From the NCBI GenBank assembly GCA_963529135.1, contig CAURYQ010000003.1, positions 19,827-83,826 on the forward strand: a stretch of DNA of 64,000 nucleotides, written 5' to 3'. The DNA comes from an uncultured Pseudomonas sp. (GTDB taxonomy: Bacteria > Pseudomonadota > Gammaproteobacteria > Pseudomonadales > Pseudomonadaceae). The notes under the pieces are model-generated. The model was not told the DNA's origin, made no database searches, and was given only the letters and a program-made list of their open reading frames with translations. Position numbers and translations under genes: made by a program. This document shows positions 1 through 64,000 of the stretch, one piece after another; positions within the stretch are counted from its first letter, which is position 1, and each line of letters starts with the position of its first letter.

Positions 1-1
1 T

Positions 2-1738
2 GCTGCCATCGACCCGGCGCCCAAGGGCTCGCGCAAGATCGTGCTGGCCACCAATATCGCCGAGACCAGCTTGACCATCGAAGGTGTCAGGGTGATGGTG
101 GACAGTGGGCTGGAGCGAGTACCGAGGTTCGATCCTCGCAGTGGCATGACCCGACTCGATACCCAGCGTATCTCGAAGGCCAGCGCTACCCAGCGTGCAG
201 GGCGTGCAGGGCGATTGGAACCTGGCGTCTGCTACCGGCTCTGGTCGCAGTCCCAGCATGAGCAAATGGCCGGCTACAGCACACCCGAGATGCTTCAGGC
301 CGACCTTGCCACCTTGGCACTCCAGCTGGCCCGGTGGGGAATGAAGCCGCACGAGATGACCTGGCTCGATCAACCACCTGCAGCGCCTTTTGGCCAGGCC
401 AGAGACCTGCTGACGCGGCTGGGCGCACTCGACGATGCTGGACAGCTCACGCCACACGGTGCAGCCATGAGTGAGCTTCCGGCACATCCACGGATCGCTC
501 ACATGCTTATCAACGGCAACGCGATGGGCCTGGATGACCTGGCGTGCAATATCGCGGCGCTGCTGGGTGAAAAGGACATTCTGCGTGGCGGCGGTGCCGA
601 CCTTCACACCCGGCTGAGTGCCTTGTCGGGCGAGCAGCATTCACGGCGCAGCGGCGGCGCGCTCCAGCGGGTGAGGCAGTCTGCTCGGCAGTACCGGTCG
701 TCGCTGCGTGGCAAGGCTCCCCGCCCTGTCGCCGAGCCCGACCACCCACGATGGGTAGGGTGCCTGCTGGCGTTTGCCTACCCTGACCGCATCGGCTTGC
801 AGAGGCGTGCAGGTGCCTCTGAGTACCGGCTCTCCAACGGTCGGGCCGCGGTGTTCCCGGAGCCCGATGCGCTTACCAAGCACGCGTGGCTGGTGGTGGC
901 CGACCTAGGTAGCCGGCAAGGACAGCGTGAGGAGCGGATCTACCTGGCCAGTGACCTCGATCCAGCCCTGTTCGATGACGCGTTGGCAGACCTGGTGAGG
1001 TCGGTCGATGAGGTCGATTGGGATGAAAGGGAAGGGGTGTTGAAGGCTGAGCGGCAGTTGAAGGTGGGTCAACTCATCTTGTCGACGAAGGCCCTGCCGA
1101 GTCTCGACGAGCAAGCCCGTTCGCTGGCCTTGGTCAACCTGGTCAGGCGCAAGGGCATCGAGCTACTGCCCTGGAACCCAGAGCTGCGACAGTGGCAGGC
1201 GCGGGTCGATCTGCTGCGTCAGCTGGATATCCAGCAGGGTCAGGCAGAGAGCAAATGGCCCGATCTCAGCGATGCCAATCTTCTCGACACACTCGAAGCC
1301 TGGCTCGCGCCGTATCTGGGCAAAGTCACCAGGCTCAGTCATTTCAGCCAGCTGGATCTGTCGTCGATAGTCAGAAATCTTTTGCCGTGGCCGCTTCCAC
1401 AGGAGCTGGAAGTCCAGGCGCCTCAGGCGACTCAGGTGCCGTCTGGTTCGAACATCCGCATCGATTACTCGCAGCATCCGCCCATCCTCGCAGTGCGGCT
1501 GCAGGAGTTGTTTGGCCTGGCAGAAACCCCGCGCATCGCCCAAGGCCGGCAGCCGCTGGTGCTGCATCTGCTGTCGCCGGCCCGCAGACCTGTGCAAGTC
1601 ACCCAGGACCTTGCGAATTTCTGGCGCAGTACGTACGTGGAGGTGAAGAAGGATCTGAAGGGTCGCTACCCAAAACACTACTGGCCTGAAGACCCGCTGA
1701 TAGCCGAGGCGACTGCCAGGGCGAAGCCGAGGAAATAG
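2..1738 (+). CDS. hrpB: ATP-dependent helicase HrpB, C-terminal part (5' end lies outside the window)
   Basis: Frame is open from the window edge. DEAH-helicase motifs V/VI (VLATNIAETSLTIEGV, QRAGRAGR) are followed by a long HrpB-type C-terminal domain. Stop at 1736-1738. Confidence 0.9.
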   Translation, partial: AAIDPAPKGSRKIVLATNIAETSLTIEGVRVMVDSGLERVPRFDPRSGMTRLDTQRISKASATQRAGRAGRLEPGVCYRLWSQSQHEQMAGYSTPEMLQADLATLALQLARWGMKPHEMTWLDQPPAAPFGQARDLLTRLGALDDAGQLTPHGAAMSELPAHPRIAHMLINGNAMGLDDLACNIAALLGEKDILRGGGADLHTRLSALSGEQHSRRSGGALQRVRQSARQYRSSLRGKAPRPVAEPDHPRWVGCLLAFAYPDRIGLQRRAGASEYRLSNGRAAVFPEPDALTKHAWLVVADLGSRQGQREERIYLASDLDPALFDDALADLVRSVDEVDWDEREGVLKAERQLKVGQLILSTKALPSLDEQARSLALVNLVRRKGIELLPWNPELRQWQARVDLLRQLDIQQGQAESKWPDLSDANLLDTLEAWLAPYLGKVTRLSHFSQLDLSSIVRNLLPWPLPQELEVQAPQATQVPSGSNIRIDYSQHPPILAVRLQELFGLAETPRIAQGRQPLVLHLLSPARRPVQVTQDLANFWRSTYVEVKKDLKGRYPKHYWPEDPLIAEATARAKPRK

Positions 1739-2016
1739 CTATCTGGGACAACCCAGCTCCGGCTGAAAAGTCCAGATACTCGTCCATGCTGCGTTTAAAA
1801 GCGGCTCGCAGTGCTCATTTAATCCAGGACACTCTGCGTGCTTGCCGGTTTTCGCCTTGCCTGACCTTGGTCTCAGAGCATTTCAGGCAGAGCCTGGCGC
1901 CGACGCCCATAGCGCTGCCTGAGCGCCGACACCAGAGCGTGATCCAATCCGCGGGCGCGTGGCTGTAACTGCTACAGAAACGCGTCCCGCATTGAATTGC
2001 GCGCTCGGACGACGAC

Positions 2017-2505
2017 TCAGCGTTGCTTGAGCAAGAAGTTGTACACCGTGCCTTCATCCACGTTCAGCAGGGCTATCACATCACGACTTAAATGCGGCGT
2101 GTCCTTCACAGCCCCCACTCGATGACCACGGTGGTCGCGCAGGTAGCACACGAGCCCCTCTTCAGTCTGGCGCAAGGGTTCTATTTTCCACGGGTCGGTG
2201 ACTTCGGCATTCCAGTAGAAGCCAAGGTAGCCGTTGCGGCTGACCCCGAGTCGCTTGACGTGTGGCCCTCCTGGAAGGGTGATGTCGTAATGCAAGCGGT
2301 CGTGGGTGCTCGACAGGAAATGGAAGTTCATCAATGGCGAGTCCACGCGTCCGCCGGCTTGCAGCCAGTCATCTTCAGGGGTAATGCCCCAACTGAACTT
2401 GTCTGAGCTGCGGCTAAGACGCAGTGGGATGTTGCCGGCTGTTGAACGCATGTAAAGCTTGGCGCTGAACGAGCGGGAGAACTGCGCTTGGATGGCGTCG
2501 TCCAT
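2017..2505 (-). CDS. hypothetical protein, 162 aa, no motif recognised
   Basis: Clean ORF convergent with hrpB. GAGGA Shine-Dalgarno about 8 nt upstream of the ATG at 2505. Protein-like composition. Confidence 0.55.
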   Translation of the reverse strand: MDDAIQAQFSRSFSAKLYMRSTAGNIPLRLSRSSDKFSWGITPEDDWLQAGGRVDSPLMNFHFLSSTHDRLHYDITLPGGPHVKRLGVSRNGYLGFYWNAEVTDPWKIEPLRQTEEGLVCYLRDHRGHRVGAVKDTPHLSRDVIALLNVDEGTVYNFLLKQR

Positions 2506-2594
2506 TGGGGGTTCCTCGTAAGTCTGTTGGGCCCACGCACCCTAATGCAGCGCAGGTGGCCTCAACAGCGAGAAGGCTTACCCCCAAGGTGGGC

Positions 2595-3251
2595 TCAAGC
2601 GGCCTGTTCAGTCTCCAGCAGCATGAACAGCCGATACAGCACCACCGTGCTGAACAATTGCAGGAAGCCGCTCAGGCTGTCCATGATCAGTTGCATGCCA
2701 GGGGAGGGCTCGGCAATGGCCATCAGCATCAGCCCGTCGATGAGCCAGATCGGTGCCAGCACCGCTAGCATGCAAATCAGGATGCGCATGAAATGGCCGG
2801 TGGTCATGCGGGCGCTTTCGCGCATTGCCTGCACCACGGGCAAGCCGCGCAGCACCAGCAAGTATTCGGCGAACACCAGGTTGATCATGATCCATACGCC
2901 CGGGAATACGAACAAGGCCAGGCCCGCCATGATCAGCAGCGAGCTGATCAGCACCAGCAGAGCCAGCGGCGGCCAGAGCTGCACGGCTCGGGCGAAGAGG
3001 TCGCGCTTGGCGATGGCCTGGCCATTGCTGCGGGTATCGAGGTAAAGGATCAGTGCTGCGCTGTACAACGGGTAGCACAGCAGGCTGATCAGCATGCCGT
3101 AGGCTGGGGAGGCCTGGTCACCCAGCTGGCGATACAGCATCTGGGTGAGGATGGCTTCGATCACCACCAGCGGCAGGCACAACTGCGCAATGGCCCCTAG
3201 GTGGCGGCTGAAAAAGTGGAGGGAGTCGCGCAGGACGCTCAGCGGATTCAT
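2595..3251 (-). CDS. YciC/UPF0259-like polytopic inner-membrane protein
   Basis: 218 aa with 5-6 hydrophobic helices. The N-terminus MNPLSVLRDSLHFFSRHLG resembles the YciC family as I remember it. Confidence 0.65.
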   Translation of the reverse strand: MNPLSVLRDSLHFFSRHLGAIAQLCLPLVVIEAILTQMLYRQLGDQASPAYGMLISLLCYPLYSAALILYLDTRSNGQAIAKRDLFARAVQLWPPLALLVLISSLLIMAGLALFVFPGVWIMINLVFAEYLLVLRGLPVVQAMRESARMTTGHFMRILICMLAVLAPIWLIDGLMLMAIAEPSPGMQLIMDSLSGFLQLFSTVVLYRLFMLLETEQAA

Positions 3252-3416
3252 GGGTCAACATCGCATGGCAATTGGAACAGGGGGCTCACTTTAGCCCAAA
3301 GGGGCGCCTGATCTGTCACTTGCTGAAAAAAGTTTCACGCCATCGGTGATTGAATCAGTCGTGTTCTCGCCCCATCTTGAGCCTGTCCGTTGTCCCGCTA
3401 CCCACGAGGTCGCCCC

Positions 3417-4181
3417 ATGAATACCGAAGAACAATCCCTGATCGATGGCCTGTTCAGCCGCATCAAGCAGGCCGAAGACCCAAGCCAGCCACGGGATGCG
3501 CAGGCCCAGGCCTGCATCGAAGCGCACGTGCGCCAGCAGCCGGCTGCCCCTTACTACATGGCCCAGGCGATTCTGGTGCAGGAAGCTGCCATCAAGCGTC
3601 TGGACGAGCAGAACAAACAGCTTGAAGCCGAACTCAAGCAAGCGCGTGCCCAAGCCGAAGCTGCACAGGCCAGCGCCTCCTCGCAGAACTCAGGTGGCGG
3701 CGGTTTTCTGTCCAGCATCTTCGGGTCTGGCGGGCGCAGTTCGGCGCCAGCGCCTGCCCCTCAGCCCCAGCGCTCGGTAGCACCGTCGGCGCCGTCCGGT
3801 GGCGGCTGGCGCGAACCTGCAGCCCCCGGTTTTTCGCAGTCGCCCGGCCAGCAGCCAGGCTTTGGCGCAGCGCCGGCGCGCGGCGGTGCCAGCAGCTTTC
3901 TGGGCGGCGCCATGCAGACGGCTGCCGGCGTGGCGGGCGGTGTCTTGCTGGCGCAGGGCATCAGCAGTCTGTTCAATCACAACGCCCAGCCCGAGGAAGT
4001 GGTCGAGGTGATCAAGGAAGAGCCCGCCCAGGCCAGTGACAGTGGCGGCTGGAGCGACCAGAACGAGCAGCAGCACGTGGCCGACAACAGCGGCTGGGGC
4101 AGCGACCAGGGCGGTTACAGCGACGCTGACTACGGCGGCGATGACGGTGGATTATTCTCCGACGACGATTCCTACATCTGA
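3417..4181 (+). CDS. DUF2076-family protein (coiled-coil N-domain, Gly/Ser/Ala-rich linker, acidic tail)
   Basis: Starts at ATG 3417 (MNTEEQSLIDGLFSRIKQAE). Conserved N-terminal module, then a low-complexity region and the acidic C-terminus typical of DUF2076. Confidence 0.7.
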   Translation: MNTEEQSLIDGLFSRIKQAEDPSQPRDAQAQACIEAHVRQQPAAPYYMAQAILVQEAAIKRLDEQNKQLEAELKQARAQAEAAQASASSQNSGGGGFLSSIFGSGGRSSAPAPAPQPQRSVAPSAPSGGGWREPAAPGFSQSPGQQPGFGAAPARGGASSFLGGAMQTAAGVAGGVLLAQGISSLFNHNAQPEEVVEVIKEEPAQASDSGGWSDQNEQQHVADNSGWGSDQGGYSDADYGGDDGGLFSDDDSYI

Positions 4182-4251
4182 CGGCTCTGGCATACTGCTG
4201 GCCTTCGCGGGGCGCTGAGCGCGTCCCGCTTCGGCCAGACGAGGTGCCAAG

Positions 4252-4731
4252 GTGAAAAAGATCGCGTTGTTCGCCGATGTGCAGAACCTCTATTACACCG
4301 TGCGCCAGGCGCACGGTTGCCATTTCAACTACACCACGTTGTGGAACCAGGTCAGCCGCGAAGGCCAGATCGTCGAAGCGGTGGCCTATGCCATCGATCG
4401 GGGCGACAGCAAGCAGCAGCAGTTTCAGCGGATACTGCGCAACCTCGGTTTCGACGTGCGTCTCAAACCGTTCATCCAACGTAGCGATGGCTCGGCCAAG
4501 GGTGACTGGGATGTCGGCATTACCTTGGATGTGATCGATGCGGCCAGCCGCGTGGACCAGGTGGTACTGGCGTCTGGGGACGGGGATTTCGACCTGCTGC
4601 TCGACCGCGTCATCCAGCGTCATGGGGCCGAAGCGGTGGTCTATGGGGTGCCTGGGCTTACAGCGATGTCCCTGATCCGTGCCGCCACCCGCTATGTGCC
4701 CATCGAGGGCCCGTTGTTGCTCAAACACTAA
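4252..4731 (+). CDS. NYN-domain (LabA-like) protein
   Basis: GTG start. KIALFADVQNLYY and the ASGDGDF motif are typical of the NYN/LabA PIN-like fold. Confidence 0.8.
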   Translation: MKKIALFADVQNLYYTVRQAHGCHFNYTTLWNQVSREGQIVEAVAYAIDRGDSKQQQFQRILRNLGFDVRLKPFIQRSDGSAKGDWDVGITLDVIDAASRVDQVVLASGDGDFDLLLDRVIQRHGAEAVVYGVPGLTAMSLIRAATRYVPIEGPLLLKH

Positions 4732-4738
4732 GGTTTTT

Positions 4739-5344
4739 ATGGAACGTATCGCTGTCATCGACTTTGAAACCACCGGTATTTCCCCCGGTACCGGTTGCCG
4801 TGCCACCGAGGTGGCCGTGGTGATGCTGGAACGCGGGCGAATCGTGGAGCGCTATCAGAGTCTGATGAACGCCGGTGTGTCGGTGCCCGCTTTCGTGTCG
4901 GGGTTGACCGGCATCACCACCGCCATGGTGCGCAAGGCGCCGCCGGTGGAGCAGGTGATGAACGAGGTGGCCGAGTTCGTGGGCGCCACCCCGCTGTTGG
5001 CGCACAACGCTGCCTTCGACCAGAAGTTCTGGGACTTCGAGCTGGGCCGTATCGGCCGCAACCGCAGCCAGCCCTTCGCCTGCTCTCTGCTGCTGTCCCG
5101 ACGCTTGCTGCCGGCAGCCCCCAACCACAAGCTGGGCACCTTGACTCACTGGGCTGGGCTGCCGAACACCGGCACGGCCCACCGGGCCATGGCCGATGCG
5201 GAAATGGCCGCCAACTTGGTCCAGCACCTGGCCGGCGTGCTGCGTCAGGACCATGGTGTGCAGCAGCCTTCCCACGACCTGTTCTGCCGTTTGCAGAAAA
5301 CCCCCGCCGCCAAGGTGCGCGACGCGCTGGCGCTGTACCGCTGA
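4739..5344 (+). CDS. DEDDh 3'-5' exonuclease (DnaQ/epsilon-like domain protein)
   Basis: ExoI motif VIDFETTG, ExoII LLAHNAAFDQKF, ExoIII HRAMADAE. ATG at 4739 lies immediately after the NYN gene. Confidence 0.85.
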   Translation: MERIAVIDFETTGISPGTGCRATEVAVVMLERGRIVERYQSLMNAGVSVPAFVSGLTGITTAMVRKAPPVEQVMNEVAEFVGATPLLAHNAAFDQKFWDFELGRIGRNRSQPFACSLLLSRRLLPAAPNHKLGTLTHWAGLPNTGTAHRAMADAEMAANLVQHLAGVLRQDHGVQQPSHDLFCRLQKTPAAKVRDALALYR

Positions 5345-5475
5345 AGCGGGTAACGCCTGCTGCCAGAGGTCCACAGCCGCAAGTGTGCTGCCCATGCAGG
5401 CCCTTACTGTAACGTTGCCGCTGCGCTTTACGCCGTTAGACTGCCTCACCCGTAAAAAGGATTTTCGAGTTGACC

Positions 5476-6369
5476 ATGTCGAGTACCCACCGCTTCCCGC
5501 TGTTGCTCATCGGGGCCTTCGTGGCCCTGTATTTCGTATGGGGTTCAACCTATCTGTTCATCCGCATCGGTGTGCAGAGCTGGCCGCCCATGCTGATGGC
5601 CGGGGTGCGGTTTCTGATCGCCGGGGCGCTGTTGTATGGCTTCATGCGCTGGCGAGGGGCGCCAGCGCCGTCCTGGTCACAGTGGCGGGCGGCGGGCATC
5701 GTGGGGTTTCTGCTGCTCAGCTGTGGCAACGGCGGCGTGACCATTGCCGAGCATGCTGGCGTGGCGTCCGGCGTGGCTGCACTGGCGGTGGCGACGGTGC
5801 CTTTGTTCACCCTGGTGTTTGGCTTGATGTTTGGTTACCGCAACTCGGGGCTTGAATGGGCCGGGATCGCCCTTGGCCTGGCCGGCATCGCCTTGCTCAA
5901 CCTGGGCTCCAACCTGCAGTCGAGCCCGCTCGGTGCGGCGCTGCTGATATTCGCCGCTGCCTCGTGGGCGTTCGGATCGGTCTGGAGCAAGCGTCTGCCC
6001 ATGCCAGCCGGCCCGATGGCCAGCGCCGCGCAGATGCTGGTCGGTGGCACGGCGTTGCTGTTGGGCAGCCTGCTTTCGGGGGAGCGCATGACGCAGCTGC
6101 CCACCGCTGCCGGCTGGGGCGCGCTGGCTTACCTGGTGTTCTTCGGCTCGATCCTGGCGTTCAGCGCCTACATGTACCTGCTTAAAAACGTTCGCCCGGC
6201 GGCCGCCACCAGCTACGCCTACGTCAACCCCGCCGTGGCGGTGTTGCTGGGTATCGTGTTTGCGGGGGAGCAGATTGGTGCCGAGGAGTGCATCGCCATG
6301 GCAGTGATCATCGGCGCGGTGGTTTTGATCGGTCTGCCGCAGTGGCGTAAGGCTCGACCCATCGCGTAG
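5476..6369 (+). CDS. EamA/DMT-family transporter (YedA-like)
   Basis: About 10 TM helices and duplicated EamA halves (FVWGSTYLFIRIG ... ASWAFGSVWSKRL). Confidence 0.85.
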   Translation: MSSTHRFPLLLIGAFVALYFVWGSTYLFIRIGVQSWPPMLMAGVRFLIAGALLYGFMRWRGAPAPSWSQWRAAGIVGFLLLSCGNGGVTIAEHAGVASGVAALAVATVPLFTLVFGLMFGYRNSGLEWAGIALGLAGIALLNLGSNLQSSPLGAALLIFAAASWAFGSVWSKRLPMPAGPMASAAQMLVGGTALLLGSLLSGERMTQLPTAAGWGALAYLVFFGSILAFSAYMYLLKNVRPAAATSYAYVNPAVAVLLGIVFAGEQIGAEECIAMAVIIGAVVLIGLPQWRKARPIA

Positions 6370-6450
6370 CCGCTCAACGGGGAAACCTGCAAGTTGACAG
6401 GGGTGATGCGGTAGACTTGCCGGCTTCGCTGAACCCCTGATGGTATTGCC

Positions 6451-7782
6451 ATGAATTTCGCCAAACTCGGCCTGATCGAACCCTTGCTGCGCACCCTCCA
6501 GCTACGGGACTACACCACCCCCACCCCGGTACAGGCCCAGGCCATCCCCGCCGTGCTGGCCGGTCGCGACCTGATGGCCGCTGCCCAGACCGGCACCGGC
6601 AAGACCGCAGGCTTTGCCCTGCCCGTGTTGCAGCGCCTGGCACTGGAGGGCGAGAAGGTTGCCGCCAACTCGATTCGAGCGCTGGTGCTGGTGCCCACCC
6701 GTGAGCTGGCAGAACAGGTGCACACCAACGTTCGCGAGTACGCCGAGCACCTGCCGCTGAGCACCTACGCGGTGTATGGCGGGGTCAGCATCAACCCGCA
6801 GATGATGCGTCTGCGCCGCGGCGTGGACGTGCTGGTGGCGACACCGGGCCGGCTGCTGGACCTGTATCGCCAGAACGCGATCAAGTTTAACCAGGTGCAG
6901 ATTCTGGTACTCGATGAAGCCGACCGCATGCTCGACCTGGGCTTTGCCGAGGAGCTGCAGTCGGTGTATGCCGCATTGCCGCGCAAGCGCCAGACGCTGT
7001 TGTTCTCGGCGACGTTCTCGGATCAGATCCGCATGCTGGCAGGTCTGGCGCTCAACGACCCGCTCAGCATCGAAGTCAGCCCCCGCAACGCTGCAGCGGC
7101 GAGCGTCAAGCAATGGCTGGTGCCGGTGGACAAGAAGCGCAAGGTCGACCTGTTCTGTCACCTGTTGCGCAAGCAACGCTGGAAGCAGGTGCTGGTCTTC
7201 GCCAAGACCCGTAACGGTGTTGATCAGTTGGTCGAGCGCCTGCTGGCCGAAGGCGTGAACGCCGACGGCATCCATGGCGACCGGCCGCAGGCGACGCGGC
7301 AACGCGCGCTGGACAGCTTCAAGGCCCGCGAGGTGCAGGTGCTGGTGGCTACGGATGTGGCGGCTCGCGGGCTGGACATTGATGACCTGCCGCTGGTGGT
7401 CAACCTGGACTTGCCGATCGTGGCCGAAGACTACGTGCACCGTATTGGTCGCACCGGCCGCGCCGGCAACAAGGGCGAGGCGATTTCGCTGGTCTGTGCC
7501 GATGAAGTGCAGTTGCTGGCGGCCATCGAAGTGCTGACTCGCCAGACCTTGGCGCGTCATGATGAGCCTGACTTCATTCCTGATCACCGCGTGCCCTTGA
7601 CCGATGCCAGCGGTCAGGTGATGAAGAAGCCCAAGAAACCGAAGAAGCCCAAGGAAAACAGCGCCAAGCGTGGGCTTGGTCGCTGGATGGACAGTGACGA
7701 GGCAGGCACGGCGCAACCGGCGGTGAAGGCGGTGCGCAAGGTACCCAGTTTCAATGGTGGGCCGCGTAAACGTAAGCCTTGA
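6451..7782 (+). CDS. rhlE: DEAD-box ATP-dependent RNA helicase RhlE
   Basis: Q motif, Walker A AQTGTGKT, DEAD (VLDEADRM), SAT, HRIGRTGRAG and a basic Lys-rich C-terminal tail. Confidence 0.92.
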   Translation: MNFAKLGLIEPLLRTLQLRDYTTPTPVQAQAIPAVLAGRDLMAAAQTGTGKTAGFALPVLQRLALEGEKVAANSIRALVLVPTRELAEQVHTNVREYAEHLPLSTYAVYGGVSINPQMMRLRRGVDVLVATPGRLLDLYRQNAIKFNQVQILVLDEADRMLDLGFAEELQSVYAALPRKRQTLLFSATFSDQIRMLAGLALNDPLSIEVSPRNAAAASVKQWLVPVDKKRKVDLFCHLLRKQRWKQVLVFAKTRNGVDQLVERLLAEGVNADGIHGDRPQATRQRALDSFKAREVQVLVATDVAARGLDIDDLPLVVNLDLPIVAEDYVHRIGRTGRAGNKGEAISLVCADEVQLLAAIEVLTRQTLARHDEPDFIPDHRVPLTDASGQVMKKPKKPKKPKENSAKRGLGRWMDSDEAGTAQPAVKAVRKVPSFNGGPRKRKP

Positions 7783-7799
7783 GGTGATTGGGAGGGTCC

Positions 7800-8052
7800 C
7801 GGCGGTGCCCGCCTGGGCCTTAGTGCTTGCCTCCATCGCGCTGGTGAACGCCCTCAACGTGGTCGGCATCAACTCGGTGGCCCATACCAGCAACCTGATC
7901 GTCGGCGCGCAGATGTGGCCGGCAGCCTGGGTTCGGCGCTGGCCATGGTGATTGGTCTGTGCTGATTTGCGCTGGGGCTGGCGTATCTGGCCGTACTGAC
8001 TGCAGGTTTCCGCCGTCCTGTGCTACTGACGGACTTCTCCGAAGCGGGCTGA
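7800..8052 (+). pseudogene. Remnant of an APC-family amino-acid/polyamine permease (internal deletion, frame change and in-frame stop)
   Basis: Frame 2 reads a TM fragment, WALVLASIALVNALNVVGINSVAHTSNLIV. Frame 1 reads a permease C-terminus, GSLGSALAMVIGLC-stop(7963)-FALGLAYLAVLTAGFRRPVLLTDFSEAG-stop(8050). There is no start codon and no full-length ORF. Confidence 0.45.
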
Positions 8053-8092
8053 ATCCTGCCGCAAGTACTGACATTTCTGTTAGTTGCGCGTG

Positions 8093-8136
8093 ATCTCGCA
8101 AAGGCAAAAACTGACGTAAAACCGTTTTTGCGAGAT
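8093..8136. repeat. Perfect 10-bp inverted repeat (ATCTCGCAAA ... TTTGCGAGAT) with a 24-nt loop
   Basis: Read directly: arms at 8093-8102 and 8127-8136, ending 8 nt before the first Rhs-CT ORF. Confidence 0.7.
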
Positions 8137-8144
8137 TTCAGACA

Positions 8145-8804
8145 TTGAAAACCGCCGCCTTGGCTTACACCCCATACGGATACATCGACAGGCAAGCTCG
8201 TCTGGTCACGATGCTTGGCTTCAATGGGGATCGGTACGATCCGCTCACTGGCATTTATCCATTAGGGCAAGGTTACCGTAGCTACGGTCCAACCTTGATG
8301 CGCTTCCATAAGCCCGATGATCTCAGCCCCTTTGGGCAGGGCGGCTTTAACGCATATGCATACTGCAACTGTGATCCGCTCAATTACCGGGATGATACAG
8401 GCCATGTGCCAACATTTGCTCAGCTACGAAAATTTTGGGCTGCAAAAAGCCAGTCAGCCCAACCCTCAGTTGCTCTATTGAAACCAGTGCCGAAAAAGAA
8501 AGTGACATTTAACAAAAAAATAACTGGCACTATTTATACGAATGAGCATGATATACGAACACGCTGGCTTATCAAAGAAAAACAGTCATTACAAGCTTAC
8601 ATTGAGAAATTCACTAAGCGCGTTGAGCGAAAAACAGAAGACTTCAATCTTCTGATAGAACCGTCGACGTCTACCTTTGCGAAAGAGTGGGGCATCAGTG
8701 AACAAAGGTATCAGACTAAACTGGAAGCGCTCGCCACGTGGATTGACGATGCGCAAGATCGACTGAGAAATCTCAATGCCACCCTCAGGAGCTTTCGTGT
8801 TTAA
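8145..8804 (+). CDS. Orphan Rhs repeat-associated core fragment fused to a variable C-terminal domain (219 aa); only a TTG start is available
   Basis: N-terminus AYTPYGY...GFNGDRYDPLTGIYPLGQGYRSYGPTLMRFHKPDDLSPFGQGGFNAYAYCNCDPLNYRDDTGH matches the Rhs core end (YxxGxRxYxPxxxRFxxxD ... N.Y.Y ... DP.G). The C-terminal 130 aa is AT-rich and Lys-rich. No ATG and only a weak RBS. Confidence 0.65.
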   Translation: MKTAALAYTPYGYIDRQARLVTMLGFNGDRYDPLTGIYPLGQGYRSYGPTLMRFHKPDDLSPFGQGGFNAYAYCNCDPLNYRDDTGHVPTFAQLRKFWAAKSQSAQPSVALLKPVPKKKVTFNKKITGTIYTNEHDIRTRWLIKEKQSLQAYIEKFTKRVERKTEDFNLLIEPSTSTFAKEWGISEQRYQTKLEALATWIDDAQDRLRNLNATLRSFRV

Positions 8805-8824
8805 TAGATAAATTCGAGGTATGC

Positions 8825-9601
8825 ATGATGAAAGCCATTTTTTTTCGAGCTTATACGCCTTATGGATTTCTTTACGATAGCCTCTCTCATCAGCAACTGA
8901 TCGGTTTCAATGGTGAACTTCTGGAAAAGCATTCGGGAGCCTATCTACTTGGCAATGGCTATCGTCCGTACAGCCCGGCAGTTATGAGATTCCTTGCACC
9001 TGATAGCTGGAGCCCATTTGGTAGGGGTGGCCGAAATGCCTATGCCTATTGCACAGGCGACTCGATCAACCGTGTTGATCCCAGCGGACATGTCGATTTC
9101 AGCGGCATGCGTAGGGTCGCCAATTCAATGCGCGACCGGGCAAGAACAATCGAGACAAGGCGGATTCAACAACAACCCGCACACCAGCGGGTCGCGGAAC
9201 TGAGACAGCGGCTAGCACAACGGCAACAAGCTCAAGTACCTCAACCGCGGAACAGAAACCCTCTAGCACAAGGTGGCGGAGATCAGCACTTCGCAGCACG
9301 TGGTTTGGCCACAGATATCTTAGCCACGAACCAACGCGGTCCTCAGGGTAACGGCCCCCTGGCTACCAGACAGCCATCTGTCTCTACGGAAAACCAGATG
9401 ACTGTCCCTGAAGTAGTCAATCTGTATGACCGCTTGACGACCGCATTAAGGCATGAACAGACCTATATCAATAACCTCAATCATGTAGCGCCGGGTACCG
9501 AGATACGTCGTCAATATGACGCAGATATTGCCCGGATACGCACAGACATAGCAGACATACGGGACCGACTCGGCGTTCATCTCAGAGGTGGGCAATTTTA
9601 A
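8825..9601 (+). CDS. Rhs repeat-associated core fragment fused to a different variable C-terminal domain (258 aa)
   Basis: Paralogous N-terminus (AYTPYGF...GFNGELLEKHSGAYLLGNGYRPYSPAVMRFLAPDSWSPFGRGGRNAYAYCTGDSINRVDPSGH). GAGG RBS before the ATG. The C-terminus is unrelated, Gln/Arg-rich and coiled-coil-like. Confidence 0.72.
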   Translation: MMKAIFFRAYTPYGFLYDSLSHQQLIGFNGELLEKHSGAYLLGNGYRPYSPAVMRFLAPDSWSPFGRGGRNAYAYCTGDSINRVDPSGHVDFSGMRRVANSMRDRARTIETRRIQQQPAHQRVAELRQRLAQRQQAQVPQPRNRNPLAQGGGDQHFAARGLATDILATNQRGPQGNGPLATRQPSVSTENQMTVPEVVNLYDRLTTALRHEQTYINNLNHVAPGTEIRRQYDADIARIRTDIADIRDRLGVHLRGGQF

Positions 9602-9654
9602 CTAACTGTAGTGGTCAAGTTTTTCCGGACACCTCAATGTGTGATGTCAGGCCA

Positions 9655-10920
9655 TCAGCCCCTCGTCTTCCCCTGGCACTCGGCCCAGGCCGCCGCGGCT
9701 CGCCCGGCTCGTAGTCCGCTGGCGAAGCAGGCGGTTAGCAGGTATCCGCCCGTGGGCGCTTCCCAGTCCAGCATCTCGCCCGCACAGAACACCCCGGGCA
9801 GATGCTTTATCATCAGCCCCTCATCGAGGCCTTCGAAACGAACCCCGCCTGCGCTACTGATCGCTTCGTCCAGGGGGCGAGTGCGCACCAGCGTGATCGG
9901 CAGCGCCTTGATCGCCTTGGCAAGGGCCTGGGTGTCGGCGAAGGTCGCCGGGTCGGTCAGCTCGCGCAGCAGCGCCGCCTTGACCCCGTCCAGGCCCAGT
10001 TGCCCTTGCAGGTGCTTGGCCATGGAACGCGAACCCCTTGGCCGGGCCAGGGCCTGCGCGATTCTGTCCACAGGCTTGTCTGGTAGCAGGTCAAGTATCA
10101 ACACCCCGCTGCCAGACTGCTCGATGGCCGACCGCACCTGCGCGGACCAGGCGTACACCAGGCTACCCTCCACCCCTTGCGCAGTCAGAATGAATTCACC
10201 TTTGCGCGGCGCACTGCCTGGCACGCTAAGCGCAATATTCTTGACCGGAGCACCTGCAAACTTGTCCTTGAGCAACGCGCTCCAGGCATGCACCTCGAAC
10301 CCACAATTGCTCGGGCGCAGGGACGAGATATCCACAGCGCGGTCCGCAAGCACAGCCTGCCAGCTTCCATCGGACCCCAAGCGTGCCCAGCTGCCGCCAC
10401 CTAGCGCCAGCACCACGACTTCAGGGTAAATCGACCGCTCGCCCTGTGGATAAGCGATGCGCAGCGCGCCTTCTTCATTCCAGCCCAGCCAGCGGTGGCG
10501 GTTGTGGATAACCACGCCGGCTTCACGCAGGCGCTTGAGCCACGCCCTAAGCAACGGGGCGGCTTTCATGTCGGTCGGGAAGACCCGGCCCGAAGTGCCC
10601 ACGAACGTGGCGATGCCCAGGTCATGAATCCACTGGCGCAAGGCGTCCGCATCGAAGTCGCGCAGCAGCCCGTCAACCTCGGCTTGGCGCTCGGCGTAGC
10701 GCGCCGCAAACGCAGGGTAGGGCTCGGAATGAGTGATGTTCATGCCCCCCACGCCCGCCAGCAGGAACTTGCGGCCTACCGATGGCATGGCGTCGAAAAC
10801 CTCGACCGACAGCCCGGCTTGAGCCAGAGCTTCGGCCGCCATCAGGCCGGCCGGGCCGCCACCGATGACAGCGGCGCGGGGAAGGGCAGGGTGGTTCGAT
10901 TCGGTCATGGTGGGCTGCAA
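9655..10920 (-). CDS. BaiN/HI0933-like NAD(P)/FAD-dependent oxidoreductase
   Basis: Dinucleotide-binding AVIGGGPAGLMAAE near the N-terminus, with HI0933-family length and C-terminal CAGEMLDWEAPTGGY motif. Alternative start at 10908. Confidence 0.85.
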   Translation of the reverse strand: MQPTMTESNHPALPRAAVIGGGPAGLMAAEALAQAGLSVEVFDAMPSVGRKFLLAGVGGMNITHSEPYPAFAARYAERQAEVDGLLRDFDADALRQWIHDLGIATFVGTSGRVFPTDMKAAPLLRAWLKRLREAGVVIHNRHRWLGWNEEGALRIAYPQGERSIYPEVVVLALGGGSWARLGSDGSWQAVLADRAVDISSLRPSNCGFEVHAWSALLKDKFAGAPVKNIALSVPGSAPRKGEFILTAQGVEGSLVYAWSAQVRSAIEQSGSGVLILDLLPDKPVDRIAQALARPRGSRSMAKHLQGQLGLDGVKAALLRELTDPATFADTQALAKAIKALPITLVRTRPLDEAISSAGGVRFEGLDEGLMIKHLPGVFCAGEMLDWEAPTGGYLLTACFASGLRAGRAAAAWAECQGKTRG

Positions 10921-11056
10921 GCTGTGGAAAAGACGCGCATTCTAGCGCAGCGCAGCCGGTGGAAGCACTGTTCAAAAAACGATCAATAGCCTGTAGGCCC
11001 CGCCATCAAAGGGCTGCAGCTCGTTTCGCTCAGGTTATCCACAAGCGGTTCCACAG

Positions 11057-11971
11057 TCATTGTGCACAACCCAGGACCTTGGCTGCACTGTGGTGAAGAA
11101 TGCCGTGGCGTTTGGCCAGCGCGACCCGATCCTTGCTGTAGCCGCCACCGATCACGCCCATAACCGGAATGTCTCGCCCCAGGCAATGGCCGATCACGCG
11201 CTCGTCACGTGCTGCCAGCCCCGCGTCGGTGATCTGCAGGTAACCCAGGGCATCATCTTCATGTACGTCGACACCGGCGTCGTACAGCACCAGGTCGGGC
11301 TGATACAGCGGCAGCAGGTAGTTGAGCGCCTCGTCCACCACTTGCAGGTAAGCGCTGTCTCCCATCCCTCGGGGCAGGGGGATGTCCCAGTCGCTCTGGG
11401 CCTTGCGTGCTGGGAAGTTCTGTTCACAGTGCAGCGATACGGTGATCGCGTCCGGCGTGTCCTGGAGAATGCGCGCGGTGCCGTCCCCTTGATGAACGTC
11501 GCAATCGAAGATGAGCACCCGGTGCACGCGCCCGGCTTCGAGCAGATAGCGGCTGATCACCGCCAGGTCGTTGAAGATGCAGAAGCCCGCCGGGTGGTCG
11601 TAGTGCGCATGATGGGTACCGCCTGCCAAATGGCAGGCCACCCCGTTTCGCAGGGCCATCTCGGCCGTCAACAACGAGCCGCCGACTGCGCGCACGGTGC
11701 GCCGGGCCAGCGCCTCGCTCCACGGAAGGCCTAGTCGCCTCTGGTCCTCGTGCGACAGGGCGCCGTCCATGTAGCGCTCGATATAACTGCGGTCGTGGGC
11801 CAGTGCGAGGACATCGTTGGGGCAGATGTCGGGCCGTAGCAGCGCCTGGTCAGTCGTCAGCCCACTGGCGATCAGGTGATCGTGCAGCAGGCGAAACTTG
11901 TCCATCGGAAAGCGATGGTCGGCCGGGAACAGCGGACTGTAGTCTTCGTGGTAGATCAGCGGCAACGACAT
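11057..11971 (-). CDS. Histone deacetylase-family amidohydrolase
   Basis: GGTHHAHYDHPAGFCIFND and DCDVHQGDGT zinc/active-site motifs. Confidence 0.9.
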   Translation of the reverse strand: MSLPLIYHEDYSPLFPADHRFPMDKFRLLHDHLIASGLTTDQALLRPDICPNDVLALAHDRSYIERYMDGALSHEDQRRLGLPWSEALARRTVRAVGGSLLTAEMALRNGVACHLAGGTHHAHYDHPAGFCIFNDLAVISRYLLEAGRVHRVLIFDCDVHQGDGTARILQDTPDAITVSLHCEQNFPARKAQSDWDIPLPRGMGDSAYLQVVDEALNYLLPLYQPDLVLYDAGVDVHEDDALGYLQITDAGLAARDERVIGHCLGRDIPVMGVIGGGYSKDRVALAKRHGILHHSAAKVLGCAQ

Positions 11972-12073
11972 GGGGGACTCACGCCAGAGAGCAACCCCGA
12001 TCTTGCCATGGCCGATGAGGGCTGTGGAAAACTTCGCTGGCCGCGGTGCCAGGGGCGGGTATCCGGGCAGTAC

Positions 12074-12772
12074 TCAGCGTGCGGCACTGGCGAGCACACG
12101 TTGCCACTCAGGTTCGTTGAGGCGCCCAAGAATGCGAGCCTTGCCGCTGTCGTCCACCGAAACGAACAGGGCACTGGCATAGCCGCTGTCGCGTTCGCCA
12201 CCGGCAACGTGCTGTTGACGCGCGAACTGATCGACGCAGCCATTGTGGGTCACCAGCACCAGATTATGGTCGGGGCGCTTGGCTGCCAGTGCCTGGGCCG
12301 CAAAGCCATCGTCGCAGCGACCCAGCCATTCGCGCGTGGCTACTGGTTGGCCCAGGATGAAATGCGCCGTTTGCTGGGTGCGCAGCTTGGGGCTGCTCAA
12401 CAGGTCGGCGTCGACCAGCCCAAGGTGCCGCAGACCATCACCGACGCGGCCCGCCGCTTGGCTGCCTGCCACCGTGATGCCAGCAGGGTCGTCCAGGCAG
12501 GGCCCCGGGGCGCTGTCGCAGCGCTCCGCGTGGCGGATCATGACGATGACTGCACCGTTGGCCCAGGCTTGCAGCAGGCCGCTCTTGTTCAGTTGTTGCT
12601 CGCTACCAAGGTCCACGATAGAGGTTCTCGTCATAAACCAGGAGGTCGATACCGCCACAGCCACGCACAGGCCAAGGGCGACGGTAACGGCTTTGCGCGG
12701 TAGCCATCGCTTGCGGGCTGCGTGTAGCGCATAAGGCTCCAGGGTGTTGCTCGACAGCATGGGTAGCTCCAT
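12074..12772 (-). CDS. Histidine phosphatase (SixA/PGAM-like) family protein with N-terminal membrane anchor or signal
   Basis: RHAER catalytic motif (VIVMIRHAERC) and a later VTHNG motif. Hydrophobic N-terminal segment. Start chosen at Met 85 of the long ORF because the region further upstream would overlap the divergent GNAT promoter region. Confidence 0.65.
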   Translation of the reverse strand: MELPMLSSNTLEPYALHAARKRWLPRKAVTVALGLCVAVAVSTSWFMTRTSIVDLGSEQQLNKSGLLQAWANGAVIVMIRHAERCDSAPGPCLDDPAGITVAGSQAAGRVGDGLRHLGLVDADLLSSPKLRTQQTAHFILGQPVATREWLGRCDDGFAAQALAAKRPDHNLVLVTHNGCVDQFARQQHVAGGERDSGYASALFVSVDDSGKARILGRLNEPEWQRVLASAAR

Positions 12773-12941
12773 TGAAGAAACCGCGCGCTCGGCGCTGCGG
12801 GGATGGCGGCATTTTGCTAACCCGCATGTTGGCGACCGGTGAAGCGCATGTGAAAAATGCATTCGCCGATCGGTTGCCCGGTGCACCGCCGTGCCTGCGC
12901 CTACGCTGTACACTGCAACACGCCAAAACGGAGCGAGCTCG

Positions 12942-13514
12942 ATGACCCCCATTCTGGAACTGGAAAGCGCGCGGCTGATCCTGCGCCAATGGCAGGACGA
13001 CGATCTGCGCGAGTTCGCTGCCATGTGCGCCGACCCCCAGGTGATGCGCTACTTTCCGGCGCCGCTCACACGCCTGGAAGCCGCTGCATTGATCGGCCGC
13101 ATACGCGGGCATTTCCATGAATACGGGTTTGGCCTGTGGGCACTGGAGCGCAAGGACAGTGGCGCGTTCATCGGTATGACGGGCCTGCTCAACGTCAACT
13201 TCGACGCGCCATTCGCCCCGGCGGTCGAGATCGGCTGGCGCCTGGCGCGGCGGCACTGGGGCCTGGGTTTTGCCAGTGAGGCGGCGTGGACGTGCCTGCG
13301 CTGCGCGTTCGCCCAGCTGCAGGTGGGGCAGGTGGTGTCCTTCACCAGCGCGCTCAACCTGCCCTCGCAGAAGGTGATGCAGGCCATCGGCATGGAGCAG
13401 GACATGGCGGGCAGTTTCGACCACCCGCGTGTCGCCATCGGCCATCCGTTGCGGCCGCATGTGCTCTACCGTATCGATCGCCCGCGTTGGGAGCAGACCT
13501 TGCGGGCCGAGTGA
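12942..13514 (+). CDS. GNAT-family N-acetyltransferase (RimJ/RimL-like)
   Basis: LESARLILRQW...EIGWRLARRHWGLGFASEAA acetyl-CoA binding motif. ATG at 12942. Confidence 0.85.
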   Translation: MTPILELESARLILRQWQDDDLREFAAMCADPQVMRYFPAPLTRLEAAALIGRIRGHFHEYGFGLWALERKDSGAFIGMTGLLNVNFDAPFAPAVEIGWRLARRHWGLGFASEAAWTCLRCAFAQLQVGQVVSFTSALNLPSQKVMQAIGMEQDMAGSFDHPRVAIGHPLRPHVLYRIDRPRWEQTLRAE

Positions 13515-13656
13515 ACCGCCAGGGGGGCCGGCGGTGTCAAACCCTGTATCATTTGCACCATTGAAAGGGGCTGCACTCAGCGGGTGCAGCGCCGGTTGAA
13601 GCGAGCGCCGCCCGACGGCGCATTGTGAGCACGTCTTGCGTCTACGGAGAACCCCG

Positions 13657-14526
13657 ATGAGTCATGTGTTGGACGACCTGGTCGACCTGTTGAGCCTCGA
13701 AGCCATTGAAGAAAACTTGTTCCGCGGCCGCAGCCAGGACCTTGGTTTTCGCCAGCTGTATGGCGGTCAGGTGCTGGGCCAGTCCTTGTCGGCCGCCAGC
13801 CAGACCGTAGAAGATGCCCGCCACGTGCATTCGCTGCATGGCTACTTCCTACGCCCAGGCGATGCCAGCCTGCCGGTGGTGTATTCGGTGGACCGCGTAC
13901 GTGATGGCGGCAGTTTCAGCACCCGGCGCGTCACGGCCATCCAGAAGGGCAAGACGATCTTCACCTGCAGTGCGTCGTTCCAGTACGACGAAGAAGGGTT
14001 CACCCACCAGGCGCAGATGCCCGATGTGGTCGGCCCTGAAAACCTGCCCACCGAAGTGGAACTGGCCAGCGCCATGGCCGATCAGCTGCCCGAGCGCATC
14101 CGCGACAAGGTGCTGTGCGCCAAGCCTATCGAGATTCGCCCGGTGACCGAACGTGACCCGTTCAACCCCAAGCCTGGCGACCCGGTGAAATACGCCTGGT
14201 TTCGCGCCGATGGCAACCTGCCGGCCATCCCGGCGCTGCACAAGTACATCCTGGCCTACGCTTCCGACTTCGGGCTGTTGACCACCTCGATGCTGCCCCA
14301 TGGCAAGTCGGTCTGGCAGCGCGACATGCAGATCGCCAGTCTGGACCACTCCTTGTGGTTCCACGGCAACCTGCGTGCCGACCAGTGGCTGCTCTACGCC
14401 ACCGACAGCCCATGGGCGGGCAACGCCCGTGGCTTCTGCCGGGGCAGCATCTTCAACCAGGCCGGCCAGCTGGTTGCGTCGTCCAGCCAGGAAGGCCTGA
14501 TTCGCCATCGCAAGGACTGGGCATGA
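13657..14526 (+). CDS. tesB: Acyl-CoA thioesterase II
   Basis: N-terminus MSHVLDDLVDLLSLEAIEENLFRGRSQDLG, double hot-dog length (289 aa) and C-terminal QEGLIR. Confidence 0.9.
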   Translation: MSHVLDDLVDLLSLEAIEENLFRGRSQDLGFRQLYGGQVLGQSLSAASQTVEDARHVHSLHGYFLRPGDASLPVVYSVDRVRDGGSFSTRRVTAIQKGKTIFTCSASFQYDEEGFTHQAQMPDVVGPENLPTEVELASAMADQLPERIRDKVLCAKPIEIRPVTERDPFNPKPGDPVKYAWFRADGNLPAIPALHKYILAYASDFGLLTTSMLPHGKSVWQRDMQIASLDHSLWFHGNLRADQWLLYATDSPWAGNARGFCRGSIFNQAGQLVASSSQEGLIRHRKDWA

Positions 14527-15113
14527 ACCTGGGCCAGGTGCGCCATTGGGTGTTCGACATGGACGGCACCCTGACCGTGGCTGCGCATGATTTCGCGGCT
14601 ATCCGCGTGAAACTGGGCATCCCGCCCAAGGATGACATTCTCGCGCACCTGGCCGCGTTGCCTGCAGATGAAGCGGCCGCCAAGCATGCCTGGCTGCTGG
14701 AGCATGAGCGCCACCTGGCGCTGGCCTCCAGGGCAGCGCACGGGGCGGTGGAGCTGGTGCGTGAGTTGGCCGCGCGCGGTTGCCAACTGGGCATCCTGAC
14801 CCGTAATGCCCGTGAGCTGGCACACATTACGCTTGAGGCCATTGGCCTGGCCGACTACTTTCCAGTGGCGCACATTCTTGGGCGTGACGAAGCGCAGCCC
14901 AAGCCCAGCCCCGATGGCCTGCTGAAAATAGCCCAGGCCTGGCGTGTTGCGCCGCATGCGATGGTGATGGTGGGCGACCACCGGTTCGACCTCGATTGCG
15001 GGCGAGCGGCCGGCACGGGCACCGTGCTGGTGAACCAGCCCCACGACGCCTGGCCAGGCCTGGCCGACCGGCATGCGCCCGATTGTCATGCCCTAAAACG
15101 TATGCTGGGTTGA
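14523..15113 (+). CDS. HAD-superfamily hydrolase (phosphatase-like)
   Basis: Motif I FDMDGTL, motif III/IV region VGDHRFDLDCG. ATG overlaps the tesB stop (ATGA). Confidence 0.85.
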   Translation: MNLGQVRHWVFDMDGTLTVAAHDFAAIRVKLGIPPKDDILAHLAALPADEAAAKHAWLLEHERHLALASRAAHGAVELVRELAARGCQLGILTRNARELAHITLEAIGLADYFPVAHILGRDEAQPKPSPDGLLKIAQAWRVAPHAMVMVGDHRFDLDCGRAAGTGTVLVNQPHDAWPGLADRHAPDCHALKRMLG

Positions 15114-15159
15114 ACCCACGCACGGCGGCCATTCCCCTTCACAGATGGAGCACTCACCC

Positions 15160-16170
15160 ATGAGCAGCAAGGCTATCTATGTTCAACCCGGCGGCGGCTA
15201 TGACAAGGTCGAAGTCGGCACCTGCGAGGCAGCAGCGCCCAATGCCGGTGAGATTACCGTGCGCTTGCATGCCAGCTCCCTGAATTATCATGATTTTGCC
15301 GTGGTCAGCGGCATGTGGGGCCCCGCCGAACGGCGCATTCCGATGGCCGATGGTGCGGGCGAGGTGGTAGCGGTGGGTAGCGGCGTCACCGACTTTCAGG
15401 TCGGCGACAGTGTGGTCAGCACCTTCTTCCCCGACTGGCTGGATGGGCAGGCCAATGTCGAAGGTTTCGCCCGTGTGCCCGGCGATGGCCTGGACGGCTA
15501 TGCCCGCGGCCAGGTGACAGCCCTTGCAACGGCGTTTACCCGCGCGCCCAAGGGTTTCAGCCATGCCGAGGCGGCAACCTTGACAACCGCCGGCCTGACG
15601 GCGTGGCGGGCGCTGATGAGCGACGACCACCTCAAGCCCGGCGACACGGTGCTGGTGCAAGGCACGGGCGGGGTATCGATCTTCGCCCTGCAATTCGCCA
15701 AGCTGGCCGGCGCATCGGTGATCGCCACCTCATCCAGCGACGCCAAGCTCGAGCGCCTCAAGGCCTTGGGCGCAGACCATGTCATCAACTACACGCGCAC
15801 GGCGGCCTGGGGCGAAAAGGTACGGGAGCTGACCGACAACCGTGGTGTGGACCACGTGATCGAAGTCGGCGGACCTGCCACTTTGGAGCAGTCGATGATC
15901 GCCGCGCGCATCGGTGGCCATGTTTCGCTGATCGGCATCCTGACCGGGGTGGCGGGCCAGCTGCCGCTGGTGCAGGCGCTGGTACGGCAGATTCGCCTGC
16001 AAGGCGTGCTGGTGGGTAGCCGTGCCCAGCAGCAGGCCATGGTCCGTGCCATCGACGCCAATGGCCTGCGCCCGGTGGTGGACAAGCATTTCGAACTCGA
16101 GCAGATCGTCGAGGCGTTCCGCTATCAGGAAAGCAACCGGCATTTCGGCAAGATCTGCCTGACCTGGTAA
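15160..16170 (+). CDS. Zinc-type alcohol dehydrogenase / NADPH:quinone oxidoreductase family protein
   Basis: MDR fold with Rossmann segment VLVQGTGGVSIFALQFAK. GGAG lies 9 nt before the ATG at 15160. Confidence 0.85.
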   Translation: MSSKAIYVQPGGGYDKVEVGTCEAAAPNAGEITVRLHASSLNYHDFAVVSGMWGPAERRIPMADGAGEVVAVGSGVTDFQVGDSVVSTFFPDWLDGQANVEGFARVPGDGLDGYARGQVTALATAFTRAPKGFSHAEAATLTTAGLTAWRALMSDDHLKPGDTVLVQGTGGVSIFALQFAKLAGASVIATSSSDAKLERLKALGADHVINYTRTAAWGEKVRELTDNRGVDHVIEVGGPATLEQSMIAARIGGHVSLIGILTGVAGQLPLVQALVRQIRLQGVLVGSRAQQQAMVRAIDANGLRPVVDKHFELEQIVEAFRYQESNRHFGKICLTW

Positions 16171-16297
16171 TGCCCTTGGGGTAACGGGATGTAATGGCTT
16201 GCGGCCAAGCCAATACATTCGCGCACATCGGCAGCACAGGCGGCTGGCTAGAATGCCCCGCTCCGTTGCGATTGATTCTCTCTAAGAGGACGCCCCG

Positions 16298-17413
16298 ATG
16301 TGCCTGTTCCCCCGTTTGCGGCAGCGCCTGCTGCCGAGCTTGTTGCTGTTGGCGTCCTGCCTCGGCTTCACCCATGTCGCCCACGCCATGCAAGTCACTG
16401 ACGTGCTGGGGCGTACCGTCGAGCTTGATCATGCCCCTCAGCGGATCGTGCTGGGCGAGGGGCGGTTGTTCTTCGCGCTGGCCCTGCTTGACCGTGACAA
16501 CCCGTTCCAGCGGGTGGTGGGCTGGCAGAACGACATGCGCTTGCTGGACCCGCATACCTACCAAGTGTACGCACAGCAGTACCCGCAGATCGCCAAGCTG
16601 CCCTTGATCGGGCAGGCCTCCGAGCAGAGCGTGAGCGCCGAGCAGATCCTGTCGCTCAAGCCGGACCTTGCCATTTTCAGCATTGCCGGCGAAGGCCCTA
16701 CCCAGCACAGCCCGGTGGCCGACCTGCTGGCCAAAGCCGGCGTGCCGGTGTTGTTCATCGATTTTCGCGTGCACCCCATGCGCAATACGCGCGTCAGCAT
16801 GCAAGCGCTGGGTACGTTGCTGGGCCGTGAAGAGCAGGCACACCAGTACCTCGACCTGTACGACCGTCACCTGGAGCGGGTGAAAGCGGGCGTGGCCGGG
16901 ATCAAGGACAGTGAGCGGCCCAAGGTGTTTCTGGAACTGCTGGCAGGAGTGTGGCAAGCGCCTGGGCATACCACTGGCAAAAGCGGCCTGGGGAGCGTGG
17001 TCCAGGCCGTCGGCGGCCATAACATCGGCGCCGACGTGGTGCCCGGTGCGCTGGGCGATGTCAGCGTGGAGTACGTGCTGCAAGCCGACCCCGACGTCTA
17101 CATCGCCACCGGCAACCGTGCCCCCGGCGTGCTGCTGGGTGCCGGGGTCTCCGAAAAAACCGCCCGAGACAGCCTGGCCAAGATCACCGCCCGCCCGGAA
17201 TTCGCTCCCCTGCGCCCCATTCAGGCCGGGCAGGCCCATGGCCTGTGGCATGACTTCTACAATTCGCCGTTCAACATCCTCGCCATTGAAGCGATGGCGC
17301 GCTGGGTGCACCCGGAGCGGTTCAAGGACATCGACCCGCAGGCGACCATGGCCCAGATCAACCGCATGCTCAAGGTCGGGCTCGAGGGTCGATACTGGAT
17401 CGACGCCAAGTGA
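16298..17413 (+). CDS. ABC transporter periplasmic substrate-binding protein (iron-siderophore/cobalamin class)
   Basis: Signal peptide ending AHA. Class III SBP features. First gene of an SBP-permease-ATPase operon with overlapping stops and starts. Confidence 0.85.
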   Translation: MCLFPRLRQRLLPSLLLLASCLGFTHVAHAMQVTDVLGRTVELDHAPQRIVLGEGRLFFALALLDRDNPFQRVVGWQNDMRLLDPHTYQVYAQQYPQIAKLPLIGQASEQSVSAEQILSLKPDLAIFSIAGEGPTQHSPVADLLAKAGVPVLFIDFRVHPMRNTRVSMQALGTLLGREEQAHQYLDLYDRHLERVKAGVAGIKDSERPKVFLELLAGVWQAPGHTTGKSGLGSVVQAVGGHNIGADVVPGALGDVSVEYVLQADPDVYIATGNRAPGVLLGAGVSEKTARDSLAKITARPEFAPLRPIQAGQAHGLWHDFYNSPFNILAIEAMARWVHPERFKDIDPQATMAQINRMLKVGLEGRYWIDAK

Positions 17414-18471
17414 CCGCACAGGCGTTGCCGGGCGTGCAGCAGGCCGCCTGGCATTACCGCAGGTTGCTGTGGCGGCGTACCTGGCTGGTTGCCGCGCTTG
17501 CCGTGCTGTTGCTGGTATCGGTGTTGAGCGACCTGGCCAGCGGCGCCTCGGGCATGAGCCTGGGGCGGCTGGTGCAGGGCCTGTTCGACCCAGCCACGCT
17601 CAGCGCCACGGAGCGGGTGATCATCTGGAATGTTCGCCTGCCCTATGCGCTGATGGCGGTGCTGGTGGGTACGGCGCTGTCGCTGGCCGGGGCCGAGATG
17701 CAGGCGATCCTCGACAACCCCTTGGCCAGCCCCTTCACCCTTGGGGTGTCGTCGTCGGCCGCACTGGGTGCCTCGCTCGCCATCGCTTACCCCTTGAGCA
17801 TTGCCTGGATGACGGCGGGGGTGCAGGTTACGGTCATGGCCTTCGTCTTTGCCTGCCTGTCCGTGGTGCTGTTGCAGGCCATGTCGCGGCTTCGCGGGGC
17901 GGGGGTGGAGAGCCTGGTGCTGTTCGGTATTGCCCTGGTGTTCAGCTGCAATGCCCTGGTGTCGCTGCTGCAACTGCTGGCCACCGAGGACGTGCTGCAG
18001 CAGCTGGTGTTCTGGACCATGGGCAGCCTGGCCCGGGCCGATTGGAACAAGCTCGGTATTTTGGCGCTTGTGGTGGCGCTGGTGCTGCCGTTTTCGCTGC
18101 GGGCAGCCCCTGCGATGACGCTGCTGCGCATGGGTGAGGACCGGGCACGCAGCTTCGGTGTGGACACCCGGCGCCTGCGCTTTGCCTCGCTGCTGCGCAT
18201 CAGCCTGCTGTCGGCAACCGCCGTGGCGTTCGTCGGTACCATCGGTTTCGTCGGCCTGGTCGGGCCGCACATCGCCCGGCTGCTGGTGGGCGAGGACCAG
18301 CGCTTTCTGCTTCCGGCCAGCGCGCTGGTGGGGGCCTTGATGCTGTCGCTGTCCTCCATTGCCAGCAAGCTGATCATGCCTGGGGTGATCGTGCCGGTCG
18401 GCATCGTCACCGCCCTGGTGGGGGTGCCGATTTTCGTGACGCTGGTGTTCCGGCGGGGGAGAAAGCTGTGA
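17410..18471 (+). CDS. FecCD-family ABC transporter permease
   Basis: About 9-10 TM helices and a conserved FecCD C-terminal region (GTIGFVGLVGPHIARLL). Start overlaps the upstream stop. Confidence 0.9.
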   Translation: MTAQALPGVQQAAWHYRRLLWRRTWLVAALAVLLLVSVLSDLASGASGMSLGRLVQGLFDPATLSATERVIIWNVRLPYALMAVLVGTALSLAGAEMQAILDNPLASPFTLGVSSSAALGASLAIAYPLSIAWMTAGVQVTVMAFVFACLSVVLLQAMSRLRGAGVESLVLFGIALVFSCNALVSLLQLLATEDVLQQLVFWTMGSLARADWNKLGILALVVALVLPFSLRAAPAMTLLRMGEDRARSFGVDTRRLRFASLLRISLLSATAVAFVGTIGFVGLVGPHIARLLVGEDQRFLLPASALVGALMLSLSSIASKLIMPGVIVPVGIVTALVGVPIFVTLVFRRGRKL

Positions 18472-19229
18472 GCCTGACCATCGATAGGGTCTCGGTAGCC
18501 TACGGCACTCGGCAGATACTGCACGACGTGAGCCTGCCCCCATTGCCTGCTGGCAGCCTTGTAGCGCTGGTGGGGCCCAATGGTGCAGGCAAGTCCACCC
18601 TGCTCAGGGCGCTGGCGGGCCTTGAACGCATGCGTGGCGGCTTGAGCCTGGATGGCCAGGACGTCACCCGCCTGGCTTTTGCCGAACGTTCGCGGCGGCT
18701 GGCCTACATGCCCCAGCAGCTACCCCCCGGCATAGCCCTGGGCGTGCTGGAAAGCATCATGGCCGCCTTGCGCGTCGGCAACGCGCACGACCTGCTCGGC
18801 CAGGCCTTCGAGGCCCTGCGTCAGCTCGGTATCGAGCACCTCGCCCAGCGCTCGCTGGACAGCTTGTCCGGTGGGCAGCGCCAATTGGTGGCATTGGCCC
18901 AGTTGCTGGCGCGCAACCCACAGGTGCTGCTGCTCGACGAGCCCACCAGCGCCCTTGATCTGCACTATCAGCTGCGGGTCATGGACGCCGTTCGTGAACG
19001 CGTGCACATGCATCGCCTGCTGGCAGTCGCGGTGCTGCACGACATCAACCTGGCCGCCAGCCATGCCGATTGGCTGGTGGTGCTGCGCGAGGGCAGGGTG
19101 GTCGCCAGTGGGGCGCCGCAGGAGGTGTTGATGCCTGACTTGCTGGCTGATGTGTATGGCGTGCAGGCCCGGGTGGAGCGCTGTTCCGAAGGGCGCCTGC
19201 AGGTTCTGGTCGACCGCGCTCTGGCCTGA
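18468..19229 (+). CDS. ABC transporter ATP-binding protein (FecE/FepC-like)
   Basis: Walker A GPNGAGKST, signature LSGGQRQ, Walker B LLLDEPTS. Confidence 0.9.
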   Translation: MSLTIDRVSVAYGTRQILHDVSLPPLPAGSLVALVGPNGAGKSTLLRALAGLERMRGGLSLDGQDVTRLAFAERSRRLAYMPQQLPPGIALGVLESIMAALRVGNAHDLLGQAFEALRQLGIEHLAQRSLDSLSGGQRQLVALAQLLARNPQVLLLDEPTSALDLHYQLRVMDAVRERVHMHRLLAVAVLHDINLAASHADWLVVLREGRVVASGAPQEVLMPDLLADVYGVQARVERCSEGRLQVLVDRALA

Positions 19230-19240
19230 CGCCACTGTTG

Positions 19241-19267
19241 CCTGCCGCCTTCCGAGGAGGCGGCAGG
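19241..19267 (+). terminator. GC-rich hairpin after the ABC operon (no clear U-tract)
   Basis: CCTGCCGCCT (19241-19250) pairs with AGGCGGCAGG (19258-19267) across a 7-nt loop. Confidence 0.35.
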
Positions 19268-19578
19268 CGCAGCACACTCGTATGAAAAACAGAAGCGCCA
19301 TTCGAAGCCATGGCGCGTTTGGACACGCCAATCGCGACATTTGTCGCTTGCGCAAAAGCGCTGTCGTGATCGAACAGTTCCAAGGCGTTCTCGTGTAATT
19401 TCCCTCATCCCTGCGGGGCTTAAATGAAGCCCGACCCCCACCGGCATGTTGCCTTGTGATGCGCTGCAAAGATCAACAACAGAGCGCAAGCAACCTGTCG
19501 ACCTGAACTCTATCAAGGAGCTATTTTCGCCTACGCCTGCCCGTCCATCCTTGTGTCAGCAAAAAGAGAACAACATCA

Positions 19579-20970
19579 ATGAACACCGTGGGATCTGATG
19601 GCAACCTTGCACAAGGTTTCAAGCCACGTCATGTAACGATGCTGTCCATCGCCGGCATCATCGGCGCCGGACTTTTCGTCGGTTCGGGCCACGCCATTGC
19701 GGCAGCCGGCCCGGCTACCATAATTTCCTATTTCGTGGCCGGGACCTTGGTCGTCCTGGTCATGCGCATGCTCGGCGAAATGGCCGTTGCGCACCCTGAT
19801 ACCGGCTCGTTCTCCACCTACGCCGACCAGGCCATCGGCCGCTGGGCCGGCTACACCATCGGCTGGTTGTACTGGTGGTTCTGGGTGCTGGTCATCCCCA
19901 TCGAAGCCCTGGCGGCCGGGCATGTGCTCAACGCCTGGTTCCCGCAGATAGACAGCTGGATATTCGCCCTGGCCTCGGTGCTGCTCTTGGCAGGTACCAA
20001 CCTGTTCAGCGTGGCCAAGTACGGTGAGTTCGAGTTCTGGTTCGCCATCCTGAAGGTGACGGCGATCCTTGCCTTCATCAGCTTGGGCTTCGCGGCGCTG
20101 ATGGGGTGGTTGCCCAACCGCGAGGTCAGCGGCCTCAGCGGGCTGATTGCCGACCATGGCGGCTTCGCGCCCAAGGGCTGGGCTGCGGTGGTGGGCGCCT
20201 TCATCACCGTGATGTTCAGTTTCATCGGCACCGAAGCGGTGACCATTGCTGCCTCGGAGTCCAGCGACCCTTCGCGCAACATTGCCAAAGCTACCCGTTC
20301 GGTGATCTGGCGCATCAGTACCTTCTACATCCTCTCCATCTTCGTGATCATTTCCGTGGTGCCGTGGAACGACCCGCAGTTGGCCGTGGTGGGTTCGTAT
20401 CAGCGTGCGCTGGAAATCATGAACATCCCCAACGCGGCCTTGCTGGTCGACCTGGTGGTGCTGGTGGCGGTCACCAGTTGCATGAACTCCTCGATCTACA
20501 TTGCCTCGCGCATGATGTATTCGCTGGCCAAGCGCGGCGATGCACCGGCAATGCTGAAACACACATCCAAGGTAGGCGTGCCACGCGCGGCGGTCTTCGG
20601 CAGCACGCTGATCGGTGCGTCCATCGCCGTACTCAACTACTTCGCACCCAAGGGCGTGTTCGAGTTCCTGCTGGCAAGCTCCGGTGCCATCGCGCTGCTG
20701 GTGTACATGGTCATCGCCATCTCCCAGCTGCGCATGCGCCGCCGTCTTGAGCGGGAGAATACCGAGCTCAAGTTCCGCATGTGGCTGTTCCCCTGGTTGA
20801 CCTGGGCGGTGATCATCTTCATTGCCCTGGCCTTGGCGGTGATGATGTACACGCCCGAGCACCGGGCGGAGGTGAGCGCCACGCTGGGGCTTGCGATCAT
20901 GATTTCCTTCCTGGGGATCGTGACGACACGCGGTCATGCGCAGCCGGTGGGGGCGCGGTCGTTGGGTTGA
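19579..20970 (+). CDS. APC-family amino acid permease, GabP-like
   Basis: 12-TM APC architecture. N-terminal KPRHVTMLSIAGIIGAGLFVGSG and FSFIGTE motifs. Confidence 0.88.
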   Translation: MNTVGSDGNLAQGFKPRHVTMLSIAGIIGAGLFVGSGHAIAAAGPATIISYFVAGTLVVLVMRMLGEMAVAHPDTGSFSTYADQAIGRWAGYTIGWLYWWFWVLVIPIEALAAGHVLNAWFPQIDSWIFALASVLLLAGTNLFSVAKYGEFEFWFAILKVTAILAFISLGFAALMGWLPNREVSGLSGLIADHGGFAPKGWAAVVGAFITVMFSFIGTEAVTIAASESSDPSRNIAKATRSVIWRISTFYILSIFVIISVVPWNDPQLAVVGSYQRALEIMNIPNAALLVDLVVLVAVTSCMNSSIYIASRMMYSLAKRGDAPAMLKHTSKVGVPRAAVFGSTLIGASIAVLNYFAPKGVFEFLLASSGAIALLVYMVIAISQLRMRRRLERENTELKFRMWLFPWLTWAVIIFIALALAVMMYTPEHRAEVSATLGLAIMISFLGIVTTRGHAQPVGARSLG

Positions 20971-21004
20971 GGCGGGCCATCGTAAGACGCCCTGCTGAGG
21001 AAAG

Positions 21005-21035
21005 TGCCAGTCAGTAAAAGCTGACTGGCATTTTT
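21005..21035 (+). terminator. Rho-independent terminator of the permease gene
   Basis: TGCCAGTCAG (21005-21014) pairs with CTGACTGGCA (21021-21030) across a 6-nt loop and is followed by TTTTT. Confidence 0.8.
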
Positions 21036-21244
21036 CATTTTTCGAGTCGGCTGTTTTGCTAGCCCCAGCTTTATCCCCCTCCTTAACCCGCGATCAAACC
21101 GCCGACGGCTAGGACGACAGGACCTGTCACTGGCACTGCTCTCTCCGCGATTACCAGTGATACATCATGTTCAGCGAATGGAAACTACTCAGGTTCACCA
21201 GGGGCTATTGAACCTTGGCCGCATGAATCGATAGAGCTTTTTTA

Positions 21245-21267
21245 GTTAGAAAAAATTTTTTTATGAT
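21245..21267 (+). promoter_or_regulatory. Copy 1 of a shared AT-rich motif, GTTAGAAAAAATTTTTTTATGAT
   Basis: 20/23 identical to 53115-53137. Related TGTTAG(A) cores occur at 39545, 45495 and (reverse strand) 33925. Confidence 0.3.
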
Positions 21268-21860
21268 CCCTCACAGCCGTTGAGCTGCGCGGACTGGAAC
21301 GATTGTTCAGCAAATGATGTCACATTGCTGGTATCGCATACCCGTAGCCGTTTGAGAGAAAATCGCGCCCCCTTTGGCCTGTCGGTTTCGAATTCTACGA
21401 CGTTCTCAGTAGTGTCAAGCCGCGAGAAACCGGGCGTTTTGCGGTAACGAACGTATACACAACGGCGGCATCCAGAGATGCTGCATCACGCTGAGGCGTC
21501 GACTCGGCGAATGTCATGGAGGGCATACAGAGCGTGTAAGGGGGTCCAGCCCTAAGGTTCCTCAAATTACGCCATATCTAGATGAGCTGCAGCTGACGAA
21601 GCTTTGGCGTGAAAAATCGCCTGAAGATTGATGGTGCTGAACCATCAAAAAAATACTCAGAAATTCATTTTTTGAATGATGCGGTTCAGAACTGTGTTGA
21701 TCGTAGCTTGCGCTTTTAAAACGGGTGAGGCCTCGTGGCTGGGGCCGATGGCGGCTTTTTGACTATCGAAGGTTGCTTTGAGCTATCCATTTAAATGCGC
21801 TTACGAAAGGCATGAACTTCCGGCTCGAAAGCCGCGCGCTAGAAAATCTGTCGCTCTAGC

Positions 21861-21889
21861 TTGATATTTTTTGTTTCTGTCAAAATAAC
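21861..21889 (+). promoter_or_regulatory. Candidate sigma70 promoter for the icmM/L/K... operon
   Basis: TTGATA, a 17-nt spacer, then AATAAC, about 55 nt upstream of the ATG at 21943. Pattern match only. Confidence 0.25.
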
Positions 21890-21942
21890 GCTGTTGCGTA
21901 TTTCTAAGTTTTGAATGAAAATGCCGCCTCATGGAGTGAGAT

Positions 21943-22209
21943 ATGGATCAGCTCGAATCAACCTCGACGGCATGGGGCGCTGGTGCCGGCGATGATGTGG
22001 ATGTGCGTGCGCTGCGACGCTACAACCGAATGCTTGCCATTTTGCTGGATGTTGGAGAGTGGGCCTGCCTAGCCCTCCTGCCTTGCGTGGCGGTCGCAGC
22101 GGTCTGGCTGGTAACGCAGACCAACTTTGAAAATGTCGTGTTCTATGACGGAACAGACTCGATTTGCATTTATGACGGAACGACAGGGGAAATCCGTAAT
22201 GTCGAGTAA
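21943..22209 (+). CDS. Small membrane protein in the position of IcmM/DotJ
   Basis: 88 aa with one TM (LALLPCVAVAAVWLV). GGAGTGAG RBS. Lies directly upstream of, and overlaps, the IcmL gene, as icmM does in Legionella. The assignment rests on position and size only. Confidence 0.45.
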   Translation: MDQLESTSTAWGAGAGDDVDVRALRRYNRMLAILLDVGEWACLALLPCVAVAAVWLVTQTNFENVVFYDGTDSICIYDGTTGEIRNVE

Positions 22210-22963
22210 GGAAACCCAGAACGGAGCCCCAGATGGAGAGCGTTCTGACGGCCAACGGGGCTCGGATGAGCAGAAGCTTCTCGAGTTGGCGCTTGACGAA
22301 ACACCAGGTGAAGCCGCTGCGACTGTTCGGGAAGTCAAACGGCTGCAACTGGAGTGCCTTGACCTCAAGCGCCGTAACAAGCGTGTATGGGGTCAGCTAC
22401 TGGCGCTCACATGCGTGTTCGGAATCACCCTTGCGGCTGTGGTTTTCCTTTATCCGAAATACCGTTGGATCCCTACCACCGACAACCACGCTATCTGTGA
22501 GGTTTCGACCGAGGCCAACCCGCGGGTAACGCCGGCTACATTGGCTGAGTTCGCCAAGGATGCCGTGGTCAATTCCTATTCGTACGATTACGTCAACTAC
22601 CGCTCTAACCTCAACGCTGCTGGCGCTCGTTGGTATACGGATGACGGACGCAAGGCCTTCCTCAAGACATTGGACGATTCAGGCAACCTGGAGCGAGTGC
22701 TCAAAGGCCGGATGATTTTGCGCGCCATGTCGACTCAGGTAGCACAGGTTGAGGAAAGCGGAGTGCTGGCCACCGGCCAGAACTATTGGCTGGTGCAAGT
22801 ACCGATCGCCATTGAGTTTTATGTCGGCGGGGACCAACAGCCGCGCTCACGTCAAGACTTCCTGGCTGCGGTAACCATTGTCCAGATACCAGCCTCGGCT
22901 ACCAATACCAAGGGCATCGCCGTCGATTCTGTTCAGCTGTCGCCGTACATTCCAAGGAAGTGA
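22199..22963 (+). CDS. icmL: IcmL/DotI (IncI TraM) family T4BSS inner-membrane protein
   Basis: One TM, then a periplasmic domain with the family pattern ...AVVNSYSYDYVNYRSNLNAAGARWYTDDGRKAFLKTLDDSGNLERV...NYWLVQVPIAIEFY. Confidence 0.8.
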   Translation: MSSKETQNGAPDGERSDGQRGSDEQKLLELALDETPGEAAATVREVKRLQLECLDLKRRNKRVWGQLLALTCVFGITLAAVVFLYPKYRWIPTTDNHAICEVSTEANPRVTPATLAEFAKDAVVNSYSYDYVNYRSNLNAAGARWYTDDGRKAFLKTLDDSGNLERVLKGRMILRAMSTQVAQVEESGVLATGQNYWLVQVPIAIEFYVGGDQQPRSRQDFLAAVTIVQIPASATNTKGIAVDSVQLSPYIPRK

Positions 22964-22965
22964 CC

Positions 22966-23979
22966 ATGAAGAAGCATCTGATCGCATCGTTGCTTGCGAG
23001 CGCTATCGCCGTCCCAGCGTTCGCTGACGAGCCGCAAACTGCAGCGCCTGCTGGCGATCCAGCCCGGCAGGCACAGGCGATGCAGGACAGCGACGCGCCG
23101 CCGCAACCGCCCGCCAATGGTCTGGGCCGGCAGGTGTCGGGAGTAGCTCAAGTGGTCTACCCACGTCCGGAGGACGTAATCAGCGAAACCGTGCAGGATG
23201 TGCGCGACTCTCAGTTGACTCCGGCGCAGCTGGAGTTGATCAAGACATTGTGGCTTGAGCGGGAAAAGCAGAAAGCCAATGCCTACGTCAGCCCCGCCAA
23301 ACCGGTGACGCGAACCTTGGCTTTGAACCTGGATCCAGGTGTTTCACCGCCCATCGTGCGCCTGAGCAAGGGTCAGCAATCTTCGATCGTCTTTTCGGAC
23401 TACGCCGGTCAGCCCTGGATGATCCAGAACGTCTCGATCAATCGCGAGCTGTTCAGGGACGGGCGTGAGCGCGGTAGCCAGAATGGTCAGGACGGCACCG
23501 CAGTACCGACCAATATATTGACACTCGACCCCGCCACTGCAGCGGCCTATGGCAACGTAACCGTGACGTTGAGAGGGCTGGCTACGCCGATCATCTTGAT
23601 TCTGGCGGCCGGTCAGGATGAAGTGGACATGCGTGTAGATGCCAAGGTACCTGGCCGCAATCCCGATGCGGTCGCCAGGATCTCGCTCTTGCAGATGCCG
23701 AGCATTGACGACTCGCTTGCCTACTTCCTCGACGGTGTTCCACCGAAGGAGGCGCAGCGCCTGAAAGTGACTGGGTTGGACGGCGTGGAGGCCTGGCGTT
23801 ACGGCCCGAACATGTATGTGAAAGCCAAGGCTGACGCTCAGTACCCTGCCTACACCAATGCTGCGCGTAGCACCACAGGGGTCGCTGTATACCGCTACGC
23901 CGGTCTGCAGAACAGCGTCACGTTCACCACCGGCGGGCAAGCCGTGACTGTCTTCATCGAGCAAGGGAATGTGCAATGA
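22966..23979 (+). CDS. icmK: IcmK/DotH (IncI TraN) outer-membrane core-complex protein
   Basis: Signal peptide MKKHLIASLLASAIAVPAFA. Conserved block PPIVRLSKGQQSSIVFSDYAGQPWMIQNVS. Position between icmL and icmE. Confidence 0.85.
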   Translation: MKKHLIASLLASAIAVPAFADEPQTAAPAGDPARQAQAMQDSDAPPQPPANGLGRQVSGVAQVVYPRPEDVISETVQDVRDSQLTPAQLELIKTLWLEREKQKANAYVSPAKPVTRTLALNLDPGVSPPIVRLSKGQQSSIVFSDYAGQPWMIQNVSINRELFRDGRERGSQNGQDGTAVPTNILTLDPATAAAYGNVTVTLRGLATPIILILAAGQDEVDMRVDAKVPGRNPDAVARISLLQMPSIDDSLAYFLDGVPPKEAQRLKVTGLDGVEAWRYGPNMYVKAKADAQYPAYTNAARSTTGVAVYRYAGLQNSVTFTTGGQAVTVFIEQGNVQ

Positions 23980-25406
23980 GCGATAACAGAACACCGCCAA
24001 GTGACGCTGGCTTCGATGAAGAGCATGAGCCGCTGGTGGCCGACCGTGATGGTGCCCCAGGTGGAGGCGCCAAGGCGCGCAGATCCGATGAGATGCAACG
24101 CAACCTTCGAGCTGTTTTCGGCTCTGGAGTAGGCAAGGTCTCGTTGATCGCCGCCGCTCTGGTCATCGTGGCCCTCGCTGCCATGGCCTACAACGGCATG
24201 ACCTCCAAAGACACGCCGACTGGCAAGGCATCTACCGTGGATGTGCCTCGAGCGCCGCAGCCTGAGGTATCGGTCGAGCCCATCTCAGCGGCCGAAGCGG
24301 AGCGTCGCGCCCAACGTAGTTCGCTGGAAGCCGAGCAGGCAGCCGAGCGAGGAGCCTCTTATCAGCCAGGTTTCGATCCGAACATCGTGGTCAACGACAG
24401 CCCACGCAGCCGTGGCCAGAACGCGCAGTTCAATGTACCTGGGCAGCCCTACGAGCAAGGCTCGGCGGAATTGCCGAATACGAACTTCGGCGGACAGGCC
24501 AACAACCAGTTCTACCCAGGCAACACCCCGAACGCGAGTGCCGCAGCTGTCAGTGCCCAGAATGATGAGCAGGAGCGTCGTCGGATAGAGCAAGAATTGA
24601 AGAAGGCAGAGCAGGAGCGCGATGCCTACGTGAACGAGCTGCGTGCAGAAACTCTCAAGTCGATCAAACAGATGATGGGCGAGTCGGAGAAGGCCAAGGG
24701 CTTTGCTGACAGAACGAGCTTCAGCACGGTCAGCTACTACCCCGTGCCGCGTAACGGCGGGGAGCAAGCAGGCGCTGCGCAGCGTGCCGTCAAGGAAGAA
24801 AAAGACCCTAACAGCATCGAAGCTGTGGGTGACACCGATCGTGAGCTACTGATCAAGACCGGTACCATCATGTACGCAACGCTGGATGCGGAGGTCAACA
24901 CCGACGATGGTGGCGATGTGTTGGCCACTGTACGTGGTGGCAAGTGGAACGGGTCCAAGCTCATCGGCAAGATCGAGCAAGCACCGGACAACATTCGCGT
25001 CAAGTTCACCATTCTCGCTCCGCCTGCGAACGATACACGTCCTACCATGCGCATCAGCGCAGTGGCATTGCGTGAGGACGACGCCAAGCAGGGCATCGCC
25101 GAAACCAAGGACCATCACACCATGGAGCGTTATTTCGCCCTTGGCGCCGCTTCGCTTCTCTCCGGTTACGGGCGTGCCTATCAGCAAACGGCAGGGACAA
25201 CCATCATCAGCCCAAGCGGTGTGGTGGCTCAGACCACTACCGAGCCGTCGACCAAGCAAGTGATCGGTACATCCGTAGGCGAGCTGGGTTCCTCGATCGC
25301 CTCGGAAGTGCGTCGCGGCTTCAACCGTCCGGCCACCTATGCCACCCCGGCGAACAAGGGCTTTGGCCTGTTCTTCCTGCAAGACGTTCACGATCAATCT
25401 CGATAA
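23976..25406 (+). CDS. icmE: IcmE/DotG (IncI TraO), VirB10-like core-complex protein
   Basis: N-terminal TM, Gln/Asn/Pro-rich linker and a C-terminal TrbI/VirB10 domain (KTGTIMYATLDAEVNTDDGG...KFTILAP...GFGLFFLQDV). ATGA overlap with icmK. Confidence 0.85.
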   Translation: MSDNRTPPSDAGFDEEHEPLVADRDGAPGGGAKARRSDEMQRNLRAVFGSGVGKVSLIAAALVIVALAAMAYNGMTSKDTPTGKASTVDVPRAPQPEVSVEPISAAEAERRAQRSSLEAEQAAERGASYQPGFDPNIVVNDSPRSRGQNAQFNVPGQPYEQGSAELPNTNFGGQANNQFYPGNTPNASAAAVSAQNDEQERRRIEQELKKAEQERDAYVNELRAETLKSIKQMMGESEKAKGFADRTSFSTVSYYPVPRNGGEQAGAAQRAVKEEKDPNSIEAVGDTDRELLIKTGTIMYATLDAEVNTDDGGDVLATVRGGKWNGSKLIGKIEQAPDNIRVKFTILAPPANDTRPTMRISAVALREDDAKQGIAETKDHHTMERYFALGAASLLSGYGRAYQQTAGTTIISPSGVVAQTTTEPSTKQVIGTSVGELGSSIASEVRRGFNRPATYATPANKGFGLFFLQDVHDQSR

Positions 25407-25416
25407 GGAGTTCGAC

Positions 25417-26052
25417 ATGAAGAACTGGTCGTTCGGAAAACTCATCGGCGTGTTCGCCGGCAGCTTCGTGGCGCTCATCGTGATTGCCGTGGTTGTGCTC
25501 AAGGCGACCTCATCGCCAACCGCCAAGACCAAACGTGTGGCTCAGGTGCAGGCGCAGCAGGCACAACCGGCTCGCATGGACGTGTTGAGCATCGAGCTGG
25601 CCAAGTCCAAAGAGCAGGCACAGGCGGCACTGCAGGCCCAGCAGAACAGTGAGAAACAGCTGGCAATCATCCGCCAAGAGTCACAGCGTAATACACAACT
25701 GCTACTTGAGCGCATCCAGCAGATGGACACGAAGTTTGCGCAACTGGACCTGCGCATGGATCACTTCGAGCAGAGCCGTCAGCGCGTGGAGATCATCAAG
25801 CCACCGCGCAAGCCTGTGACCCCTGCCGTACAACCTGTGCGTACGCAAGCCCATGTCAGCAGAGCCAATGCTATGCCGTCCTCTAGCGGTTACAAGGTGC
25901 AGGCAGTGGTTGGGCATCGCGCCTGGGTGCAGAACGGTGACGGTGAAGACAGTGTGAAGGCTGGCGACAAGCTTCCACCTGCTCAGCGGGAACTGAAGGT
26001 GCTGAAGATCGATAGCAACAGCGGCATCGTGGTCACGTCACCCGCTCTATAA
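25417..26052 (+). CDS. icmG: IcmG/DotF (IncI TraP)-like core-complex protein
   Basis: One TM, a Gln-rich coiled coil and a C-terminal YKVQAVVGHRAWVQNGDG...VLKIDSNSGIVVTS block like the IcmG C-terminus. AAGGAG RBS. Confidence 0.72.
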   Translation: MKNWSFGKLIGVFAGSFVALIVIAVVVLKATSSPTAKTKRVAQVQAQQAQPARMDVLSIELAKSKEQAQAALQAQQNSEKQLAIIRQESQRNTQLLLERIQQMDTKFAQLDLRMDHFEQSRQRVEIIKPPRKPVTPAVQPVRTQAHVSRANAMPSSSGYKVQAVVGHRAWVQNGDGEDSVKAGDKLPPAQRELKVLKIDSNSGIVVTSPAL

Positions 26053-26066
26053 CCAGGGAAGTTCTC

Positions 26067-26651
26067 ATGGCAGCCGGATATGCCGACCTCGTAGAGGTCA
26101 TGGTCAACATCGGGAAAGTAGTCCCGACGGCCATCATGATGTGCCAGGGTATTGCCGCATTGATCGGCCTTTACCTCACGTCCGCCGCATTGGTGGAGAT
26201 ATGGGGCGTCACCCATGACAACGCGCTGAAATACGTCGCCGGGCGACAGCGTTTCTCGGTCGGCTCAGCCTGCGTGCAGTTGCTCATAGGTTCGATACTG
26301 CTGGCCATCGGTACCCTGGAATGGATGGGAATCATGTCGCGCACGCTGACCGGCGACTATGCCAATTCGCGCATGTTGTCCTATTCCGCGTCAGGGACCA
26401 CGTTGCAGGAACAGGCGCAGCTGGCAACGTTGGCATTGCTGGGCATCATGCAAATCGTGGGCTTCATCGCCATGGTCAAGGGCTGGCTGACTGTAAACGG
26501 TTACTTCAACAATCAGACCCAAGCCGGTTTGGGGACCGCTTTCGGATGGATCATCGGCGGCATCCTGGCATGGAACTTCAAATGGTTCAGCGACGTACTC
26601 AACAACACAATCGGATTCAATCTGGTTGGACTTTTCACGCCGTGGTCGTAA
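26067..26651 (+). CDS. icmC: IcmC/DotE (IncI TraQ)-like polytopic membrane protein
   Basis: 194 aa with 4 TM helices. Conserved position after icmG. Confidence 0.55.
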   Translation: MAAGYADLVEVMVNIGKVVPTAIMMCQGIAALIGLYLTSAALVEIWGVTHDNALKYVAGRQRFSVGSACVQLLIGSILLAIGTLEWMGIMSRTLTGDYANSRMLSYSASGTTLQEQAQLATLALLGIMQIVGFIAMVKGWLTVNGYFNNQTQAGLGTAFGWIIGGILAWNFKWFSDVLNNTIGFNLVGLFTPWS

Positions 26652-26686
26652 CGGCTTCTCAAAATGAAACTCAAGGAGCGTCACTC

Positions 26687-27067
26687 ATGAAAGCACTCGG
26701 AACCCTGAAAGCTGCTTACGATTCGGTCAAGGTCCGCGCAACTACCGCTGTTATCGGTGCCTTGGCGGCACCTTCGGCCTTTGCCATCACTAAGACTGAC
26801 TTGACCCAGGATACTTCGGGTGGCAAGACCGCCAGCGACGTGATGTCCAACATCGATGACACGGCCCAAGGTGGTGCCACGCTCCTGATTTCCCTGGTCT
26901 CCATTGGGGGCTTCGTGGTGGTGGCCATGTCGCTGTATACCCTGTGGAAAGCTTCCAAGGATGAGCGTGAGAAGCCGCTGTCGGCAATCGTCGGCCTATT
27001 TATCGGCGGTTTGATGGCTGGCGTGGGTACCGTCATGTGGATCATGCGCAATACCACCGTCGGCTAA
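26687..27067 (+). CDS. icmD: IcmD/DotP (IncI TraR)-like small membrane protein
   Basis: 126 aa with a signal-like N-terminus and 2 C-terminal TM helices. AAGGAG RBS. Conserved position after icmC. Confidence 0.55.
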   Translation: MKALGTLKAAYDSVKVRATTAVIGALAAPSAFAITKTDLTQDTSGGKTASDVMSNIDDTAQGGATLLISLVSIGGFVVVAMSLYTLWKASKDEREKPLSAIVGLFIGGLMAGVGTVMWIMRNTTVG

Positions 27068-27101
27068 ACCTTTGCATCAAAGGCTACAAAAGCGGGGCGC
27101 A

Positions 27102-27887
27102 ATGCCCCGCGTTCTAAGGACAACCCCGGGGCAACCAGGCGTGAGTGCAAAACCCTCTTCCGAACACAGGGCAGTCGATGTCCCGACCCAGGCGGCTGGC
27201 TACGTCAGCCGCAGTGCCAATCAGCCAGTGTTCGGCGTGCGTCGTCCGCTGTGGCGTTCCGATGACGACCAGCGCACATTGATGAGCCCGGTACACGACA
27301 AGCTGCGCACCAGTGTGCTGCAGCGAGACAACTACACCTGTCGGTTTTGCGCCTTCAAGTCTGCCAAGTTTCAGGAAATTCACGCGCTGGACGGGAATCC
27401 GGAGAACTGTACTAAGGAGAACCTGATCACAGCCTGCAATCTGTGCCGACAGGTTCATCACCTGGGTGCCTGCGCCATGAATGGCACAGGCTTCTTTGTC
27501 GCCGTGCAGGAATTGACGCAGACGGAAATCAACAACATTGCCCGTGCCATCTATGTAGCTGAGTTGCTGGGCGATGACGAGACCAACGCGAAGCTGACCA
27601 GCCTGCTGGCTGCGTTCAGGTTTCGCGGCAGCGATACGCTCAAGCAAGTATTCGAAGGCGAGGTGATAACCGTCCTGGCGGTAGCAGAAACCTTGGCCAG
27701 CAAGACCTTGGTAAGCGACGAAGAATACACCAGGCGTGCCCAATGGCTGGCCCCACTGCGGCTCTTCCCCACGAAGCAGGCATTCAAACAGGGCCAGCTC
27801 GACTATTACGCGGCCAACAATCGCACCCTGTTTTCACCGGACAACTGGGCGGCTCAGGCCGACCTGCTCATGAAGAATTTCGTTTGA
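27102..27887 (+). CDS. icmJ: IcmJ/DotN (IncI TraT)-like zinc-binding coupling-complex subunit
   Basis: QRDNYTCRFCAF ... ENLITACNLCRQVHHLG Cys4-type motif as in DotN. Position before icmB. Start uncertain (27072 TTG, 27102 ATG or 27141 GTG). Confidence 0.65.
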   Translation: MPRVLRTTPGQPGVSAKPSSEHRAVDVPTQAAGYVSRSANQPVFGVRRPLWRSDDDQRTLMSPVHDKLRTSVLQRDNYTCRFCAFKSAKFQEIHALDGNPENCTKENLITACNLCRQVHHLGACAMNGTGFFVAVQELTQTEINNIARAIYVAELLGDDETNAKLTSLLAAFRFRGSDTLKQVFEGEVITVLAVAETLASKTLVSDEEYTRRAQWLAPLRLFPTKQAFKQGQLDYYAANNRTLFSPDNWAAQADLLMKNFV

Positions 27888-27950
27888 TGCACCATTTCGC
27901 AGTACTGACCAGCTTCGCCGTTGAGACAGTCATCCAGGGAGAACAAGGAC

Positions 27951-30900
27951 ATGTTTAACAAACTCGAGGCGGTGATCCTGACGGTTCTGAGCCAGCTGAA
28001 GGCCGACGTGCAGGACTACTGCGACCTTGAAACCGTCGACGGCGGGCAAGCCATTGTCGCCAATGACGGGTCTCTAGCCTCGATCGTGCGCTTCAATGGA
28101 ACCAAGAGCGTGCTTGGACGTGAGCAGTTCGAGCGCCTTGTTGGTTTGCTTGAGGCGTCCTTGGCTGTCTATTTCAAGGTGCGCGGTCATCATCTGCAGA
28201 TTGTCTTCAGCCGTGACTTGGATGCGACTGCACCCTTGGAGCAGAACGCCCAGCAGCAGGCCGCGACGGCTGAACGACTCAGCTTGAATGTGCGGCACCT
28301 GATCAACGAAGGTGTGCGCAAGTACGCTCAGTATGTGTACGACGAAGAGTGCTACCTGGTGTTCTGGTCACGTCCTGCGCTGTTGGACCAGACCGAGCGA
28401 GTCATGGCGCGTGAAGCACTGAACGAATTCCGTGCTCAATCACAATGGCCTGCCACGGCGGACGCGCAGAACCTGCTACGGCCCATTTCGTATTTAAAGG
28501 ATAGGCACCTGTCTTTCGTGACCAAGATCACGGAGGACCTGACCTCGCCTGAATTCGGCTGCTCCGCAGACGTGCTCGACGTCAGTGAGGCGATACGCGC
28601 CATCCGCGCCAAGGTCAATCCAGACATCACGCCTAGGACCTGGAAGCCTTATATTCCCGGCAATGGTATCCCGATGCGTTGGAAGACCAGCGGCCGGGCA
28701 GACGACATGTCGGAGTTCATGTACCCATCGCTGCCAAGCCAGATCATGGTCACCTCGGCCGAGATCGGCAATGGACAGCGCACAGGATTGTTACCCGACC
28801 CGACAAGCGTGCGCGTGGGGTCGCGGGTCTATGCACCGTTGATCATGTCGATCCCGCCGGCCGAACCGCAATATTTCAACACGTTGTTCAATAGCCTCAA
28901 CCGTGCGGAAACGCAAGAGAACGGCGTCTCGCGAGCCCTGCCGTATTCGGTCTCGGTGATGTTGTCTTCAGATGGCATGAGCGTGCTGGCGTGGAAAAGC
29001 CTGTTCGCCCAGTTGCTTTCGATCACCTCCGAGCAAAATCGCAACATCAACCTGGCGACCAAAGAGTTGCGCGAGCGGGTGCGGGACGGCGAGTGCATGG
29101 TCAAGCTGCAGGTGGCGGCCATGACTTGGTCCAGTCCTGATGAACGAGGTATCAAGGAACTCGCTTTGCGCAAGTCCAAGCTGTGGCGCACGTTGGAGGC
29201 TTGGGGGCAGCCGGTGTTCATAGAACGCACTGGCAACCCGATGCAGGCTTTTCAATCGAACTGCCTGGGGCTTACCACCAAGCATCTGGGTACGCCCGCG
29301 GCAGCACCGCTTGGTGATGCCGTAGCCATGCTGCCGCTGACCCGCCCGGCTTCACCGTTCCAGGAAGGCTCGACCATCTATCGAAGCCTTGACGGCAAAA
29401 TCCTCAAGTACCAGCGCTTTTCTTCCCAGCAGACCACATGGATCACACTGATTGCAGGCAAGCCGGGTTCCGGTAAGTCGGTGTTGATGAACAACAACCA
29501 TTTCGAGTCGTGCTTGATGCCGGGCCTGACTGGCCTACCCTACATTGGCATCACTGATATCGGGATTTCGTCCTCTGGGTTCTGCGATCTGGTGCGTGAC
29601 AACTTGCCACCGAGGCTGCATCACCTAGTGGTTTACAAGCGCTTGCAGAACGCCCGTAAGGATTGCATCAATCCGCTGGACACGCCGCTTGGCCAACGCT
29701 ACCCGCTACCCAAGGACCGTGAGTTCAACAAGAACTTTCTTACCATTCTGGTTACCCCACCAGAACGAGAAAAACCCTATGAGGGGATGAGCAACTTCGT
29801 CGGCCGTATGGTTGATTTGGCGTACCGTCGCAAGGACGACAAGATTGAGCGAGCCAGCCCCGAAACTTACAAGCCCGGCCACAACGATGTTGTGGACGCA
29901 GCGGTTGCCCAGTTGGGGTACCGTATTTTGCCTGCCACTACGTATTGGGAACTGGTCGATGCCATGTTCGACGCAGGCATGGTGTATGAAGCCGAGGTGA
30001 CGCAACGCTACGCCGTACCGACCTTGAACGACTTGGTAGCAGTGGCTTCGACGGAAGAGGTACGCGCTGAGTACGAGGGGTCTGGCGAAGTCGGGCGGAG
30101 TTTGGTGGATGCGTTCATTCTGGGCATTCGAGAGGCGGTGGGGGATTTCCCTGTATTTGCCGACCACACGCGCTTCGACGTCGGCAGCGCGCGGGTCGTT
30201 GCTCTCGACTTGCAGGACGTCGCTTTGCAGGGTTCGGCTTCGGCGAAGAAGCAGACGGCCCTGATGTACATGATCGCGCGTCAATGCTTCATGAAGAAAG
30301 TCGCGTTTTCCAAGGAAGATTTCCCGTTCTTCACTGAAAAATACTTGCCGTACTACGAGCGATTGGTCGCTGACCTGGTCGATGAATACAAAGTCATGTG
30401 CATGGACGAATTCCACAAGACCGGTGGTCATGTAGGTCTGCAGGAACAGATGCAGACCGATGGTCGTGAAGCCCGTAAGTGGAACATGGAGATCATCCTG
30501 GCTTCTCAGCTGATGGAGGATTTCGGCCCGCTCACCAAGATCGCCACGGCGACGTTCATCCTCGACTCAGGCACCAAAGAGACCCGCGATTGGCTGCGCA
30601 AGAACATCGGACTATCCGATACAGAGGAACATGCCTTGGTCAACTTCGTGCACGGCGCAAACAAGCATGGCTGTACGTTCCTGGCTCGCTTCGAAACCAA
30701 GAATGCCACGTATAGCCAGCTGTTCACCATGTCGGCAGGGCCCATGCGCCTTTGGGCACTGACCACCACGGCCGAAGACCGCAAGCTACGTACGATGCTG
30801 TATGAACACATGCCGCGCCCTGACGCGTTGGCCTTACTCGCACGACGTTTCCCGTCAGGGGGTTGCAAAGATATGGTCGAGCGGCTCAAACGTGAAACGT

Positions 30901-31013
30901 TCAAGGACGTCGAGTTTGTCGATGACGATATGGAGCAGTCCGTGATTGCGCGTATCGCCAAGGATCTGGTTGCCGACTACATCGGCGCCAGTGCATTCGA
31001 AGACGTCGTCTGA
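27951..31013 (+). CDS. icmB: IcmB/DotO (IncI TraU) VirB4-like T4BSS ATPase
   Basis: 1020 aa. Walker A LIAGKPGSGKSV, Walker B-like VMCMDEFHK and a typical IcmB N-terminus, DLETVDGGQAIVANDGSLASIVRFNGT. Confidence 0.9.
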   Translation: MFNKLEAVILTVLSQLKADVQDYCDLETVDGGQAIVANDGSLASIVRFNGTKSVLGREQFERLVGLLEASLAVYFKVRGHHLQIVFSRDLDATAPLEQNAQQQAATAERLSLNVRHLINEGVRKYAQYVYDEECYLVFWSRPALLDQTERVMAREALNEFRAQSQWPATADAQNLLRPISYLKDRHLSFVTKITEDLTSPEFGCSADVLDVSEAIRAIRAKVNPDITPRTWKPYIPGNGIPMRWKTSGRADDMSEFMYPSLPSQIMVTSAEIGNGQRTGLLPDPTSVRVGSRVYAPLIMSIPPAEPQYFNTLFNSLNRAETQENGVSRALPYSVSVMLSSDGMSVLAWKSLFAQLLSITSEQNRNINLATKELRERVRDGECMVKLQVAAMTWSSPDERGIKELALRKSKLWRTLEAWGQPVFIERTGNPMQAFQSNCLGLTTKHLGTPAAAPLGDAVAMLPLTRPASPFQEGSTIYRSLDGKILKYQRFSSQQTTWITLIAGKPGSGKSVLMNNNHFESCLMPGLTGLPYIGITDIGISSSGFCDLVRDNLPPRLHHLVVYKRLQNARKDCINPLDTPLGQRYPLPKDREFNKNFLTILVTPPEREKPYEGMSNFVGRMVDLAYRRKDDKIERASPETYKPGHNDVVDAAVAQLGYRILPATTYWELVDAMFDAGMVYEAEVTQRYAVPTLNDLVAVASTEEVRAEYEGSGEVGRSLVDAFILGIREAVGDFPVFADHTRFDVGSARVVALDLQDVALQGSASAKKQTALMYMIARQCFMKKVAFSKEDFPFFTEKYLPYYERLVADLVDEYKVMCMDEFHKTGGHVGLQEQMQTDGREARKWNMEIILASQLMEDFGPLTKIATATFILDSGTKETRDWLRKNIGLSDTEEHALVNFVHGANKHGCTFLARFETKNATYSQLFTMSAGPMRLWALTTTAEDRKLRTMLYEHMPRPDALALLARRFPSGGCKDMVERLKRETFKDVEFVDDDMEQSVIARIAKDLVADYIGASAFEDVV

Positions 31014-31024
31014 GGGGGTGACCG

Positions 31025-33895
31025 ATGGCTCAGTACAAAGGCGCCTCCCGTCAGCATGAGGTCAGTAACAATCGCCGGCGCAAAGACACTCGTCTGGCAG
31101 GGCAGCGTTTTGCCGACTTCTTCCAATCTGCCGAAGGCGCAGTGTTCGGCACCTTCGCATTGCCTGTGCTGGCATTGATCCTGATCAAGGTGCCCTTCTC
31201 CGGAGAATTGCTGCTGCTTGTGCTTTGGGCCTTCAAGCGTAAGTTCGTGGACACAAAAAACCGAGTCTTCGACTTCCCTTATCGTGTACCCAAGCTGGCT
31301 GAGGTCAACGACGGCTCGTACAAAGGGAAGAAGAAGGGTGAAGGTGTCACCCTGTTCGGTAACGACCTTGAGACTAAGGAGCAGATATACGCCGCTGACA
31401 GTGACCTGCGTACTCATCAACTGGTGCTGGGGACTACGGGCTCTGGTAAGCCGCAGCCCGAGCACGCCAAGGTACTGACGCCTGGTGGATGGGTCCGCAT
31501 GGGGCAGCTCAAGGTGGGAGACCTGGTCAGCACGCCTGATGGCCAGCAGGCGGCGGTCTTGCGCGTGATAGAGCAAGGGGTGCAACCGATATGGACCATT
31601 GCCACGCGAGATGGGCGTAAGGCGCAGGCGACCGGTGATCACCTCTGGCGAGTGCTCAGCCGTGAGCCTGATGGGACCGAGCAGGCCCATACCGTCACTA
31701 CCGATGTCATTCGTACGCTGCTCGATCGCGGTGTTTCAGTGATGTTGCCCAAGGTTCGCAAGAAGCGCGGCAGTGCTCGCTTCGACGGTTGGGCGCCGGT
31801 CTGGAGGGTTAACGCAGCCGGCCAGGCGCCGTGTCGGTGCATCGAAATTGACCACCCTCACCACCTGTACGTTACCGATGACAACTTGGTGACTCACAAC
31901 ACTGAGTTGCTCTTGGGCATCGTCTTCAACGCGTTGGTGCAAAACACCGGTTTCATTTATGTAGACGGCAAAGGTGACCCCAAGCTGCAGAAAGAAATCT
32001 TCCGGCTTTCCCGTTACCTGGGGCGTGAAGACGATCTGTTGATCATCAATTTCATCACCTCCGGGCGTGACTTTGTCGAGAAGCAGGTCGATAAGGTCAC
32101 CAATAACATGAACATGATGGGCAATACCTCATCGGGCATGTTAATCGAGCTGATCGTCTCGCTGATGGATGATTCCGGCGGTGGCGGCGACATGTGGAAA
32201 GGCCGAGCGATCATGTTCGTTGCCGCGCTTACCCGGCCGCTGACCTACCTGCGGGATAAGGGACACATCAACCTGTCGCCTGAGAAGTACCTGGAATACT
32301 TCGAGCTCAATGTCATCGAAGAGCTGGTATGGGAGCACGGGGGCAAGTATGGCGACATGTTCGATGTCATCGTCGCGCCTTTGCGTTCGTACCTGCTGAC
32401 ACTGCCTGGTTACCAAAAAGCCAAGTTCAAGAATCAGGAAACCAAGACCCTTGAGCAGCATGGCTACATCGTCATGCAGCTGGGACGGATCTTCAATGAC
32501 CTGACATTCAACTATGGCCACATCTTCAAAACTCGGGTGGGCGATGTGGATTTCTACGACGTCGTCATCAATCGGCGCCTGCTCGTTGTGCTCCTTCCGG
32601 CTCTGGAGCGTGCGCCGGATAGTATGCGCATGCTTGGGAAGATGATAGTTGGCAGTATCAAGCAGATGATGGCAGGTTGCCTTGGCAACCGCGTTGAAGG
32701 GGTGGTTCGCGAAATCATCGACAGTCGACCCACCGGGTCGCAATTTCCGTTCTACACCATTCTGGACGAGTACGGCTATTACGCGGTCGTCGGCTTCGCG
32801 GTAGCACCGGCGCAGGCGCGCAGCCTAGGGTTCAGTGTGACGTTCGCGGCTCAGGATTTTTCGTCATTGAAAAAGTCCAGTGCCGAAGAAGCTGACGCTA
32901 CATGGGAGAACACCAACATTCGGGCCGTCGGGCGTCTGACCTCCGGGACTGAGTCCGAAACCTGGCGGCGTGTTCAAGGCGCTGCGGCAGAATCTTCGCA
33001 GGCGATGCTGGGTAACTTCGAGCGATCATCGGGTGCTGTGAACGACAAGTTCCGCCAGTCGGACAGCATTGCCATCGAGCAGCGCAGCCGGTTGAACTAC
33101 GACGATGTGGCGATGCAGGAAAATGGCGAGTTCACGTTTCTGATCGGTAAGAAATCACAGGGCGGCAAGACCGGAGGCGTGGCACTGATTCGGGGGCTGG
33201 GCTTCTACACGGCAGGCCCTGCTCCGAAAGAAATGCGCATCAATGATTTCATCCCGGTCGAGCCGCCAGAGCCGGCCGATCTGCCGCAGAATCGCCAGTC
33301 ACGGCAAGCGTTGGTCGACAGCTTGAAAGACGGTTCCTTTGCCAAACGGGTCAACGATGTCGTCAAAGGTGACCCTGTGTTGGCGCGGATGCACAGCGCG
33401 TTCGAACACAACTACGTCAACCCTGACAGGCCCATACTGGGCCGCCTCGATACCTCTCTGGCTGTTACCGGTGCTTATCTGGCAGGCGCGTTGCGCAAGC
33501 GGCCACCGGCCACGGCTGCTCCGAGCGCACCGCCGTTGCCGTCCATCGAGGCCAGCATCATGGCTGTTGCAGATCGGTATGTCAGCGTTGAGAAAACCCC
33601 GGCGTTGAGTTCCTCAACCCCGGTTGCTGAACCAGCGCCAGCAGCGCTTACAGGCATCGAGCCGCAGCGTCTTATGGACATGCAAGTATTTGCTACAGGT
33701 AAGGCATTCCCATCGCTAGCCGAAAAGTGGGCTGCACAGGAGCGGGCCGAGCAAACCTGCGAAGCTGTACTGCAAGAGACGACCTATGCCGTGGCGTATC
33801 CTCCTGCTAAGCAGGATGTCGAAAACATCCGAAAGCGCATTAGCCAAATCAAAGTTGGATGCCGCCAGATGGATGGTGATCAGAAGCAAGAATGA
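31025..33895 (+). CDS. dotL: DotL/IcmO (IncI TrbC) type IV coupling ATPase, interrupted in-frame by a mini-intein
   Basis: N-terminal TM helices. Walker A split as GTTGSGK / T by a 150-aa insert. Downstream come IYVDGKGD, the TraD/TraG-type NTPase domain and a long C-terminal tail. Confidence 0.9.
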   Translation: MAQYKGASRQHEVSNNRRRKDTRLAGQRFADFFQSAEGAVFGTFALPVLALILIKVPFSGELLLLVLWAFKRKFVDTKNRVFDFPYRVPKLAEVNDGSYKGKKKGEGVTLFGNDLETKEQIYAADSDLRTHQLVLGTTGSGKPQPEHAKVLTPGGWVRMGQLKVGDLVSTPDGQQAAVLRVIEQGVQPIWTIATRDGRKAQATGDHLWRVLSREPDGTEQAHTVTTDVIRTLLDRGVSVMLPKVRKKRGSARFDGWAPVWRVNAAGQAPCRCIEIDHPHHLYVTDDNLVTHNTELLLGIVFNALVQNTGFIYVDGKGDPKLQKEIFRLSRYLGREDDLLIINFITSGRDFVEKQVDKVTNNMNMMGNTSSGMLIELIVSLMDDSGGGGDMWKGRAIMFVAALTRPLTYLRDKGHINLSPEKYLEYFELNVIEELVWEHGGKYGDMFDVIVAPLRSYLLTLPGYQKAKFKNQETKTLEQHGYIVMQLGRIFNDLTFNYGHIFKTRVGDVDFYDVVINRRLLVVLLPALERAPDSMRMLGKMIVGSIKQMMAGCLGNRVEGVVREIIDSRPTGSQFPFYTILDEYGYYAVVGFAVAPAQARSLGFSVTFAAQDFSSLKKSSAEEADATWENTNIRAVGRLTSGTESETWRRVQGAAAESSQAMLGNFERSSGAVNDKFRQSDSIAIEQRSRLNYDDVAMQENGEFTFLIGKKSQGGKTGGVALIRGLGFYTAGPAPKEMRINDFIPVEPPEPADLPQNRQSRQALVDSLKDGSFAKRVNDVVKGDPVLARMHSAFEHNYVNPDRPILGRLDTSLAVTGAYLAGALRKRPPATAAPSAPPLPSIEASIMAVADRYVSVEKTPALSSSTPVAEPAPAALTGIEPQRLMDMQVFATGKAFPSLAEKWAAQERAEQTCEAVLQETTYAVAYPPAKQDVENIRKRISQIKVGCRQMDGDQKQE
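31451..31900 (+). other. Mini-intein (150 aa, Hint domain, class 3 signature) inside the DotL P-loop
   Basis: The insert runs from PQPEHAKVLTPGGWVRMGQLKVGDLV to ATGDHLW, APCRCIEIDHPHHLYVTDDNLVTHN, then +1 Thr. Block B is TxxH with Trp two residues later, block F has Cys, and block G reads T-H-N. Excision restores GTTGSGKT. Confidence 0.8.
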
Positions 33896-33921
33896 CTTGT
33901 GTTATAAATTGACGACGATAT

Positions 33922-33936
33922 TTATCTAACAGATAA
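33922..33936. promoter_or_regulatory. Palindrome TTATCTAACAGATAA in the AT-rich gap after dotL
   Basis: Perfect 6-bp arms with a 3-nt spacer, about 30 nt upstream of the next ORF. Contains the TGTTAGA core on the reverse strand. Confidence 0.3.
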
Positions 33937-33963
33937 TCATAAAACAGAATTCAAGCATCTACG

Positions 33964-34590
33964 GTGAAACGCATGGGGTTGTTCAGCTCAGGGAAGAAAG
34001 CAGCAAAGTTCGCGTTTGTGACCATGCCAATGGCGGCATTGGGCGTGAATCAGCTGCGCATGGGCAACCAGCACATCAAAGCGCTTTGGCGCTCGAATTT
34101 CAGCCCGGCCTGCCCCGAATGCGAACGCGGCGTATTGCTCAAGGCAGACGATGATCAGCAGGACTTGGATCAGCAGCGCGACGGCGGTATTCGGGTGCTG
34201 CACACCTGGACCTGCAATAGTTGCCAATTCGTTCTGCTCGAAGAAGACGACATGCGTAAAGTGCGTGAACACGCAGCGCATTATCGCAACGAGCGGGTCA
34301 GGGAACGACTCACCACCACCGAACGCCATGAAATCGACCGTATTGCCCGCAGTCATCGCCTGCATTCACGGGCATTCTTCGTAGCTAGCCTATTTGCCAT
34401 TCTCGGCTTCATTTACATGTTGGCCACCGGCGCAGGTGTGCTGATAGCCCTCAACTGGCTTTCCATCGGTTTCGCCCTGTGGGTGTTCGGCATGAAGAAG
34501 TCTTACCGCAGTTGGCAGGTCGCGACAGGCCAGTTGTTCGTCGAAGGTGCGTTCTGGTTCTGGTTCCAGCATCAGCGATGGATCATCTGA
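33964..34590 (+). CDS. Membrane protein with an N-terminal CxxC...CxxC zinc ribbon and two C-terminal TM helices; possibly IcmV/TraX-like
   Basis: CPECERG ... CNSCQF, then AFFVASLFAILGFIYML and IALNWLSIGFALWVFG. The topology and C-terminal half resemble IcmV as I remember it. Start at GTG 33964 or ATG 33973. Confidence 0.5.
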   Translation: MKRMGLFSSGKKAAKFAFVTMPMAALGVNQLRMGNQHIKALWRSNFSPACPECERGVLLKADDDQQDLDQQRDGGIRVLHTWTCNSCQFVLLEEDDMRKVREHAAHYRNERVRERLTTTERHEIDRIARSHRLHSRAFFVASLFAILGFIYMLATGAGVLIALNWLSIGFALWVFGMKKSYRSWQVATGQLFVEGAFWFWFQHQRWII

Positions 34591-34591
34591 C

Positions 34592-35116
34592 ATGAAAAAA
34601 TGCTGGTTTTGCCTTATTGGGGCTCTTGCCTCGCCATGGCCTGTCGTGACCATGGCGCAAGACTTCTACGCTGTGCGCCCGGCCGACATCGACTGCGTGG
34701 TGCAAGCGGCGCAGCGTCAGGGGGTGCCGGCCAACGTGTTGCTGGCCATATCCAGCAAGGAAAGTGGCAAAAACGGTCAAAGCGTAGCCAACCACAATGG
34801 CACTTTCGATCTAGGTCATTTCCAGATCAATACTACCCACTGGGGGCCAAAAGGCGTGTTCGCAGCCTATCCGACCATTACCAAATCCGATGTTGCCTGG
34901 CGGGGATGTTACAACGCCGAGTTGGCCGCCTGGTTGCTGCGCCAGAAACTGGAAGAAAACAATGGCCAGGATTTCTGGACACGAGTTGCCAATTACCACT
35001 CCAGAACGCGCAAATTTAACGACATCTACAAGAAAGACCTGATCCCACTCGCGATCAAGTGGGGCAAATACCTTGAACGAAAGCAGCAGCACCAATACGT
35101 GGTGAGCTACCAGTAA
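34592..35116 (+). CDS. Lytic transglycosylase (SLT/VirB1-like)
   Basis: Signal peptide. Catalytic ISSKESG, plus DLGHFQIN and the AYN motifs of the SLT domain. Confidence 0.8.
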   Translation: MKKCWFCLIGALASPWPVVTMAQDFYAVRPADIDCVVQAAQRQGVPANVLLAISSKESGKNGQSVANHNGTFDLGHFQINTTHWGPKGVFAAYPTITKSDVAWRGCYNAELAAWLLRQKLEENNGQDFWTRVANYHSRTRKFNDIYKKDLIPLAIKWGKYLERKQQHQYVVSYQ

Positions 35117-35195
35117 GGCCTGTTGCAGCGAGCGCCTGTCCCTTGGACGGTAGCTCCGCCAAGTCGGCCAGAATGACAACTTCAGGAGTTTTTAC

Positions 35196-35696
35196 ATGAA
35201 AGGAATGCTCATGGGCGCCCGTCGCTACAAAGCGGGTGGTCTGCTGCTAGCACTGGCGGCGTTAGGTGGGTGTGCCAGTTCGGCAAAGCCTACCACTGAG
35301 GACACCGAGGCATTTGCCAGTCGGATCATCGCGGACAAAGTGGCGGTCGCGGTCAACTCCCAGCATGATTACGTTTCCCGGCTCAAGGCCGATCGTGTAC
35401 AGGCTGCATCCCGGCAGGCCGCCGTGGATACCGATCAGGTGGATATCGACTTCATTGGCCAACCTCAGGAGTTGTTGCAGACCTTTGCTCGTCGTTATGG
35501 GTATGCCTACGTGGAAAGTGGCAAGCGCGTGGACCTCAAGCCCATCAATGTATGGGTGCGCAAAGCCACGCCAATCAACGTACTACGCGATGTCGGAAAG
35601 CAGATAGACACCGGCGCCGATGTGGTGCTCGACAAGGGCACCAACACCTTGCGCCTGATCTACAGGCCTGTGCCATTGGCGATGGGAAGGAGCTGA
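35196..35696 (+). CDS. dotD: DotD (IncI TraH) outer-membrane lipoprotein
   Basis: Lipobox LAALGGC. The C-terminal domain VDIDFIGQPQELLQTFARRYGYAY...INVLRDVG resembles the DotD secretin-N0-like fold. The dotD-dotC-dotB order matches Legionella. Confidence 0.8.
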   Translation: MKGMLMGARRYKAGGLLLALAALGGCASSAKPTTEDTEAFASRIIADKVAVAVNSQHDYVSRLKADRVQAASRQAAVDTDQVDIDFIGQPQELLQTFARRYGYAYVESGKRVDLKPINVWVRKATPINVLRDVGKQIDTGADVVLDKGTNTLRLIYRPVPLAMGRS

Positions 35697-35698
35697 TC

Positions 35699-36610
35699 AT
35701 GGCCATGGACATGCCCCCCATGACGCTCCAAGACGCCGAGCGTCTTTACGAAAAGCCTGCCTATGTGCAGCAGCAAAGTGAGAGCGATGATGCGCGTTCG
35801 GCTGTAGAGGCCCTGCGCGACCAGAAAAACCAGGCATCCGCAGCACGGGGCGAAGCCATTCTCGATGCGGCCCTGCAGGTGGGCGTCAAAGCCGGCCTGG
35901 CCTGGCAACTGACCAATATCAACAACGCCTTGAAGCTGCGCGAACGTGAGTTCGATACGGTCTATGATTTCAGCACTTTGATGATCCAGGATCGCGTGGT
36001 GCCACCGGTGATCACCGAGGCGCGCCACCTTTACAACCAAGATGGCGATTACACTTTGCGCCTGTCGGGTGCTGCTTACAAGATCGAATCCCAAGCGCGT
36101 TTCTCATCCGTGCCTCCCAGCTGGCGCGAGTACCTTAGCTTCCCGCTGCCCAGTTTCGACCGTACCGCGTTGGTATCGGCCCTTGTGCCGCGTAATGATG
36201 AAGAAGAGCGCGTGTGGAAGCTGGCGGTACGTGATGGTTGGAAGCAGGGCGTGGAGCAGGCCAATCTGATGTTGACCTACGGTTTTGATCGAATGAACCG
36301 TGATATCGAAGGTATGCGCCGTTTCAGTGAGTTTGCCCGGCATGGCCAAGTGACCCTTCCGATCATCTCCGGTGCGGCCATTCCAGTGACCAAGGATGGA
36401 CGGAGTATGGCCGTTGACGAGACGCTGCTGCGCATCACAGCTCTGCCAGAGTTCAACGACAACATGAACGTCTGGCGCAGTTCGATTTCTTCTTCCACCA
36501 CTGCTGATCCGGTGCGCCGTAGCGCGATACCGCCAGCATCGGCGACCCAGGCACCGGTCAAAACATTCGCCGTGCCCAGCAATGCTGCCGCACAGGCGCC
36601 GTCCCCATGA
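35699..36610 (+). CDS. dotC: DotC (IncI TraI) core-complex protein; no signal peptide or lipobox visible
   Basis: GLAWQLTNINNALKLREREFDTVYDFSTLMIQDRVVPPVITEA ... PPSWREYL ... LRITALPEFN follow the DotC pattern. GGGAAGGAG RBS. The N-terminus MAMDMPPMTLQD is hydrophilic. Confidence 0.85.
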   Translation: MAMDMPPMTLQDAERLYEKPAYVQQQSESDDARSAVEALRDQKNQASAARGEAILDAALQVGVKAGLAWQLTNINNALKLREREFDTVYDFSTLMIQDRVVPPVITEARHLYNQDGDYTLRLSGAAYKIESQARFSSVPPSWREYLSFPLPSFDRTALVSALVPRNDEEERVWKLAVRDGWKQGVEQANLMLTYGFDRMNRDIEGMRRFSEFARHGQVTLPIISGAAIPVTKDGRSMAVDETLLRITALPEFNDNMNVWRSSISSSTTADPVRRSAIPPASATQAPVKTFAVPSNAAAQAPSP

Positions 36611-37806
36611 AGCAATACTTCCATGAAGATGTGACCACTCTGGAGCCAGGCGCCTTGATCGAGCGTCTGGAGCGGCGCACTACTTACGAAGATCCCTTTC
36701 GATTCGATCGCGCTGACCAGTTCAAAGCCATGATGCTGGAAACCCTGAGCCACGGCGTGAGCGATGTGTTCATCCAGCCAGCACTACCCGTAGTCGTGAA
36801 GAAGTACGGACGGCTGTACTCGGTGACTCGACGAGCGCTGGACATCGGGGAAGTCAACGAGCTGCTGAAAATGGCTGCCAACCGGGACACAGCCACCACC
36901 GATATCGTCTCCGGAACTGCGGTCAATGAACGCTACGAGCTATTCGATCCTGAGCGCAAGGATGCCCGTGGCGCGCGTTTGCGCTATGCCTATCGGGTAA
37001 ATGCCTCGCCCATCGCTTGTCACGGTGACACTTCATGTCAGATCGTCATCCGGGCCATCCCTGACGACCCTCCGCGCATCGAGGACGTAGGTTTGAGCGA
37101 AGACATCGTGCACATGGCCACACCGCGCGACGGCATTGTGTACGTGGCGGGTGCCACTGGGCACGGCAAGACTACTACTTTCGCTGCCATTAACCGCTTC
37201 ATTCTGGAAAACGACACCCCGATCAAAGGCAACTTGATCAGCCACGAAGAGCCGATCGAGTTCACCTACGACAAGATCCAGAGCAAGCACTCCATTTTTG
37301 TGCAGTCTCAGATTCCTACACATTTCAAGGATTTCTACCGGGCCAACCGTGAAGCCATGCGTCGAGCACCCGGATTGTGTGTGATCGGCGAACTGCGTGA
37401 CCAAGAAACCATTCGCGCGGCAGTGGAGTTATCCCTGACCGGTCACCCAGTGTTTGGCACGGTCCATGCCAAGGATGTAGCGGCTATCATGCGTCGGATG
37501 ATTTCACGGTTTCCCGAGCAGGAGCGGGCAACTGCGATCTATGACCTGGTGGACACCAGTCGTTTCATGATGGCGCAGAAACTTGTGCCCACCGTTGATG
37601 GCAAGCGTACCGCCGCTCGGTCATGGCTCAAGTTTACCGAACAAGTGCGCGACACGTTGATGGACTTGACGGACATGGGGCGAGTTACCCAGCGCGTGGC
37701 GGAATTTGTGCGTGAGCAAGGGCATACCTTTGCGGCTGAAGCCGACCGGCTCTTGGCAGCGGGACTGATTAACGAGCACACCGCGCGTGACCTGCGCCAC
37801 GGATGA
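36607..37806 (+). CDS. dotB: DotB (IncI TraJ) PilT-like hexameric ATPase
   Basis: Walker A GATGHGKTT, Asp box and Walker B (VIGELRD), His box (TGHPVFGTVHA). ATGA overlap with dotC. Confidence 0.9.
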   Translation: MKQYFHEDVTTLEPGALIERLERRTTYEDPFRFDRADQFKAMMLETLSHGVSDVFIQPALPVVVKKYGRLYSVTRRALDIGEVNELLKMAANRDTATTDIVSGTAVNERYELFDPERKDARGARLRYAYRVNASPIACHGDTSCQIVIRAIPDDPPRIEDVGLSEDIVHMATPRDGIVYVAGATGHGKTTTFAAINRFILENDTPIKGNLISHEEPIEFTYDKIQSKHSIFVQSQIPTHFKDFYRANREAMRRAPGLCVIGELRDQETIRAAVELSLTGHPVFGTVHAKDVAAIMRRMISRFPEQERATAIYDLVDTSRFMMAQKLVPTVDGKRTAARSWLKFTEQVRDTLMDLTDMGRVTQRVAEFVREQGHTFAAEADRLLAAGLINEHTARDLRHG

Positions 37807-37837
37807 GTGACTTGGGCAACTGAATCTTGGAGTCGTT

Positions 37838-38110
37838 ATGGCTAAAGGCCGCTATCACTGGAGCAGAAGCGCTCCGCCCGCTCGTTTTTTTGTCATCAAT
37901 GCCAGCGCCGCGCTGCCTTGGTTGCTGCTGTTGCTGGTGCCAGCCTTCTGGAAATTCCTGCTGCCGCTGGCACTGTTGAAGACCTTCTCGCTTGTGTATA
38001 TCGAGGTCGTCAAGAAAATGACCGTTGGTGCGGTATGTCGCCAGCTTGGCGTGTTCATGGTGGGGCGCGTGCGAACTACCCACAGCCTGCTCAGAGAGCT
38101 GATCAGGTAA
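37838..38110 (+). CDS. icmT: IcmT (IncI TraK) small membrane protein
   Basis: 90 aa. HWSRSAPPARFFVINASAALPW matches the IcmT HWRDSAR..RFF motif. Two TM helices. Confidence 0.72.
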   Translation: MAKGRYHWSRSAPPARFFVINASAALPWLLLLLVPAFWKFLLPLALLKTFSLVYIEVVKKMTVGAVCRQLGVFMVGRVRTTHSLLRELIR

Positions 38111-38160
38111 CAAGCCGATAGGATCCTCGGATTGATCGACCCTAGCCACAGGAGGCTTGG

Positions 38161-39465
38161 ATGAAACAGCAAGGAGGTGGGCAGCGTAGCTTCACCTGGG
38201 ATGATCCGGCCATTCTTTTGGGCGTCATGGTGGTCCTTTATGGGGGCGGCTGGGGTGCTTGGTATTTTGCCCACGACAAGATATCCAGCGCCTACGCCTA
38301 TATCCGTTATGTAGAGCTTTGGATCCCAAGTGTCCTGGGTGAATTGACGTCGGTGCCTGGGTTTTCATCGATCGCCCAATGGGTTGCACACCTCTGTGCG
38401 CCCAGTGGCTTGATCGGCACCTGCCAGCGCAATTTCGCTACCGTGGCCTGGAGCGAGATCACATCTTCATCGCTCTACATCAACGGATTTTGGTTATTGG
38501 TGATCAGCGTGCTGTCGGTGCGGATGTTCTTGCGGGTCAACAAGTCGCACCCGAAGCTCAAGTTCAGCCGTACCCACAACATCAAAAGTTTTGTGCAAGA
38601 GAACAAGGCGCAGTATCCGCATCTGCGAATGTTTGCCGAACTCGACCTTATCTCGCAACCGCTTGATCATCCCGTATTCGGCATGTCGCAAACCTCACGG
38701 CAGTTTGCCTATAAGCACCTACTGATCAGCGGGTGGAAGCACCAGGCTGATCGTAGTTGGGTACCGACCCTGGACCGCGATAAAGCCTACGAGGTTATGC
38801 GCCGTCAACTGGGACAGCATTGGACGCGTGTGGCGAATCTAAGCCCTGCCGAGACGCTGCTGATCGCGATTGCCCTACCAAGGGTGGTTGCTACGGACAC
38901 TTCGCTCGACGACAACGCCTACAGAGCTGCTATGGCTGACAGCGAACGCATGATTGCCTGGTGCTGGGCTCAATTCTCGCCGCCACCGGGGCCATCTGGC
39001 AAAACGAAGTCGACTAGCGAACCCTATGCCTGGCTGAAGCCGGATCTGTTGCTTGATGAACCACGTGCAGTGATCCAGAAGTACATCAAGCACCCTAACG
39101 CCCGTGCGATTCTGCACGCGCATGCGTTTGTCAGGACCATCCTGTTTGCCATGTTCTTCCAGGCGCGTCGCCTGGGTGTATTGCCACCTGCCGAAATGCG
39201 TTGGCTACGCTTCTTCGACAGGGATATGTGGTACGCCCTTCAAACTATTGGGCGTCAGGCCAGCTTCCCAGAAGCGCCTGGTATCCTGTCGCATTTCCTT
39301 TATGAGTGCAAAGCGGGGGTATCCCTGGCAGAGCCTCAGCTGGATAAGGCAGTCAATGGGCTTGAGCAGGCAATGGATGCGTACCGATATACCGAGGCCG
39401 ACAAAAAACGCTATGAGGCGCTCGCATCGCATGCACCTACCGCGGATCAAAACGTGAACGTTTAA
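38161..39465 (+). CDS. dotM: IcmP/DotM (IncI TrbA) coupling-complex membrane protein
   Basis: N-terminal TM pair. The C-terminal block AHAFVRTILFAMFFQARRLGVLPPAEMRWLRFFDRDMWYALQTIGRQASFPE follows the DotM pattern. Confidence 0.78.
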   Translation: MKQQGGGQRSFTWDDPAILLGVMVVLYGGGWGAWYFAHDKISSAYAYIRYVELWIPSVLGELTSVPGFSSIAQWVAHLCAPSGLIGTCQRNFATVAWSEITSSSLYINGFWLLVISVLSVRMFLRVNKSHPKLKFSRTHNIKSFVQENKAQYPHLRMFAELDLISQPLDHPVFGMSQTSRQFAYKHLLISGWKHQADRSWVPTLDRDKAYEVMRRQLGQHWTRVANLSPAETLLIAIALPRVVATDTSLDDNAYRAAMADSERMIAWCWAQFSPPPGPSGKTKSTSEPYAWLKPDLLLDEPRAVIQKYIKHPNARAILHAHAFVRTILFAMFFQARRLGVLPPAEMRWLRFFDRDMWYALQTIGRQASFPEAPGILSHFLYECKAGVSLAEPQLDKAVNGLEQAMDAYRYTEADKKRYEALASHAPTADQNVNV

Positions 39466-39488
39466 TAAACACCATAGCCAAGATTGCT

Positions 39489-39525
39489 AAAGGCCATCAC
39501 TCAGGATGGCCTTTATTTATTTTTT
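39489..39525 (+). terminator. Rho-independent terminator after dotM
   Basis: AAAGGCCATC (39489-39498) pairs with GATGGCCTTT (39505-39514) and is followed by ATTTATTTTTT. Confidence 0.75.
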
Positions 39526-39590
39526 AGTGTGTTTTTATAGTTTTTTGTTAGAATACGGTCGTATTGGATTATTAATAAGGACATTGAAAG

Positions 39591-40580
39591 ATGATCGGTA
39601 TGACTGTCAGGGCCACGATGGCAATGCTCATGTTTGCGAGCGTGGGTGACGCCGCCGGCGCTGCGCCGCAGCAATCGGAGGATCTGTCTGCTTTCATCAC
39701 CGGTCAGATCAATGCGCCGGTCGCGCAGCAGGAGCTCAGCGACCTAACTGCGCAGAGGGTATCTCGCTACGGGCGCATAGTGAGTGCCCGCCCAGTTGGG
39801 CTAGGTGGGTTGACGGCATGGACCGTCGAAAAAAACGGCCACCAGGTCGTGTTGTTCAGTACGCCGGACTCGGCAGTATTGTTCACCGGCGTGGCTTGGA
39901 ATGCTGAGACAGGTGCGAACATTTCCGATGCCTTCCTGCCTGGGGCGATTGCTGCCAAAACAACCCAGCCTGCGCAAGCAGTGTCACCGCCGCCGCCGGT
40001 TGCAGGCGCCGCTCCAGAAAGCCCCACCCAGCCTTTGATGTCACCCGTTGACGAGTCAATAGTGCGCGAAGCTGCAGCTATGGATGGTACTTACAAGGGC
40101 GAGATTCCCGTGTCCATGAAGACAGTGGACTCGCTTGCGGGTGTGAAGGAGGGTAAAGGCGGCATTGGCGACACGGTCTATATCATCATCGACCCCCGTT
40201 GCCCCTATTGCCGTGAAACGTACAACCTGACGCGGGCCTATACCGCAAAAGGACATACCATCAAGTGGATTCCCTCTGCAGCATTGGGTAACCCCAGCGA
40301 TGGCGTCCCTTTGGCCGCTACAATCCTGCAGTCGAAGGATCAGCAGACGCTTGCGCGAGTATTAGGCAAGCACGAGCCCATTCGCACCAAGCCCTCACAA
40401 GAAACCGTCGAACAATTGAGCACAAATCTTGCCTTTCTGTTCGCCGCCTTTGAAAACAACGGCAAAGACCAAGCAGGCGTGCCAGCCGCCTTCTTCATCG
40501 ATCACCGTACCGGCCAGCCAAGGATGATGACAGGGCTTTCCCAGGCCGTCGTACTTGAAGACATCTTCGGGAAACTTTAA
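39591..40580 (+). CDS. Periplasmic thiol:disulfide oxidoreductase, DsbC/DsbG-like (IncI TrbB analogue)
   Basis: Signal peptide. Thioredoxin-fold active site CPYC (IIIDPRCPYCRE) in the C-terminal half and a DsbC-like N-terminal domain. Confidence 0.75.
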   Translation: MIGMTVRATMAMLMFASVGDAAGAAPQQSEDLSAFITGQINAPVAQQELSDLTAQRVSRYGRIVSARPVGLGGLTAWTVEKNGHQVVLFSTPDSAVLFTGVAWNAETGANISDAFLPGAIAAKTTQPAQAVSPPPPVAGAAPESPTQPLMSPVDESIVREAAAMDGTYKGEIPVSMKTVDSLAGVKEGKGGIGDTVYIIIDPRCPYCRETYNLTRAYTAKGHTIKWIPSAALGNPSDGVPLAATILQSKDQQTLARVLGKHEPIRTKPSQETVEQLSTNLAFLFAAFENNGKDQAGVPAAFFIDHRTGQPRMMTGLSQAVVLEDIFGKL

Positions 40581-40592
40581 GGAGCAAAGCGG

Positions 40593-41387
40593 ATGACAAC
40601 CAAGGCCCCCCACTTCGAATTCGATCCGAGCTTGCGTATCTTCGGCGCTGCCGATGATCTTTGGGTGGTTTTCGACAGCCAGAGCCCCAATGATGCACTG
40701 CGTGCAACTCGCTCGGTACGGCTGCCACGTGTATTCGAGCAACTGTCGCTTTTGGTCGAAGGCTTTGACACCGTTGATGACGACGGTCATCGTCGCATTG
40801 TACCGGGTACGACAAGCCTTGAAATACGCTTCGTTGACGGCAGTGTGCAGGTTCATGAGCTGGCCCAGTTGCAGCTTGTGTTCCACGCTGAGGCAGACCG
40901 TAAAGGGGCGTTGAATCACATTGACCCCGCCTTGGTCGGCTATAACGTTCGACAGGCATTGTCCGAGCGCCTGAATGAAGCGCTGATCGACCATTTTCAG
41001 CAGGGGGCTGTGCCAGTCCTGCCAGCGGATGTGTCTGCAATGGCCGCCTTGCCGGTCGGTGCTGCGCATTATCCTACGGCTGCGCCTTTACCTTCACGTC
41101 AAGCGCTGCGCGAACAAGCTTCCAGCGAGGCGCGCAGGCAGGAGCGCTCCCGTCGCCGTAAAACGATTTTGGCCTGGGTTGTTCCCCCGATATTGGTGAT
41201 CGGTGTTTTAGCAACACTTTCGCATCTTGCTTCCACCCAGTCACCGATTGAAAATGCAGTGGCGCAACACATGGCGAATGACCCTGAGTCGATCAAGGCG
41301 CAAGTGGAGCTGACCAAGCAGACACTTCAGTCGATGGGCCTGGACCCAGGGCAGGGTGGTGATCTTGGCTGCCTGGCGCCGCAATGA
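40593..41387 (+). CDS. hypothetical protein with one TM helix near the C-terminus
   Basis: 264-aa ORF 12 nt after the previous stop. Arg-rich stop-transfer segment, then ILAWVVPPILVIGVLATL. Confidence 0.55.
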   Translation: MTTKAPHFEFDPSLRIFGAADDLWVVFDSQSPNDALRATRSVRLPRVFEQLSLLVEGFDTVDDDGHRRIVPGTTSLEIRFVDGSVQVHELAQLQLVFHAEADRKGALNHIDPALVGYNVRQALSERLNEALIDHFQQGAVPVLPADVSAMAALPVGAAHYPTAAPLPSRQALREQASSEARRQERSRRRKTILAWVVPPILVIGVLATLSHLASTQSPIENAVAQHMANDPESIKAQVELTKQTLQSMGLDPGQGGDLGCLAPQ

Positions 41388-41636
41388 CACCAGGGTGCGA
41401 TAGATGCTCGCGAAGGTCGGCGTATTCCGCTGCACTGCGGTTGGTGAGTTTGACCGCTGCCTGATTTTGCCGGGTCACATTCGTCCGGCGGTTGCCGCAG
41501 GAGGTTCTTTTCCAGGGTTGGATACAACAGGCAAGCCAAACCTGCCTGGGCGGACGCCGTTACTCTGGCCGAGTTGTGGGAGGCCGCCAACCAACACCTG
41601 TTGATTATTTTGGATTGAAAAACCTTAGGTACGTAT

Positions 41637-42479
41637 ATGCGACCAGCGAATGAAATCAAAGATGGGGCAAAATTGCTGTCCCTCGCCCAAGGCCTGAGGT
41701 CGCTGCTGGTCCCGTCGCCAGATGTTCTAGCAGACACGGTCAAAGAGTTGTACCCGCTGGTCAACCTCTCAGACAAGGTCTTGCCATTGAAGTCGTACTT
41801 CAACATGGTTCAGGACATCCAGAGGACCAAGCATACCCATGCTGCCATGCGCGCCGATGGCGAAGCATTCAGCCGCGATGCCGTACAGCAGGCGGTGCTG
41901 CGCAAGTTGTGTACCGAAGATATTTTTATGGTGGCGTGTTCTTTTCTCGAGGTCGAAATTGCCAAGCAAGGCTCTGTTTACTACCTGAGTGGTGAATCCC
42001 CCGATTTCAAGGAAACCAAGAAAAATCGCAACCCGCTCGACCTCGCAGACGAGGTGGTTCTAAAGAACCTGTCCAGTGGCCTGGCGCGTCCTGATACAGA
42101 TCGTGGGGCAGTCGAGCGAGGGCAGATTGACAGCGGTTTCAACCACTTGGTCAGGCTGAATCAGTTGCACAATCTGATGCTTGAGTCAGTTCGCCTCATG
42201 AAGGCTGACGAACGACTGACAAAAGTGGATATTCGAAAGAAGTTCCACATTTCACATACCGACTACGAGCGCATGATGTCGATGGCGCGGCGCTCTGGGT
42301 TGATTTCGTTCCGCAATCGCAAGAAAGATCCGTCCAATGCCTATACCTTGCGTAACGACAACCATGAGCGGGTGTCTGAGCATGCGAAGCACTTTGGCCA
42401 TACGCCACAGAAAATGCTCAACAAGATTCTCGATGATTTCTTCGGGATGCTTGAAAAACGCAAGAAACACGAGGGATGA
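41637..42479 (+). CDS. hypothetical protein, possible winged-helix/RHH DNA-binding protein
   Basis: 280-aa ORF with lower GC than its neighbours. The segment KVDIRKKFHISHTDYERMMSMARRSGLISF looks HTH-like, and the basic C-terminus TPQKMLNKILDDFF looks RHH-like. Confidence 0.5.
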   Translation: MRPANEIKDGAKLLSLAQGLRSLLVPSPDVLADTVKELYPLVNLSDKVLPLKSYFNMVQDIQRTKHTHAAMRADGEAFSRDAVQQAVLRKLCTEDIFMVACSFLEVEIAKQGSVYYLSGESPDFKETKKNRNPLDLADEVVLKNLSSGLARPDTDRGAVERGQIDSGFNHLVRLNQLHNLMLESVRLMKADERLTKVDIRKKFHISHTDYERMMSMARRSGLISFRNRKKDPSNAYTLRNDNHERVSEHAKHFGHTPQKMLNKILDDFFGMLEKRKKHEG

Positions 42480-43057
42480 TGCCAATGGCAAATGAAGGCC
42501 ATCAGGACAGAAGAGGCGGCGTTGCACCGAGCGATCACGCGCGCGTGGCTCGGGCTGCCAGGCAGTTGGTTGGCTACGCCAACCTGTTGCGATGGGCTGC
42601 CAACTTTCAGCGCGAAGAACTACAGCGCCATCCCGAGCATGCGCAGGTCATGCTCCTCTCACCCATGCAAAGTGGGCGTTTTAGCTTTGCCGTAGAAAGC
42701 GAAACGCTCTATGTAGGTGTACAGCCCTTCGAGGCTGCGTGGGCTGCACTCATACCTTTCAGTGGGGCCACTGTGTCTGACCGCCTCTACTTGATGGCTG
42801 ATGGGGTGAGCTTCATGGATTCCCACATGCCGCCTCTGTCTCTTGGGCTGTTCGTAGACGAGGTTAGCAAGCGCACGTCCATGGCTGAAGCGAAATTCGT
42901 ACAGTTCATACAGGTCACGGTGACTGAGGGTTACGTGGCCACTGTAGGTGATGCTTGCGGCGACCCGATTCCCATGCGGCAGGGAGAGGTCATAACCCAA
43001 TTGCATGAAACCCGCCAGGCAAAAGCCAAGCAGCAGGACATGGGGCGCTTTTTCTAA
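42476..43057 (+). CDS. hypothetical protein (193 aa)
   Basis: ORF overlapping the previous stop (ATGATG). No motif recognised. Confidence 0.5.
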   Translation: MMPMANEGHQDRRGGVAPSDHARVARAARQLVGYANLLRWAANFQREELQRHPEHAQVMLLSPMQSGRFSFAVESETLYVGVQPFEAAWAALIPFSGATVSDRLYLMADGVSFMDSHMPPLSLGLFVDEVSKRTSMAEAKFVQFIQVTVTEGYVATVGDACGDPIPMRQGEVITQLHETRQAKAKQQDMGRFF

Positions 43058-43094
43058 GTTTGCCCAATCCGACTTCCAACGTAAGGATGCGCGC

Positions 43095-43943
43095 ATGATC
43101 AAATGCAAGCTCATTCTGCCAGTGCTGGCCGCGGTGGCCATGGCAGGTTGTGTAACCACGGAGCAAATGCCTGACGGCACTACCAAAATTCGCTTCTCAG
43201 ACGAAGCGGTCAGCTCGCTGACCTCAATGATGCCGACAGGCGTCGTCAATGGGATGGCGGGTGGTGCCGGAACTGGAGGGCTGGATCTCATCCCCACCAT
43301 GAATCATGACACAGGTGAGTTTCTGTATCTTGGCGGCAGGTTCGATTACGAATGCACAGCCGCGTTACTCTACAGCGCCAAATCAGGTGCGCCGCTCAAT
43401 GCAACCATCAATAACACATGCAGGCAGCAGTATCTGATCAGGCAACAAGAAAACAAACTGGCCGGTAAGCCCTACGACCATGCGGCGCCGGCCTTTAGCG
43501 GCGGCAGTGCTGATCAGGCTTACTGGGCTTCGCTGTCGGGTCGGCTAATCAGCCAGCTAGCGGCGCAAGATCAATTCAAAACGCGGTTCGCCAGCATTCC
43601 CCGTTATGACAACACCGGCAAACTATTCATTACCGTAGGGTTCTTGGGCAGAGGCAAAGGTGACGGTTATTCGCTGGTGACCAACCCTCAACGTACACCC
43701 GTTGCCTTCAGTGACCCGGCAGCCGAAGCACAAGTACGTTCCAGGGCATCCAGGCTAAAAACGGATCTTGGTGAATCGACTCGATGCGACGTAGTACTGG
43801 CTACCAAACGAGCTATAGACAAGGGGCCCAAGCCGGCAGGGATCAACGCATCAGATTACGCACGGTATGAAGTGCAATTCACAGTTGCTTCGATGCGTTG
43901 CAAGAACAAGCTCTATGAGCTCAAAGGCTCATCCACTCAATAA
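43095..43943 (+). CDS. hypothetical lipoprotein (282 aa)
   Basis: AAGGA RBS. Lipobox VAMAGC after MIKCKLILPVLAA. Confidence 0.62.
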   Translation: MIKCKLILPVLAAVAMAGCVTTEQMPDGTTKIRFSDEAVSSLTSMMPTGVVNGMAGGAGTGGLDLIPTMNHDTGEFLYLGGRFDYECTAALLYSAKSGAPLNATINNTCRQQYLIRQQENKLAGKPYDHAAPAFSGGSADQAYWASLSGRLISQLAAQDQFKTRFASIPRYDNTGKLFITVGFLGRGKGDGYSLVTNPQRTPVAFSDPAAEAQVRSRASRLKTDLGESTRCDVVLATKRAIDKGPKPAGINASDYARYEVQFTVASMRCKNKLYELKGSSTQ

Positions 43944-44011
43944 GGCACTGAAGCCGCTACAGACTCATGACTATGACACCAGTCGGCAAGGCGGCTCCCT
44001 GGCGGGGTAGG

Positions 44012-44362
44012 TCAGGGTGCTGCGTTCCACGTATCGTCTGCGGCGACCGTCGCTTCGTCGATCCCAGAGCGGTGTGCCTCTGCAGTGTTGAGCCACTCCT
44101 GGCTAGGGCTGGCTTGTTGAGCCATTTCGGATGCGAACTCCCTCCGCAGGATAGCTTCCTTGACGACATTCACCAGCTCTGGGCCTGCGGCACCGTACTC
44201 CCCCAGCAGCGTGCGCGAAGCCTCTGGCGGTAGCTGGTTGATGGCTTGGCGCAGGTCCTGGCCGTAAGCGGCGAGCACAGGTTGTTTGTCAAGTACGACC
44301 TCGGCTGACTGGGAAGGGAATACGGCGGCAGTGAAGCTATGGAAGTCTTGTGCGGTCGGCAT
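44012..44362 (-). CDS. hypothetical small acidic protein (116 aa)
   Basis: Second gene of a two-gene minus-strand cassette, 11 nt after the upstream stop. AAGGG RBS. Confidence 0.5.
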   Translation of the reverse strand: MPTAQDFHSFTAAVFPSQSAEVVLDKQPVLAAYGQDLRQAINQLPPEASRTLLGEYGAAGPELVNVVKEAILRREFASEMAQQASPSQEWLNTAEAHRSGIDEATVAADDTWNAAP

Positions 44363-44373
44363 GATGTTGGCCC

Positions 44374-44997
44374 TTACATGCTGTAGTCGTCGAGCCCCTC
44401 GCTGCGCGGCAGGGCTCGGTGGTTGTAGCGTGCAAATGTTTTGTCCAGATCGGCAGCCAGATAAGCCTGCTCGCTGTCGTGCAACGCCCGATGCATGAAA
44501 TCGGCGTCCGAGGTCACTGCAATAACCTGTTCGCGCAGGATTTCGAGCAGCCCTTGACGATCTGCCCTCGAGCCAGGGACATGGTCAATAGCTTCCATCA
44601 CGTTAAGCAGCGAACGACGCAGCGCGCCCTCGGCAGCACTTTTTTCAGCCGGAGCGGCCATGTCGTAATGCATGACGCCAATGACAGCGCGGTGGATAGC
44701 GGTAAAGGATTTGACCTCGGCTGTACGGCTCTGCATTACCTTGTCAGTGTGAAGGGTGTGTGGGGGCGTATTGCGAAGCCAGGCAGCTTCCTGCTCACCC
44801 AGCGTGTCGATGGTGTGCCGTACTTTCTGACCGTCGGGCCCATCGGCCAGCGCCGCTAGTGCCACATGCTCAAACGTTATGGCTGAATTGCCTGAAGCCT
44901 TGATGGCTTGCTGCTGCATTAGCCTGGCGCCAATCACAAATCGGCTCGCATCGCGTATTGATAGCTGCATCTGTGTCCGTCGTTTCTCACAGGGCAT
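44374..44997 (-). CDS. hypothetical protein (207 aa)
   Basis: First gene of the minus-strand cassette, read out of the AT-rich 45.0-45.6 kb region. Alternative ATG at 44970. Confidence 0.52.
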   Translation of the reverse strand: MPCEKRRTQMQLSIRDASRFVIGARLMQQQAIKASGNSAITFEHVALAALADGPDGQKVRHTIDTLGEQEAAWLRNTPPHTLHTDKVMQSRTAEVKSFTAIHRAVIGVMHYDMAAPAEKSAAEGALRRSLLNVMEAIDHVPGSRADRQGLLEILREQVIAVTSDADFMHRALHDSEQAYLAADLDKTFARYNHRALPRSEGLDDYSM

Positions 44998-45494
44998 GAA
45001 ATGCCTAGGTAGGTGCTTGTGTAAAGCTGGTGGGGTGATGGGTTACCCGACACGCCTGACCATAGCATTTCTACTCTTTTATTTCTTCTGATCTAAGCAT
45101 GCTAAACGCGATTTTTTTGTAATTTTTGATATCCCTATTCAGCTAGGAAAATTAACCAGATTCGCTAGGGTTGAGTATGCTTTAAATTCTAGGGTAGCCC
45201 CGGTTTCAAAGGGTAGTAAGACGATTCTCGACAGCGGTTAGCTGTACGCCCAGGAAGGGGTGTTGAAGAAAAAAACAGCCGCCGATTCTGAAAAAATACC
45301 GTGAACTCCTGAGATCTTCGGTTCGGCTGATAATGGAGGATGTTGCTTATTTTTATGATTATGCGAAACAAAGAGATCAATTAAAGATTTTTTTTGGCAA
45401 TTTAATGCAGCATTTGAGATTTTTCTGAGTTATTCAGTTTCCATTAGCAATGTCCGCAGATCTCGAGATTTGTGAGGTTCATCACACTTTTGGT

Positions 45495-45517
45495 TTGTTA
45501 GTTTTCTCTGATAACAA
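45495..45517. promoter_or_regulatory. Inverted repeat TTGTTA-N11-TAACAA in the dotA leader
   Basis: Arms at 45495-45500 and 45512-45517. Contains the TGTTAG core shared with other island leaders. Confidence 0.3.
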
Positions 45518-45731
45518 AATTTTGATCATTAGCTGATTTCTGGTTTAACATGAGCACATCTTAGCTATCTGCTGGACATGGCTCGTATATGGCGCCATGG
45601 CTTCAACCACCCCTGCCCACGCACCTGCGTAGGCGGCGGTGGTCGCTCAGGGACGACGGAGCATCCAAAGGAAATTCGTCGCGAACGTTCTCGATCAATC
45701 GTGCGCACTTCGATTCAGGTAGGTATTCACC

Positions 45732-48700
45732 ATGGCCCAGATGCCGTTTTCTCCATGCAGCGATGCAAGCAATTGCACCGACCAATCGGTCCACATGCTT
45801 GGAAGGATTTTCGGGCCTGTCATCGACTCGCTGGTCAAAGGGATTGACCCCAACACCGTCGATGCAGGGAATAACATCCTTGCGACCATGTTCAGTTTCT
45901 TCAATAGCGGCATCCTTATCATCGGTTCGCTGATCGTCTCCTACGTGGCGGTCATGGGCGTGACCAATACGGCGAACGATGGTGAGGCCATGGGCAGGAG
46001 CTGGTCGTCCCTGTGGACCCCTGTTCGGATCGTCGTGGGTGGGGCCGTGTTGTTGCCAACCACGAGCGGCTTTTCCTTCATTCAGCTGATTGTGCTGATG
46101 TTTTCGCTGTGGGGCGTCGGGTTTGCCAATGGCACCTACAAGGCTGGGATGGCCATGGGCATATTGTCTCCTGACGGTTTGGTCGCAGGCGTTAATGCAC
46201 CCGGTAATTTCTACGGGCTGAGGGATTTCGCCCGGCAGTACGCGAGCGCAGCGTACTGCGCAAGAGCCGCCACGTACGTATACAGCGGGGCTAATGTAAC
46301 GCCCGTGTCTACCGGTGGTGCCCCCGTGCCTGACAAGACGATGGTGGTCGACGGCCGAAGGGAGCAGACGTTTTTCCTGAAAGATCGGAATGAAGCGAGC
46401 AACCTGGCCGGCGGCTCTGCTATCTGTGGCACCGTCAAACTCTCATCCTACTCGCCGCAACCAGCCGAAGAAGCGATACCGCAGGCGCTTGAGCAGCTGC
46501 GCGCTACTGTGCAAGGCAAAAAGGTGGAGATGGCGCTTCTACTCATGGCGGACATCAGAACCTGGGTTGGGAGCTGGCCATTCACGGTGAATGATCCCGG
46601 TTGGGAAAATGTTGACTCCAATCGCCTCAACGAGATCGTCAAGGCGCGGGAAGCTCAGTTGGCTTCGCAGCTGGCCGCCGAGGTCACCAACCAGCAGGGT
46701 GGAGTCGAAAATGGCCTTGAGGCCTTCATAAAGACACTGACCGACGACGGCTGGGCTGCCGCAGGGGGCTGGTTCCAGCGAGTAGGGATGGTTCGCAGTC
46801 AAATCGCGGGTGTGCTAGCCGATCCTGTAGGCTCGGTCGGCGCTCCCTCGTTAGGGGGGCTGCCCGCTGACGCGCGCGCCTCACTGTTGACCAACAGTGT
46901 CACTACTGTTGCTGAAGCGATCAATGCCAAGGCTGAGGAACGTACAAGCAGTACGCAATCGAGAGCCACCAAGGCCGAGGACATTGCCAGCCTGATTCCC
47001 AAGGACCCAAAGAGCGATATCAACCTCAGCTCGTTGCGTACGGACATGGACGCCAAGATGTCCTCATTCGTCAACGGGGTGATGCTAAACGTGGTGGAAA
47101 TCGCTACTGGAGCGGGCAGTAACGGCCAGACCCCGCTTTGCGGGACGGCGGGGCAGATGGGGGGATCGCTTAACCGCATGAAATGCGTGGGCGACTACCT
47201 GACCGTGGCCCGGGCAGGCATTCTAGTAGCGGATGTGGCCATCAAGACCGCAGGTACTGCAATACGAGTAATTGCCGGTACGCTGTCGTCGGTCAAAGGT
47301 TTGGGTAATGGGCTTGATCTGGACAAGATCGTCACACCCTTGTGGGACTGGGTACTGGAGGTGCCGGTCAAACAGTTGGCGCTCATGGCGACCTACATGG
47401 AGCCGTTGGCTTTCTATTTCGGGGTCTTCCTGCCGAGCCTGCCTTATACCCTGTTCATGATCGTATTCGTCGGCTGGGTACTTGCCGTGTTGCAGTCGAT
47501 CATCGCTGCCCCGTTATGGGCAGTAATGCACATGACGCCTGACCGTACCTTCGTAGGCTCGCAGACTCAGGGCTACTTGCTACTGCTGTCTCTGTTCGCA
47601 CGGCCGGCCCTTGCCATCCTTGGCCTATTCGCTGCTGTTCTGGTATCCGACCCGGTGATCGACTACATCGCCAAAGGGTTCTTCGCAATGCGTGGGGCTG
47701 TTGTCACGTCGTCCGGCAACGTAGGAGCTATCTCGGATTTCCTGACGTTTGCCTGGTGGTTCATGGTCTTCGGCTTGACGCTGCTACCGGTGCTTTACAT
47801 GACCTTCGGCTTGCCGCAGACGCTACCCGATACAGTGCTTACCTGGATAGGTGGTGGCCTGCAGAGCATGGGTGAAACCAGTGCCGTAGGTGACATGCGC
47901 GGTGGCATGGCCCGCGTTGGCTCAAGCGTGCAGGGCTCCAGCACCGGTATGCGCTTGGGAGGTGGTAATGCACAAGGCAAGCTCAGTGGGCCCAATGGCG
48001 GGCCGCCAGATGGTCCACAGGGCGGTGGCCCGGGTGGCGGCGGCGGAGGTATCGGCGGTGCTGGGTCCAGTGGTGGCGGACGTCCAGCGCTTCTCAATGC
48101 CAACAACCAGGGCGTGGGTGGAGATGGTCAGGATTCGGGCAGTGGCGGCGGTGGGGCCGCCGGACAGGATGCGGCACAGGCCAACCGTACCTTTGGTGAG
48201 AAGGTGTCAGATGCTGCCGGCGTTGGGCTGGGACGAGCCATTACCGGCACTGCCGGTGCTACGGGCCGGGCCATGCGTGGCGCCGGCGGTGCTGCCTTGT
48301 CAGCCGGTCGCGCGGGAATCGAGTCATTCCGCAGTCCAGATGGTGGCTCCTCCGCAGCCCGTGTTCGCAGCGGACTCAAGGCAGGGGCATTGGCTGCGGG
48401 TGCTGGATTGGCTGGAGCAGCGAGCCGGGCCGGCGCCGATTACAAACAAGCCTTCTCAACCGCAGGTGCAGAAGGAAAGGCCGCGTTCAACGAAGGCAGC
48501 GACGCACGGATCAAGGCTTATAAAGAGTCGCTTGCAGGCGGTTCGGCACCTGCCGGTAGCGAAGCGGGTGGTGAACCCGTTGGAGGTGATACCGGGCGGT
48601 CAGGCACGGACGTGGCGGGCCAGGGCTTCGAGCAATCAGCCAGCCCAGCCGGTTCGGCACCTGCCGGTAGCGAAATGGATGGTGAGCCCGCTGGGATTGA

Positions 48701-49010
48701 TGCCGGGCGTTCAGGCATGGGCGGGGCGGGTCAGGGCTTCGAGCAATCAGCCAGCCCAGTCGGCTCGGCGCAGGCAGGCAGTGGATCTTCCGTGCCGGGC
48801 AGCACCACCTCGGGCGTTGGGGGCGCAGGCCAAGCGTTCAGCGAGGCGTCAAGCCCTGCGGGTGCCGCGCCCGGCAGCAGTGCTGATACATCTACGGGTA
48901 GTGATGAACGTGCTGGCGGTGGTCAAAACAGCGCGAGTCGCCCAGCGGCACGCACAGGTGATCCCTATGCAACCGACCGTTCGACGGTAGGTAATCAGGA
49001 CGATAAATGA
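45732..49010 (+). CDS. dotA: DotA/TraY-family polytopic membrane protein with a long Gly/Ser/Ala-rich repetitive C-terminal extension
   Basis: The N-terminal block LGRIFGPVIDSL...NILATMFSFFNSGILIIGSLIVSYVAVMGVTNTANDGEAMGRSWSSLWTPVRIVVGGAVLLPT matches the DotA signature region. Multiple TM helices occur around residues 560-700. The tail from about residue 740 is low complexity. Confidence 0.85.
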   Translation: MAQMPFSPCSDASNCTDQSVHMLGRIFGPVIDSLVKGIDPNTVDAGNNILATMFSFFNSGILIIGSLIVSYVAVMGVTNTANDGEAMGRSWSSLWTPVRIVVGGAVLLPTTSGFSFIQLIVLMFSLWGVGFANGTYKAGMAMGILSPDGLVAGVNAPGNFYGLRDFARQYASAAYCARAATYVYSGANVTPVSTGGAPVPDKTMVVDGRREQTFFLKDRNEASNLAGGSAICGTVKLSSYSPQPAEEAIPQALEQLRATVQGKKVEMALLLMADIRTWVGSWPFTVNDPGWENVDSNRLNEIVKAREAQLASQLAAEVTNQQGGVENGLEAFIKTLTDDGWAAAGGWFQRVGMVRSQIAGVLADPVGSVGAPSLGGLPADARASLLTNSVTTVAEAINAKAEERTSSTQSRATKAEDIASLIPKDPKSDINLSSLRTDMDAKMSSFVNGVMLNVVEIATGAGSNGQTPLCGTAGQMGGSLNRMKCVGDYLTVARAGILVADVAIKTAGTAIRVIAGTLSSVKGLGNGLDLDKIVTPLWDWVLEVPVKQLALMATYMEPLAFYFGVFLPSLPYTLFMIVFVGWVLAVLQSIIAAPLWAVMHMTPDRTFVGSQTQGYLLLLSLFARPALAILGLFAAVLVSDPVIDYIAKGFFAMRGAVVTSSGNVGAISDFLTFAWWFMVFGLTLLPVLYMTFGLPQTLPDTVLTWIGGGLQSMGETSAVGDMRGGMARVGSSVQGSSTGMRLGGGNAQGKLSGPNGGPPDGPQGGGPGGGGGGIGGAGSSGGGRPALLNANNQGVGGDGQDSGSGGGGAAGQDAAQANRTFGEKVSDAAGVGLGRAITGTAGATGRAMRGAGGAALSAGRAGIESFRSPDGGSSAARVRSGLKAGALAAGAGLAGAASRAGADYKQAFSTAGAEGKAAFNEGSDARIKAYKESLAGGSAPAGSEAGGEPVGGDTGRSGTDVAGQGFEQSASPAGSAPAGSEMDGEPAGIDAGRSGMGGAGQGFEQSASPVGSAQAGSGSSVPGSTTSGVGGAGQAFSEASSPAGAAPGSSADTSTGSDERAGGGQNSASRPAARTGDPYATDRSTVGNQDDK
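48540..48785 (+). repeat. 111-bp (37-aa) in-frame tandem repeat, 2 full copies plus a partial third, in the dotA tail
   Basis: Copies start at 48540, 48651 and 48762. Peptide unit: GSAPAGSE(A/M)(G/D)GEP(V/A)G(G/I)D(T/A)GRSG(T/M)(D/G)(V/G)AGQGFEQSASP(A/V). Confidence 0.85.
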
Positions 49011-49136
49011 GGCTCGCCAGCTTACGCCGTCTCGGGCTGTCGGAATTTTCCCAACACCTAACGGTCTTGGACGATGGCATACAGAGGTTTATGCCATATG
49101 TCATTCGGCTCCTTTCGCTTTCAGCGGAGATTACCC

Positions 49137-49523
49137 ATGGTTGACGACCCACTTGAAGACCAGCTAAGGCGATTGCTGACTGGCCTGGCTGACCAGGCTA
49201 TCGTCCGTGGCGAGCCCTTCATCTACGATGGTGGCGAGCTGTATGCCGATGATGTCGCAGACATAACGCTAACCTCCGTGCTATGCCTGGCGCAGGCACT
49301 TTCGCGACGGACCGGTTTGGGTGGTTTTGGCTACCGGTTCCACGTGGCGGCGCCGGCCAATCCGATCTTCCCCATTCATATGAGCGCCCCGCAAGAGCCG
49401 CCTGACTTTTTCCAAATCGCACCGTTCGTAGCTGCGGTTTTCCATGCAGACGTGCTTGATGCCCGGCACGACCTAACCGTGCTCTACCGTGCGGCCGAGC
49501 TGGCGATACACCAGCAGGCCTGA
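49137..49523 (+). CDS. hypothetical small protein (128 aa)
   Basis: GGAGA RBS 7 nt before the ATG at 49137. No motif recognised. Confidence 0.5.
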   Translation: MVDDPLEDQLRRLLTGLADQAIVRGEPFIYDGGELYADDVADITLTSVLCLAQALSRRTGLGGFGYRFHVAAPANPIFPIHMSAPQEPPDFFQIAPFVAAVFHADVLDARHDLTVLYRAAELAIHQQA

Positions 49524-49614
49524 GCCGGGTAAGTGCCATGGCTCAAAGTGGGTGAAGCGGACAAGGTTCACATCCAGTGCCGCGACACCCTTGATGTCCG
49601 ACCAGGAGTTGCCC

Positions 49615-50064
49615 ATGCAAGACGACTACTACACAGACGAACAGCCCGCCGGTGCCGAAGACCTGCCGCCAGGAGTGCTGCCGCCCATGCCGGGATACAC
49701 CCACGCTGATCTACTGGCAATTGCCGAGGAACGGGTGCTTGCGTTGCTCGAAGCACAGTCTATTGATCCCGGTTTGATTCGTGAGACCTTGATCGCGCTG
49801 GCCACCCAGCTGTACGCGGCGCTTGAAAGTGAGGCCTTGGAGTACAAGATATCCACATGCCATCAACAGCCCTGCAATGAGGCGCTCCATGCCAGCAACA
49901 TCACCAATCTGGCTGAGAAGGCAGGCGCCCTAGCGGTCAACGCCGCTGCAGACTCACTGGATGGATCACCGATCCTGCGCCTAGGCAAACCTTTCTACGT
50001 GAGTTTCATAGATCAGGCCGGTAATGCGCTGCTTGAGCACGTTCTCAAACTGCGCAAAATTTGA
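49615..50064 (+). CDS. hypothetical small acidic protein (149 aa)
   Basis: AGGAG RBS 6 nt before the ATG at 49615. Highly acidic N-terminus. Directly precedes the lipase-like gene. Confidence 0.55.
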   Translation: MQDDYYTDEQPAGAEDLPPGVLPPMPGYTHADLLAIAEERVLALLEAQSIDPGLIRETLIALATQLYAALESEALEYKISTCHQQPCNEALHASNITNLAEKAGALAVNAAADSLDGSPILRLGKPFYVSFIDQAGNALLEHVLKLRKI

Positions 50065-50090
50065 TCGCAAGCGGATCATAGGGACATGAC

Positions 50091-51869
50091 ATGAGCGGTT
50101 CATTGCACATCACCATCTATCTCGACGGCACGCGAAACAACAAGGACAATGACGGGCCGCAGGGTACCCACACCAACGTAGCGCGGCTCTACGATATTGA
50201 CGCCGCCAGGGGCACGAATCTCGCCCGCAATTCCAGCCATGCACCCGTGCAATACGATTGGCAGGCGTGCGACGGCTTGGCCGAGAAAGTTTATCTGGAC
50301 GGTGTCGGTAGCCAGCGTCGTAACAAGCCCGCCAGTGCATTCGAGTGCGCAACAGGGGCAGGTGGCCGAAGTCGTATAGAGCAGGCCTATGCAGTGCTTG
50401 TAGCGTTTCACAACAAATACCCGGACCGCACGGTAGATGTGAACTTGGTAGGGTTCAGTCGCGGCGCCGCCCAGGCGCGCGCGCTGTCCAACGTGTTCAT
50501 CGAACGGGGCGTGCCCAAGCTCGATAGCCAGCGTCGACCCACCGGTGATTATCTGGTGCAACCCGGTCAAGCGACGGTAAACAAGCTGGCCATCTTCGAT
50601 ACGGTGGCGTCATACGGTAACCCGCTTACCGATTTTCATCTGAACAAAAACCTTGAAATCCACCGAAACGTCGCTTCTACCACGCACTTGATTGCGATGA
50701 ATGAATACCGTGCGACTTTTCCGTTGACCAGTGCGCTGCGCAGTGATGACAACACGCGAATCGAGGAAATCAAGTTTGCCGGAGCACATTCGCAGGTAGG
50801 CGGCGGTTATAGAAACGATGTACTGGCTGCAGGCCCGCTTGCGCTCATGCATCAACGCCTCCAGGCGGCCAGCGTAGCGCTGGGACCTTTGTTACCTGCG
50901 GATGCATTGCGCGTAGAACAATACAATGCGCTGATCAGTGACCCGGTGCGGTTGCAGCAGGCGTTGATCGACTCTCGATTATCCGAGGGGAACGAGGCGT
51001 TCGAACTTGATGATGAAGGTGTCTACAAGGCTGTCGACAATAGCCCGTTCGCGCTCGAGCGCGGCACGTTCAGGCGCTGGGACAAACAAAAGCATCCTTT
51101 TGATCATGTCGTATCTGGACGCAAGGTGATTTATGAGAATGATCAATCGCTGTCCAAACCGCTGACACACATACGCAACGAAGCGCTGGCGCGATGGGCC
51201 AGGTCAGGCCAGGATGGACCTCTGGTTGAGCCCGTGGGTGTGGCGAAGTCCGAAGAAACACTCAAGCGGGGTGCCGATTTCGAAAGCAAGCTGGCAGCGC
51301 TAGATGCCAGCTGTCAGGCCCAGGTCGAGCAGCTCTCGGAACTGCTGACGCGCTCCCGGCCAGACGTCCCTTATCTACAGCAACTGGGACTGGCAGCTGT
51401 GCCAGTGTCATGCGCTGCACGCTACGCCGTAGTGAGGATCAACCCTGAAGGCTCCGCCGCATTCACTGACTTGGGCTTTGAGTACGAACTGGGCCGTATT
51501 CTCGAAGATGCCGCAGACGGTGCCAGAGCTACCGCGCCTCTCAAGATGGACCAGGCATTGCCATTGCACGACACCAATGGGAATGTTGTAGGCAGCCTGC
51601 AGGCCATGCATGAAGTCCCGCCGCGTGAGGATCAAGGGGTAATGATAGCGCTGGACATGCAAGGGGTTTCGATAGGGGCTCAGGCAGATTTTCTGCACGA
51701 TGGGTTTCAGCAGGCAGCCGCTTGGGTTGCGCATCAGGAGCCGGGCCTGCATAGCAATGCATGGATAATACCGGGGAGGGACGGTCAGCCTGTTGGGCAG
51801 GCGTACATCGAAAAAGCTCCAGAGCATGACGTGCAACCCATTGTCGCTTGGGACGGCCCACAACCGTAA
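50091..51869 (+). CDS. DUF2235 / Tle1-like alpha/beta-hydrolase (putative phospholipase effector) with an unknown 350-aa C-terminal region
   Basis: ITIYLDGTRNN (FDGT.N motif), nucleophile elbow GFSRGA (GxSxG) and FAGAHSQVGGGY (HSDVGGGY motif), all in the N-terminal 240 aa. Confidence 0.8.
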   Translation: MSGSLHITIYLDGTRNNKDNDGPQGTHTNVARLYDIDAARGTNLARNSSHAPVQYDWQACDGLAEKVYLDGVGSQRRNKPASAFECATGAGGRSRIEQAYAVLVAFHNKYPDRTVDVNLVGFSRGAAQARALSNVFIERGVPKLDSQRRPTGDYLVQPGQATVNKLAIFDTVASYGNPLTDFHLNKNLEIHRNVASTTHLIAMNEYRATFPLTSALRSDDNTRIEEIKFAGAHSQVGGGYRNDVLAAGPLALMHQRLQAASVALGPLLPADALRVEQYNALISDPVRLQQALIDSRLSEGNEAFELDDEGVYKAVDNSPFALERGTFRRWDKQKHPFDHVVSGRKVIYENDQSLSKPLTHIRNEALARWARSGQDGPLVEPVGVAKSEETLKRGADFESKLAALDASCQAQVEQLSELLTRSRPDVPYLQQLGLAAVPVSCAARYAVVRINPEGSAAFTDLGFEYELGRILEDAADGARATAPLKMDQALPLHDTNGNVVGSLQAMHEVPPREDQGVMIALDMQGVSIGAQADFLHDGFQQAAAWVAHQEPGLHSNAWIIPGRDGQPVGQAYIEKAPEHDVQPIVAWDGPQP

Positions 51870-51989
51870 AGGTCCTGACCAAGCCGGTATAGCCTTTGAA
51901 GCCAGTTGGCTAGATAGGATTCGAAGCATCACAGGCTTACAATACGAGCACGACGATCACTGGATCGGGCAATTTGTCAGGGTTACGAC

Positions 51990-52424
51990 ATGAAAATCGA
52001 AAAGTATCAGCCAGGTACCTTTATCGAACTGGACGATATGGCGGGCGGCCGACGTGTGGCGATGGTGTGCAAAGATGGCGTGACTTATTGGGACTTGCTG
52101 GATGCAACAAGCTGCACGCCGTTATCCATCCATCCTTCTCTCAACCCCGTTGCGCTCGGTACCCTGGTGGAGTTCGCCCGGCGGCACGAACAAGAGAAAG
52201 CTTTGCAAACCTTGGTCGAAGTCATGCGCATCGCTTGTGATGAGCGTCTGAACGATGACCCGCTGTTCGTCATGCGAGCGCTTTGGTTTATAGCACGCAA
52301 GGCCAATGAGGAAGGGCTTGAGTTGGATGCCGTGACCCTTGGTTGGGCCTTCGAGCAAGCCCAGATTCAGGGCCAGGCTGCCAACGGTATCCACCAGTTC
52401 GCAGAGCGATACTGTTCAATGTAG
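51990..52424 (+). CDS. hypothetical cytoplasmic protein (144 aa) downstream of the lipase-like gene
   Basis: Clean ORF with no signal peptide and no motif recognised. Confidence 0.55.
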   Translation: MKIEKYQPGTFIELDDMAGGRRVAMVCKDGVTYWDLLDATSCTPLSIHPSLNPVALGTLVEFARRHEQEKALQTLVEVMRIACDERLNDDPLFVMRALWFIARKANEEGLELDAVTLGWAFEQAQIQGQAANGIHQFAERYCSM

Positions 52425-52461
52425 CGCTTGGCTATTCGCGATTTGCTTCCTTCCACCGCGT

Positions 52462-52487
52462 TACCCCTTCCGACATGAGAAGGGGTA
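52462..52487. terminator. Hairpin between convergent genes (no clear U-tract)
   Basis: TACCCCTTC (52462-52470) pairs with GAAGGGGTA (52479-52487) across an 8-nt loop. Confidence 0.3.
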
Positions 52488-52540
52488 TGCCCCACGCATA
52501 TATGCGCATTCAAAACAAAGGCCTTGCCGCTTGTCGCGTT

Positions 52541-53074
52541 TTACTGACCCACGCGTTTGACGGCTTGCGCAGCATCCCGGGCAGTGCGTTTTATGGCCTT
52601 GACCACGGTACGTTTGTCATAGGTACAGCTGATGTATGTACTACCTGCCTCTGCCCGCAATGACAAGTCATGGTTACCGATTTCTTTTGTGTAGTGGCCC
52701 ACGTCGTCCTGAGGGATGTCAGCCAGTTTGGCAACGGTCTCGATGCTCTCGCCTGAGAAGGCGCCGGTGAACTCGTTGAAGTCACCTTCACCATCGGTAG
52801 CCGAATGCACCGAGAGTTGCGTAATAGGGCGACCAAAAACATCAATGGGATTAGGTACGGTGTACTCGGCATCCGACAGGTCCGACGCCTGAACGATAAC
52901 CTTGCCATTGGCCGCTCTGACCAGCTCGGCAAATTTCTCCGGCGTGATGGGCCGTTTGCAGGTCAGTACCTGGGCGATGCGTGCATTGGCTTCGGCAGGG
53001 TCGAGGGCAGCAGCCTGAGCGTTGATGCAGGCAAAGGCGGTAATCATAGGCAGTGCTAGACAAATAAATTTCAT
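52541..53074 (-). CDS. hypothetical secreted/periplasmic protein (177 aa)
   Basis: Signal peptide MKFICLALPMITAFACINAQA. No motif recognised. Confidence 0.62.
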   Translation of the reverse strand: MKFICLALPMITAFACINAQAAALDPAEANARIAQVLTCKRPITPEKFAELVRAANGKVIVQASDLSDAEYTVPNPIDVFGRPITQLSVHSATDGEGDFNEFTGAFSGESIETVAKLADIPQDDVGHYTKEIGNHDLSLRAEAGSTYISCTYDKRTVVKAIKRTARDAAQAVKRVGQ

Positions 53075-53114
53075 GTATCAGGTCCTTCTGGAATCAAATT
53101 CGTAAAGATGGGTT

Positions 53115-53137
53115 GTTAGAAAAATGTTTTTTCTGAT
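53115..53137 (+). promoter_or_regulatory. Copy 2 of the shared AT-rich motif, GTTAGAAAAATGTTTTTTCTGAT
   Basis: 20/23 identical to 21245-21267. Lies in a divergent intergenic region. Confidence 0.3.
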
Positions 53138-53355
53138 GTTTCTAGTGTGCTTTAAGCCCTATGAATGGTCAAGAAACGCACATGATTAACGCTTTATTCA
53201 TCTTGACGTTTGATACCCCAAAAATTCATACTCGCGCTCCTTGAAATCATTTTTCTGACAAGCCTTTTTGACATTCCAGTATCAGGATGCATCCAGTGCT
53301 TATCCTACTGCAATGGCTGGATCGGCTGACTGGCCCTGACAAGGAATGACGAGCC

Positions 53356-53841
53356 ATGTCTTATCCACTGCCCCCTTCGATCCAGCCTGACCTACCCGCG
53401 CATGAGCGCCGCGTGGCTATGTGGTTGATGTCTGTCCCACTGTTAGGCGCCTTGCTTGCCTTTGCCGTTGCGGTGGTCACAACGCTTATGGGCGAGATGG
53501 TACAGGGTTCACCTCGTTTCTACGCCGCTGCTTTGTCCTACACACTGCTGGTGTTATGCGTGATGCTTCTGCCGGCTTATCTGGCGAGCCTGGGCTGGTA
53601 TGTCTGGTGGACGCGCAAGGGTAGTGCGCGACGGCTGTACCTAGGGCTGTGGCTGGCACCGCTGATAGCACTGATGTGCGCGTGGTTTCCTGCCACATTG
53701 TTCCCGGATTTGCAGCCGCTGGGGCAAGCCCATACCAACCCTGTACGTACCTATCTACTGGCCGGTGCACTGACGCTTCTGTTGGGCTATAGCTGGTCCG
53801 CCGTCGTTTGCCTGTTATTGCGGTTTTGGAGAAATACATGA
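53356..53841 (+). CDS. hypothetical 4-TM membrane protein (161 aa)
   Basis: Four hydrophobic helices. Stop overlaps the next start (ATGA). Confidence 0.58.
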   Translation: MSYPLPPSIQPDLPAHERRVAMWLMSVPLLGALLAFAVAVVTTLMGEMVQGSPRFYAAALSYTLLVLCVMLLPAYLASLGWYVWWTRKGSARRLYLGLWLAPLIALMCAWFPATLFPDLQPLGQAHTNPVRTYLLAGALTLLLGYSWSAVVCLLLRFWRNT

Positions 53842-54467
53842 ACGCTTGTCACACCCCGAAGCGCCGCTTGTTAACCGGGTTATTCGCTGGGCTGGGCATT
53901 GCATTGGCTCCGAAGGCTTTTGGCGGCTTCGAACTGATCGAGAATGTTGCACCGCCTGCGCCACATGTCACCTCCGCAGGGTTGAGCCAGGACACGGCCC
54001 AGCTGCAGCAGACCATTGCCGCGCTGCGCCAGGAAATCCAGAGCCTGCGAGTGCGCCTTGCAGCATCCGAGGCTGACGCGCAGGGTAGTCGCCAAGAGCT
54101 GCTGGCCATTCGCGCCCAGCAGGAGCAGATTCAAACGTCGATCAACCACATGACGTTGAATTTCGCCTTTGGACATTCCAGGTTCGGGCCAAGTGCCGCC
54201 GACGGCAAGGCGTTGGTGCAGGCTGCCAATGCCGCTGATCAAGTACACATCCTGGGCTACACCGATAGCGTCGGTACGCTAGAGGGCAACCGCCGCGTGG
54301 CACAATCCAGGGCGGAGGCGGCCAGATGGTACCTCGTGCGTCATGGCGTCGCGGCGCACAAGATCAGTGCGCAAGGGCAGGTTGGACACTACGCTGCGCC
54401 CAACGATACCGAGGCAGGACGCGCTGCCAACCGTAGGGTGGAATTCGAATTTGTACACAAACCCTGA
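53838..54467 (+). CDS. OmpA-family peptidoglycan-binding protein with coiled-coil linker (functional analogue of IcmN/DotK)
   Basis: Hydrophobic N-terminus, Gln/Leu-rich coiled coil and a C-terminal OmpA-like domain (HILGYTDSVGTLEGNRRVAQSRAEAARWYL ... AANRRVEFEF). Confidence 0.75.
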   Translation: MNACHTPKRRLLTGLFAGLGIALAPKAFGGFELIENVAPPAPHVTSAGLSQDTAQLQQTIAALRQEIQSLRVRLAASEADAQGSRQELLAIRAQQEQIQTSINHMTLNFAFGHSRFGPSAADGKALVQAANAADQVHILGYTDSVGTLEGNRRVAQSRAEAARWYLVRHGVAAHKISAQGQVGHYAAPNDTEAGRAANRRVEFEFVHKP

Positions 54468-54513
54468 TGGCGAGGGGCTGTCCGACGTCTGCCCGCAGAG
54501 CAAGGAATCAAGG

Positions 54514-55158
54514 ATGCATTCGCGCAAAGAACTCGAACAATTAGTGCGACAAGCCATCGGCGGCAACGTATTTGCTCAGGAAGGGGGCGGGTTTGTCGGA
54601 GTCATGGCCAGCAGCCGCGCAGCCGTTCAGAAGGACATACCGGCAGCATTCGAGATGTACACGCTGCTAGAACATTTTCTCGAGACACTGCCCATACGCT
54701 ATGAAACGCTCGCCTACGAGGCCGGGCCGGTAGACCTCAAGCCCGGCATTGTCGTGGACCGCACAGGGAGCAAGATTCTGGCTTTGCTGCCCATCGAGGC
54801 CGGTCATTTCACCGAAGTGGCGTTTTGGTTGGCCGATGCATTGCCCAGCCGTGAGGTGAAAGCGATGGCGGGTTTGCTGGTATTGATGTTCACTGTGCAT
54901 GCTCCTGAAACCATTTGCCATCTACTGCCCGAATGGACAGCTGCGTTCTATGTCCAAGGGAGTGCCGATCATTGTGTGCCAATCCTGGCGCTCAAGTCGG
55001 TACTCGAGGACGAGCGCTTCGGTGGGGACTGGGTGTCGGTGGCCGTTCACCGCCTAAGCGAATTCTCCCTGCCCCAGGCGCAAGCCCAGCAGGCAGTCGG
55101 GGCGCAGATCAAGACGACAAGCCAGGCACACCCTGGCGACACTGGCGTGGCGACCTGA
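54514..55158 (+). CDS. hypothetical protein (214 aa)
   Basis: AAGGA RBS before the ATG at 54514. No motif recognised. Confidence 0.5.
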   Translation: MHSRKELEQLVRQAIGGNVFAQEGGGFVGVMASSRAAVQKDIPAAFEMYTLLEHFLETLPIRYETLAYEAGPVDLKPGIVVDRTGSKILALLPIEAGHFTEVAFWLADALPSREVKAMAGLLVLMFTVHAPETICHLLPEWTAAFYVQGSADHCVPILALKSVLEDERFGGDWVSVAVHRLSEFSLPQAQAQQAVGAQIKTTSQAHPGDTGVAT

Positions 55159-55186
55159 CGGCTGCCAGTGCACTGGAGGTTAGGTC

Positions 55187-55927
55187 ATGGATCACAACTG
55201 GCAGGCACCCAAAGGCAACATGAAGCTCGATGGAGGCTACAACGGCTCCATGCAGCAAGCGATCGCCAACTTGGAAATCGGCCGTGATCAAGGTCGGCGG
55301 CAGGGGCAAAGTGAAGGTTTCGAGCAAGGGCGTGAGTACGGCTATGCCGAAGGTTGGAATGCCGGCATAGCCAGCGCCAACGAAAAACTGCACCCCCTGC
55401 GCGAGAACTTTCGGCTGTATTTCGACGAGGCAATAGAGCTGCGCGCAAAGCTGGTGCATCAGCAGAAGGTCATTGATGTGATGATCGAGCAATTGGCCAA
55501 GGCCGCGCAGGTCGAGACAGCTCGAGCTGAGCAGAGCCAGCACAATACGAGCGCTGAGGAAGTGACCCGTTTGCGTAACTCTGAGAGTCTTCAGGGGCGC
55601 ATCATCGCGGCCATGGAGATGCAGTACAAAGCCACGTATGCGCAGTCATGCCAAAAGACGGAACAGTATAAACGTAGCCTTATATTCACCCATACTGCTC
55701 AAGTGCTTTTGCGAGAGCTAGTTGCCCCTGATACGCCTGAAGCCTCTCACATCAGGGCCCGGTTCGCCGAAATCTATCAGGAGCAGGTGGCCCAGAGCAT
55801 GGAGCTGGGCGACGTCCAAGCGCCGCCAGAGCAGGACGATTTGTTTCGCAAGCATCTGCCCGAAACCCTGAGTTTCATCCAGCACATGCTGTGCCCCGAT
55901 GCGCCGGTGACTAGGCCGCGTTCGTAA
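55187..55927 (+). CDS. hypothetical coiled-coil protein (246 aa)
   Basis: GGAGG RBS. Gly/Gln/Glu-rich N-terminus followed by a long heptad-like region. Confidence 0.52.
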   Translation: MDHNWQAPKGNMKLDGGYNGSMQQAIANLEIGRDQGRRQGQSEGFEQGREYGYAEGWNAGIASANEKLHPLRENFRLYFDEAIELRAKLVHQQKVIDVMIEQLAKAAQVETARAEQSQHNTSAEEVTRLRNSESLQGRIIAAMEMQYKATYAQSCQKTEQYKRSLIFTHTAQVLLRELVAPDTPEASHIRARFAEIYQEQVAQSMELGDVQAPPEQDDLFRKHLPETLSFIQHMLCPDAPVTRPRS

Positions 55928-56006
55928 CCGGCAGTTCAGGCGCTGTCCTGCTTCGCGAGCAGCGAGCAGTGCCTTAAACGCCGGTCCAGCAAAGACTGAG
56001 TTGATT

Positions 56007-56447
56007 TCAGTAGGGCGGTTGTTCCGAATGCTGCGTAGGGTAGGGTGCCTCGTGTCCAGGATTGGCGGACTGTTCGCCAGTCTCTTCAGGTTGCCCATCT
56101 ACCGGCGCGCACACCAGTCCAGTGCGGACCTGGGCCGGATATTGCTGTACTTCATAGCCGTAGGCAGGCGGCTGGCGCATTTGCGGCGCTTGGCACACGC
56201 CTTGTACCGTGCCTTGGCGCGGCGTCGAGAAATCGCAGCTTTCTCCTTCATAGCGATTGGCGCATGAGCGATAAGCGTCAACCGGTGTGACCTGTCGTGG
56301 TACGGCCATATAGATGGTGCTGCGAGGCAACTCCTGCCATTGTCCTTCGGTGCTTTCTGGAAGCGGCTCCACGGGCGGCTGCGCATGCACGACACTGGTC
56401 ATGACGATTAAGCCCGCTAACAACAGACTTGCCTTATGTGCTTTCAC
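56007..56447 (-). CDS. hypothetical secreted Pro/Gln-rich small protein (146 aa, GTG start)
   Basis: GGGAG RBS 7 nt before the GTG at 56447. Signal peptide KAHKASLLLAGLIVMTSVVHA. Four Cys residues. Confidence 0.45.
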   Translation of the reverse strand: MKAHKASLLLAGLIVMTSVVHAQPPVEPLPESTEGQWQELPRSTIYMAVPRQVTPVDAYRSCANRYEGESCDFSTPRQGTVQGVCQAPQMRQPPAYGYEVQQYPAQVRTGLVCAPVDGQPEETGEQSANPGHEAPYPTQHSEQPPY

Positions 56448-56463
56448 AGGTGGACTCCCGATT

Positions 56464-56889
56464 TCAGAGACCTGGTTCGTAATCCGAACCACTGGCACGT
56501 TCAGGCGCAGGATCGGTGTGGTCCAGGCCGGCATTCACTTCCACGCCGCGCTCCTTCATTTCCTCGATCATGTATTCGTAGCCCACCATGAAATGCGCCA
56601 GGTCGTAATTGGGATCGGCCTGCTTGATGCGCGATGTCAGTTCGACGATTTCCAGCTTTACCGGGTCTGGCGTTTCGTCAGTGTCCCAACCGCTGGAATT
56701 ACGCTCGAGATTGTTCAAATGGAAGGCCTGGCTGAACGGTTTGTCAGCTACCGTTATTTCCCGGTTGAGCTTATGGTAGAGATCCTGGCCGCTGGCGCCT
56801 GCCTGCACGCTGGCGTCGACTACGCGAAGAAAGTCCCGATGGGCTTCGGGCGTGGCGGTTATTTCGTTCCAGTCGTTGTACACGGGCAT
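56464..56889 (-). CDS. hypothetical acidic protein (141 aa)
   Basis: AAGGAG RBS before the ATG at 56889. No signal peptide. Confidence 0.55.
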   Translation of the reverse strand: MPVYNDWNEITATPEAHRDFLRVVDASVQAGASGQDLYHKLNREITVADKPFSQAFHLNNLERNSSGWDTDETPDPVKLEIVELTSRIKQADPNYDLAHFMVGYEYMIEEMKERGVEVNAGLDHTDPAPERASGSDYEPGL

Positions 56890-56935
56890 TGCGTTCTCCT
56901 TGCAGGGCAGTTGGATGGTCGGGAGCGTGTGCACC

Positions 56936-58237
56936 TCAGGGCGCGAAGTCGTTGTCACGCGATGAGCCTGGCAGGCTGTTGCGAACAAGGTCGACGATGC
57001 CCTTGACCACTTCCTTGAGGCGTTCGGCAATGCGTTCCATGACTTCCCTGAGCCGTTCGATATGCGACTGGCCCTCACCGGCAAAGGCCGGAGTGTTGCC
57101 TGCGTCCTGGTGCATCTTGGCGCTGGAGGTTTCCAGCCGATCCTTGAGCTTCTCGTAGTGAGGGTTGCCCTCGGTTTCAGGGTTCAATAGCTCTTCCTGA
57201 GCGCGGCCATACTGCTTTGCCCACCCTGTAAGCGCCTTGTCCATGACTTTCTTGTTGCCTTGCGCCTCAGGTGACTGCGCAACGGCATTGACGAACGCCT
57301 GATGCAGGTCGCTGTATTCTCCGTCCGGCTTCATCTTTTCGATCACTTGCGGGACGGTAAGGCCTGCCTCATTGGCACGGTTTTCGATTTCCCGATGTAC
57401 CTCGGGCATTTTGTCGGCCGCCCAGAATGCTTCATGGGCCTTGTGATAGTTGTTGCCCGCTTTCTCGACTTGGTCAACGCGATACTCCGAGAGCCGGGGC
57501 AGTACCGGCACCCGACCCTCCAATGCATCCGGTGTTGCCATGACAGGCGCTGTATCGCCTTTTTCGGTGCCCGAACCGCTTAGCGCGCCGGCCAGCGCGC
57601 TGGCTCCCTTGCCCAAGCCCTGCATGGCTGCGCCGGTTAGCGACGCAACACCCTCTGCCAATTGCGCAGTCCCTTTGAGCAGAGTCTCAGCACCATTCTC
57701 GGGGCGCTGAGGCAAGGCTATCGGTTTGGCTTCGTCACCCTTCAGCGAGTCGTTCATGCGTTGGATATCGCCGGGATCAAGTTTTGTTTGTTCTGGCTCT
57801 TTGGGTGACACCACGCTCATGATTGCCTGCAGTAACTCTGGGGCGAGGGAAGTGGCGGGCATGGCGGACGACTGAGCAGCTGGCAAGACTGAAGCCGATG
57901 TGGCAAACGGCAGGGTTTCAAGCGTTGCAGCGTCGATTGAGCGCGCGCGCCATGTTACCGCCGAGCCGACGCTTTCACTGGTTAGCATCATCGGCTCGCC
58001 CGCCTTGACCGCCGTTTCCTGCATCGCCTGCTCCAAACCAGGGGCCCATAGCGTCTGCTCACCCGCATCGGTCTTCAAGATGACGTAATAATTGCCCTGA
58101 TGCGTGGAGTCGTCTTCAGAAGGCGCTGCACCGTGATGGACCAAAATGCCCGCATAGCGATGGTCGGCCTGGGCTTGTACCCTTGCAGCCGAATCAGCGA
58201 TGGATGAAGCAGGCTTGGCGGTGTCTTTGGGTTCCAT
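56936..58237 (-). CDS. hypothetical protein (433 aa); the N-terminal approx. 100 aa resemble a domain seen in plasmid/ICE polyvalent proteins (KfrB/LPD7-like, tentative)
   Basis: YAGILVHHGAAPSEDDSTHQGNYYVILKTDAGEQTLWAPGLEQAM pattern. The rest is Ala-rich and helical. Confidence 0.55.
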   Translation of the reverse strand: MEPKDTAKPASSIADSAARVQAQADHRYAGILVHHGAAPSEDDSTHQGNYYVILKTDAGEQTLWAPGLEQAMQETAVKAGEPMMLTSESVGSAVTWRARSIDAATLETLPFATSASVLPAAQSSAMPATSLAPELLQAIMSVVSPKEPEQTKLDPGDIQRMNDSLKGDEAKPIALPQRPENGAETLLKGTAQLAEGVASLTGAAMQGLGKGASALAGALSGSGTEKGDTAPVMATPDALEGRVPVLPRLSEYRVDQVEKAGNNYHKAHEAFWAADKMPEVHREIENRANEAGLTVPQVIEKMKPDGEYSDLHQAFVNAVAQSPEAQGNKKVMDKALTGWAKQYGRAQEELLNPETEGNPHYEKLKDRLETSSAKMHQDAGNTPAFAGEGQSHIERLREVMERIAERLKEVVKGIVDLVRNSLPGSSRDNDFAP

Positions 58238-58264
58238 CTGTTTCTACCTTTCGTATGCGCCGCA

Positions 58265-59398
58265 TTATCTAATGGATCTGGTAACAGCTCCTTTCTGAGC
58301 GCGATCTCGTGCCCATTCGGTCTGTGCCCGTTGACCTGCCAATTTCTGCGACGCGTAAACGGCAAGCAGTGCTTCAACTTTTTCTTTCTTGCGATAAATC
58401 GCTTCCGAGAGATAGTTACTAACCCCTACCGCTCGGTTGTAGTCGACCCAGAGGGCGCGACTGGAAACGTGGGTGATACTGGTGTTCCACTCTGCATCGC
58501 TAAACCGCCTGGTGGCTTCAGTCGTCAACATTTCAGCGACCGACATCGTGTCATACCCACCTATGGGTGGAGTAGGGAGCGCACCGTAACCATCGGCATC
58601 GGACAGATACGCTGCAGGTACCTTGCCGTCAGCCTGCGCCAGCGCCGCGTCGGCGTTGGCAGCTGCCACTTGCACAGGTTCCACTGTCGAGTCCGGCTGC
58701 ACGCCACCTGATGGCACGTTGCCGAACAGGATTTCGTGCTGGGCCTTGGTGTCCTTGCCCAGGATCGGATAATGCTCTGGGTGTCCGTCTTGAATAGGGT
58801 AAGTTTGGCAGAAATAGGGGGCTGGGTCAGTTTTCCAACCAATGTCTGCCTGGCGGTTGAACACAGGCGCTAGCTGCCCGGCATTGAAGGGACCCTTGTG
58901 CGCGTTTTCAGCGAACGCCTTGGCACGGGCCGAATCCTTGGCAGCCGTTCCATAGGTGAAGTGAAGGTGCTTGACCATCGATGCGCTGGGTGTGTTGCCT
59001 GACAAGCCCAGTTGTTGCCCGGGTTTCACCGTGACCCCGCGCTTGACCCCATTGGCGAAACCGCTCAGGTGGTAATAGGCCACCACGTCGCCATTGGCGC
59101 GTTCGATCAGCACGGCGTTGCCGGCCGAGCCGCGCAGGCCGGCAAAGACGATTTTGCCTTCGGTGGTTGCGTAAACCGGCTGTGACGAGCCGCTGGTGGA
59201 AAAGTCCAGGCCATCGTGCATGTGCGCTTTCTTGTTGGCTGAGCCAAAGTTGCCTGCACCACCGCCACGGAACTTGCCGAAGCGCCCTGAGACGACTTCT
59301 TTGTCCGTAGGAGACACCATGCATGTGTCTGCAAGGGTTGCTTGGGCTATGGCAATCATCGTGATGGCAACCATGCCACGCATAACGGTTGTGTTCAT
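58265..59398 (-). CDS. Secreted M23-family metallopeptidase (peptidoglycan endopeptidase) with an extra C-terminal domain
   Basis: Signal peptide. HxxxD motif (HMHDGLDF) and HxH-type motif (VKHLHFTYG) of LytM/M23. The 170-aa C-terminal extension ends in a helical region reminiscent of the upstream paralogues. Confidence 0.8.
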   Translation of the reverse strand: MNTTVMRGMVAITMIAIAQATLADTCMVSPTDKEVVSGRFGKFRGGGAGNFGSANKKAHMHDGLDFSTSGSSQPVYATTEGKIVFAGLRGSAGNAVLIERANGDVVAYYHLSGFANGVKRGVTVKPGQQLGLSGNTPSASMVKHLHFTYGTAAKDSARAKAFAENAHKGPFNAGQLAPVFNRQADIGWKTDPAPYFCQTYPIQDGHPEHYPILGKDTKAQHEILFGNVPSGGVQPDSTVEPVQVAAANADAALAQADGKVPAAYLSDADGYGALPTPPIGGYDTMSVAEMLTTEATRRFSDAEWNTSITHVSSRALWVDYNRAVGVSNYLSEAIYRKKEKVEALLAVYASQKLAGQRAQTEWARDRAQKGAVTRSIR

Positions 59399-59411
59399 GC
59401 GGGATGCTCCG

Positions 59412-60593
59412 TCACCTGACGCTCCGTTGTACGTTCTGTTTGGCTGCATCTTCAGCCGCTTCGCTGGTGCGTGCCTGTGCCCCACTGCTGGTCACTTGCA
59501 TCGAAACCAGTGAGGCCAATTGGGCCTCCATGTTTTCGTACTGGCGGTACTGTTTTTCCAGAATCGCCAAGTCCAGAGCCTTGATTTTCAGCAGCTCGAC
59601 CAGGGCCCCGCGTTCGTTCTGGGCAGCCATTACGCGTGCCCAGTTGTTGTACTCACTCGTATTTCCCGAGTAGCGCTTGACCTCTGTGCGAAAGTGCTGG
59701 GCGAGGGGCAGGTCAATGCCCGTTTCCTTGCCCTCGACGCCTGAATAATCCAGCTGGATGGCCTTCAAAGTCGCGATGGCCGGCGATACCAGTGCATCTT
59801 TGCGGGCCTTCGACAGCGCATAGTCAGCGGTGGCTGCCGACTGCCCGGCCGCTGCAGGCACCGGGCCATCGGGCAGCCCTGCGACGTTGTTCACGAAGCT
59901 GACTTTGGCGCTGTATAAAGGCTCATCCTCCATGGCAGGTTCGAACAGCGTGGCCACGGTAAGATCGGCCCCCGGCATGGAGCCTACACCCTTGCACAGA
60001 CCAGAGTCGGCTTGGTCTTGAGTGCAGAATGACTGGCGAGCCTTGAGCAGAGCCGCTTGTGTAGCAATAGGATCGGCGTAGGTGCCGGGTGCTGCGGCCA
60101 CTTCGGAGCGAACCCGCTGGCGCACCTCGGTTGCCATGTCTGCATCCCGGTTACTGATTACCTGGCGCGCGGCATAGACCGTACAGGGCGAATAACCTTG
60201 TCCAAATTCACCGCCATAATCGAAGCGCGCCTGCTTGACCCGCTCCGTCTGAGCCAGAACGTTAAGAGCGTTCGCTGTCTGCAGGGCGGAGTTGCGACCG
60301 GCCTCTGCCATGGTATTGGCTGACAACGCCTTCTGCTTGGTCAAGACGGCTATGGCCGACGTCAGGCGTTGGCTTTCGGTCTCGAGCAGCGCCGACAACG
60401 ACGCGTCCACTGTCGACATGGCAGCATTGAGCGTCTGCGTGGCGATGGTGAAGGCGGGCGCGACTACTGTCTCTTGATACTGGGGCGGGCAGTAAGCCCA
60501 TGCCAACGTTGACGTGAGTGCCAACGAAATGCCAAATGACACCTTCCACTTGCGCGACTCGCGTGACGGGTCGAAATCCTTTTTCATGTCCAC
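59412..60593 (-). CDS. Secreted protein, paralogue 1 of a triplicated family (possibly IcmX/TraW-like, tentative)
   Basis: Shares with 60595-61731 the blocks SA(I/V)A(V/I)(L/A)TKQ(K/E)ALSAN, FCTQ..AD..LC, LFEP, K.RKDAL, the Q.ERG.LVE-like block and QY.Q...L..LASLV. Confidence 0.68.
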   Translation of the reverse strand: MDMKKDFDPSRESRKWKVSFGISLALTSTLAWAYCPPQYQETVVAPAFTIATQTLNAAMSTVDASLSALLETESQRLTSAIAVLTKQKALSANTMAEAGRNSALQTANALNVLAQTERVKQARFDYGGEFGQGYSPCTVYAARQVISNRDADMATEVRQRVRSEVAAAPGTYADPIATQAALLKARQSFCTQDQADSGLCKGVGSMPGADLTVATLFEPAMEDEPLYSAKVSFVNNVAGLPDGPVPAAAGQSAATADYALSKARKDALVSPAIATLKAIQLDYSGVEGKETGIDLPLAQHFRTEVKRYSGNTSEYNNWARVMAAQNERGALVELLKIKALDLAILEKQYRQYENMEAQLASLVSMQVTSSGAQARTSEAAEDAAKQNVQRSVR

Positions 60594-60594
60594 C

Positions 60595-61731
60595 TTACTT
60601 CACCTGCTGCTTGGCGGTTTCTGAAAGGACCTTTTGGTAGCGCATTTCCAAAGGCCCCGCCATGTTGTCCGAGGAGGCAACCACCAGGGAGGCCAGGTTA
60701 GCCAGCAGACGCTGGTTCTGCTCATACTGCTGATGGTGTATCCAGACTTCCAGTCCGCCCATCTTGGCGGCCTCTACCAGCAACCCACGTTGGGTCTGAC
60801 GAGCGAGGTTGCCCGACCACTGCTGTGATTCCTTGCCCCCGAAATACTGATTAACGCGCAGACGCAGAACTTCATTCGGAGACTTGCCACCGAACTCCTT
60901 AGTGCGAGTGTTTGCCGCGTCGATCATCGCCAAGCTGTAGGTGGGTACCGACAGCAGCGCATCCTTGCGATTCTTCTGTGCCAAATAGGCTTCGCCGGCT
61001 GGTGTGCCACCGGCATTCTTGTCCAATGCCTGGTCAGGCGGGCCGATCACGTGCTGTATGTAGGCGGTACGGGCGTCAGTGGTCAGCGAATCGGCATCTG
61101 CTGGCTCGAACAGCAGCGCGGCGTTGGTGTCGCCGCCTGGTAGCGGACTGAGCGTACACAGGTTGGCATCGGCCTCCGCCTGTGTGCAGAACTTTTCACG
61201 ATGATTATTCAACCGTTGTTGCATGGCGTCAGGCGCCGATTTGACCAGCCGCCCTGGCGAGGCGTCCAGCGTGCCGACCGCCTGTTTGGCTCTGGCGGCC
61301 ATGGTCGTGAAGGCCAGATCCATGGATTTGTTCTTGGCCACGGTGCCGCACGGATCGAAGCCTTGGCCAGTGCCTGCGTTGAAATCCAGCCACGTCTTGG
61401 CCAGTGCAGAGTTTTCCTGCTGCGCCCGAATGGCGTTGACCAGCTGTTCGGCGGTCTGCCGGTTATTGTCCGCGACCACGTTGGCAGACAGTGCTTCTTG
61501 CTTGGTGGCGATAGCCACTGCCGAGATGATCTGCTCGAACTTGTAGGTCATCTGGCCACCGAAGCTGGTGCCGAATGCCCCGATGTTGGCCGAGACCGAA
61601 GCGGTCAACATGGCCAGTTGCGCCTCTGTCCACGCCTCTGCCGGACCGAACCCGTACAACGCACCGTAGCAAACGCTGGACATCAAGGTCGACCCTGCGA
61701 CGATGCCTGCTATCTTGAGTCGAAAATTCAT
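60595..61731 (-). CDS. Secreted protein, paralogue 2 of the triplicated family
   Basis: Signal-like N-terminus. Same conserved blocks as paralogue 1. 1-nt intergenic gaps on both sides. Confidence 0.68.
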   Translation of the reverse strand: MNFRLKIAGIVAGSTLMSSVCYGALYGFGPAEAWTEAQLAMLTASVSANIGAFGTSFGGQMTYKFEQIISAVAIATKQEALSANVVADNNRQTAEQLVNAIRAQQENSALAKTWLDFNAGTGQGFDPCGTVAKNKSMDLAFTTMAARAKQAVGTLDASPGRLVKSAPDAMQQRLNNHREKFCTQAEADANLCTLSPLPGGDTNAALLFEPADADSLTTDARTAYIQHVIGPPDQALDKNAGGTPAGEAYLAQKNRKDALLSVPTYSLAMIDAANTRTKEFGGKSPNEVLRLRVNQYFGGKESQQWSGNLARQTQRGLLVEAAKMGGLEVWIHHQQYEQNQRLLANLASLVVASSDNMAGPLEMRYQKVLSETAKQQVK

Positions 61732-61732
61732 A

Positions 61733-62488
61733 TCACTGCCCTGTGAGCATGGGTACGCGACGGTCAGTCACTTGCCCAACGAGAGAGTTGGCTGCCATGG
61801 CGCTGCTGGCCGAAGCGGCCAACTGCTGCGCCTGCGCGGCGTTGCAGGCGGCCGTTTTGCAATCGATATGCGCCTCGGCTCGCTGGTCGGTGATCATGGC
61901 CGCGTAAGCCAGTGCCGCCGTTTCGCCTTCAGGTGCGAGCGTCCGCTCGCTGAAAGGACCGGCGTAGTCGGCATCCCAGCCCTGCATTCCGTTGGCGTTG
62001 AGTGCACACATGCCCTGCCTGGCCTCGGAAACCGTGCAGTAAGTTGTACGGTGCATGGACAAGGTTTGTTCGTCGGCACTGGCGCGCGAGCCTACGCGCT
62101 GAGATGCGTATGAAGCCATCAGATGCGCGGCGTCCTTGTCGCGCTGAGACTGGGCTTCGACGAACAGTTTGCCTTGTTCCTGTGCGGTGCATTTGATCGT
62201 GACAGGTTGTCCTACGGCCGGATCGAACGATGAGACTGCCTTGACGGCGCGGTTCGACATATCGATGGCACCCACCGCATTGGCCAACTGTTTCTTGGCG
62301 TCGGCATCCATCTGCGAAACCACATTGGCCGACAGCGCTGTCTGCTTGACCGAGATCGCCCACGCACTCATTTCCGTTTGCATGGTGCTGATGAATGTAA
62401 GTACCGAGGCCCAGGACAAAGCCTGTGCGGGCAATGCCACTGCGGCCGTGCTGAGTCCGATAGCCAGAGCTGCTGCAATTTTCTTCAT
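61733..62488 (-). CDS. Secreted protein, shorter paralogue 3 of the family (251 aa)
   Basis: Signal peptide MKKIAAALAIGLSTAAVALPAQA. Retains VKQTALSANVV and YCTVSEARQGMC blocks. Confidence 0.65.
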   Translation of the reverse strand: MKKIAAALAIGLSTAAVALPAQALSWASVLTFISTMQTEMSAWAISVKQTALSANVVSQMDADAKKQLANAVGAIDMSNRAVKAVSSFDPAVGQPVTIKCTAQEQGKLFVEAQSQRDKDAAHLMASYASQRVGSRASADEQTLSMHRTTYCTVSEARQGMCALNANGMQGWDADYAGPFSERTLAPEGETAALAYAAMITDQRAEAHIDCKTAACNAAQAQQLAASASSAMAANSLVGQVTDRRVPMLTGQ

Positions 62489-62498
62489 ACCATGGACC

Positions 62499-63341
62499 TT
62501 AGTTGAACAGGCCTGCGGCCGAGCTGGGCGACCCGCTGCTGCTTGATGAGGAGCTGGCACCGCCACTTGAAGATGCGCCGGACGAGGTACTAGGTGCCGG
62601 TGCTGGGGTACTGGACGCAGCTGGGCTGACTGTGGTCGGGGCGGGGGTCGTCCCAGCACCTGTGCCGCCGCCGAAGTCGGTCTGGACGTAATTGAACGGG
62701 TTTACATCCACGGTGTAAGTGGCTTCGTACCCAGCTGCAGGCTTGTGATAGCTCGCACCCAGCTCAGGATCCAGGGTACTCATGCCTTTGCTGACCATGC
62801 CGTTGGTAAGCCCGTTGAGGTCGCCGATGGAAGTACCGCTGCTGACTTTGCCAATAGCTTGGTTGATGGGCGTGGTCACCATCGAGGCGACTTGCTGCAC
62901 GGCAGTGCACACTTTCTTCTGTGCGTACTTCAATACCGCCTGCTGGGCCGACGCCAAGATCGCACCCAGGCTTGGGATGGATCCTGATAGATCGAACAGA
63001 CTGCCGAGCCCGCCGAAGCAGTCTGCCGTGGCACTGAACAGCGATTCGACGTTAGGGGTTGCCGCAGACAGCTCGGTGTGAATCAACAGCGCATCATTGA
63101 TGGCCGCGCCAATCGAACCTTCTTTTTGGCCAGTGGCGCAGTCTTCTGCGTCCGCCTTGATTGCGTCTGCGACTACTGAGTTCTGTTGGGAGATCAGCTC
63201 GCTGGATGTGGCTCCCAAGCTACTGGTTGCAGCCAAAGCGGGTGCCGCCATCAGCCACAGGCCCAGCACACTGCCTAATGCTGCGCGAGTACCCACAGAT
63301 TGACCTGCCGCTGCTCCAAGCGTGCGCTGTCCGTTATACAT
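62499..63341 (-). CDS. Secreted protein with a Ser/Thr/Pro-rich C-terminal tail (280 aa)
   Basis: Signal-like segment LGLWLMAAPALA. C-terminus TPAPTTVSPAASSTPAPAPSTSSGASSSGGASSSSSSSGSPSS. Confidence 0.62.
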   Translation of the reverse strand: MYNGQRTLGAAAGQSVGTRAALGSVLGLWLMAAPALAATSSLGATSSELISQQNSVVADAIKADAEDCATGQKEGSIGAAINDALLIHTELSAATPNVESLFSATADCFGGLGSLFDLSGSIPSLGAILASAQQAVLKYAQKKVCTAVQQVASMVTTPINQAIGKVSSGTSIGDLNGLTNGMVSKGMSTLDPELGASYHKPAAGYEATYTVDVNPFNYVQTDFGGGTGAGTTPAPTTVSPAASSTPAPAPSTSSGASSSGGASSSSSSSGSPSSAAGLFN

Positions 63342-63852
63342 CTGCGTAATTCTCCATGATCTGTGAAATCTCGCACAGGCGCTCGTTTGAGAAGATCTCG
63401 CTGAGCAATCGGGCCTTGGTGAAAACCTCCAGCCGCTGTCGGAATACGCTCAATTCAAGAGACTCAGAGGCGTTGTCCGCTAGCAAAGGGGCCAGCGCGG
63501 GCTTGAAGGCATTATTTTGTTGGATAACGTACTGCAATAGGTAGGTGCAGCGTGCGGTGGTCAGGTGGGCCAGCATTTCGGCAAATGGACGAAGCACTTG
63601 GTGTAGTGAGCTGGCACAGCCATCCACCAAGTCCTGGACCTCCTGCATCAATAGCTGAATGTCGAACTGCGGCGCCCCATCAGCATGGTCTTGATCGATC
63701 GCCCAGCGATCGAGCGTGTTCATGCTCAACAGTAAGGTCTGTAGCTGGGCACTGTGGGGTTCCCTGGCAAAGTGACCCATCACACCCTTGCCCGTTAGGT
63801 CGAGCGACTCGATGGTAGGCGTAGGTGAGCCTTTGAAGCAGTATGTGTCCAT
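63334..63852 (-). CDS. hypothetical cytoplasmic protein (172 aa), first gene of the minus-strand operon
   Basis: Stop overlaps the next start (ATGTATAA). Preceded by an AT-rich leader. Confidence 0.58.
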   Translation of the reverse strand: MDTYCFKGSPTPTIESLDLTGKGVMGHFAREPHSAQLQTLLLSMNTLDRWAIDQDHADGAPQFDIQLLMQEVQDLVDGCASSLHQVLRPFAEMLAHLTTARCTYLLQYVIQQNNAFKPALAPLLADNASESLELSVFRQRLEVFTKARLLSEIFSNERLCEISQIMENYADV

Positions 63853-63917
63853 TCCCTGTACCTGACGAAAGCATATGTAAATACGCTTAAATGCATCCTG
63901 TTTTTAATTCTGTATCA

Positions 63918-63946
63918 AAAATACTGGCGTATCAACTTTTTGACAA
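63918..63946 (-). promoter_or_regulatory. Candidate sigma70 promoter for the 63852-to-56007 minus-strand operon
   Basis: On the minus strand: TTGTCA, a 17-nt spacer, then TATTTT, about 60 nt upstream of the ATG at 63852. Pattern match only. Confidence 0.25.
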
Positions 63947-64000
63947 GAAAATTACTTAGTCGCGGTAGGGCATTTGGCCAGCACTGTACGGCATTTGTTG

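Follow-up and report, generated by a model that had tools for sequence, protein, structure and literature searches.

A 2025 in situ structure described DotA–IcmX as the gate of the Legionella type IVB secretion system (T4BSS), built from one type of IcmX; the IcmX pentamer sits on DotA and gates translocation (PMC12501162). Legionella pneumophila IcmX is periplasmic, is encoded behind icmW and has DotA/TraY as its partner. It is treated as the counterpart of the type IVA subunit VirB5/TrwJ, with its pentamer placed on VirB6/DotA, although the published comparison of IcmX with VirB5 found limited similarity only (PMC12501162). In the Bartonella Trw system the VirB5 subunit has been multiplied and is present in several copies (PMC12857230). 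In plasmid R64 (IncI1) only one traW gene is annotated, between traV and traX; its 400-aa product is similar in size to the larger proteins described below. MacSyFinder assigned the names icmX1 and icmX2 to two T4BSS genes of Yersinia pseudotuberculosis pVM82 (PMC13664640; bioRxiv 10.1101/2024.06.14.598817). The kib T4BSS of Pseudomonas putida was shown by experiment to kill other bacteria and targets Gram-negative bacteria (PMC9519443). Here we analyse a Pseudomonas operon that, in contrast to Legionella with its one 466-aa homopentameric IcmX, encodes two full-length IcmX/TraW-type copies together with an N-terminal half-copy and a fusion to an enzyme.

The window, a 64,000-nt stretch of contig CAURYQ010000003.1 (positions 19,827 to 83,826, forward strand) from an uncultured Pseudomonas sp. 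(assembly GCA_963529135.1), contains nine tightly packed minus-strand genes that run from an IcmW-like gene at 63852 to position 56007. This packing, already recorded in a preliminary description of the locus, is borne out by the ORF coordinates and spacing (Table 1). In both the order and the lengths of its genes, the window corresponds to the kib T4BSS island of P. putida/capeferrum IsoF (PisoF_02349–02357), where the published annotation is "hypothetical" for all but the M23 peptidase and IcmW. The surrounding T4BSS context within the window comprises DotA/TraY, DotC, DotD, DotH, DotG, DotI, DotB, DotM and a DsbG-like gene. The product of the first gene matched Pfam IcmW (PF23130; 4.4e-11 and 43.6 bits, against a cut-off of 27 bits) and NCBIfam IcmW_IVB at 4.3e-8, the latter below the cut-off of that model. 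The start of paralogue C was placed at the Met common to its orthologues (251 aa; the ORF extends to 62659) and that of the M23 gene at residue 30, as in orthologues (ORF to 59485); signal peptides were judged by eye from a basic N-terminus, a hydrophobic core and an AxA-type site. Promoter-like hexamers upstream of the IcmW-like gene (63946–63907) were no better than chance, and a search of sequencing runs returned matches in DNA or contig runs only (word share ≤0.52), with RNA data absent. Taken together, the genes quite probably constitute the icmW–icmX-type operon of a kib/pVM82/pAB3-type T4BSS.

Table 1. Features of the operon and of its expected partner gene in the window (IsoF counterparts by gene order and length)
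Feature	Coordinates	Strand	Spacing from preceding gene	IsoF counterpart	Evidence or remark
IcmW-like adaptor gene	63334–63852	minus		PisoF_02357	first gene of the operon
Ser/Thr/Pro-tailed protein, 280 aa	62499–63341	minus	8-nt overlap with icmW	PisoF_02356	
Paralogue C, 251 aa	61733–62488	minus	10-nt gap	PisoF_02355	
Paralogue B, 378 aa	60595–61731	minus	1-nt gap	PisoF_02354	
Paralogue A, 393 aa	59412–60593	minus	1-nt gap	PisoF_02353	
M23 peptidase gene	58265–59398	minus	13-nt gap	PisoF_02352	
M23 metallopeptidase domain	58952–59221	minus			PF01551, 7.4e-19, 68 bits, above the 28.7-bit cut-off
IcmX-like middle and C-terminal region fused behind the M23 domain	58289–58951	minus			profile against B
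433-aa gene	56936–58237	minus	27-nt gap	PisoF_02351	
~142-aa gene	56464–56892 (ORF to 57084)	minus		PisoF_02350	
~146-aa gene	56007–56447 (ORF to 56534)	minus		PisoF_02349	last gene of the operon
DotA/TraY	45732–49010	plus			TIGR04346 DotA_TraY, 1.7e-135, 453 bits; expected inner-membrane partner of IcmX-type proteins

The 393-, 378- and 251-aa ORFs, taken for paralogues in the preliminary description, are indeed related to one another. Pairwise alignment gave 33% identity between A and B over 314 aa (E 3e-46), and C aligned with B (E 1e-11) and with A (E 3e-8), in both cases over about 150 residues of the N-terminal half. Comparison of family profiles paired residues 35–196 of C with 72–233 of B at 99% probability (E 6.7e-18), and a broad A/B profile searched against its own genome matched C at 8.7e-18. 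The sequence motifs quoted earlier are all present, except that C reads VKQTALSAN rather than TKQ. C is thus the N-terminal half of an IcmX/TraW-like protein, without the C-terminal helices. The A-type family is large, with 348 representative clusters, and one A homologue carries a precomputed assignment to Pfam PF28212; our Pfam and NCBIfam scans of A, B and C returned no matches, and a Pfam scan of family members of odd length found no extra domains outside one probable chimeric gene call. A and B were also considered as lipoproteins, a possibility that we rejected: the cysteine close to the cleavage site lies outside any lipobox and, in B, is not a conserved residue.

A and B are IcmX/TraW-superfamily proteins of full length, an assignment that follows from a fold match, a TraW profile match, a match to proteins at the IcmX position in other genomes and the published pVM82 orthologues. 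The IcmX fold has a long N-terminal helix, an extended middle domain and C-terminal helices. The AlphaFold model of A is of medium confidence (pLDDT 72.6), and its top Foldseek match was 9ngy_AP1 (PDB 9NGY; probability 1.00, E 0.027, with a modest TM-score of 0.34), a chain whose identity as IcmX of the DotA–IcmX protochannel was confirmed by a separate PDB search. The next match stood at 0.08, leaving IcmX as the sole standout, and VirB5-type structures were absent from the matches of this model. At the sequence level, a broad A/B profile of 98 sequences matched R64 TraW at 94.6% probability (E 6.8e-8; 172 columns, A residues 185–357), whereas a narrower profile reached 25% only. R64 TraW also has the FCT...C...PG.D motif in common with this family and joins the A clade of the tree on a long branch.

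When 400 sampled genomes of the class were searched with the broad A/B profile, 18 genomes, all small and low in GC, yielded a single matching gene each. In the six plus-strand loci that were read with an icmW-type gene upstream, the matched gene lies two genes 3′ of it, and the four of these icmW-type genes that were scanned all exceed the IcmW_IVB cut-off; this icmW–x–icmX order is the same arrangement as in the window, where the paralogues lie in a T4BSS, downstream of the IcmW-like gene and with DotA/TraY present (453 bits). Two of the matched genes hit NCBIfam IcmX_IVB and one conj_TraW, all below the curated cut-offs. The profile of the IcmX-position proteins matched Legionella IcmX in the PDB at 1.5e-8, and the kib-type profile matched seven IcmX-position proteins at 99.2% probability (E 6.8e-20). 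By sequence, homology of A and B to Legionella-type IcmX is established via intermediates only, and the similarity of A and B to IcmX/TraW extends over approximately the C-terminal half alone. Searching PDB sequences directly with A, B, the A-family profile or the broad profile yielded nothing relevant, and a search with a single IcmX-position protein found no match. The curated IcmX_IVB (NF038225) and conj_TraW (NF033888) models matched nothing in the whole genome of the window at E 10, and A, B and C had no match to NCBIfam IcmX_IVB or conj_TraW at E 1; A, B and C are therefore remote relatives rather than members of the narrow NCBIfam families. Of the two readings put forward in the preliminary description, fold, profiles, synteny and literature thus support the one in which the paralogues are diverged IcmX/TraW-type periplasmic components. 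Their place directly after icmW is also the one that icmX occupies in other T4BSS.

The IcmX-type signal extends into the neighbouring peptidase. The secreted M23 peptidase of the preliminary description has the expected domain (Table 1) and begins, as judged by eye, with a signal peptide. All its catalytic residues (H90xxxD94, H139 in YYH, and H173xH175) are invariant in 15 of 15 full-length orthologues, and the HxxxD and HxH zinc and catalytic motifs of active lysostaphin/LytM-type M23 peptidases are intact. Behind this domain, the resemblance to the paralogues that had been noticed at the end of the protein turned out to be real and longer than first described. Pairwise comparison of the tail with the paralogues gave an E value of only 0.021; at the profile level, however, residues 150–370 of the M23 family matched residues 132–374 of B at 94.8% probability (E 5.4e-8, 216 columns), the tail matched IcmX-type proteins of other genomes at 96.2%, and the broad A/B profile matched it at 1.9e-6. 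The M23 protein thus carries the middle and C-terminal region of IcmX, with the enzyme in place of the N-terminal helix.

Among the 21 loci examined, the module consisting of IcmW, the Ser-tailed protein, C, B, A and M23 has the same gene order in all 17 that are complete; of the other four, pAB3, L020 and L021 lack a full M23 gene, and L022 is a 1.5-kb fragment that holds B and A only. One-to-one orthologues of A, B and C are found, identically ordered, in Acinetobacter plasmids (conjugative according to PLSDB), Yersinia pVM82 and a Xanthomonas plasmid, as well as in 17 of 18 further loci, the eighteenth being the 1.5-kb fragment. The three paralogues are present without the M23 enzyme in Acinetobacter plasmids, and the peptidase is therefore not required by every system of this type. 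In the tree, support is 100/99 for the C clade and good for the A clade; branching within the A, B and C subfamilies is congruent, and the triplication is hence ancient. A, B, C, the M23 protein and the Ser-tailed protein form an ancient module that has been inherited together. The expectation that a triplication would be unusual holds for R64, with its one annotated traW, and for the 18 sampled genomes with one match each, but within its own clade the triplication is ancient and fixed rather than local.

In pVM82, the IcmW-like gene, the Ser-tailed protein, C, B, A, M23 and a large downstream gene follow in the same order, with orthologue identities of 52% for B (L002:7857–9002) and 54–55% for A, and the B and A orthologues fit the published position of icmX1/icmX2 as adjacent genes beside the pil cluster. 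The pVM82 paper names only two icmX copies and, in the passages searched, mentions neither the third, half-length copy nor the IcmX-type tail of M23 (PMC13664640). It also states that icmW is absent (PMC13664640), yet L002:5777–6298 matches Pfam IcmW at 1e-16. The Pseudomonas system, unlike that of pVM82, is a proven bacteria-killing machine.

Among the other genes of the operon, that for the Ser-tailed protein has a one-to-one orthologue, identically placed, in each complete locus. The protein combines a signal-like N-terminus and a conserved core containing three invariant cysteines with a Ser/Thr/Pro/Gly tail that ends in GLFN, and none of its 196 database relatives is named. Its profile showed no link to A/B, TraV or TraX, a PDB profile search was null, and its AlphaFold model (pLDDT 48.8) was too poor for a fold search; a weak Pfam match to TrbC/VirB2 pilin (E 0.19) was rejected as unsupported. 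Neither of the genes flanking traW in R64 shows a relationship with C or the Ser-tailed protein, and a comparison of R64 TraV, R64 TraX, an extra Xanthomonas ORF, two Acinetobacter upstream ORFs and the last two kib genes with all module profiles gave no value above 20%. The 433-aa protein looks cytoplasmic and adjoins the M23 gene downstream in most loci. Conservation lies in its C-terminal 200 aa, which are 56% identical to those of the Xanthomonas copy and were found in 14 of 21 loci; its N-terminus weakly matches a segment of MobP1 relaxase (0.0016), and its family matched none of the module profiles. The ~142-aa gene is present in some loci only and is not always adjacent; its IsoF counterpart PisoF_02350 is predicted by DeepSecE to be a T4SS substrate (PMC13600407). 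The product of the last gene (PisoF_02349) looks secreted and contains cysteine, with homologues found only in the Pseudomonas loci among the 21 loci.

From these data we infer a mixed DotA cap with a wall-cutting subunit. The IcmX-type proteins would be exported by Sec, form disulfides with the help of the DsbG/TrbB-like protein of the island and occupy the periplasmic face of the DotA pentamer as a closed central channel or tip, for which the IcmX homopentamer of Legionella provides the model, IcmX and DotA being taken as equivalents of VirB5 and VirB6. Three different copies have been retained in an invariable order, and for this reason the cap is probably a mixed one rather than formed by a single subunit. 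The M23 enzyme probably docks via its IcmX-type helices, which would restrict peptidoglycan cleavage to the machine itself, whether in the producer (as the machine assembles or the channel extends) or in a Gram-negative target. In its most explicit form, which we regard as unlikely, the cap would consist of A, B and the half-copy C, with M23 incorporated by means of its IcmX-type helices and replacing the N-terminal helix bundle at the tip; the wall-cutting subunit would be carried on extension to the peptidoglycan of target or producer, and a machine deprived of cap subunits would be wrongly gated and harmful. Such harm would explain why, in published transposon data (SRR14612108–10), insertions are scarce in PisoF_02352–02355 and not in dotA or core genes. 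Insertions are also very rare in PisoF_02351, the 433-aa gene.

The second reading of the preliminary description, in which the paralogues would be exported alongside the peptidase as effectors or as factors attacking the cell envelope, would be in keeping with the signal-like N-termini of all three, with bacterial killing by the system (PMC9519443) and with the T4BSS-dependent release of Legionella IcmX itself to the culture medium (PMC12501162). We consider it very improbable: the paralogues are homologous to the structural IcmX/TraW family, have one-to-one orthologues in conjugative-typed Acinetobacter plasmids and in Yersinia pVM82, and show congruent subfamily trees and a fixed order, unlike variable effector cargo. 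Nor do A, B and C, as fixed orthologues without a toxin-type domain in Pfam/NCBIfam scans, or M23, without a conserved periplasmic neighbour in the loci examined that could serve as an immunity gene, resemble effector/immunity pairs. An effector role for the M23 protein by itself, with the IcmX-type tail loading it on the tip for the prey periplasm rather than holding a machine-bound assembly enzyme, is less remote but still unlikely. The published killing defect of an effector deletion points to PisoF_02333, M23 is not among the DeepSecE-predicted substrates (PMC13600407) and the enzyme is also found in Yersinia pVM82, a plasmid linked to animal infection; these points weigh against the intact active site in all orthologues, the tail itself, the Gram-negative target range and the few transposon insertions in PisoF_02352 on solid medium.

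It is also conceivable that the paralogues are alternative, interchangeable caps, each with its own target range or state, on the model of the Bartonella Trw VirB5 copies. Multiple VirB5/VirB2 copies provide a precedent (PMC12857230), and A and B, both of full length, could each form a homopentamer. Variable-tip arrays usually differ in number, however, whereas here all three paralogues are present in every locus at constant copy number, in fixed order and with congruent trees; moreover, C without the C-terminal helices and M23 without the N-terminal helix cannot by themselves make up a complete IcmX-type subunit. We therefore judge exchange of caps to be quite unlikely.

The operon represents a variant, already described in part, of a known component of the machine rather than a collection of toxins. 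In this operon and throughout a large clade of plasmids and islands, the gate subunit has long been fixed as two full copies, a half-copy and a peptidase fusion, and the operon lies in a T4BSS shown experimentally to kill bacteria. Four or five kib island genes published as "hypothetical" gain names, and signals previously unreported in the published transposon data are pointed out. P. putida IsoF, which is non-pathogenic and open to genetic manipulation, offers a host for asking how the tip is built, whether its subunits mix and whether it carries a wall-cutting enzyme.

The window encodes a Dot/Icm-like type IVB secretion system with DotI, DotH, a TrbI-like DotG, DotD, DotC, DotB and DotM, together with an SLT transglycosylase, DotA/TraY, a DsbG-like protein and a Tle1-like lipase. 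By gene order and gene lengths, the minus-strand operon corresponds to PisoF_02349-02357 of the kib island of Pseudomonas putida/capeferrum IsoF; the IsoF lengths, derived from published insertion counts and densities, agree with the window ORFs within rounding, and the assembly (4.29 Mb, 180 contigs) is not necessarily IsoF itself. These IsoF genes are annotated as hypothetical apart from the M23 peptidase and IcmW (PMC9519443). The nine packed ORFs of the preliminary description were recovered, adjacent ORFs being 1 to about 43 nt apart or overlapping, and the paralogy of three of them, here A, B and C, held: A and B share 33% identity over 314 residues (E = 3e-46), and C matches the N-terminal half of each only (E = 3e-8 to A, 1e-11 to B; family profiles of C versus B, 99%, E = 6.7e-18). 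All the motifs quoted for them are present, except that C has VKQ where TKQ had been given.

Genes of the operon (window positions) and of compared loci (locus positions), with insertion densities of IsoF counterparts (PMC9519443)
Feature	Position	Strand	Density, liquid/solid/mixed
IcmW-like gene, first in transcription order	63334-63852	minus	
Ser/Thr/Pro-tailed ORF, 280 aa, predicted secreted	62499-63341	minus	
Paralogue C ORF, 251 aa	61733-62488	minus	
Paralogue B ORF, 378 aa (PisoF_02354)	60595-61731	minus	0.026/0.016/0.012
Paralogue A ORF, 393 aa	59412-60593	minus	
M23 peptidase ORF (PisoF_02352)	58265-59398	minus	0.025/0.011/0.013
433-aa protein ORF (PisoF_02351)	56936-58237	minus	0.009/0.008/0.010
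Two small ORFs, operon end	56464-56892; 56007-56447	minus	
Small predicted secreted proteins directly upstream of IcmX-type gene, 113-172 aa, six low-GC genomes	L025:499-891; L028:617-958; L029:633-1151; L034:495-932; L037:372-842; L039:334-774		
173-aa gene heading orthologous operon, Yersinia pVM82	L002:5777-6298		
145-aa predicted secreted ORF, Xanthomonas citri plasmid	L003:10203-10640		
133-137-aa predicted secreted proteins, two betaproteobacterial loci	L020:about 5900-6110; L021:about 7370-7570		
1244-aa LPD1-domain protein, Acinetobacter pAB3	L001:10255-13989		
LPD7-domain protein, R64 tra region	L004:21574-25341		
Very large 'strawberry notch' helicase-like gene, pAB3, pVM82 and X. 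citri plasmid	L001:1-2902; L002:1-5680; L003:1-5654		

Four independent lines (fold, TraW profile, IcmX synteny and literature) assign A and B to the IcmX/TraW superfamily, as remote members outside its narrow families. Direct Pfam and NCBIfam scans of A, B and C, and sequence searches of the PDB with A, B and the A-family profile, returned nothing, and the curated IcmX_IVB and conj_TraW models, searched over the window genome, matched none of the three. The AlphaFold model of A (pLDDT 72.6) gave one standout PDB match, chain AP1 of 9NGY, the Legionella DotA-IcmX protochannel (probability 1.00, E = 0.027, a modest TM-score of 0.34, 212 columns; runner-up probability 0.08), and a separate PDB search confirmed that this chain is IcmX. 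A full-library profile search returned 348 representative clusters, and a broad A/B profile built from 98 full-length members aligned with TraW of IncI1 R64 (94.6% probability, E = 6.8e-8). Across 400 sampled genomes of the class, this profile matched one gene in each of 18 small, low-GC genomes. Six plus-strand loci that were read have an icmW-type gene upstream, and in all six the matched gene is the second one after it; four of these icmW-type genes were scanned, all scoring above the IcmW_IVB cut-off. Two matched genes hit IcmX_IVB and one conj_TraW, each under the curated cut-off. A profile of seven IcmX-position proteins found Legionella IcmX (1.5e-8) and aligned with the kib-type profile at 99.2% (E = 6.8e-20). 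The similarity of A and B to IcmX/TraW is detectable over roughly the C-terminal half. In a 2026 Yersinia paper, MacSyFinder labelled two pVM82 genes icmX1 and icmX2, beside a type IV pilus cluster, and the pVM82 orthologues of B and A fit the position described (PMC13664640). The profile and Foldseek comparisons proposed in the preliminary description support its first reading, that of diverged IcmX/TraW-type components.

According to that paper, the pVM82 system has no icmW (PMC13664640); the first gene of the orthologous operon there matches Pfam IcmW (1e-16, 61.8 bits, cut-off 27). The small secreted proteins upstream of the IcmX-type gene are preceded by icmW in at least five of the six low-GC genomes, and mostly have a few Cys and a Ser/Thr/Pro/Gly-rich tail with aromatic residues at the end (the L028 tail is acidic). 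Position and composition are reminiscent of the Ser-tailed protein of the window, to which no sequence similarity was detected.

The peptidase carries an M23 domain (PF01551, 7.4e-19), and should be active because all 15 full-length orthologues keep its HxxxD, His and HxH motifs unchanged. Its C-terminal domain does resemble the paralogues, as had been noted for its end segment: residues 150-370 align with B-family residues 132-374 (94.8%, E = 5.4e-8, 216 columns), the final 73 columns can be aligned to IcmX-type proteins from other genomes as well (96.2%), and the broad A/B profile picks up this tail independently in the genome (1.9e-6). From these alignments, the peptidase is an IcmX-type protein in which an enzyme replaces the N-terminal helix. 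C shows the opposite arrangement, keeping the N-terminal half and lacking the C-terminal helices. At the peptidase position, two betaproteobacterial loci encode mini-proteins with little beyond those helices, which suggests that the helices form a self-standing docking unit. The additional ORF of the X. citri plasmid lies between A and M23; its product showed no similarity to any module profile.

The order IcmW-like/Ser-tailed/C/B/A/M23 is kept in the X. citri plasmid, pVM82 and 15 further loci from Pseudomonas, Halothiobacillaceae, Zoogloea, Massilia, Rhodanobacter, Acerihabitans, Thauera, Azoarcus and Betaproteobacteria. Two more loci (L020, L021) share it with the mini-protein at the M23 position but gave no IcmW-like match, and pAB3-type plasmids (conjugative, MPF_I in PLSDB) carry the module without the M23 gene. 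Orthologues from different genera are closer than paralogues of one genome, and the joint tree, with clades A (99/88) and C (100/99) and B versus C not resolved, repeats its sub-groupings within each subfamily; the triplication is therefore older than the split of these systems, the copies having travelled together. Triplication had been called unusual: R64, with its single annotated traW, and the 18 sampled genomes with a match do show one matching gene each, whereas several copies are regular in this clade, of which the multi-copy state is a mark. Two IcmX copies in this system type are already in print for Yersinia (PMC13664640); the full-text search found no paper naming both IcmX and an M23 peptidase, and in the literature searched neither the half-length third copy nor the wide conservation of the module was found described. 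The best database matches are 98% identical for the Ser-tailed protein and 100% for A; the low-complexity tail of the former may vary among very close strains.

In the IsoF transposon-insertion data, with essentiality cut-offs of 0.013 (liquid), 0.011 (solid) and 0.014 (mixed), PisoF_02351 falls under the cut-off in all three conditions, its liquid value equalling that of the published immunity gene 02332 (PMC9519443). The M23 gene and B are at or under the cut-off on solid or mixed medium, and A and C are 2-3 times less dense than the island average of about 0.08; the published insertion table has no such depletion in dotA and core genes. PisoF_02351 may serve as a further protective gene beside 02332, or the low densities may reflect polar effects or insertion bias; the main text of PMC9519443 mentions neither PisoF_02351 nor 02352. 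The N terminus of the 433-aa protein matches a MobP1 relaxase segment weakly (E = 0.0016), pAB3 has the LPD1-domain protein at the counterpart position, and the R64 tra region encodes an LPD7-domain protein; the gene following the IcmX module possibly encodes a transferred protein of the 'polyvalent' type. Upstream of the IcmW-like gene, the 'strawberry notch' gene adjoins it in pVM82 and the Xanthomonas plasmid, with two small ORFs between in pAB3; there, past the end of the window, the kib island has a large hypothetical gene, a nuclease and a helicase (PMC9519443 table).

The data show directly that A and B belong to the family, that C and the peptidase have the domain composition described, that the active site is intact, that the module is inherited together and that DotA and a disulfide isomerase-like protein are encoded. 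The second reading of the preliminary description, that A, B and C are exported effectors, is unlikely given their structural homology to IcmX/TraW and their fixed orthology. The peptidase could itself be delivered cargo, but no conserved periplasmic immunity gene lies beside it in the loci compared, and the published killing phenotype was traced to another gene.

In Legionella, a DotA pentamer carries an IcmX pentamer that holds the channel shut until activation (PMC12501162). By analogy, the IcmX-type proteins here would form a periplasmic cap or tip on DotA. The paralogues might be interchangeable caps; a mixed assembly would fit better, because the three copies are fixed, look non-redundant, and two are incomplete in complementary ways. 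The mature proteins often have an odd number of conserved Cys (three each for the A/B core and the Ser-tailed protein, five for C), and with a DsbG-like gene on the island, intermolecular disulfides are conceivable. Through its IcmX-type tail, the peptidase would be anchored to this cap, so that peptidoglycan, whether of the producer or of the prey, would be cut at the machine only.
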